Shown: piece after piece, positions 1 to 40,350 of the stretch
Layout: every line of letters starts with the position of its first letter
How positions within the stretch are numbered: position 1 is the stretch's first letter
Origin: Fonticula alba ATCC 38817
Taxonomy: Eukaryota > Protista > Nucleariida
Length of the DNA stretch: 40,350 nt
Assembly (NCBI GenBank): GCA_000388065.2
Contig: KB932204.1
Strand: one strand, 5' to 3'
Made by a program: the position numbers and the translations under genes
The notes under the pieces: generated by a model
Seen by the model: the letters and a program-made list of their open reading frames with translations, nothing else
What the model was told of the DNA's origin: nothing
The model's database searches: none

Positions 1-1273
1 GGCAGATTTTTGCTGGCCGCCTTTTCGGGGGGGGGAGGGGGGTGCGAGGATGGTATCCCTCCCGGGCGGCAGACAAGGCAGAGCTGGTCGGTCGGTCGGT
101 CGGTTGGGTGGTCCCCGCCACGCAGCGAGTCCCTCCTTCATTCGGCCCGGTTCGCCGGCTCTACCATCTCTCTCCGGGACCGCCTGACTCCGCACCCCCG
201 TGGGCCTGTGGCCTCCGCCGCGGCGGGTGCCGGATGGGCTTCGGCTGTGCTTCTTCCCGGCTAGTGGCTGACCGCCTACAAAGTAGGGGCGCCCTGTCAG
301 GGGGCATGCGCGCGCAAGGGGCCATGTTGGGGAAGGTGGGGACGAGGGTGATCGCCTAACCAACAGGCGCGTTTGGTGGTACGCACCGTCCTACCGACTG
401 TGGCTCGCTCCGACCTGCCCCCCCCCCCCCGCCCCCCAATGCCTGCGCCCTCACCCGGGGGGATGGACAGAGTGCAGCAGGGACCGGCGCCCTCTGCACG
501 GGCCCCTCCCTGCGCCGCTGGCACTACCATTTCCCCGCCGGGCCTCTCTCTCTCTCTCCCTCTCGCGCGGGCTCGGGGGTGCGGCCGACGAAGGTTTCAG
601 GCCATCAGGGCAAATAACCGTCATGCGAAGTTCGTCGGCCGGGAGCTCGTCTGGCGTGCACGCACTTGTTCCAGGACCGTTTTCGCCAGTAACGGGGGTA
701 GGCACCCCCCTGGGCGCCGGTCTGGACTGGCGATCCCCCGGCCATACAGCCCCGGCGGCCGGGGCGGAAAACGGGGGTGCCAGGGAGAGGCCCGCTGGGG
801 CGCGGGCATTTGAGGACGGCCATTTTTCCCACAATCGTCCTGGGCATGTAAAGTCCCGCCCCGGGGCATCCAACGCCTTTCGTCGCGGTCCCCGCCCCCC
901 GCCCCCCGCCCCCCCCCCCGGGGCCAGTACGCCGGCCGGAACAGAGGCGGTCCGGGTCACCCCGGGCCAGTGGTCGAGGGGCACCTCGAGTGTTCGAGTG
1001 TGTGCGAGCCCCGCTCATGCATGAAGGGACACATCCCGACGAGGCTGTGGGGTCATCTGAACGTGGGGGGTGTCTCGAACGAGGGGGGGAGCGGGCGCCA
1101 ATGGTCACCGGGCCTGTGCTGGAAGTCCGAGCGAGGACGCCAAGAATATCGTCCCCAAATATGTCGGGACTTATATCGGGTTGGATAGTTTCCGGCGCCT
1201 CATTGGCTAGCATGCTCTTTCGCTGCCACTTGACGCCAGCCTGCTGAACCCCCGCGTTTCCGCTTGGGGGGGG

Positions 1274-1810
1274 NNNNNNNNNNNNNNNNNNNNNNNNNNN
1301 NNNNNNNNNNNNNNNNNNNNNNNNNNNNNNNNNNNNNNNNNNNNNNNNNNNNNNNNNNNNNNNNNNNNNNNNNNNNNNNNNNNNNNNNNNNNNNNNNNNN
1401 NNNNNNNNNNNNNNNNNNNNNNNNNNNNNNNNNNNNNNNNNNNNNNNNNNNNNNNNNNNNNNNNNNNNNNNNNNNNNNNNNNNNNNNNNNNNNNNNNNNN
1501 NNNNNNNNNNNNNNNNNNNNNNNNNNNNNNNNNNNNNNNNNNNNNNNNNNNNNNNNNNNNNNNNNNNNNNNNNNNNNNNNNNNNNNNNNNNNNNNNNNNN
1601 NNNNNNNNNNNNNNNNNNNNNNNNNNNNNNNNNNNNNNNNNNNNNNNNNNNNNNNNNNNNNNNNNNNNNNNNNNNNNNNNNNNNNNNNNNNNNNNNNNNN
1701 NNNNNNNNNNNNNNNNNNNNNNNNNNNNNNNNNNNNNNNNNNNNNNNNNNNNNNNNNNNNNNNNNNNNNNNNNNNNNNNNNNNNNNNNNNNNNNNNNNNN
1801 NNNNNNNNNN
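1274..1810. other. Assembly gap (other gaps: 3068-3763, 8078-8166, 13906-14027, 24329-24438, 34504-34658)
   Basis: Runs of N, most flanked by G/C homopolymers. All long X-containing ORFs in the track are artefacts of these gaps. Confidence 0.99.
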
Positions 1811-3880
1811 CGCCGCTACCTTGGTGCTGCCCTGGGGGGGGGGGGGATGCCCAAAAATGCCCCGCCGTACCCGCGGGTGCCAGCCCACCAGAGCGCCCCG
1901 GGCTGGCCTCCGCCCTTTCCCTCCTCCGGTCCTTGGGGATTCCCCCGGCCCCGGTTCCGGCCACCGGCTGGCGAAGAGGGGGGTGAGCGTGTGTGGCTCT
2001 GCTCCTTCAGGGGCGAGGGAATGGGCATGAGGCGTCGGGCGAACACTCGGGCGGGCGAGCAGTTCCGGTTGTTTCTCCCTCCTCAAGGGAACCTATTACC
2101 GCGGGGGGGGGGGGGGGGGTCGCTGTGCATTTTCCATTTCGAGTGTGCCTCTCTCCCTGACGCCCCCGCGCCCTCGCCCGCTCTGGTGTGACACCGCCGG
2201 AAAAAATGTCCCCGTCTGTTGGGCGGCCTGTTCGGGGCCGGGGCACAGAGAGGCACTCTCTGAAGGCGATCCCCCCTGCTCGGGGGACGCCCCAGCCTCT
2301 CCCAGCCCCTTCACCCGGGCCCGGGCGTGGCCGCGTGTCGGCGACATGGACCCCGGGGCAAGCCCACCGGCGCCGGCGCTCACGACCCTGGGTTTCATCC
2401 GCACCGGGCTGGGGTCCTGTTCCCACAGGGCGCAATAGCGTGAATTATTATTCGGCTCTGCCCCGGGGGCGCGGGGCGCCTGGTGCCAACCTTCCCCCCC
2501 CCCCTGCTGCCTGGCACGGGCGGAGGGGCGGCCCTTCGTGTCGGCCCCATCAATCCGGCTCCCCTGGGGCGCGCCCGTGCGGGCGTATATCGTGCATCGG
2601 CAAGGGGATCTTTGTCCGTCTCCTGGGCGGACATTGCCTCGGGCCCCTTCCTCCCCGCCCCCAGCTCCCCGCCCCCCCCCCCAGCCCCGACACAAGAGAT
2701 TGGGGCAATCCGTCTTGGCCCTCTCCTTACAGGCCCGGGCTCGACACCAGGCAGCCAGCAGCCAGGACTTGGACCGATGATTCGGACATTTGCCACGGGT
2801 GCCGGTGATCCGGGCTGACCTGGGAGACCGAGAACCTTGGCCGGAAAGCAGCCACGTCTTGCTTGCCCTGGGCCAGGTCCAGGTAGGTGGGGCTAGGATT
2901 GCGCCCTGATGCAAATGTGTTTCCTCCCTCATCGATCGCCGGGTTCCCGATGACGTTGCTTCCGGCTCCCGCTCTCTGCCTCTCTTTGGCCCGTCCTTGT
3001 CCGTTGCCCCCCACCCAAGAATTGGCCCCCCCCCCCCGCCTCGTGTCTTGCCCCTTTATTTGCATCTNNNNNNNNNNNNNNNNNNNNNNNNNNNNNNNNN
3101 NNNNNNNNNNNNNNNNNNNNNNNNNNNNNNNNNNNNNNNNNNNNNNNNNNNNNNNNNNNNNNNNNNNNNNNNNNNNNNNNNNNNNNNNNNNNNNNNNNNN
3201 NNNNNNNNNNNNNNNNNNNNNNNNNNNNNNNNNNNNNNNNNNNNNNNNNNNNNNNNNNNNNNNNNNNNNNNNNNNNNNNNNNNNNNNNNNNNNNNNNNNN
3301 NNNNNNNNNNNNNNNNNNNNNNNNNNNNNNNNNNNNNNNNNNNNNNNNNNNNNNNNNNNNNNNNNNNNNNNNNNNNNNNNNNNNNNNNNNNNNNNNNNNN
3401 NNNNNNNNNNNNNNNNNNNNNNNNNNNNNNNNNNNNNNNNNNNNNNNNNNNNNNNNNNNNNNNNNNNNNNNNNNNNNNNNNNNNNNNNNNNNNNNNNNNN
3501 NNNNNNNNNNNNNNNNNNNNNNNNNNNNNNNNNNNNNNNNNNNNNNNNNNNNNNNNNNNNNNNNNNNNNNNNNNNNNNNNNNNNNNNNNNNNNNNNNNNN
3601 NNNNNNNNNNNNNNNNNNNNNNNNNNNNNNNNNNNNNNNNNNNNNNNNNNNNNNNNNNNNNNNNNNNNNNNNNNNNNNNNNNNNNNNNNNNNNNNNNNNN
3701 NNNNNNNNNNNNNNNNNNNNNNNNNNNNNNNNNNNNNNNNNNNNNNNNNNNNNNNNNNNNNNNAAATAGGAAGAAGGAGTTGAAGAAGAGGAGAGCCTCT
3801 GCTGCCAGAATGGTACACTGGCCTTCTCCTCCCCAGCAGGCATCGGTCGGAGGAGGAGGAATCGGAGGCCACATTTTGAC

Positions 3881-5929
3881 CTACCCCATGTGGGTGATTT
3901 CGGCAAACCACGGATACTGAGCCCGGATGCGAGCAAAGTCCCGGTCATTGAGAACCTCGGGGATCTGGCCGGGCCCCCGGAGCTGGGCGCGCCAAGACCG
4001 AAGCGCCTTTTGGCAGTCCTATTCACACATACGCGAGCATTGTTCTCGGTCAATTGGCCGGCCTCTTTGACCAAAGAAGCAGGAGGCATCCACCGGATGC
4101 CCCCCGAGCCGGGAGGAGCAAAGAGGCAGAAGAAAGGAAAGCCGGCCTACGTACGTCATCCATGCGAAGCAGCGCAAAAGCCACACCCATGTTGTGGTAG
4201 GTATCCATATCGTGGTACTCCTTGAAGGGAATGGCGAAGGCCTTCTGGTAGGTGTCCAGGGCCTCTTGCAGAAGCTGAACCGACTGGGCACACGGCTGGC
4301 TGGTCGCAAGATCTGGGCAGCACACCTTGGCCTGCTGGAGGAGGACATCGCCAAGCTGGGATCGTTGAAAGGTAGGGCAGGACAGAGGCAAAGGATGTGA
4401 GGATGACATGCCTGCATGCGCAAACTCACACACTCACATACACACACAGCGACAAACGCGCGCGCTGGACAGGCTGCCAGACAACAGGCACGCGAGGGAA
4501 TGGAGGAGGACACATCGAGCAAAGGGCGCGAAATTAGGGACTTGTGGCTGTACCTTGGAAAAGATGTTCGGGTCGCGATTGTTCAGGGAGAGGGCTTTGC
4601 GGTAGTGCTCGACCGACTGCTGGAGCATGGCCTCCGAGCTGAGCCGGGCCGCGAGGGCCTGGGTGCACTGGCCGGCCGCGGCGGTGGCGGAAAGGTACTG
4701 CTTGACAGACTCCCCATGGCGGGAATCGGTGGCCACCGAGAAATAGATGTCCGCCAGATCGCAATGTGCCTGGAGCCGATCGTCACCGTCGCGATTGAAA
4801 ATGTCACCCAGGTGGTCGACAGCCTGCCCGACAAGACCGAGATCTGTTTGTGGGACAGGCATATGTGGGCAGCACCAATCGGCACAATGGGTAAGTACGA
4901 GGGGGAAAAGGCCCATTTTCGAGACGCCTGTTTGGGGAAGTGTCCGATCATGGGAACATACCGATGAGCGGCTCGCGCTCGTCGCGCGCGGCCGAGGCGC
5001 AGACCGCCGCACGGGCCAGCAGGATCCGATCTTGCGGACCGATGGGCGTCATGCTGGAGCACAGGCCCATGGCACGCTGGGTGTGGTTGTTCGCCAGGAG
5101 AAAGTACTCCTTGGCGGTCGAATGGTCTGGCGCCAGGGGAGCCGCCGCCACCAGGGCATCAGCCCGACCCAGCAGGCAGTCCACAATCTCGGCCACAGCA
5201 TCATTGAAGGTCGGCGCGTCGGGAGGACCCTCAACATCGAGCTGGCCACCGTGAGCCCGGTTATGGAGGGTCTCGGCCAGCTGCTCCAGGAACTCCTGCG
5301 ACCGGGCGTACAAAATCTCCGACTGGAGAAGACGCTGCAGGGCCGATTGGCGGAGTTGCATGAACCCCGGGCCTTGGGGCAACTCATGCTCCGACGCATC
5401 AACCTCCAACTGGGCCAGCTCGGCCAGCGAATGCGCGGCATTCTGCATCTCCCGGCAGTAGGACAGCGACCCGGGGGTGAAGGCCGGGTCGGCATCGATG
5501 CCGGTGACCGCACCGGCTGCCTGGAAGGCCGCGTCGAAGTTTTGCACCGTCGCAAGCAGCGCGCGACGCTGCTCCACGGGATCGGTCAGCTTGCGGGCCA
5601 GCCACATGCAACAGCGCGCCTTGCCGAAAAGGGCCTCCACATTCCGTGGGTTCTGTTCCAGAACTCGGACGAAGGCCGCGAAGGCCGAGCGCGAGGCATC
5701 CGCACCACTCTGGCCGTTGAGACGCTCGGCTGAGGGGAGGGGAGGGGGACCTTGTCAATGCCCTGGGTTCCACCCAAACCCAAGATCAAAGGAGTGAAGG
5801 AGAAGAAGGGAAATCCCCTGGCGTACCCTTGTCCTCGTGGTTGTAGGCGGCCTCCATGGCAGCCTCGAGATCGAAGACCTTCGGCTGGCTGGAGGACCTG
5901 CCACTCGGGCGACCAGACTTGGGAGGCAT
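3881..5929 (-). CDS. TPR-repeat protein (~490 aa), function unknown
   Basis: Inferred exons 5929-5827, 5729-4962, 4843-4554, 4355-4155, 4062-4033 and 3964-3881, all GT-AG, 1476 nt in total. TPR-like helices: AFAAFVRVLEQNPRNVEALFGKARCCMWL, LQQSVEHYRKALSLNNRDPNIFSKLGDVLLQQ and LQEALDTYQKAFAI..DMDTYHNMGVAFAL. The C-terminus is EVLNDRDFARIRAQYPWF. The exon 4/5 junction is ambiguous because two donors and two AGs are possible. Confidence 0.75.
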
Positions 5930-6611
5930 ACTTCCGGAGGGGAGGAGAAGAGGGGAGGGGCCTTGGCGAAAAAAAAGAAAGAAAGAAGGCCGACCACAAG
6001 CAGGCGAAAAGGGCGAAGGCTGGAGGGAGAGAGGGTGGGGGAGCGAATGGAGGGGGACTTGGAGAGACGCCCCACAGGCCTGGGACGGGGGGGGGGGGAA
6101 GGATCTGATGTAGGTGGAAAAAAGAAGAAGAAAAAAAGGGGGCCCGTAACTTGAGCCAGGGGGGCGGAGGAAGCGTGGCTGGCTCGTCGGCGGCCGGGTG
6201 GCCACTCGGCCCAGTGGACTTGTCCGCTGGCATCCGCCGGCGCCAGGGCGCCGCAACCCTACGCCGAGGGCGGGAAATTATTCTCGAAGATACCACATGA
6301 CCCTCTGAATTAAAGACATCTCGTCCCAAGTTAATGGCATGAAGGTCTGGCTACACGGGGGAAGGGGGCGACGGGTCGGGGAGACACTGCTCTTCTCGGC
6401 CGCCCCTTCCGCCTGTGTCAAGCCCGGTGGCGTCGATTGGCACGCCTGTTGGCCGGGGGCATCGGCCCGAAGAGTAGCTCGGCAGGCAAGGAGGAGCCCC
6501 ATGCACGCGGGAGGCCCGACGAGTGGAGGCACACACCATGTAGCCATGCCGGGGGGGGGGGGGGGGGGGGGGCACACAAAGGGGAGGCATGCAACAAGAA
6601 GGGGAGTGCGT

Positions 6612-9600
6612 CTATTCTTCCAGAGGGGCCAGGTGTGACAGTCGACGGTATTGCCACTCGCGAAGGCGAGCCTGCAGGGCGGCGCTCGGACTGAGCTCCA
6701 CATGGGGAAGGACCTGCAGGGTGATCGGCGAGACGATGCACTGGTAATCGAGCCACTCGCTGATGGACACCGAATCGTAGATGTGCCCATCGGCCGCGAC
6801 CACCGGGTCGGTCATGAACTTCCCTGAAATGGGGCAGATATACTGCCGGGGGTAGCCGGAGGTGGTGGGCGAGTCGGGCGCCAGGAGCTGGTCAATGACG
6901 GGGTCATGCTGCAAGGATGTCCCCCGGAGTCGGTCCGCTGGCCCGCTGGCAGAGCCGGCCGGGGCGGCGCCGGAAACAACGGAAGTCCCGCCGGGGGAGG
7001 GGGCGGCAGCGGCCGAAGCGGCCGGCGTGGCACTGGCCTTGCGTCCGGCCATGCCGGGCCCTATCGAGGGGGAGTTGCTGGCCGAATGCGGCGGGGTCTG
7101 GTGGTGTGAAGCGCCGGACCGGCCGCCGCTGCCACTGTGACCTGCCCCGCCGCCGCTGGCAGCGGGGACCGGCGGCCGAAGCCCCTCCTGGGACGGCCCG
7201 GCACGTGGGTCGCACACCGGCAGGGGGATCTTGAAGCGAGCCGTGTCACTGGTGGCTGACCGGTACATGGCCGACCGAAGGAGCAGATCCTCATACACGG
7301 CCTCCGGGTCGTGCTGATCCACCGGAGGGGTGTTGGTGATCTGGGAGTACTTGAGACTGAGCAGCGAGCGAGTGGGCTTGGAAGAGTCGGCCTCAAAATC
7401 GGAGAGAGCCTGGGGCAAGAGGGCAATCTCGGATTTCTTCTCCCCCATTGACAGGCGATAGGTGATGTTTTTGGACAGCTCATATGTCGACACAAAGAAC
7501 GGCGAGTAGAGGGGATAGTCGATGGCAGCCGCGTAGTTCCGGCGGAGGTAGCGCGAGATGAGCATCATCTGCGCCGGGTCCGAGAGGAGGCTCGTGTCAC
7601 CTGTCAAGTGGACGAGGCGCGGGTGGGGGAGGATGCAGACCCCGGAAGTGCGTCAAGATGGAGTGGGAGTCAGTGGCCAGAAGCCGGGCTGGGGTGGGGG
7701 GGGGGGGCATCTGACCCGAAGGCGAGGATGAGCGCGCACCGTAGCACTCGAAGGAGCGGATGGTGTAGTTGGATGCCAAAGCACGGGAAATGTACGTCGA
7801 GCCGCTATCGCCAAGGTCGACATTGTGAAGCTGGAGGACTTGCAAACGGGTGTTCTGGAGAATGATTCCGGCCAGATGCTGGGCCCCCTCATTGCCGAGC
7901 ACCTCATTGCAAATGTAAATGTGTTTGATGGATTGGTTATGCTCGAGGGCCTGCTGCAAGCCCTTCAGCGGCAGCAGCGGATGCCCGCTGTTGTCGCCGT
8001 AGAAGATATTCTCCACAGTGCGATTGCTCTCGAGCGCTCGGAAGATGAGGTACTGGCCAACCGGGGTGATGGCAGAGNNNNNNNNNNNNNNNNNNNNNNN
8101 NNNNNNNNNNNNNNNNNNNNNNNNNNNNNNNNNNNNNNNNNNNNNNNNNNNNNNNNNNNNNNNNNNGGTAGCGTGAGCAGGGGGCAAGGCAGCCGGGGCG
8201 GGGTGAAGCGGGGGAGGAGCCAGAGAGCGAAAGAGAGGGAGGGAAGAGCACAACCGGCAAGGAAGGGGAGGATGTTGGGCATGACACGCACAGCACAAGT
8301 TCAACGTGACGACCGTGGTGTTCAGCGACAGAGCCGACACCAGGAATGGCAAGCCATCTGTGGAAACATAGGTATCGGCGAAGCTGACAATCGGCTTGGA
8401 CAAAACCAAATCCCAGTCGGTTGTGGCGTCGAAGTCGCGCAGGTTGATGCTGATGAACATCTTCAAGCGGGCCGAGACATCCGGCTCGATGGCGGTCTTG
8501 TGGTGACTGAGGACAATCAACGAGCTGTTATACCGCGAGAGTGTGTGGATGAAGGACTCGGCCGCGCGGTTGGTGATGCCGGAGTTGTAATCCAGGTGAA
8601 GGTGTGACAGGGTGGAGTTGATGCGCAGCGACTTGGAGAAGGCCACCGCACCGACGTCGGTGATGAAGTTGGCTGGGGCGGGGGGTGGCAGGGGGGACCA
8701 GGAGAATGGTGCATAGAGGAGAGGGCACATTAGCTTTGGGGGGCGGGGGGGATCATAAACCGGAGCACAGAGAGAAGGATGTCACACGGGGCAACGCACA
8801 AAGCAGGTCGATCTCGGTCAGATGGCGGTTTCGAAGCAGGGCCGCCGACAAGCACACCGCCCCGTGGTCATCGATCAGGTTGCTGCAGAGAATCAGCTCA
8901 TTGAGATGGGTGTTGAAAATGAGGGCATCAGCCAGGACCTCGATGCTGGCCGAGGTCAGATTGTTGCCCTGGAGGGAGAGCTCCTTCAAGGAGCGGTTGG
9001 TGTAGAGAGCAATGGGGAAAACCTCGAAGTTCTGGTCGCCAATGTTGTTGTTGTTCAAGTGCAGCAGGCTGGGGACCGTGGTCGAGGGATTGTCCAGGTG
9101 CTGGACCAGGGCAATGATGCCAAGCTTCTGGGGATTGGTGTCGTTCAGGTAAAGCCGGAGGATGGACTGGTTGCAGGCCAGGGCGCCGGTCAGATAGCAG
9201 AACCCCGCCGGACCGATGTGGTTGCGATTGAGCGACAGGTCCGTGAGAGTGGAGTTGTTGCCCAACGCCGAGGATAGGGCGCAGATCCCCACGTGGCTGA
9301 TGTTGTTGTCTGCCAAGTTGAGAGAGAGAGAGAGAGAGAGGCGAGTCAGGAAAGCAAGTACCACCGAGGGTGCAAATTCCCGCAAAAAAAAAAAAAAGAG
9401 ACATCGGAGGAGATGCGTCAGCAGCGTACTGTCCAGCCGGAGGGTCTTCAGGCGCTTGTTCAGTTTGAGCCCACATCCGAGGATGGCCAGCCCAGAGTCA
9501 CCGATGTTGGTGCCTGTCAAGTCACAAGCAGGGTGTTAGAATGCGAGCACAATGCACGGCTGAGGTGGAGGCGGGGGGTGGGGGGGTGGGGGGACCGTAC

Positions 9601-10272
9601 CAATGAGTTCGAGAATTTCCAGCGGCGTGTTGCACTGGAGAACACACGACAGGAGAAAAGCCCCGGAATATCCAAACATGAAAAGACCGTCCAACTTGAG
9701 AGATGTGAGGGAAGACCGGAAGACCAGGGACCTTGTCAGGGCGAAAAAGCCGACGTGCGTCACGGTCGGGTCGGCTGAAAGGGGGGGGGGTGTCAGACTC
9801 TGCATGTGTTGCTGTGGCTCGGGGGAGGGGGGGGGAGAGAAGAAGGCATACCATGGAGGACCAAGCGCTCCATGTAGGGCGTGCGTCCCTGCTCGATCAG
9901 CTTTGAGATCAGGTGGTAGCCCTGGTCGCCGATTAGCTCGTCTGTTTGTCGAGGGGAAGGGCGGCATGGTCAGGACTTCGGCAACACACAACACGAGATG
10001 TCGGGTGCGGATGTGTGCGGATGTGTGTGCGCGCGCGCGCGTGCTTGACACGAGGGGGGCGAGGAGGGCAGGAGGGAGGGACGCAATGGGGAGAGGAGGT
10101 AAAGGGGGGGGGGGGGATCGAATGGAGGCTGCGCACCAACGCTGCAGACGCGGTCATTTTGGAGGCGATAGTAAAGACATTGGCGCGTTTTGGTGCCAGC
10201 TGCCTCTGCGTCGGCGGCGTCGTGGATAGCCTCTTGCCCCAGAGTCGTTATTGATCTTCGACCGGCCGCCAT
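6612..10272 (-). CDS. RNI-like (NLRC3/ribonuclease-inhibitor type) leucine-rich repeat protein with C-terminal U-box; putative E3 ubiquitin ligase (~900 aa)
   Basis: Inferred exons 10272-10137, 9941-9852, 9774-9601, 9513-9430, 9309-8800, 8672-8297, (start in gap 8078-8166)-7740 and 7600-6612. Repeated LxxLxLxxNxIxxxGxxxLxxxL units (LTDLSLNRNHIGPAG, LKELSLQGNNLTSAS, LNELILCSNLIDDHGAVCL, LQVLQLHNVDLGDSG) are followed by a Ser/Ala/Pro-rich linker and the U-box. The start codon is less certain. Confidence 0.85.
6642..6851 (-). other. U-box domain coding region
   Basis: PRQYICPISGKFMTDPVVAADGHIYDSVSISEWLDYQCIVSPITLQVL matches the U-box pattern (F/YxCPISxxxMxDPV...GHxYDxxxIxxW...SPxT). Confidence 0.9.
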
Positions 10273-11118
10273 GTGTCAGGGCGTGTCCTAGAGGCGAGGG
10301 GAACGGAGAGGGGAGCATGAGGAGGGAAGGTGTTAGTTGTAGAACAGGGGCAGACGCACATGGAGGACGGTGGTCAAAAGGAGACCAACCAATCGAACGG
10401 GTATGGGTCTCCGTGTGTTTGGTGGAAGAAAGGAAAAACCACACGTACCTCTGTGAGGAGGGAGGGGGGGGGGGGAGATGTGCTGATGCGTGAGGAGTCG
10501 ATGAAACGAGAAAGAGGTTGCCATGTTCGAATGAGGGCGCGCAAAGTTAGAGCGAGGCCAGCGTGTCCGGCAACATGGCACTTTGGATTTGCGCAGAGAG
10601 AGAGAGGGAGGAAAAGAGGAGGGCAGAGGAAGGGCGAAATATGTGGCACTCACGCCTCGGGACGGATGTGTTGGTTCCACTGAAGAGAGGAGGTGGGAGC
10701 AGAGCCAGGGAATGTGGTACTGGTGCTTTTTTCTTTGAAAGGGGCCGAGGAGGAGGACAGGCGCAAGTAGGGGAGGCAAAGAGCGGGCCGTTCGATGCGA
10801 GGGCAAGTGCTTACGCGGGATGCTGCTGTAAGCGCACGCACGCGCGGCGAATGCCAATACGGGTCAAGAGAGGGATGGAGAAGGGCGGGGACGAGGGCGA
10901 AGGCGAGGGCAGGAGGGGGGGGGGGGGAGAAGAGTGTGTGAAGTTGCGCTGTGACCCGAGTACCCTGCGCCCCTCCTGGCGGGTCCTCATGAAATGGGGT
11001 ACTTCGTTGGCACACAGAAGGGGGCCAGCACGCGCGTTCCCCGCGCCTGGGCACACGCTGGGCCGGAGGACCTCCCAGTGACTGGGATGCTCACCCCCAC
11101 CCTCTCACCCCCCCTGTG

Positions 11119-11184
11119 CCCTACCTCCGCCCTACCTCCGCCCCGCCTCCGCCCCACCTCCGGCCCACCTCCGGCCCACCTCCG
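11119..11184. repeat. Minisatellite, 6 x 11 bp (C/G)CC(T/C)(A/G)CCTCCG
   Basis: Units read directly: ccctacctccg x2, ccccgcctccg, ccccacctccg, gcccacctccg x2. Confidence 0.85.
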
Positions 11185-11769
11185 TCCGAGCGCCGTCCCC
11201 CCCCCCCTCCGCCCACCTGCAAGTCTATTCGCATCTTGGTGAGCAGACCCACGACGCAGGGCTGGGTCCGGCTCCTGCCCGATGTTCTGGCGCACTATTC
11301 CCGAACAGCCTCATCTTCCTCTGGGGTCTGTTACTCCCATGCCGTCTGGAACTGGGATGCAGCCGGCTGGGGCGTGCGTGGGCTGGGGGGGGGGGGGGAC
11401 TTCAACCACACTTTCCCTCGTCGTGTGCGTTGCCCTCTTTCCTGCGAGGGGGTCAGATTTCAGTTCCCGGTGGCGGCAATGGCGGAAATGTGTGACGAGT
11501 GCACGTGATCTCCGCCTTGCGATCTCTCCCTGAAACTTTTTCTCGGCTCCCCGCCGGCTGAGGATGACCGCAGGGGAGTTGTCAGCGAGTGTGCACATCC
11601 ACACACACACACGCCCGTATTTGTGCCGGCAACTCCGACCAGAGGGCCCCGCCTTGGAGGGACTACTCGTCTGCCACCTCCCCCTCTTCTGTTTCCAGTC
11701 ATAAATGAGATATATTTCGCTTCACAAGGTCAGGGGAGAGGGGGGGGGGGGGCGAAAAGGGAAGGTATT

Positions 11770-12509
11770 TCACTGATCGCGGGACTGAGCATCAAGGATG
11801 TCTACAGCGGGGGCGGAGGAGCGGGGGATGTTTGAAGGATAGAGAGGAATATACAAAATACATAGGTGTGTGTGTGTGTGTGTGTGTGTGTCAGATGGGG
11901 AGTGATGGATAAGTTGCAATGCAGAGGGGGGGGGGGAAGGAGAAGGAGTCGGATGTCCACATACCCTGCTTAGCGATGTTGATGGATGCGCCAGCAAGCT
12001 GAATGACGTTGAGAACCTGCTTGATGGCCATCACCGGGAAGGAGATGGCCATGACAAGCGGCACGAAGTTGACCAAGCCAAAGACTGTGCCGCGCGGGAG
12101 GGGGGGGGGGGCATAATGGGGAAAGCTCATGTGTGAGAAGGATGTCGAGAGCCGAGAGACGAAGCCGTGAGATGAGAGGGCAGCCCTCATATCATGCGCA
12201 CCACTGAAGCCGGACGTGTAGTAGTAAACAAAGCAGGCGAGGAAGAAGAGCTCATTACCGAAGCACATGCAGAAGAGCATGACCTGAGGAGCCAGAGCAG
12301 GGATGGGAGGGGTGCGCCGTCGATGGGACAGGAAGCTCATGGTCAGCAGACGGGCTGTGGACGGCCGGCCGGCGAGTGCATCGAAGGAGGGGCAAAGCAC
12401 AAGGACGCACCCGTGAGGTGTAATACAGACGAAGGAACCAGTTGCGGTTGGTATCCAGATCCTTGTGCGACTGAGAGCCGCTCAAAGTGGAACTACATTG
12501 GAACAAGAG

Positions 12510-12553
<44 letters not shown>

Positions 12554-13045
12554 AAGGTTAGCGGTGAGCGTTTGTCCTCGGAAATCCGAAGGGTTCAAGG
12601 AGAAGGCCCAGCAGCCAGCCGATGGAGATCTCAGTACGTACGCATACATGTGGATATAGTGGCTGGCGACATCCAGACTGAGCAGGCACTGGAAGGCCAG
12701 CATCCACGAGGGGAACATCTTGCCGAGAGACATCAGCAGGCAGGCAGTGGTGCAGCGATCGGTGACCATGTCGAGGGCCGCGCCGAAGCGGCTGCTCTGG
12801 CCGAGCATCCGCGCGGCCACACCGTCAAAGGCGTCCAGCATGGTGGACAGAACATAGAAGGAAACTGCCTGGACCGGGCGAGTAGTCGGGGTGGCAAAGG
12901 CCGCCAGGGCGAAAACCACACGCGCATAGCCGATCAAATTGGGCACCAGCAGGAAGACCTCGGAGGGCGTGCGAGGGGCCTTCCGGCGGGAGGCCTTGGG
13001 CTGGGGGAGGGCGGCGCCCATCGACACGGCGGCGTCCTTGGACAT
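11770..13045 (-). CDS. PIS1: CDP-diacylglycerol--inositol 3-phosphatidyltransferase (phosphatidylinositol synthase), 239 aa
   Basis: Exons 13045-12642, 12492-12411, 12283-12202, 12084-11965 and 11801-11770 (720 nt). Contains VPNLIGYARV, the CDP-alcohol phosphotransferase motif LDAFDGVAARMLGQSSRFGAALDMVTDR, LDVASHYIHMY, SHKD, GNELFF and KQVLNVIQL. Confidence 0.95.
11866..11891. repeat. (GT)n microsatellite in PIS1 intron 4
   Basis: About 13 GT units read directly. Confidence 0.9.
12511..12552. repeat. (TG)n microsatellite in PIS1 intron 1
   Basis: About 21 TG units read directly. Confidence 0.9.
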
Positions 13046-13819
13046 GGATCAGAGTGTGATGTGAACACACAGCAGGAGGAGGGGGAATGGCAGGAGGGAG
13101 CATAGATGGCCCAGCTGGATGCAGACTGCATGCGGGGAGGAGCCCGATAAATATCCCCCCCCCCCCCCCCTCCCCATCGAAGCCAGGCCCCGAGGCAGAA
13201 GATCGGCAGGCAGGGGCGGGGGGGGGGCAACAGGGGGGCAGATGCCCTTGGGCCAGGGACCTTGGGGGAGAAAGTGGAAATGTCAGGAAATACATGGCCA
13301 CCTCCAACGACCACAGCCAACACATGGACCCATAAGGGGGGGGGGAGGGACGCTGGTCAAGACCATCCGGCATTCACGTGCAACCTTGCGGAAAATAAAA
13401 AAATGATGTGCCGGCGCTTCTTTCGCGCGGGGGAGTCCCCATTCACACGTTCACCCTTGCCTGGGAACGGCGGGCTTCTCTGCCGGATGCCCCTCCCCGG
13501 GGACGATCAATCGACTCGCATCCAGGAACTCCTTGGCTGCCCCCTTCCAGGCCAGCCCGATCAAAAGGTCGAGCTTCTTTGGGCTCCCCGTTGCCACCTT
13601 CTCGCCTCTCCGGCCTCGGGTCCCGTCTTCCCGGGCAGGAGCTTTTGGCCAGCCACTCGGGCGACTTCGGCACACGAAAGCCGCAATAGACAGCCCCCGC
13701 CCCCGGCCCCTCACAAATAGTGCTCGGGAGGGATTCGTAGATGAGGAAGAAAAGAGGAGGAAAGAGAGGGCCAAGAAACAAGCAGACAGTAGCGACTGAC
13801 GCTGTGGTCGTGCGGCTGC

Positions 13820-13821
<2 letters not shown>

Positions 13822-13859
<38 letters not shown>
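13822..13859. repeat. Poly-G homopolymer (~38 nt)
   Basis: Read directly. It lies close to gap 13906-14027, which is followed by another G run. Confidence 0.85.
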
Positions 13860-13860
<1 letters not shown>

Positions 13861-14027
13861 AGGGGAGGAGAGGACAGAATAAAAGCCCGGGGACGGGAGA
13901 GCAAGNNNNNNNNNNNNNNNNNNNNNNNNNNNNNNNNNNNNNNNNNNNNNNNNNNNNNNNNNNNNNNNNNNNNNNNNNNNNNNNNNNNNNNNNNNNNNNN
14001 NNNNNNNNNNNNNNNNNNNNNNNNNNN

Positions 14028-14060
<33 letters not shown>

Positions 14061-14300
14061 ACGGGGGAAGGGAAGTTGAAACGAGCATTGTATTGTGTTG
14101 GAGGAGGGGGGGATAAACACACACGACCGCTGCAGGGGCCCGTGGAGAGTCTCTCGCCACGGGACGCTGAGTGGGATCATCGCGCAGTTTGGCGGTCATG
14201 ACACACGTCCAGTGATTGCCCCTTTACCGTAAGGCCGGGTGGAAGGAAGGGAAAGGGAGAAGAGGGGGGACCGGCTGGCCACACGGGGATGTGCATGAAA

Positions 14301-14302
<2 letters not shown>

Positions 14303-14337
<35 letters not shown>

Positions 14338-14380
14338 CGGGCGTGCGCGCGTGCGTGCGCGCGTGCGCGCGTGTGTGTAT
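14303..14380. repeat. (GT)n plus (GC/GT) alternating purine-pyrimidine tract
   Basis: (GT)16, then a short break, then gcgtgcgcgcgtgcgtgcgcgcgtgcgcgcgtgtgtgtat. Confidence 0.8.
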
Positions 14381-14678
14381 GGACGCATGCGGAAGTGCCC
14401 TCACAGGTGGGATGGGAGAATTCACGGCAAACACATGACGCGGACGCGCGGATACACACATACGCACGAGCGTGCGCAAGGGGGACATTCTGAAGAGGAG
14501 GCGGCGTGTGCAATTGTGAAGCGATGGCCATCGAAGGAGGGAGAGAAGAGTAGATTGGGGGGGGGGGGGTAATATGGGCCATCAATGCATATGCACAGTG
14601 TAGGAGGGAGGGAAGGAGGAGCAACAGTGCTTTGGGTCGGCAGTGTGAGCAAGTAAAGCAGCAGGGAACCCCTGCGTA

Positions 14679-15884
<1,206 letters not shown>

Positions 15885-18678
15885 GGTCGAGATGGGGGTA
15901 GGACGGGGGGAGGTGGGATGCGGAGGGGGGGGGGGAGAGGAAGAGGTGGAGAAGTGCAGGACAGGGAAGGAGGGGAGAGAATGAAAGGAGGGGGATGCTA
16001 AAGGGGGGAGAGTGTGTTTGAGGTGGCACCCCCTGGAGGTTGGGCCCCGACCAGTGAGGATTGCCTTGTACCCCCGCCGGCGCACATTGCGGCCTCCTGG
16101 CCCGGGCCCACACATCGGATCACCCGGGGCCTGGGGCTTGGATGGTGGTGGCGAGCAGGGGGGGGGGGGGCACCAGCAACCATCCGCCCCACCTTTCGAG
16201 CTGAGAAAGCTGGATGGGCCTGGAGGAAATGTTATTTTTTCCCCCGACCACCCGCGTTCGACAGCGTGCAGCTTTGCCTGAGCGCTCTTCTCAACGTTTC
16301 CCCCCTGGCGGAGGGCGTCTATCTGTCTGTCTCGCCGTCTCTCGGCCTTCGGGCCTGGGGGCGAGACACACCCCTCTCGGGGCTAAAGTCTACTGTCGGG
16401 AGAACACCCCCCCCCCCCCCCCCGGTGCCCTCTGCGTACTTGGGGCCTTTGTCAACCACCGCCAAAGATCCGGGTGTTATTTTTCTCGCTGTTTTGTGCT
16501 CCGGCGGGTGGCTTGTTTTTTTTTCCGCCCTGCTCGGGCCCCGCGTCTTCTCCGGTGACGGGGACCAAGAGAGAAGCCGGCGGACACGAAGAAGCATGCG
16601 CCGAGAGACGGTTCTTCTCCGGGGGGCCCCCCCCCCCCCCCCGCCCCCCGGTGCTAGACCCCTCTGAGGCCGCGCGATACCCTGGCCCCCACCTCGCAAG
16701 TCCCTTGACCACGGGCGCACTGGGATCGGGGACACACCGGCGTGGGGATGGTTAATGTTGCAGGCCCTCATGGGCATCGCGCGCGCGCCTCCCGACCTTG
16801 GTGTAATCTACCGCGCCAGCACCGATGTGCTACCTGGCGAACAGGGTGGACTTACGCCCGAGCGCTTCGCAAGACAAAGGCCCCGTCCCCCGCTGCCTCC
16901 ATTGTCCGGCGGCCTGGCGCTTCGTGTGCGTGCGTCCCTGCGTTGGGTGGGCGGGGGGGGGGGGGGGGGGTACGAACAAATGAAGCTTGTCTCCCCCCCT
17001 CCCTCGCCCCTCGCCCCCTTCCCCCTCGCCGTCCAGCCCTCAGGCCCCGCGGCGGGCGCCTTCCCGAAAGGCGAGCTCCAGAGCCCCCTGCCCCCACCCC
17101 GGGGGGGGGGGGCGAGGGCGGATACGGGCCTGGGGCGCCGTGGCTTGGGGAATCACATTGACCCCTCTTTTGTGCCTCTCCTCGGGTGTCCCCCCCCCCC
17201 GCCCCCGCCCCCTCGCCCCCCGGGCGCGTCTGTGGGGCTGCGAGGTGCTCGGGCGTGTGGAAAAACCTGACATACGCTCTTGCGCGCCACTGGCCCAGGC
17301 CCCCGCCTCGGCGGCGCCTCTCCGCAGTTATGCAAGAGACAATGTTGGTGCCGCGGCCTCGGGGGGGCGGGGGGGTGGGCCGGGGGGGGGGGGGGGGGGG
17401 GGGGGGCAGCGGCGATCAATCAGCTCTGTCGATCACACACCCCTCACCCCCGGGGGTGGGGGAATGCATCGCCGCGCGCACGCGTCAGGCTTGGGCTCTT
17501 CCCGATCGCGCACGAGCGCAAGGGCCTCGTTCGCCCCGGAGGCGGCGAGTGTGTGAGTGAGGGGGGGGGGGGAACACGCAGTCGGCCGGGACGAAAAGGC
17601 GGCGGGTTGAGCATGCCAAGAAAATCGCTGAGAAGACACACCCAAACGGACTGATGCCGGGGGGGGGGGGGTGCGAATGGGGTTGCCCTGCTTGAGATGC
17701 GAACACGGCTAGAGAGGTGCCCAGCCCGCGGGCCGTCCAGGCAGGCAGCGGGGGAGGAAAGGATGGAGGAAGAACAACGCTCTTCTGGATGAACGCACCG
17801 CCCCCCCCCCCGGGGGGCAGGGGCGCGGGACCAACCTGACCGTCCCCAGCCAGGGCACAGGTTTCTCCCCCTAGGCAGGTGCCAGAGCACGAGGGGGGGG
17901 GGGAGGGGGCGGGGCGGGGGGACTCCCGCCCACAGCGCAAGGTCACTTCTGCGGCGGTTGCGGAGGAGCCCAAAAATGCGAGAGGTATCACGCGACAATC
18001 ACACCTCACGCCCAGCCCTCATTTAGGGTTACATCTTGGGCCCACGCACGAGACCTGCCCCGCACCCGGAAAGGAGCATCCCACACGGCCTTCCCCCTCC
18101 TTGCCGATATACTTGGCTCAGCGGGGGGCGGGCTGAGGGGGCGGGCTGGGGGGCGGGCTGGGGTGCTCACCCGGACGGGGGCGAGGGGGGGGGGGGCTTG
18201 CCAGAGGGTGCGTCGAAGCCGGAAAGGGCGCCTCTCCTCTTTCCGCCTGGCTGGAGACCCAATCTTCGCACAAGTCAGGCCCCGCAGCCGAGGAGGCGTC
18301 CACGTCGGGAACTCCCTCGCCCGACATCGCTCTCTCTCTGTCTCTCTCATCTCCCGAGCCCGAATGCGTGCCTTCTCCTTTTGCTCCTCTTGTGTGTCCA
18401 ACTCGCCACGCCTCCAGCATCCTCCCGCCCCCGCCCTGCTGGCCATCCCGAGCCAGGGGGCGCACACTGATCCCTCTGCAGAAGCACACACGCCCGTTCT
18501 CTGTGAACATATAGGTGTATGTGTAACAAAAAAAAGGGGCAAATGTGTTTGTGTGTGCGGCGGCGGGTTCCTGCTCGCCCCCCGGGTACGTGCCGTGCGC
18601 GCCAGTGCGCGCACACACGCGCACCAGAAGAGGGAGGGCATCTAGGTGTCTCGAGAGCGCACTCCCCTCCTTCGGCAT

Positions 18679-21055
18679 TTACTGGAGGATGGCGTTCCCG
18701 TCCTTGATCTCACCCCAGCCAATCAGGCTGGATCATCGGGGGGCGGGGGAAATTGAATGTCAGTGGAACATACACAGCAGGACAGGGGGGGGGGGGGAAT
18801 GAGGGGGAGATATGACACCGCCACATGGAGGGCCATACGCCCGAGCAAACAGGGCCCCCATGTGTGTGGGCATTTTTTTGATGGGAAAAAAAACAAATAT
18901 CCCTGTGCGTGGGAGAGGAGGGGGGCCGGCATTTCCCGCCATAAGCAGACCATCGCACAGGCACAGGGGATGGATGGAAAAGGAGGCGAGAGGAGATGAG
19001 CATGGCAAAGACGCACCGCCAGTGGTTGTCAATACGACGGGAGAGGGCCACCTTGGCCGGGATCTCAGTGCACACCGGGCTGGTCAGGGCAATGACCGCG
19101 GTGTCGCCCTTGATGGAGGTGATGCGGCCACCGACGGAAGTGGAGCCGACGTTGACCATGAGGATCTCACCGTTGTCCAGGCGCTGGACACGGGTGGCCT
19201 TGCCACGGCCCTCGGTACGGACACCGAGCAGACGACGGAGCAGGAAGTAATCCACGGTGATGACATCGTAGACGCTGTGCAGGGACCCCTTGCGGCCGAG
19301 GACCTGGCCGACCAGGCGATCGGCACGGCAGAGCATCGGGTCGATCTTGGTACCGACACCAATCAGGCCACCGGGAACGGCGCGCAGCAGCTCGTTGGAC
19401 TCGGCGAAGAGAGAAACAACCTTGGAGACGATGGGCCGGCACACGAAGGAGCCACCAGCCTCGCGCTCGATGATACCGGGGCGGACCTCAATCTCGTCGC
19501 CAATCTGCGACAAATGGGGAAGGGGCAGAGAGAGAGAGAGAGGAGGGGGCGGAGAAGCGGAAAGCAAGGAGCGGAGAGCATAGCAGGGGGCGGAACATGT
19601 TAGCACGAAGAGAAGAACCCCCCGGCAGGCCGCCACACGGCAAGCGGGCACGCACCTTGAGGACACCCTTGAGGATGGAGCCACCGGCCACACCACCCTT
19701 GAGGGAGTTGACATCGGCACCGGGCTTGTTGATCTCGAAGGAGCGGATGATGATCATCGTCGGCTCGGAGGTGAAGTCACGAACGGGGATCGGGACATTC
19801 TTGACGAGAGCCTCGACCAGGGCATCAATGTTGTACTTCAGCTGGGCCGAGATCGGGATGATGGGGGCAGTCTCGGCAGAGGTGCCCTTGACGAACTTCT
19901 GGATCTGCTGGTAGTTCTCCTCGGCCTGGGTGTCCTTGATGAGATCGATCTTGTTCTGCAGGACGATCAGGTGGTTGAGCTTCATGATCTCAATGGCAGC
20001 CAGATGCTCGGAGGTCTGGGGCTGGGGGCACTCCTGTGTGACCGGGCGGGGCGGGGGAAGGTGGAGGGCATTTTCTTCTTGGCGTGAGTGGGGGGGGGGG
20101 GGGCGCGCCGGAGAGTGGCCAGGGAACCGGGAGGGAGGGGCAAGGCAAGGCAAGGCAAGAGCATGGATCTCGGCACGGACCTCGTTACCGGCAACCAGGA
20201 GAATGGCGGCGTCCATGACGGCCGCACCGTTAAGCATGGTGGCCATGAGAATATCGTGACCCGGGCAATCGACGAAGGAGACATGGCTGAGGGGAAGCAT
20301 GCCAAGGAAGGCCAGGTGAGTCGGGACCATCGATCAGCGGGCCGAAGAGCAACGACAAGGGGGAGACGCACCGGAGCAGCTCCATCGGGCTGGAGCACAC
20401 CTCGCAGGGGGGGTTGTCCTCCTTGCCGGAGCCATAGGCGCGATAGCAGCCAGGGCGCTGGCAAGAGGCGCTGGAGCACTTGTACAGCTGTGGAGGTGGA
20501 GAGCAAACGGTTGAGAAGGAGCATGCGTCAGAGGAGGCGCCATCGAGGAGGATGCATGCCACACAGTGGCGTGCGTGCGTGTGTGTAGGCAGGGGGGGGG
20601 GGACCGCGTGGGGGCCTCTTTCTAGTGCCGCGGTGCGCGGGGAACAAGACAACGACGCACCTTGGCATTGGCATAACCCAGCTTGATGGTAATGTTACGC
20701 TCGAGCTCGTTCTTGAAGCGGACGGTCTGCGGGCATATGGCCATTGCGGGCAGGAGGGTCAGAAAGGGCCAGGCAAGGGTGCATGAGGGGGGAGCAAGAA
20801 GCACGAACCTGGACACCGGTCAGGGCACGGACAACGGTGGACTTACCGTGAGCGACGTGACCAATGGCACCTGGAGAGGGGAGGGGTCAAAGGGAGGAGC
20901 GCGTCAGTCCATGTGGCTGCGAGAGGGGGAGAGCGGAGGTCGAGAGATGGAGGCGGGAGAGGAGGAAGGGCGCAAGGGGACGGACCGATGTTGATCGTCG
21001 CCTGGCGAGAGATAACCTCGAGGCTGGTGGGGGTGAGCTCATGGTCGGGAGTCAT
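18679..21055 (-). CDS. EIF2S3: Eukaryotic translation initiation factor 2 subunit gamma, ~444 aa
   Basis: Exons 21055-20986, 20870-20809, 20726-20661, 20487-20372, 20286-20181, 20033-19656, 19504-19017 and 18727-18679 (1335 nt). Contains [68 protein letters not shown] and HWRLIGWG. An additional upstream exon cannot be excluded. Confidence 0.97.
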
Positions 21056-22008
21056 CGTGTGGTGGGTTCTCCGTGCGCAGCTGCGAGGGCGGAGCATACC
21101 ACGTGGAAGCCAAAGGGGGGCAGGTGTCAGGAAGAGTGAGAGGTCTGAAGGGGAAGAGGCGAAAGGCGAAGAGGCGATTGGAGGAGGTGGTGGAGGTGAG
21201 GGCGCGACCACCAAAGTGGAAGACCATCACATCCGACCAGCCTCGAAGAGGCTCCCGTCATGGCAAAAGTCAAGGTCTGACGTCTTGACAGCAGCCAAAA
21301 AAAAGGGAGGCAGGCGAGCTAGATGTGTGCGTGTGCGGTGGAGGGGGGTGGGGGCATGCATGTGCGACATGCCGCGACATGCTGCGGCATGCGAAGTAGC
21401 GCAGGCCAACAGCGAGCGCGGCTGGGACAACAGAAGCTGGCCAAAGAGAGAGAGAGGGCTACACCGCGGAACACAAGCAAACCTCCTCCTGCGAGGAGGC
21501 AAGAAGGCGCTGCCAAGGCATGGGGGGGGGTGCCAGGCAGCAAGGGAGCGAGGCGCAAATGCCGGATGGCGGGGATGGCAGGGAGGGCGGAGGGGCGAGA
21601 TGCGTACAGGCAGTGAAAAGGGGAAAAGCAGGAAGAGGAGGAGGAGGAGAAAGAAAAGGAGGGAGAGAGGCCTTTTCCAGAGGGGAGAGGCCCTCGAATG
21701 CGTCGATGGGCGGCCAGGATGGCAACCGAAAAAGGGGAAAATGCGAGGAAGAGACGAGAAGGGCGACACGGGGCATAGGGCTTTCCGGCAAACACCCCGA
21801 CCCTCAGGGAGAGGATGAGTCCCGGGGGGGGGGGGGGGGGGGGGCGAGGACAAGAAGGAGCGCCCAAGACCCCGAGGCCTTCCCTGCCCTCTCTAGCTCG
21901 CCGTCCGGGAGCGCCTCCACCCTGGGGTCTCCCTCTCACGCGTTGCCCAAACTTGCCCCCAAAAATCCCCTCCCTCCCGCCGTTTCCCCCCCGCCATCAT
22001 GTTCATTT

Positions 22009-22043
<35 letters not shown>

Positions 22044-22707
22044 GCGGGCCACCACCCCCGCCAAGAAATCAAGTGCCATGAGTGCGTTGGCTCTCGTCGG
22101 GCCCTCCCCTTTTGAACCCTATGCCGGCAGAGTCGTGCGTCCCTGCCGGCGGCCTTTGGTCGCGCTCTCGCAAATGGCCAGACTAGAAGCGCCTGCCAGG
22201 CCGGCCGCTCGGCCGCATGCCGGACCCTGCACCACGGAATCCCGGTTGGTTGTGGCCCAGGCAACAGCCCCGCACACCAACGCGGAACATTGGAAGGCCG
22301 CCGAGTAGATCCCCTAGCCCCAGGCCGGTGGCGAACCGGTCTTCGCACGCGGGCATCGACACCGGATTCCGGCGACCTCGCATCCGGGCTCCCCCCGGGA
22401 GTAAGCCCCCTGCTGGCTGCTCACATGCATGCTGAACTGCATAAACCGGCAAGGCGTGCCTGTCGGTCAAGAAACGCGAGAGACTACTTTTCGAGAGGCG
22501 GCGCGGGTGAGCGAGGGGACCCCGGGCCGGGCACGAGCCGGGCCCAAGGGCCACGCACGCACGCACGCGCACACGGGGGGTGTTCCCGGTGCTCGGGGTG
22601 TGAGTTCATACCACCCCTTCCCAAGCCCCCCCCCCCCCGAGGGGACGCACGCCAGGCGAAAAGGGGACAGGAAGCGGGCGCGTTGGTTTGATAGAATGAA
22701 ATGGCAT

Positions 22708-22713
22708 TTTATT
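22708..22713 (-). promoter_or_regulatory. AATAAA polyadenylation signal of TRAPPC5
   Basis: TTTATT on the + strand, 40 nt past the TRAPPC5 stop, in an AT-rich patch. Confidence 0.55.
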
Positions 22714-22752
22714 GCGTTGTGATATGGAGCAGGGTCACGGGATACTTGATGG

Positions 22753-23983
22753 CTACTGGCCGGTTGGCGAGTTGATAGGCGACCAGCTGCCACCGGATTC
22801 CAGGCGCTTGCAGCGATCGTGCACCGACTGCTCGAACATGACCATGTAGACTGTCCGGCTGGGGAGATCCTTGGAAGCGTGGTTGTGGGCTGACACCGAG
22901 GCAGGCTGGGCGGGTGCGCACGCCGAGCGACTCGCGTCGAGTCAGTGCAAAGAGAGGCCGGGGGAAGAGTAGAAGCGGCGGAGGGAAAGGAGGAAGGGAG
23001 AGAAGAAAAAAGCAGGAGGCGTACGAATTGAGCACGCTCAAGGAAGCCCGCAATGATCCCGGCATTGTAGGCGCCGCAATTGAGATCCTTCATGTCGGCC
23101 GGGACCGAAATAAATTGCGAGACAACCGGGTCATCATCGATCAGGTAGTCTGGAGGGCCCGGGGGGGGAGGGGGGGGGGGCGGGGACGGGGAAGGTCCGG
23201 GAGAAGGGAGCCGAGACAAGAAAAAAGAAGAGCCCAGATCGAAGGGAGTCAGAGGAACTCGAAGGGTGGAAGGAGGAAACGCGCGCAGGGGGTACTGAAG
23301 GACGGACAGTGGTTGCGCGAGGTGTCCCGCTCGATCGGCCCCAGGCGCGTGCCATACAGCATGGGAAAGAGGACAGTCTGAATGATCTGGAGGATCTCCA
23401 CGATGGTGGTGCTCCGGAGGAGGGGAGTGCTCTGTTCGCCAAGGCCGGAGCCACGAATGTATGCTAGCTCCACGGCGCGGATGCCCACCGAGTAGCCCAC
23501 CTCGAAGAGACTTCAGGAGAAGGGAGGAGTCAGTGATGGGGCTCGACATGCCAGCCGCGGTGAGGGGAGGGGAGAGGAGAAGGAAGACCGGAGAGAGGAG
23601 GAGAGGAGGGGAATCCAGAGAGCCGGGGCGACGCACCGCTGTTCGATCTTCTCAATGCCGCCGCCAGCTTCGTTGGCCATTTTGACGATCTCCGAAAAGA
23701 GGAAGGCCAGCGCAGCGAGGCTGACCCGGCCATAAATGTTTGGCCCCTTGCGGACAGAACGCTGGGCGGGATTCTTGCGTGTCGGCTGGGCAGCAGCCGC
23801 GGCCACAGCAGCCGTGGCGGCGCGCATTTGGGCAGCAGCCGCGGCGGTGGGCTGCTGCTGTCCGGGGGTCATTGTCCCGGTGGCGACGACGGCGTCGCCG
23901 GAACTACCCGCCTGGGCCCCGGCGTTCTGTGAGGTGGGCGGCAGCGAGGAGCTCGAGAGGTGGAATCCCGGCAGCGAGGACAT
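22753..23983 (-). CDS. TRAPPC5: TRAPP complex subunit 5 / Trs31 (Bet3 family), ~275 aa, with an Ala/Gln-rich N-terminal extension
   Basis: Exons 23983-23637, 23510-23308, 23149-23025 and 22905-22753 (828 nt). Contains VSLAALAFLFSEIV, GYSVGIRAVEL, YYLIDDDPVVSQFISVPADMKDLNCGAYNAGIIAGFL and FPASVSAH..TVYMVMFEQSV. Confidence 0.9.
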
Positions 23984-24532
23984 GATCGAAGGAGAAGGCC
24001 ACGGGGGAAGGGGGAGAAGGATCGAGGGAGAGGGGGAGGGAGGGAAGAAAGCAGCAGGCGAAGCGGGACAGGGGGAGGGGGGGGAAACGGGTTGTCCAGC
24101 TCCCCTGGCCCCCCCCCGGGGGGAACATCAGCGGGGCAAACTATGAATGGGTGTTATTTTGATTCCGGCTGAGCATGTGATCGGCCGAGCTCGGTGCGCC
24201 ACCAAGAATCAGATCGCCGGAAGGATGACAGAAAAATACCCCTACGTATATAGGCATATATTTTTCGATGCAGACCAATGCCGAAGACCCAATGTCACTT
24301 TTGCCAAGAAACAAGATCCCCCTCCCCCNNNNNNNNNNNNNNNNNNNNNNNNNNNNNNNNNNNNNNNNNNNNNNNNNNNNNNNNNNNNNNNNNNNNNNNN
24401 NNNNNNNNNNNNNNNNNNNNNNNNNNNNNNNNNNNNNNCCCTCGCCGCCGCCCCCCCCCCCCCCCCCGCCCCCGCTCATCCCCCGGTACCGGCCGCAATC
24501 TCTCTTTCTCCTGGAGCTCGGTTCCCACGACA

Positions 24533-25748
24533 ATGGATCCCAGATCTGGCGCGTCGCCGCTCTTCGGCATGACCGCAGTCGGCCCCCCGGCTGATGTTGA
24601 TCTTTTCCCTTCGGTTCGCCTTTCCCTCCCGCTCCTCGAACATCCTACTTGCCCTCCCCCCCCCCCTCCTTTGTTTGTCCTGTTCCGCCTCTTTCCTTCT
24701 CCTTCCCTCTCCCTGTCCTCGCGCTCTGTTCTCATTCTAATGTGCACCTGCTGGTCAGATGCCTTCGGAATCCTCCTGGGCCGACTTCGAGCAGAAGGTC
24801 CTCGAGGCTACGGCTTCCTTTTCCTCGATGGCCGAGGCCTTTGGCGACGCGCCCTCACCAGCTGCCGGTTCCAGCTCCTCAACGACCGCGGCCCCGGCGC
24901 CATTGGCTGGGGCCGAGCCGACCCCGCCCGTTGGTTCTGCCCTTTCTCCCTGCTCCCCCTCTTCCAAGCGCGAGCGTCCCCGGGAGGATGGCGAAGAGGA
25001 GGCCTCCTCACCGCCGCCCAAGCGCCCGGCCACCGATGCCGAGGATTCCGCAGCAGCCTTTGTCGGCTTCCGCACGGCCGGCTCAGGCGCTGCCATCCCG
25101 CTCCAGGCAAAGTCGCTTGCCGCCGCGGAAAAACTCCTCGGCGAGGTTGAGCAGTCCACGGCATCGATGTTGTCGCAAACGCGGCCGGCCCAAGAGCAGG
25201 AGGATGTCGCGGCCAAGGTGCCTGACACGCTTGCCGAAAGTGACCCCGGCTTCCAGGGCTTCAAAACTGCCGGCAGTGGCAAATCGATTGCCATCTCCGA
25301 GGCATCGATGTTGAAGGCACGCGGAATTGTCCGCGACGTGGAGAAGGATCTGGCTGTGGCTGCCCCCTCGGGCGAGGGGACAGCGGGGACTCCGCCCCCG
25401 GGGCCCGGCCCCATGGCCCCGGAGGCGCCGGCGGAATTTGTGGGGTTCCGGCTGGCCGGGACCGGTGGCACGGTTCGCCTCTCGGCAGCGGCCCTGGCCC
25501 AGGCTGAGAAGTTGATTGGCTCGATCGCCAGCAGCCCGGAGCTGCCTGTCGGGCCGGGGGAGCCGGCCGCGGGGGCAGCGCCACCGGCGGCGCCTCCCGC
25601 CAGCAGCGCCCCGCGTCGTGTGGGCCTCGGCGCCAGCCGGCCCGCCCTTGGACCACGCTTCCGATCGGGGGCGCCCTCTCAGCGCCCTTTCAAGCCGCCG
25701 ACCCGGGTGCCGGCGCACGCGCCGAGTCAGACCAATGCCGGGGAATGA
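24533..25748 (+). CDS. Short BRC-repeat protein (BRCA2-like RAD51-binding repeats, no DNA-binding domain), ~356 aa
   Basis: Exon 1 is 24533-24613 (donor GTTCGC, CTAAT branch-like motif, CAG acceptor), in phase 0 with exon 2 at 24759-25748. Three ~30-aa repeats: FVGFRTAGSGAAIPLQAKSLAAAEKLLGE (25059), FQGFKTAGSGKSIAISEASMLKARGIVRD (25251) and FVGFRLAGTGGTVRLSAAALAQAEKLIGS (25437). Also has basic NLS-like KRERP..PPPKRP and C-terminal RPFKPP. Confidence 0.8.
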
Positions 25749-26275
25749 CGTTTCCGATGAGGCCCCCCCCCCTGCTGCAGCCAATACATTTATCCTATCG
25801 TATACCAACGGTCCCACGCGGACAGTGGGCACATTTCGCGCACCTTCCAGACCCAAGCGTGGGCAGATGGCCGCGTGTCGGGGCCATGCCTGCCGGGACC
25901 GGGCGCAAAAAAGGCTCCTGTGTGAGTGCCCCGGGGCCGGCCGCCGTACACACCACGCAAGAGGGGGTTTCTCTCCGCGGATCAGCCCGCACCTCGTGCG
26001 CGCTGTTCCCCCGGTCCGGGGCCCGGCTCTTTCCTCGGTGGAGGCCCATGTTCCGGGGGGATGTGTGGCGTGCCATCTTTTTCCTCCGGGGCGGGGGGGG
26101 GTCTTTTTGAGACCCCACTGTGGGGCCGTGGGCCGCGGGTTGAAGGGCACAATCAGTGCTCGTATTCCCCTTCCCCCTTCCTCCCTTCCTCCGCCTCGTT
26201 TTCCTTTCCTCCCCCCTCTCCCTCCCTCCCTCTCTCCTCCCGTGACTGCGCGTCCGTCAGGAACACATAGTGACC

Positions 26276-29200
26276 ATGGTCCCGATCCCGGCCAAGAAGC
26301 GGGCACCGGCTGGCCCATCGGCTGCTGGCAAGAAGCCCACCCCTGGCGGTGCTGGTAAGCAGCTCGCCAAGGCAAAGTCTGGTGCCGCCGCCAGCAAGAA
26401 GTCCGCCAAGGCGGCGCCTGCTCTCTCGGATGAAGACCTTGATGGGTTCGTCCATGTCCCTTCTTTTCCCTGCCGTGCTTCCTTTCACCTGCTTGGTGTT
26501 TTGGTCTCGCCCCGCAAGGAACGCTGATTTGCCTCCTTCTCCCCCCCCCCCCAATAGGTTCCGTCTGCACGATGTGCAGGACGACGCCTATGACTTCGGC
26601 GACGACGATGAGTTTGGTCTCGGTGACGGCGAGGCAGAGTTTGCCTCTGAGCACGACGACCGGCCCTCTAAGAAGGCCGGCAAGAAGAAGGCCGGCAAGC
26701 CGGCCGACGACTCGGATCTCGAGGAGGAGGACGACAATGACGCCGATGATGTCGATGGCTCCCTTGCCAAGGAGTTCATTTCGGCCGCCAAGCGCAAGGG
26801 CAAGGCTGGCTCCTTCGTGTCGATGGGTATGTGGCCATGCGCGGCGTCGTTCTGGGGCCTCATTTTCTTTGTCCCTTTTTTTCCCCCCCATCCTTGCCTG
26901 CCTTGGTGACCAGCCCCCGACTAACCGGCCGCCATCCAACAGGCATCTCCCGGACCACCCTGCGCGCCATTCAGCGCAAGGGCTTCTCCCAGCCGACCCC
27001 CATCCAGCGCAAGACCATTCCCATCATCATGGAGGGCAGCGATGTGGTCGGTATGGCGCGCACCGGTTCCGGTAAGACCGCCGCCTTTGTCATTCCTCTG
27101 ATTGAACGCCTGCGGTCCCACTCGGCCAAGGTGCGTCTTGCCGATTGCCTCTCACAACCCCGAGGGTCTTCCCTCGCGCCCGCTCCCTCCGCCCCCTCCC
27201 CGCCCCTGGCTTCCGTGATCCTGACCCCATCCGCCGTCACTCCGTGCTGGAATGTACTTTCCACCGCCCACTCCCCTCTCCAGGTCGGCGCCCGTGCCAT
27301 CATCCTGAGTCCCTCGCGTGAGTTGGCCCTGCAAACGCACCAGGTGTGCCGGGATCTGGGCCGCTTTACGGATCTGCGCACGGCCATGTTCATTGGTGGT
27401 GAGAGTCTGGATGACCAGTTCACCGCCATGGCCAACCATCCGGACATCATCATCGCCACCCCCGGTCGTCTGTTGCACGTGCTGGTGGAGATGGACTTGA
27501 AGCTCCTGGCGGTGGAATATGTGGTCTTCGATGAGGCCGATCGGTGCGGCATGGGCTTCTTTTCTTCGGCTTTTTGCCCCTGCTTTTCCTGCTTCTTTTT
27601 TTCCTCGATCTAACGGATTTGCCCTTCCTCCGCCCTCCTCGCGACAGCCTCTTTGAGATGGGTTTCGCCGAGCAGATCAATGAGATTCTCAGCCGCCTCC
27701 CGCCCAATCGCCAGACGCTGCTCTTCTCGGCCACCCTGCCGAAGATGCTGGTGGAGTTCGCGCGTGCCGGCCTCACCGATCCGGTGCTGGTTCGCTTGGA
27801 TTCGGAGACCAAGATCAGCGACGACTTGAAGGTATACATCGATAATGCGGGCCATGTCCCTTCCTGGGGGGCCATGTGGCAACTTTGGTCGGGTCATCTT
27901 TCCCTTGTCCCCTTTTCTTACACACCAAACTAACTTTCCTCCCCTTCCCAGATGTCCTTCATCGGCACTCGCCAGGAGGACAAGTTCTCCCTCGTGCTCT
28001 TCACTCTGCGGCACATCATCCCCGAGAAGCAGGTATCTTTTGCGGATGCTTTGCTTTCTTCCCTTGCCCCCCCCCCCCCTCCCCCGCTCAGCTCTCCTTC
28101 TTTGCCGCCCTGGTCATGCTACTTACCTTATCCCGGCCCCAGCAAACCATTGTATTCGTGCCGACGCGCCACCATTGCGACTACCTGCAGCTTATGCTGC
28201 AGCTTGCCGGGATTGAGTCGCGATCGATCTATGGTCAGCTGGACTCATCCGCGCGGCACATTTCCCTCAGTCGCTTCAAGAAGAAGACTCTTCGAGTGCG
28301 TGTGCCTCTTTTGGGTGGGATTTTTCTCTGTTGGCGGAGCAAAGAAAGAAAGGGAAAGCCTCTCCCACCTCTCGCGTGGCTCTTTCGCCGCCCTTTAACC
28401 CGTGGCTCTGTGATTCTTTCTTTTTTTTTCTCCCCTCCCCCCCCCACCCCCACCCTCTCGTGCATCGGGACGGCCGGATCCGCCGCCCGTGTCATGATAG
28501 ATTCTCATCGTGACGGATGTTGCCTCGCGTGGTTTGGATATCCCCCTGCTGGACAATGTGATCAACTACAACTTCCCCGCTCGGCCGAAGCTCTTCATCC
28601 ATCGTGTGGGTCGTGTTGCGCGTGCTGGACGCTCGGGCAATGCCTACTCGCTGGTGTCCTCCGACGAGCTGCCCTACATGATGGAGCTCCAGCAGTTCCT
28701 CGGCAAGCCGCTGACCGTGGTGCCGACGCAGTACAAGTCCAAGGCCGAGCTGGAGGATTTCGACCAGAAGACACGCGGCGTGTCGGTGCAGTATGGTGTC
28801 GTTCCGCCGAACACCCTGGACTCGGAGAATGAGTGGCTTTCCCGCCAGCTGGAGGACAATGTGGATCTGCACTCCATGAGCAAGGTCATCACCAATGCCC
28901 AGAAGATGTACATCAACACCCGTCCCCAGTGTGACAATCCGGAATGCCATGACCGCGCGAAGGAAGTGCTCGATGCCAAGGCCGGCATTCACCCGCTGTT
29001 CATCAATTCCATTCAGGATGGCGAGGTGGAGCAGGCTTCCATCATGGACCAGATTCGCTCCTTCCGGCCGCAGATCGTACGTTGTGGCCGTCTTTTTCGC
29101 TGTGTGGCGGCGCGCGTGGGCACGCGCGATGTGCATGGGTGGGCGGCATTTTTAGACTCATGCGTCGCCCCCGGGGGGGTATGTTCACTGACATGAGTTG

Positions 29201-30502
29201 TTTCCAATGGCAGACCATCTTTGAGCAGGGCAAGAACGCCCGTGGCGGGCAGCTGCTCATGCAGAAGACTCGCCAGCTTCACTCGAGTGTGCGCTTCACC
29301 AGCGAGCTGATCAAGGAGAAGAAGCAGCTGGCAACGACCCTGCTGTCGAAGCTGCCAGCCGTGGCCAAGAGCGCATCCAAGCGGGACACCCGCTTTGACT
29401 CGGACTCCGAGGGCGAGGATGGCCTGGAGCAGGCGGAGCTCAACTCGCCTGAGGTTCTGAGTGTCTTCAGCAATGTCGTTTCCACCGGTGGCCGGAGCAT
29501 GAGCGGCGCCTTCCGGGACAAGGCCAACTACATTGCCTACCAGCAGCAGGACACCCACACCGAGCGGGGCTATTCTCTGTCGGAGTCCGGGAACTTCGTG
29601 CAGCAGGCCCAGGGCGCGTCCATGGACATGATTGGTGATGACAGCGAGACCATGCGCAATCACAAGGTGCAGATGAAGTGGGACCGCAAGAAGAAGAAGT
29701 TCGTCCGGTCGGACCCTCTTGGAGCCATGTCGGCGGATGGCAAGACCAAGATGATTCGCACGGAGGCCGGAAACCTGATCCCGGCCAACTACAAGGCCGG
29801 TGCGTATGACGAGTGGAAGAAGCGCAACCGAGCCCTGCTGGACCGTACCGACACGTCCAGCGGATCGATCGAGTATGGCCGGAAGTCCGATGGGCGTTGG
29901 GGACTGAAGAAGTGCGCTCCATTTCGGTTCCCTCCTTTCTTGGCTTTGGAGCGTCTGGCGGGGGCGGGGGCGTTGCTGAGGCGAAAGGGAGAAGAGCAGC
30001 AAGGAGAGACAAGACAGACAGGCGCTCAGCTGGGGGGTTTCTGACATCGGAATGCGGCAAACATCCAACCACCCCACCCAGGCGGACTTTCGAGTCGTCG
30101 GAGTTCCAGTCGTCATTCGATGGCGAGGGTGGTGACGAGTCGGGCGGGAGCCAGCCGGCGGCCAAGCGTGCACGCACCGCCGGCGGTGCCGTCCAGGCTG
30201 GCAAGAAGAAGGGCCCGGGCGGTCGTCCCATCAAGAGCGAGGTCAAGTCGGCCGAACAGTTCCGCAAGGCTCAGATTGTGCGTACCACGTAGCCAGGGCA
30301 ATGTGTCTGCGATTGTGTGCTCTCCCTCCCTTTTGAATGTCCACGCGCTGACCGCTTTTCATTTTTCCCGTCCTTTTTTTTTCCGGTGCGTTGTGTGCGC
30401 GCACACCCTCTGCAGACCAAGCACCGCAAGCAGGAGTTCATGGAGTCCCGCCGCCGTATCAACGAGAAGCGCCGTGCTGCCTCTGGCAAGAAGAAGAAGT
30501 GA
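26276..30502 (+). CDS. DDX54: ATP-dependent DEAD-box RNA helicase DDX54/Dbp10, ~940 aa
   Basis: Eleven exons: 26276-26445, 26558-26826, 26943-27130, 27284-27543, 27648-27831, 27952-28032, 28143-28295, 28501-29076, 29214-29872, 30082-30277 and 30416-30502 (2823 nt). Contains the Q-motif [60 protein letters not shown] and the Dbp10 C-terminal [10 protein letters not shown]. Confidence 0.95.
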
Positions 30503-30657
30503 TTGTGCTTTGCCCGTGCGCCTGGGAGCACGTCAAGGCCCTGGCCATCCTCCGGCCATTTTTGGGCGGTTGCCGCCCATGCCCAACGGGGGCCTGGCTG
30601 TGGGAGCGACACACACACACATACCCCGGCCAGTCCGATTTTCCCCTCCTTGCTGCC

Positions 30658-30663
30658 AATAAA
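30658..30663 (+). promoter_or_regulatory. AATAAA polyadenylation signal of DDX54
   Basis: AATAAA about 155 nt after the DDX54 stop, in the short interval convergent with HSF. Confidence 0.5.
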
Positions 30664-30774
30664 GATAGATAATCATCCAACACACCCGAGGACAAATGGA
30701 GGTCGCTTGAGGGGAGGAGAAAAAAAGAAAAAGTATATTGCTCTGAAGGAGGGGGGAAAAGGGGAAAGCCTAAA

Positions 30775-33700
30775 CTACAGCTCACCGTCTAGGAGACAAA
30801 GGTTGTGCAAAGAGACGAAGGGGGAGGGGAATTGCAGTTGTAAGTGCGTGTGTGTGTGTGTGTGTGTGTGTCTCGGCGTGCAGGCATGGCGATGAAGGCA
30901 TGGGCAAGGAGGAGGGCGAGAGAAGGGGAGAAAGAGGGGGGGGGGGCGGGAGACGCACCACTGGGGACATCCTGCTGGAGAGAATCGATCTCAGCCTGGA
31001 TGGTATCCAGACGGCTGTTGATCGATCGGATGTTGTCTTCGCTCTTGAGGAAAATCTCCTCCGTCTGGGGGAAGCCAGCAAAGGAGCCGGACACATCATC
31101 GCCATGGGACGGCGGCAGAAGGAGTCGATCGGTGGACAGGCTATCCACCAAGGGGTGCACCGGTCCTGAAGGGGTGATCCCCACGGCGACGTGGCCGGTG
31201 GAGAAATCCGGCGGCGAGTGGCTCAGAGGGAAGTGCAGATCCGAATGGGGATGCCCGCGGGTGTGATGGGAAAGGGAAGGCAGTGGGGCATCCGAGTCCG
31301 AAACGATGATAACCCCAGGACCAGGGACAGGCGTGGAGGCGCCTCCAGGACTGTGGTGCGAGAGGATCGCATGAGGATGCGCCTCGACCAGGGGATAGTA
31401 GGGAGATTGGGATGGTTGGGAAGGCTGCTGCGCGGCCGATGGAGAGAGAGTGGCGGCCTGGACAGCATCATTGGCCAGCTGAGGCAGCTCGGAAGCATGG
31501 TGTGTGCTCAGGGTGGGAGAGGTAACGGCCGAGGAGGCGCCGGAGCTGGAAGAGGCAACCGGAGTCGGGGCGGTGGAGGCAACACCGCCCCCCGGGGTGC
31601 CGGACTGGCCCGGGGCCGAGGGAAGCTCCTGAACTTGGGACTGCGACTGCGGCTGCGGCTGCGGCTGCTGTTGCGAAGCATACATGTCCGCATGGCCACC
31701 TGCATTGACGGAGAAGCCCGCCCCTGGAGGCGGGAGGCCACGGGTACCATAGCTACCGTGATGTGGGTGGCCGTTGGTATGATGGACCGATGGCGGTGGG
31801 TCATGGTGCCCATAGTGCGAGGCCGGCGGACCATGGTGCCCGTGGTGCGGCTGGGACAGGCCATGATGTGGCGGGAGCGGGCCATGGTGCGAGGGGGGAC
31901 CATGCGACGTATGATGCCCATGACCGCCAGGCCCGACGCCGGCGCCGACATGCGGCGTGGTAACATGCGAATTGTGGTAGGTACCGCCATTGGGCGAGCC
32001 GTAGTTATAGTGGTGTCCGGCATCCGGCTGGCCAATGTAGTCGCCGGTGTCGCCGGGACCCGAAGGGGCAGTGATGTCCGAAATGACCGCCCCATCGGAA
32101 TAGCTGGTGGAGGAGGCACGCGGCCCGCCGGGGCCCATGGATCCCATGGCAGTGGCCCCGCCGGCCCCCGGGGAGTGACCGCCATCGGCGCCCTGGAAAT
32201 AGGTGAAGGGGGTGGCAGATTGGTGGAAGGCACCATCCGGGGCGCCGCCACTTCCGGGCCCCACGCCAGCATCGTAGCCCGGAGCACCGGCACCAGGGCC
32301 GGTGGACCCGGCCGACAGCTGGCGCCCAGTGTGAACACCAGCTCCGAAGCTCAGATGAGGGGGCGAGGGATTGGCATAGATTCCGGCCCCCGGCCCATTG
32401 GGACCACCGCCGGGGCCGCCAGTCGCATAGTGCCCGTAGGTGGTCGAAGAGGGGGCAAGGGACATCGGTGCGTACATGTCTTCGCTGGGATTCGGGCCGG
32501 TGCCAGAGCCAAGGGCACTGATGCCACCACTGGACAGTGTACGCGGGATGATGGATGAGGTCGTCGGCCCGGGGGAGGGCTCGGGGGTGCCAGATCCCCC
32601 GCGCAGAGAGGAAAAGAGGTCCATCGACCGGGAGGGCTGGAGGCTGGATGCGAAGGCCGGCAGAAGGGGAGATCCCGAAGCCCCGAGCCCGGGGGTGGTG
32701 ACAAAGTTGCTGGCCATGCTCTGGAGCAGGGGGAGGGGATTCTGCCCGGCGACAAAGGTCCCCGGGTGAACCGCGGCGGCCCCGGGGCCAGCTGCATGCA
32801 TGGCATTGGAAGCCTCCTTGAAGATGAGATGGGGGAGGGCGTCGGGGCCATCCCCGCGGCCACTGGTCAGCAGGCGATTGGTGGACAGGGGGGCAGCCGG
32901 GTGGTGTCCCATTTTGGTGTAGATGATGAGAAACTGCATGATCCGGTCGGTGAGCTTGCGCTGGCGTTCATAGCGCTCTTGCGTGCTTGCGACCTGGTCC
33001 CAGAGGCTCTAAGGGGGGGCAGGGGGAGAAAGGAGGAGAGACGAGCACCGGAGACGATGACTGGGGTCAGTATGCACGTGGACATGCTTCGGCGGCGGCG
33101 GCGGCGGCGGCGGCAAAAGGAGGAGGAGGTGGGAAAGGGGAAAGAGAAAAAAGCGGACCTTGTTTTCAGAACGAAGGAGTTTGATGCTCTCGCTGAGGAG
33201 GGCCTGCTGCTGGCGAATCTGGTCAATGCCTTGGATGGCTTTCTTAACATCGGAAGAGGTGCCAGATGCCTGATGGAGAAAGGGAGGAGTACACGACGAA
33301 GAAATGACAAGAAGTTAGCATCGCGCGGGGGGGGGGGGGGGGAACAAAAAAAGGGCCTGGCCAAGGAGTGAGAAGAAAAACCAGGCAAAATGAGCAGGAC
33401 AGCACGTACTCTGGGCTCGGAGTTCTTTCGCTTCACATGGATGAGCATGTCCGGCTTGTCGCGCATGAAGTTCGGATTGACGAACTCCCAAGCATCCTGG
33501 TCCTCCTCCGGCTGGAGGACTCCCTGGTGCGTGTGCGGGACCTTCTTGAAGCCATACATGTTCAGCTGGCGCACGAAGCTGGAAAAGTTGCTGTGCTTGA
33601 AGTACTTGGGCAGAACCTCGCGCGCGAACCCCTCAGGCTTGAGAACGAGGAAGGTCGTTCCATTTTGGTTCCAGGTCATCAGGTGCTGGAACTTGTTTTC

Positions 33701-34385
33701 GGAAAGCATGCTATGTATGCACGAAGGAAAGACATTAGAACGGAGAGAGAAATGCTGGGGAGGAAGAGGAAGAGGGGGAGGCACAGTGGCAGGGATGGAA
33801 GCAAAGAGATGCTGAGCACACGCACCGATAGAGCTTGTCCAAGAAGGCAGGGATCTTGACATCGCTGGAGTCCGTCAGCGCAAGCTGGGTCTTGGTGCGG
33901 CGGGCAAGGGCTGCACGGCCGGCGGCACGGGCGGGAGGTTAGCAAGAACAAAGGCAACAAGGGTGAGGGAGAATAGGAGCGGTCGCTAGCGTGTGCGTGC
34001 TTGCGAGCATGCGCGAATGCAAATGCGACGCAAGCACAAGCGGAAGGGCACGACCGCCAGCCGAATGACACAAGTGCGTACCTCCGCCTTCAACTTTGAT
34101 GGCCTTCGGAGGCGGGGAGGACACTGGCGAGGAGTATTGCGAGTCCTCGGAGTCGGAGGAAGGCTGTGGCGCGCGACGCTTCCCCCGAATGGAGGCCGTT
34201 GAGGAGGAAGAAGAAGGCGCGACCACCGAGGAAGAGGAAGCCGAGGTCATGGAGGAGGAGGAGGCCGAGCTCGAGAGACCCCCGGCCGTCGGGGACTCGG
34301 GATCCGAGGGGGGATCAGTCGGGGGCCGGGCATTCGATGGACGCCGAGCGGTGCGAGCGTTCCGGGGGGCGACGTGCGGTGGCAT
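30775..34385 (-). CDS. HSF1: Heat shock transcription factor (HSF), ~954 aa
   Basis: Exons 34385-34082, 33910-33826, 33710-33410, 33269-33159, 33008-30959 and 30788-30775 (2865 nt). DNA-binding domain: IPAFLDKLYRML...TWNQNGTTFLV...FAREVLPKYFKHSNFSSFVRQLNMYGFKKV...WEFVNPNFMRDKPDMLIHVKRK. HR-A/B: IDQIRQQQALLSESIKLLRSENKSLWDQV...IMQFL. A long low-complexity region is followed by an HR-C-like helix at the end. Orthology to HSF1 versus other HSF-domain proteins is inferred. Confidence 0.93.
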
Positions 34386-35041
34386 CGCTCTCTCTGGGAC
34401 GAGGGAAGGGAACTGGGGGGGAGAGAGAGAGTGTGTGCGTGTGCGTGTGTGTGTGGACGCGGACCAGGAACTACGCGATGATGAGGGGGGAAGGAAGGGA
34501 GGGNNNNNNNNNNNNNNNNNNNNNNNNNNNNNNNNNNNNNNNNNNNNNNNNNNNNNNNNNNNNNNNNNNNNNNNNNNNNNNNNNNNNNNNNNNNNNNNNN
34601 NNNNNNNNNNNNNNNNNNNNNNNNNNNNNNNNNNNNNNNNNNNNNNNNNNNNNNNNNNGGGGGGGGGGGGGGGGGCGCGCGCGGCCGAAGGAGGCGGTCT
34701 CATCACCGCGGGCCAGAAAGCCGGCAAGCACACCACTCTCTCACCAGCGCGTAGCGGAGCAAGGGCAACAGAGAGGGGCCGCGATCATCCCACAGTGCCG
34801 TGAGACCAACGAACAGTGAGGGACCAAGGGGGGGTTGGCACTGCTCGTGGTTGCGGCAGCAGTCGTGGGGCCGGCCCGGCCAGGACGGAACCTCTCTCGT
34901 GCTCGGGGCGGGGGCGGACTAGCCCCCCCCTTCATGCCTCCCCCGCCCGGTCCTCTCCCTCCCCCCCCCCCCATCCTCCTGGCTCATCCGCCAGCCGGAA
35001 GCGGGTTGGAAGGAGGAGGGGGCGCAGGGAAAACCCTCGGG

Positions 35042-35056
35042 CTTCGAGAAACTTCT
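35042..35056. promoter_or_regulatory. Perfect heat shock element (3 nGAAn units)
   Basis: cTTCg-aGAAa-cTTCt, in the divergent HSF/RAD9 intergenic region. Confidence 0.65.
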
Positions 35057-35094
35057 GCAGACCCGGGACAATGTGGGATACTCGACGACAAGGG

Positions 35095-35109
35095 CTTCTG
35101 GAATCTTCG
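35095..35109. promoter_or_regulatory. Second perfect heat shock element (3 nGAAn units)
   Basis: cTTCt-gGAAt-cTTCg, starting 53 bp after the first. Confidence 0.65.
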
Positions 35110-35537
35110 GGACCATGGTTCTCGCGCTGATCATGTGGCGGTGGCGCGACGGTCAGAGGAGCGATCTTTCTTTTCATCATGCGATCTGGTCTTTCTGTTG
35201 GGGATGTCGGATCGCGCTCCGATCGGCCCGGGAGGCAGGGGAGGCAGTGGGGGGGGGGGGGGGGGGGACGCCGGGCAAGGGAAGGCCTCTTCGTGAGGAA
35301 GGAAACACACAAGGGAGAGGGACCGGAGTGGGAGATCCCCTCCCGGATGGGTGGCTCTCCATTCCCCCAGCCCTCGTACCCTCCCCCCCTTCCTGCGCCC
35401 CTCTGCCCATTCCCTCTCCTCGGGGGGTTTCTCCTCTGCACTTTGCCTCCCGGGCCTCCCGTGGGTCCTCCTCCCCCATCATTGTGATGGCCTCGCTTCG
35501 GGATGGGTTTTCCCCGGGCTTCCTTTCGCATCAGGGC

Positions 35538-37550
35538 ATGGACATCTCGTCCCTTGGATATGACCCAGCTTTTGCATCCTCACGCTCCAGTGTGACATGC
35601 GAGTTTCCGGCCACAACCATTCACCGTACGCCTCCCTTCGCTCCGGGGAACCTGCATTCTCTTTCGGCATGCACACATGTGCACACGCACCCATGCATGC
35701 GTGTTCACATCTTCACCGGGCTTCATGCGATTGACACTGGCCAACATAGATCTCGTTCGAATCGTCGCCTGTATGGGGAAGTTCTCGGAGGATATTGCCC
35801 TCATTTGCTTTTCCAATCGCGTGCGTAGCATCAGGCCTGAATGATGTTCCCTCGTCGGCATCTGTCTTTCTCTCTATCTCTCTCCCTCTCCCTCCCTCCC
35901 TCCGTCCTACTCACCGTTCTTTGGGGCCATGCAGTTTGATCTCATGTCCTTCAGTTCTTCCTCCTCGGTTCAGATGACATCGCGTCTGCAGCCAGCCTTG
36001 TTCACACGTTTCGAGACTGGCGCGGCCCTGCCTCTGGATGATGATGTCTCCTCCCTCTTCTATGGGGGTGGGCCGTCACCCAACTCCAATTGGGGATCCC
36101 TGGTGCGTGTTGGCGGCCCCGGAAGCTCCACCTTCAGGCACAAACGAAGCGGCCGGATCATCGTCGACCATGAGCCGGTTACCTTCTTGGCCAGTCTCTC
36201 TGCGCAAACCTTCCAGTCTATATTTCATCATCGGGCCACGCGGCGAGTGGAAAAGTGCAAAATGCGCTTTGATCTGAGTCTTTCCATGTGCGACGTGGTT
36301 TTCTATTGCAAAACCGGCATTGTCAAACATTATCGCTTCAATTGGCGAGATCCCTTCGAGGTGCGCTGTCATCCTTCTCGTGTCTGGTCTATTCATGCTC
36401 GGCAGGCAGGGCCCCTGGCGCTCGAGCCTGCGCATGGGCCTCCGCCCTGGCGCTGTGCTGACAGGCACGCACCACCACACACGCGCAATATCCAGGTTCC
36501 CACCTACAAGCCAAGCTCGGAGCATGGGGATGCCCTCATCTCGGCCAAGTTCCTTGACCATTGCCTGGCGGACATTCCCCCGGCCACAAAATTGGTGGCA
36601 CTCCAGTTCCATGTTCCCACTCAGTCGGTGGCCATTCAGACGGTCACGCCGCCACACATTGCCACCGGCACCGGAAGTGGGGCTTCACAGAGGTCCTTCA
36701 ACCCCCGGGGACCCTCCGACAATGGGGGAAGCTCACTGATGGTCAATCGAGGCGCGTCAAGTCCGCGGCCGGTGGCCATGAGCAGCCGATTGGAATTCAC
36801 CGTCGAGGATTTCCACCTTCTTCGGCCACCGTGCTCCTGCCAAGTGGTGTTTGCCTTTCCGGAATTCCGTGTACGTGATGCCTTGTGTCATCTTTGGCGG
36901 CTCTCGGCTGTGACACTTCCTTCGCTCCATCCCTCCCAGCGTTGCGACCACTCAAGGTCCCCCCCCCCCTGCTCACTCGCCCTCCCCCCCCCCCCACACA
37001 CACACACACACATCCATACGCATATGCGTAGGCTTTCCTCACATTCATTGCCGGCAGTTATAAGTATCTCCGGGTGCGCATGCATCCAAGCATGTCGCTG
37101 CATTTTGAAACGGCCCATGACGGACCTCAGGCGGATGTTCCGCAAAATAGCCTTGTGTTGGCGGTTGATCCGAACCCCGAGCAGTATGATATCCCCTGGC
37201 CCGGAGGGGCCGGTGCCGGTGGTCGTACTTCCGAAATGAGCCCCCCCTTTGGTGGGGGAGTGCCGAGAGTTGCTCAAGCAGCTGACCCGTTCGATCTTCC
37301 AGCCATCGCTGGATCTTTGTCTGATCCCTTTGTCCCGAGGGCGCCAACGACCCCGGCCCCCAGCCGGCCGCTTGTCCTCCAGCAGCCAATTGTTTGCCCT
37401 GAAAGCGACTCCGAGGCTGGTGATGGCGGAAGTACGGACGAGGCAATGGGCGACCCGGTGGATGGTGGCTACTTGTCCGGACCGTTGTCCATCCGCGATC
37501 CGGACCTCTCTGACTGGGACTTTAGCAGCGGGTCCGACTCGGACTTCTAG
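35538..37550 (+). CDS. RAD9: Checkpoint clamp (9-1-1) subunit Rad9, ~492 aa
   Basis: Exons 35538-35625, 35750-35820, 35935-36360, 36496-36870 and 37032-37550 (1479 nt). Motifs are colinear with my recollection of Rad9A: HLVRIVACMGKFSEDI (cf. LGKAVHSLSRIGDEL), FQSIF..RRVEKCKMRF..VVFYCKTGIVKHYRFNW (cf. FLSVF..KTVEKCCISL..VQLHCKFGVRKTHNLSF), EDFHLL..QVVFAFPEFRAFLTF (cf. EDFQQL..AITFCLKEFRGLLSF) and MSLHF (cf. LSIHF). It ends in an acidic disordered tail. This is the 9-1-1 Rad9, not the budding-yeast BRCT Rad9. Confidence 0.85.
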
Positions 37551-37789
37551 ACGGGTTTCTTTTTTCCTCGAAATGCAAACGGATGGCAGACCAATACACT
37601 AGACAATGCGAGGACAGCGACCATTCCATATTGCCTGGACATGCCAGTCTGCGTGAATTACCCATGAGGATGAACAACCAAGGAACGTTGCGCGGAAAAC
37701 AAGCTCACATAAGGCGGAGTTTCGACGAGCCCCCTCACACGCGCGCACAGAGAGAGAGAGAGAGAGAATACGATATTTTGTATGGGACT

Positions 37790-37795
37790 TTTATT
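37790..37795 (-). promoter_or_regulatory. Candidate AATAAA polyadenylation signal of the sulfotransferase
   Basis: TTTATT on the + strand, in the AT-richer interval convergent with RAD9. Confidence 0.4.
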
Positions 37796-38176
37796 GAAGT
37801 GGAAAAAAGGACTGCACACACAAGACGAAGGGAGCAGGGCGCACAAGGAATGAAGGAGAGAAGGAGAAGAGGGCAGAATGACGAAGGATTCCCCCTACAA
37901 TAGAGGGAGGAGGGAGGGGGGCAGACGGGGGGGAGAGGAAGGAGATCGCAGCGAGAAAGAGACAGAATTCCAAGCATTGGGGTCGTCTCTCGCTTTCGCA
38001 CATCTCTCCCCCCCCTGTGAGCGGCGGCGCTCCTCGCCCGACACTATGGCACCCGACGAAATAGCTGCCCAGACCTTCGCCCCCTCCCGAAAGGAGGAGA
38101 GAAGAGACGAAGAGCACGGGGCCTTTCCTTGGATCGGCCCCGCATTCGAACTCCCGACCGCCTAATAGGAAGAGAG

Positions 38177-38211
<35 letters not shown>

Positions 38212-38230
38212 GGATGCAGGTCGAATGCGC

Positions 38231-39384
38231 TTAAGCATACTGGGCCTGGTACTCGGCGAAGGTCTCGTCAAGCTCCTGGGCGGAGAGACCGAAGTCCTCG
38301 AGGGTGTAGGTGTTGCGACCGTGCTTGCCCTGGGGGTTGTCGTTGATGAAGCTCCGAAGGGCGTTCTCAAAGGCCGGGGTGAAGTCCATGTCGAAGTGGT
38401 CGTAGATGCGCTTGACCATGGCAACCGGGTCCTTGACGAGCTCGGGGTAGCGGCAGTCGAAGGGCTTGGTGCCGGTGTGGAACTTGCGGAAGCGCTCGAC
38501 ACCCTCGATCATCTTCTGGGAGGCGATGACAGCGTAGCGACCGGCGATGCGGCGGTCGACGGTGGCATCCTCGAAGAACTGCCAGGCCTGGACCTCGATG
38601 AGCTTGGCGAAGGACGGGACCACGGAGTGGACATTGCGGTGGGTGATGACAATGCGGGCATCGGGGAACTGCTTCATGAGATCCTCCATGTACAGGGAGT
38701 GGAAGGGGGACTTGAGCACCCAGTGGGAGTCCGGGGCCCAGGACCACTGCATCATCTGGATGAAGCGCTTGGTGTAGATGTAGGCATACTCCTTGTGGGT
38801 GCAGTCGACGAAGGTGTTGAAGAACTCGTCACCGGCGGCCAGGAGGTAGAACTCCAGGACCAGCTGGTGGAACATGATCATGAGCTCCTCATCGACGATG
38901 AAGGCGCGGGCGGGGTGGGACTTGCTCATCTCGGCGACGGAGCCCGGAGCCAGGCTGTCCAGGGTCTTGAGGCGATCCTCGGTCATCTTGATGCGGGGGT
39001 CGGTGGCGAATCCCTCCTTGGTGGTGGGAGGAGTGGGGTTGTGGAACTGGATCATCTCGAAGAAATAGGGAGACCGGGAGGCCGGGTCGCGAGACATCAG
39101 CCCCTGGAGGAGGGTGGAGCCGGTGCGGGGGAGACCGACAATGATGATCGGGCGATCGATCTTGACGTCGACGATCTCCGGGTGCTCATCGACGAACTTC
39201 ATGACATTGAACCGGGCATTGAGGCACCGGGTCAGGGCCGAGCGGACCATGATCCGACCGATGGCCGAGATGTTGGGGTTGGCCTCGACACCGCGGGTGA
39301 AGATGCGCAGGCTGCGATGGCAGTCGTCCTGAGGGCCGAAGTGCTTGGAGGGGGCGGAATCGATCAGGTCGTGGTAGTGCCTGA

Positions 39385-39423
<39 letters not shown>

Positions 39424-39782
39424 CACGCGTATGTGAGTATAAAGGCGGGGGGGGAGGAACAAGGATGGGTGCGGGCCGAAGGGCCAATGGGTGCGGGAGG
39501 GTCTTTGCAAGTGTGTGTCCGGGTGTGCCGAGGGCAACAGCAGCAGCAGCAGCAAGACGGCCAAACGTCATGAAGGGGCACGCACTGGATGTTGATGGCA
39601 CCAGGGCGCAGGCCGAGGCGGTACATGGCACGGTAGATCATGGCCAGGACGCGGAAGTGGGGGCGGTAGTTCGGGCCACGAGGGAAGTGGTTGCTGCCGA
39701 AGTTCTTCTTGCCCGGAGACTGGCCGAAGACACCGACGAAGACGGCGAGGCCGGCGAGCGCAGAGGCTATGATGTAGAGCAT
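38231..39782 (-). CDS. PAPS-dependent sulfotransferase (Sulfotransfer_3 / mycobacterial Stf-like family) with an N-terminal hydrophobic anchor, 448 aa
   Basis: Exons 39782-39586 and 39380-38231 (1347 nt). Contains the 5'-PSB loop RPIIIVGLPRTGSTLLQGLM, WVLKSPFH, the 3'-PB RIVITHRNVHSVVPSF and FDCRYPELVKDP..VKRIYDHF. The N-terminus MLYIIASALAGLAVFVGVFG is a signal or anchor. Confidence 0.88.
39391..39419. repeat. (GT)n microsatellite next to the acceptor of the sulfotransferase intron
   Basis: About 14 units; CA on the sense strand. Confidence 0.9.
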
Positions 39783-40350
39783 TGTTTATCGGAGGGGGTG
39801 GACTGGGGAGGCGGAGGGGAAGGAGGGAAGAGTGGGAATGGCCGGAGGGAGGGGCGGGAGTGTCAGACGGGATCAGAGGGGAACGGCGAGCCGAAGGGCG
39901 ACAGAGGGGGTGCCGAGGACGTGGCAAGAGTAAAAATGATCGTTATGGTGGATGTGCGGCAACTGATGGCGAGGCAAACATACAGGACCACACACACACA
40001 CACACGCACACACGCTCGGGGGAATACGTGCGGGAAGCCGAAGGGCGAGAGGGCGAGGGGGGGAGGGGGGAGGACTGCGGTCTCGATCGACGAGGCCAAC
40101 AGAGGAAAGGGGGGACAGGCAGGAACGGCAGGCGCTTCTGTCTGAGAGGGGGGGTGGAAGAGGGCTGGACCGGTCCAGCGGACGGCGGGGCAGTCCCCTT
40201 TCTGGCAGCCGGTTGCCTCGGAGGGTGGCAGGTAGGAGAGACTGGGTTGAACCGAGCACAGGCCGCGCTCCAACCTGGCCCCTGCCCCCAGACGAAAACA
40301 CCCACCCGCCTATACGTCCCTACACCCACCCATACACCGGCCCCCCCCCC

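What the first reader, a model, noticed from the sequence alone, without database searches (positions are those of the whole stretch)
24533..25748. Stand-alone 'mini-BRCA2': three BRC repeats plus FKPP, no DNA-binding domain
Seen in sequence: a ~356-aa disordered protein with three spaced repeats F-x-G-F-x-(T/L)-A-G-(S/T)-G...(L/M)xxAxxL/I at 25059-25148, 25251-25340 and 25437-25526, an NLS-like KRERP..PPPKRP, RPFKPP at 25683-25700 and a TGA at 25748. The gene is boxed in by the divergent TRAPPC5 ATG (23983) and the DDX54 ATG (26276), and there is no gap downstream, so a helical/OB/tower DBD of several hundred residues cannot fit. Established: BRC repeats (FxxA plus a hydrophobic-acidic second module) bind RAD51; FxPP motifs in BRCA2 bind RAD51/DMC1 filaments; isolated BRC peptides disrupt RAD51 filaments; Drosophila BRCA2 lacks the DBD. 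Inference: this is either half of a split BRCA2 acting in trans, a DBD-less mediator that docks through a partner (N-terminal SSWADFEQ is loosely like the PALB2-binding WF motif), or a dedicated RAD51 chaperone/anti-recombinase. The repeats also carry a non-canonical TAGSG instead of TASGK.
Basis: partly seen in the sequence, partly recalled or inferred. Interest (0 to 1): 0.78.

Follow-up and report, generated by a model that had tools for sequence, protein, structure and literature searches.

The report
Short BRCA2 without a DNA-binding domain
The amoeba Fonticula alba expresses a 356-residue, disordered relative of the DNA-repair protein BRCA2 that keeps three RAD51-binding BRC repeats and a PFKPP motif but lacks the DNA-binding domain, which makes it a likely third lineage, after fruit flies and mosses, with such a stripped-down BRCA2.

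Summary
The window is Fonticula alba; the gene is H696_03198 (356 aa, annotated 'hypothetical'). Transcript contigs confirm the intron (24614-24758), run unspliced through the TGA at 25746-25748 and stop by 25800.

The three repeats are true BRC repeats:
- Repeat 2 alone passes Pfam PF00634.
- The whole protein retrieves 107 proteins from 1.84 billion (best E 6.6e-40), all through the repeat region. All ten that I scanned against Pfam carry PF00634, three of them with helical or OB1 domains as well.
- Each repeat alone hits 43-89 of 132 DBD-bearing BRCA2s and no reversed decoy.

The 'non-canonical TAGSG' is a one-residue-longer loop that diatom BRCA2s also have. RPFKPP matches a recurrent [RK]PFKPP motif of BRCA2s.

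There is no DNA-binding domain (DBD) in the gene or in the 40-kb window. No Fonticula DBD protein surfaced in two profile searches, and a published BLASTp survey lists none.

Closest known: noncanonical DBD-less BRCA2 of moss (391 aa, NLS plus four BRC repeats) and Drosophila. Verdict: new member of a known kind. It differs in being acidic, with no obvious DNA-binding patch except a short basic tail.

The parts
24329..24438 (.). Assembly gap (110 N) in the promoter/5' region. The frame of the start codon is open through it back to 24278.
   Evidence: The N runs in the window differ in length (89-696), so they look like estimated gap sizes.
24533..24613 (+). Exon 1 coding part (27 residues from the annotated ATG).
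   Evidence: An RNA contig covers 24484-24612 and joins to 24758.
24614..24758 (+). GT-AG intron, 145 nt.
   Evidence: Joint 24612>24758 in RNA contigs of X1 and X3.
24759..25748 (+). Exon 2 coding part (residues 28-356 plus TGA).
   Evidence: ORF. RNA contigs cover it without a splice.
24774..24824 (+). N-terminal predicted helix (residues 33-49, SWADFEQKVLE...), a possible partner-docking element.
   Evidence: AF2 helix 33-49 with block pLDDT 60-64. No homologue found.
24966..25028 (+). NLS-like basic pair KRERPR...PPPKRP (residues 97-117).
   Evidence: Read from the sequence. Not tested with any predictor.
25047..25157 (+). BRC repeat 1 (residues 124-160; FRTA plus LLGE modules).
   Evidence: hits 54 of 132 DBD-bearing BRCA2s, 0 decoys. 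AF2 hairpin 128-143 plus helix 147-166.
25239..25349 (+). BRC repeat 2 (residues 188-224; FKTA plus IVRD modules).
   Evidence: Pfam PF00634, 24 bits, E 2.6e-5 when scanned alone. Hits 89 of 132 BRCA2s.
25425..25535 (+). BRC repeat 3 (residues 250-286; FRLA plus LIGS, no acidic residue in module 2).
   Evidence: hits 43 of 132, 0 decoys. AF2 hairpin plus helix.
25683..25706 (+). PhePP-type motif RPFKPPTR inside a basic C-terminal tail (residues 291-356, net +6).
   Evidence: PFxPP occurs in 20 of 300 BRCA2s against 1.8 in shuffles; [RK]PFKPP recurs, for example in Mortierellomycota just before the DBD.
25746..25748 (+). Stop codon TGA, present in transcripts.
   Evidence: contigs from all four runs cross it, and none splices out of the ORF.
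25749..25800 (+). 3' UTR, at least 52 nt. No transcript coverage at 25801-25928.
   Evidence: tables 2 and 8.

Best explanation
This is the BRCA2 homologue of Fonticula alba in a 'noncanonical', DBD-less form. It is an intrinsically disordered 356-residue protein, organised as an N-terminal acidic region with one predicted helix, an NLS-like basic pair, three BRC repeats about 63 residues apart, and a basic tail with a PhePP-type PFKPP motif. Shown here: the repeats are homologous to the BRC repeats of genuine BRCA2s. The FxxA module is kept in all three repeats and the hydrophobic second module in all three (the acidic residue of that module in two). The gene is transcribed, and the protein ends 16 residues after the PFKPP motif, with no helical, OB or tower domain. 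Inferred from what is established for BRC4-RAD51 and for PhePP motifs: each BRC repeat binds a RAD51 (and possibly DMC1) monomer by mimicking the recombinase oligomerisation interface, and the PFKPP tail binds and stabilises assembled filaments. Together they would deliver up to three recombinase monomers to resected DNA and nucleate a filament, as moss PpBRCA2 and Drosophila BRCA2 do without a DBD. How the protein reaches ssDNA is open. Candidates are the short basic tail, a partner bound by the N-terminal helix, an N-terminal extension hidden by the assembly gap, or RAD51 itself. The most economical evolutionary reading is truncation of an ancestral BRCA2 at the BRC/PhePP-DBD boundary, because in Mortierellomycota the same PFKPP motif sits 58-124 residues before the DBD.
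For: Identity and gene model. BRC homology: Pfam PF00634 at 18.9-19.1 bits for the whole protein (cut-off 20.3) and 24 bits for repeat 2 alone. phmmer against 1.84 billion representatives gave 107 hits at E<=1e-3 and 41 at E<=1e-10, all aligned through residues about 64-342, mostly 115-290. All ten hits scanned carry PF00634, and three also carry BRCA-2_helical and/or OB1. 57 of the hits carry a DBD by jackhmmer. Each repeat alone hits 43-89 of 132 DBD-bearing BRCA2s and no reversed decoy. Modules: FRTA/FKTA/FRLA and LLGE/IVRD/LIGS at BRC4-equivalent positions once a one-residue loop insertion is allowed; diatom BRCA2s have the same insertion. AF2 predicts a beta-hairpin plus helix at each repeat and no folded domain (mean pLDDT 46, pTM 0.19). 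Transcription, intron and stop. No DBD: the DBD profile A2 against the six-frame window gave a best E of 5, and P0001 is absent from the DBD hits. No Fonticula protein appears among all 75 hits of DBD profile search A2, which covered proteins of 452-1438 aa. The BRCA2 tree of the BLASTp survey in PMC11061109 has no Fonticula entry, whereas its RAD51 tree does. PhePP motif. Functions of BRC and PhePP motifs: PMC11436757. Precedent for DBD-less BRCA2 as a working mediator: PMC12412785.
Against: The rest of the Fonticula genome could not be scanned, so 'only BRCA2, no DBD anywhere' rests on proteome-level negatives of limited sensitivity. One search listed only 120 of its 216 hits. The protein is acidic (pI 4.95, N-terminal region net -8), unlike moss PpBRCA2, whose strongly basic N-terminus binds ssDNA, so the moss mechanism cannot simply be transferred. 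A profile built from the three repeats did not find the BRC peptides in the PDB. Repeats 1 and 3 alone do not reach Pfam. FxPP alone would arise by chance in 22% of shuffles of this proline-rich protein, or in 4% within the last 66 residues. No orthologue from a close relative was found, so purifying selection could not be measured. No binding to RAD51 was modelled or measured.
Confidence: 0.6

Rival explanations
1. Gene fission. This is the recombinase-binding half of a split BRCA2, and the DNA/DSS1-binding half (helical plus OB folds) is encoded by a separate gene elsewhere and works in trans.
For: The protein ends right where the DBD begins in fungal BRCA2s, 16 residues after PFKPP. It lacks an obvious DNA-binding region. 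Another first-stage note reports a 4.66-kb 'RADX/RPA70-like multi-OB-fold' gene on another piece of this genome (s1-066717), which I could not inspect.
Against: No Fonticula protein appeared among the DBD-profile hits (one search listed all 75 of its hits; one search listed the top 120 of 216). The BLASTp survey of the Fonticula proteome found no BRCA2. No split BRCA2 came up in the papers I read here. The other note likens its gene to RADX/RPA70, not to BRCA2.
Confidence: 0.17
2. A dedicated RAD51 chaperone or anti-recombinase. With BRC repeats and no DNA targeting, the protein mainly holds RAD51 as monomers (sequestration, nuclear import) or limits filament formation, rather than loading RAD51 on ssDNA.
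For: BRC repeats bind and disrupt recombinase filaments (PMC11436757). The protein is acidic, with no basic ssDNA-binding N-terminus of the kind found in moss PpBRCA2. It has an NLS-like element.
Against: It retains a PhePP-type motif, and in BRCA2 such motifs stabilise filaments against BRC-mediated disruption. Both studied DBD-less BRCA2s (Drosophila, moss) promote recombination. If no other BRCA2 exists, a mediator is still needed.
Confidence: 0.13
3. An expressed relic: a decaying remnant of BRCA2 left after loss of the DBD, with no retained function.
For: No orthologue is available to show purifying selection. Repeat 3 has lost the acidic residue of module 2. Repeats 1 and 3 fall below Pfam detection when scanned alone.
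Against: The ORF is intact across the spliced intron and is transcribed. The three repeats are only 38-51% identical overall, yet they keep F-x-G-F-x-x-A-G-x-G and the hydrophobic module while the linkers have diverged. The PFKPP motif is retained.
Confidence: 0.06
4. Assembly or annotation artefact: a longer BRCA2 has been truncated by misassembly or by a wrong gene model.
For: There is an N gap 95 nt upstream of the ATG, with the frame open through it. Only one assembly carries the gene.
Against: In BRCA2 the DBD lies C-terminal to the BRC repeats, and the 3' side is gap-free. Independent RNA contigs reproduce the stop and end by 25800, and the next gene's transcript starts at about 26161. 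The gap appears to be size-estimated at 110 nt, too small to hide a DBD of the roughly 800-residue kind aligned.
Confidence: 0.04

Closest known systems
Physcomitrium patens PpBRCA2 and other moss noncanonical BRCA2s (PMC12412785)
   Same: Small (391 aa against 356 aa), wholly disordered, with an NLS followed by a cluster of BRC repeats (four against three) that keep FxxA and the dihydrophobic module. No helical/OB/tower DBD. Missed by ordinary BLAST surveys.
   Different: The moss protein has a strongly basic N-terminal region that binds ssDNA (Kd 10-20 nM), and its BRC repeats are packed at the C-terminus. The Fonticula protein is acidic (pI 4.95), its repeats are spaced about 63 residues apart, and it ends in a basic tail with a PFKPP motif. 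I found no mention of such a motif for PpBRCA2 in the sections I read. The losses are independent (plants versus Holomycota).
Drosophila melanogaster BRCA2 (DBD-less; described in PMC12412785)
   Same: BRC repeats without a canonical DBD. It acts in mitotic and meiotic repair and recruits RAD51.
   Different: From my own knowledge, not checked here: it has about 971 aa and three BRC repeats, so it is nearly three times longer. It is a metazoan lineage and not detectably similar outside the repeats.
Canonical BRCA2 (human BRCA2, Ustilago Brh2, Mortierellomycota and diatom BRCA2s)
   Same: BRC repeats of the same family, best matched by the diatoms Cylindrotheca closterium and C. fusiformis (E 6.6e-40 and 8.2e-32), which share the same +1 'TAGSG' loop. 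A [RK]PFKPP PhePP-type motif C-terminal to the repeats, as in Dissophora and Mortierella.
   Different: No helical domain, OB1-3 or tower, and therefore no DSS1 site. No second (exon-27-type) PhePP/TR2 region. No detectable PALB2-binding motif.
Other proteins reported to carry FxxA/BRC-like or FxPP motifs (RAD51AP1 and FIGNL1, named for FxPP in PMC11436757; RECQL5, from my own knowledge)
   Same: Short linear motifs that bind RAD51 or DMC1.
   Different: As far as I know, those carry single degenerate motifs inside enzymes or other scaffolds. Here there are three full two-module BRC repeats that retrieve BRCA2s only.

Membership tests
BRCA2 family (canonical) | One or more BRC repeats (Pfam PF00634) with FxxA and a hydrophobic second module | tested here: met
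   Repeat 2 alone scores 24 bits against a cut-off of 20.3; the whole protein scores 18.9-19.1, just under it. Reciprocal phmmer retrieves BRCA2s down to E 6.6e-40. Each repeat alone hits 43-89 of 132 BRCA2s and 0 decoys.
BRCA2 family (canonical) | C-terminal DBD: helical domain, OB1, OB2 with tower, OB3 (PF09169, PF09103, PF09121, PF09104) | tested here: not met
   No Pfam hit. The protein is absent from the DBD jackhmmer and hmmsearch hits. The DBD profile against the six-frame window gives a best E of 5. Transcripts stop at 25746-25748.
BRCA2 family (canonical) | PhePP (FxPP) recombinase-filament-binding motif outside the BRC repeats | tested here: inconclusive
   RPFKPPTR is present and matches the recurrent [RK]PFKPP of BRCA2s (PFxPP in 20 of 300 against 1.8 in shuffles). 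However, FxPP occurs by chance in 22% of shuffles of this protein, and no binding was tested.
BRCA2 family (canonical) | Nuclear localisation signal | not tested
   KRERPR...PPPKRP at residues 97-117 was read from the sequence only.
BRCA2 family (canonical) | N-terminal PALB2-binding helix (vertebrate feature) | not testable with these tools
   AF2 predicts a helix at residues 33-49 containing W34 and F37. There is no sequence match to any BRCA2 N-terminus. PMC11061109 reports PALB2 only in mammals.
Noncanonical (DBD-less) BRCA2 class of Drosophila and mosses | BRC repeats present and no folded DBD in the same polypeptide | tested here: met
   (mean pLDDT 46, no domain).
Noncanonical (DBD-less) BRCA2 class of Drosophila and mosses | It is the organism's only BRCA2 homologue (no canonical copy elsewhere in the genome) | tested here: inconclusive
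   No Fonticula hit among all 75 hits (452-1438 aa) or among the 120 listed of the 216 hits. The published BLASTp survey found none. The genome itself could not be scanned, and the multi-OB lead s1-066717 was not checked.
Noncanonical (DBD-less) BRCA2 class of Drosophila and mosses | ssDNA binding through a basic disordered region (shown for moss) | not testable with these tools
   Charge map: N-terminal region net -8, whole protein net -9, only the 66-residue tail is net +6. A basic proline/arginine-rich extension is possible if translation starts upstream of the gap.
Noncanonical (DBD-less) BRCA2 class of Drosophila and mosses | Binds RAD51 and promotes recombination | not testable with these tools
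   No multimer modelling was available. Fonticula has a RAD51-family protein, XP_009494877.1, in the RAD51 tree of PMC11061109.

The most novel reading that the evidence does not exclude
Fonticula runs homologous recombination with a BRCA2 that has no DNA-binding capacity of its own. It has no canonical DBD and, unlike moss PpBRCA2, no basic disordered region (pI about 5). DNA targeting would then be supplied entirely in trans, by a partner docked on the N-terminal helix, by a separately encoded multi-OB protein (a natural BRCA2 gene fission), or by RAD51 itself. That would contradict the recent proposal that DNA binding is a conserved property of all BRCA2 homologues.
Probability: 0.2. Interest if true: 0.75.

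Novelty: new member of a known kind. Interest (0 to 1): 0.55.

Why it matters
The papers read here describe DBD-less BRCA2 only in Drosophila and, since 2025, in mosses. The moss paper proposed two classes of BRCA2 and argued that DNA binding, rather than the DBD, is the conserved feature.

A third, independent case in a lineage that, from general knowledge, sits near the base of the fungal side of the opisthokonts would show that DBD loss recurs. At 356 residues it would also be the smallest natural 'BRC repeats plus PhePP' BRCA2 among those I compared: moss PpBRCA2 has 391 residues, and Drosophila BRCA2 about 971 (a figure from my own knowledge, not checked here).

Because the protein is acidic, it is a natural test of whether a BRCA2 can work without binding DNA itself. 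It also corrects the record: the protein is annotated as 'hypothetical', and a published survey of Fanconi/HR genes lists no BRCA2 for Fonticula.

Tried and rejected
- A profile of the three repeats against PDB sequences gave no BRC peptide or BRCA2 chain at E<=10. The best hits were unrelated (ISP3, G-gamma). The likely cause is that the one-residue loop insertion is penalised by a three-sequence profile. I record this as a failed reverse test; the 1.84-billion-protein search outweighs it.
- The whole protein against the PDB gave nothing.
- Pfam on repeats 1 and 3 alone gave no hit.
- The word-indexed search in the 196-623 aa range found only the protein itself, so no similar-length relative shares its words.
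- Local phmmer with the C-terminal tail and with the N-terminal 123 residues against about 300 BRCA2s gave nothing significant. The tail motif was judged by motif enrichment instead.
- The strict test 'FxPP between the last BRC repeat and the DBD' was met by only 5 of 57 hits, so the position of the motif is not universal.
- The second DBD profile search listed 120 of its 216 hits. It is therefore uninformative about weak Fonticula hits.
- The scan's notes contain nothing under 'BRCA2' or 'RAD51' elsewhere in the genome.
- Loose-end contigs at 25396 and 26027 in runs X2 and X4 do not map anywhere in the window. The helicase gene shows similar loose ends. I treated them as contigs of other transcripts that share short GC-rich words, not as alternative splicing. 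This was not resolved.
- The short hits (P0034, P0060, P0066, P0068, P0072, P0080) might have been other mini-BRCA2s. The three whose contigs I looked up (P0034, P0080 and the 540-aa P0047) sit on contigs of 3.9-4.7 kb of unknown origin, so they could be fragments. I did not use any of them as evidence.
Full report
**What is there.** The window comes from Fonticula alba. The ORF's product is 100% identical to NCBI H696_03198, an unnamed 356-aa 'hypothetical protein' on scaffold KB932204.1. The CDS is 24533-24613 plus 24759-25748, on the + strand, and every coordinate in the finding checks out. The neighbours are a divergent TRAPP-family gene (275 aa) and, downstream on the same strand, a 953-aa DEAD/Helicase_C/DBP10CT helicase of the DDX54/DBP10 type, whose ATG is at 26276.

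The protein is rich in Ala, Pro, Ser and Gly, and it is acidic (pI 4.95). AlphaFold2 gives it no fold: mean pLDDT is 46 and pTM 0.19. The only local elements are one N-terminal helix (residues 33-49) and a beta-hairpin followed by a helix at each of the three repeats. From my own knowledge, not checked here, that is the shape BRC4 adopts on RAD51.

**Is the gene model real?** Four public runs from 2012 (two samples, one study) hold the stretch as contigs. These contigs carry eight GT-AG splices in the helicase gene, so they are RNA. For the gene in question they show the following:
- The annotated 145-nt intron (24614-24758) is spliced out in two runs.
- Coverage is continuous and unspliced from 24758 to 25772-25800 in all four runs.
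- There is no coverage at 25801-25928.
- The helicase contigs begin at 26161-26165.

The TGA at 25746-25748 is therefore present in transcripts. No splice leaves the ORF, and about 360 bp of intergenic DNA is all that lies between the two transcription units. Contigs cannot exclude rare isoforms.

The start codon's frame stays open through it back to 24278. The N runs in the window vary in length, so the gaps look size-estimated. This one is far too small to hide a DBD, and in BRCA2 the DBD lies C-terminal to the repeats anyway. The gap could, however, hide a short basic proline/arginine-rich N-terminal extension.

**Are the repeats BRC repeats?** They are.
- F-x-G-F-x-x-A-G-x-G occurs three times, at residues 128, 192 and 254. 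Even one such match appears in only 14 of 200,000 shuffles.
- The repeats are 38-51% identical to each other, and the linkers between them are unrelated.
- Pfam's BRCA2 repeat model scores 18.9-19.1 bits on the whole protein, just under the 20.3 cut-off. It scores 24 bits (E 2.6e-5) on repeat 2 scanned alone. Repeats 1 and 3 alone give no hit.
- The decisive test is reciprocal. phmmer with the whole protein against 1.84 billion representatives returned 107 proteins at E<=1e-3 and 41 at E<=1e-10. All matched through the repeat region, with up to 16 matched stretches per protein, and most are 1000-3900 aa long.
- All ten hits scanned against Pfam carry PF00634 (down to E 1.9e-120), and three also carry BRCA-2_helical and/or OB1. 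57 of the hits carry a DBD by jackhmmer.
- The two top hits that carry a name are from the diatoms Cylindrotheca closterium and C. fusiformis.
- Each Fonticula repeat alone hits 54, 89 and 43 of 132 DBD-bearing BRCA2s at E<1e-3, and none of the reversed decoys.

One reverse test failed. A profile of the three repeats did not find the BRC peptides in the PDB.

**The 'non-canonical TAGSG'.** Relative to the usual BRC spacing, the Fonticula repeats have one extra residue in the hairpin loop. Once that is allowed for, FRTA/FKTA/FRLA align with FxxA, and LLGE/IVRD/LIGS align with the LFDE module of BRC4. The same +1 spacing is found in BRCA2s that have canonical DBDs: 18 repeats in P0002, 15 in P0004 and 8 in P0005, with sequences such as FRTAGSG and FQTAGSGK. 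Among the 40 proteins tabulated, each used only one spacing class. The loop is therefore a natural variant of BRC repeats and not a departure from the family.

**The FKPP motif.** FxPP on its own is weak evidence in this proline-rich protein. It arises in 22% of shuffles, or in 4% when only the last 66 residues are counted. The specific form [RK]PFKPP recurs in several of them. In Dissophora and Mortierella alpina it sits 58-124 residues before the DBD.

PhePP motifs bind RAD51 and DMC1 and protect their filaments from BRC-mediated disruption (PMC11436757). The Fonticula protein ends 16 residues after this motif, which is where a DBD would begin. It looks like a BRCA2 truncated at that boundary.

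**Is there a DBD anywhere?** Not in this gene, and not in the 40-kb window: a profile of 28 DBDs against the six-frame translation gave a best E of 5. Beyond the window I could only ask proteome-level questions.
- A DBD profile search of the 5.8-billion-protein collection (candidates of 452-1438 aa) returned 75 hits from plants, insects, fungi, Cavenderia, Plasmodiophora, Histomonas and diatoms. None is labelled Fonticula.
- A second search reaching 640-2037 aa returned 216 hits, but only 120 were listed. None of those is Fonticula.
- A published BLASTp survey of the Fonticula proteome has no Fonticula entry in its BRCA2 tree, although Capsaspora and Salpingoeca are there and Fonticula appears in its RAD51 tree (PMC11061109).

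These results point to absence but do not prove it. Another first-stage note reports a 4.66-kb 'RADX/RPA70-like multi-OB-fold' gene on another piece of this genome. I could not read it. It is the obvious candidate to examine for a trans-acting DNA-binding half.

**Mechanism.** The best-supported reading (confidence 0.6) is a noncanonical, DBD-less BRCA2 that acts as the RAD51 mediator. On this reading, the three BRC repeats each hold a recombinase monomer by mimicking the oligomerisation interface. The PFKPP tail engages and stabilises the nascent filament, and the NLS-like pair brings the complex into the nucleus. The homology, the motif content, the transcription and the lack of a DBD are shown. 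The binding and the mediator role are inferred from BRC4-RAD51 and PhePP structures and from the two studied DBD-less BRCA2s.

The rivals are:
- gene fission with a separate DBD gene (0.17);
- a RAD51 chaperone or anti-recombinase (0.13);
- an expressed relic (0.06);
- an assembly or annotation artefact (0.04).

**Comparison with what is known.** The closest known protein is moss PpBRCA2. It has 391 aa, is disordered, carries an NLS and four BRC repeats, and has no DBD. It is essential for RAD51 foci and for recombination, and it binds ssDNA through a strongly basic N-terminus (PMC12412785). That paper names Drosophila and mosses as the only known noncanonical BRCA2s.

The Fonticula protein fits that class in architecture but differs in three ways:
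- It is acidic: the N-terminal region is net -8, and only the 66-residue tail is net +6.
- Its repeats are spaced about 63 residues apart rather than packed together.
- It keeps a PhePP-type motif.

It fails the canonical-BRCA2 membership test on the DBD. Whether it meets the 'only BRCA2 in the genome' criterion of the noncanonical class is still unresolved.

**Verdict.** This is a new member of a known kind, and it is currently unannotated. Interest is moderate to high for recombination biology. The main reason is that an acidic, 356-residue BRCA2 made of BRC repeats plus a PhePP motif tests the claim that all BRCA2s bind DNA themselves.

Noticed in passing
window 24329-24438, with flanks 24278-24532: A 110-N assembly gap lies in the shared promoter region between the TRAPP gene and this gene. 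The start codon's frame is open through the gap back to an ATG at 24278, and the stretch after the gap would read as a basic proline/arginine-rich peptide. An RNA contig reaches at least 24484.
   Followed up: partly
proteins P0002-P0040: In each of the 40 proteins tabulated, the BRC repeats use a single loop-spacing class: either all canonical, or all one residue longer (for example 18 of 18 matched repeats in Cylindrotheca closterium). This suggests concerted evolution or co-adaptation with the cognate RAD51.
   Followed up: partly
proteins P0010, P0015, P0020, P0048, P0054, P0096, P0110: A longer conserved block, PKGFRPFKPP, recurs in several long BRCA2s. In P0020, P0054 and P0096 it sits about 1,000-1,340 residues upstream of the DBD start, so this PhePP-type motif is not always adjacent to the DBD. 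The organisms were not identified.
   Followed up: no
window 25743: The RNA contig of run X2 reads A instead of G, 31 letters from its end. That would change the second-last codon from Glu to Lys. It may be a strain difference or an assembly error.
   Followed up: no
window 25396 and 26027: Low-depth contigs in runs X2 and X4 (the same sample) match only from 25396 onward or only up to 26027, and then continue for 255 letters that are not in this window. They are probably contigs of other transcripts that share short GC-rich words, but this was not resolved.
   Followed up: partly
another piece of the same genome (note s1-066717): A first-stage note reports a 4.66-kb 'RADX/RPA70-like multi-OB-fold' gene. 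It is a candidate for a DNA-binding partner, or for a split-off BRCA2 DBD. I could not read it from this window.
   Followed up: no
window 26276-30000, + strand: The downstream DBP10/DDX54-type helicase gene has at least eight short GT-AG introns (104-205 nt), confirmed by RNA contigs. One further joint, 27087>27440, has TG..AT ends, appears in one run only, and is probably an artefact.
   Followed up: no
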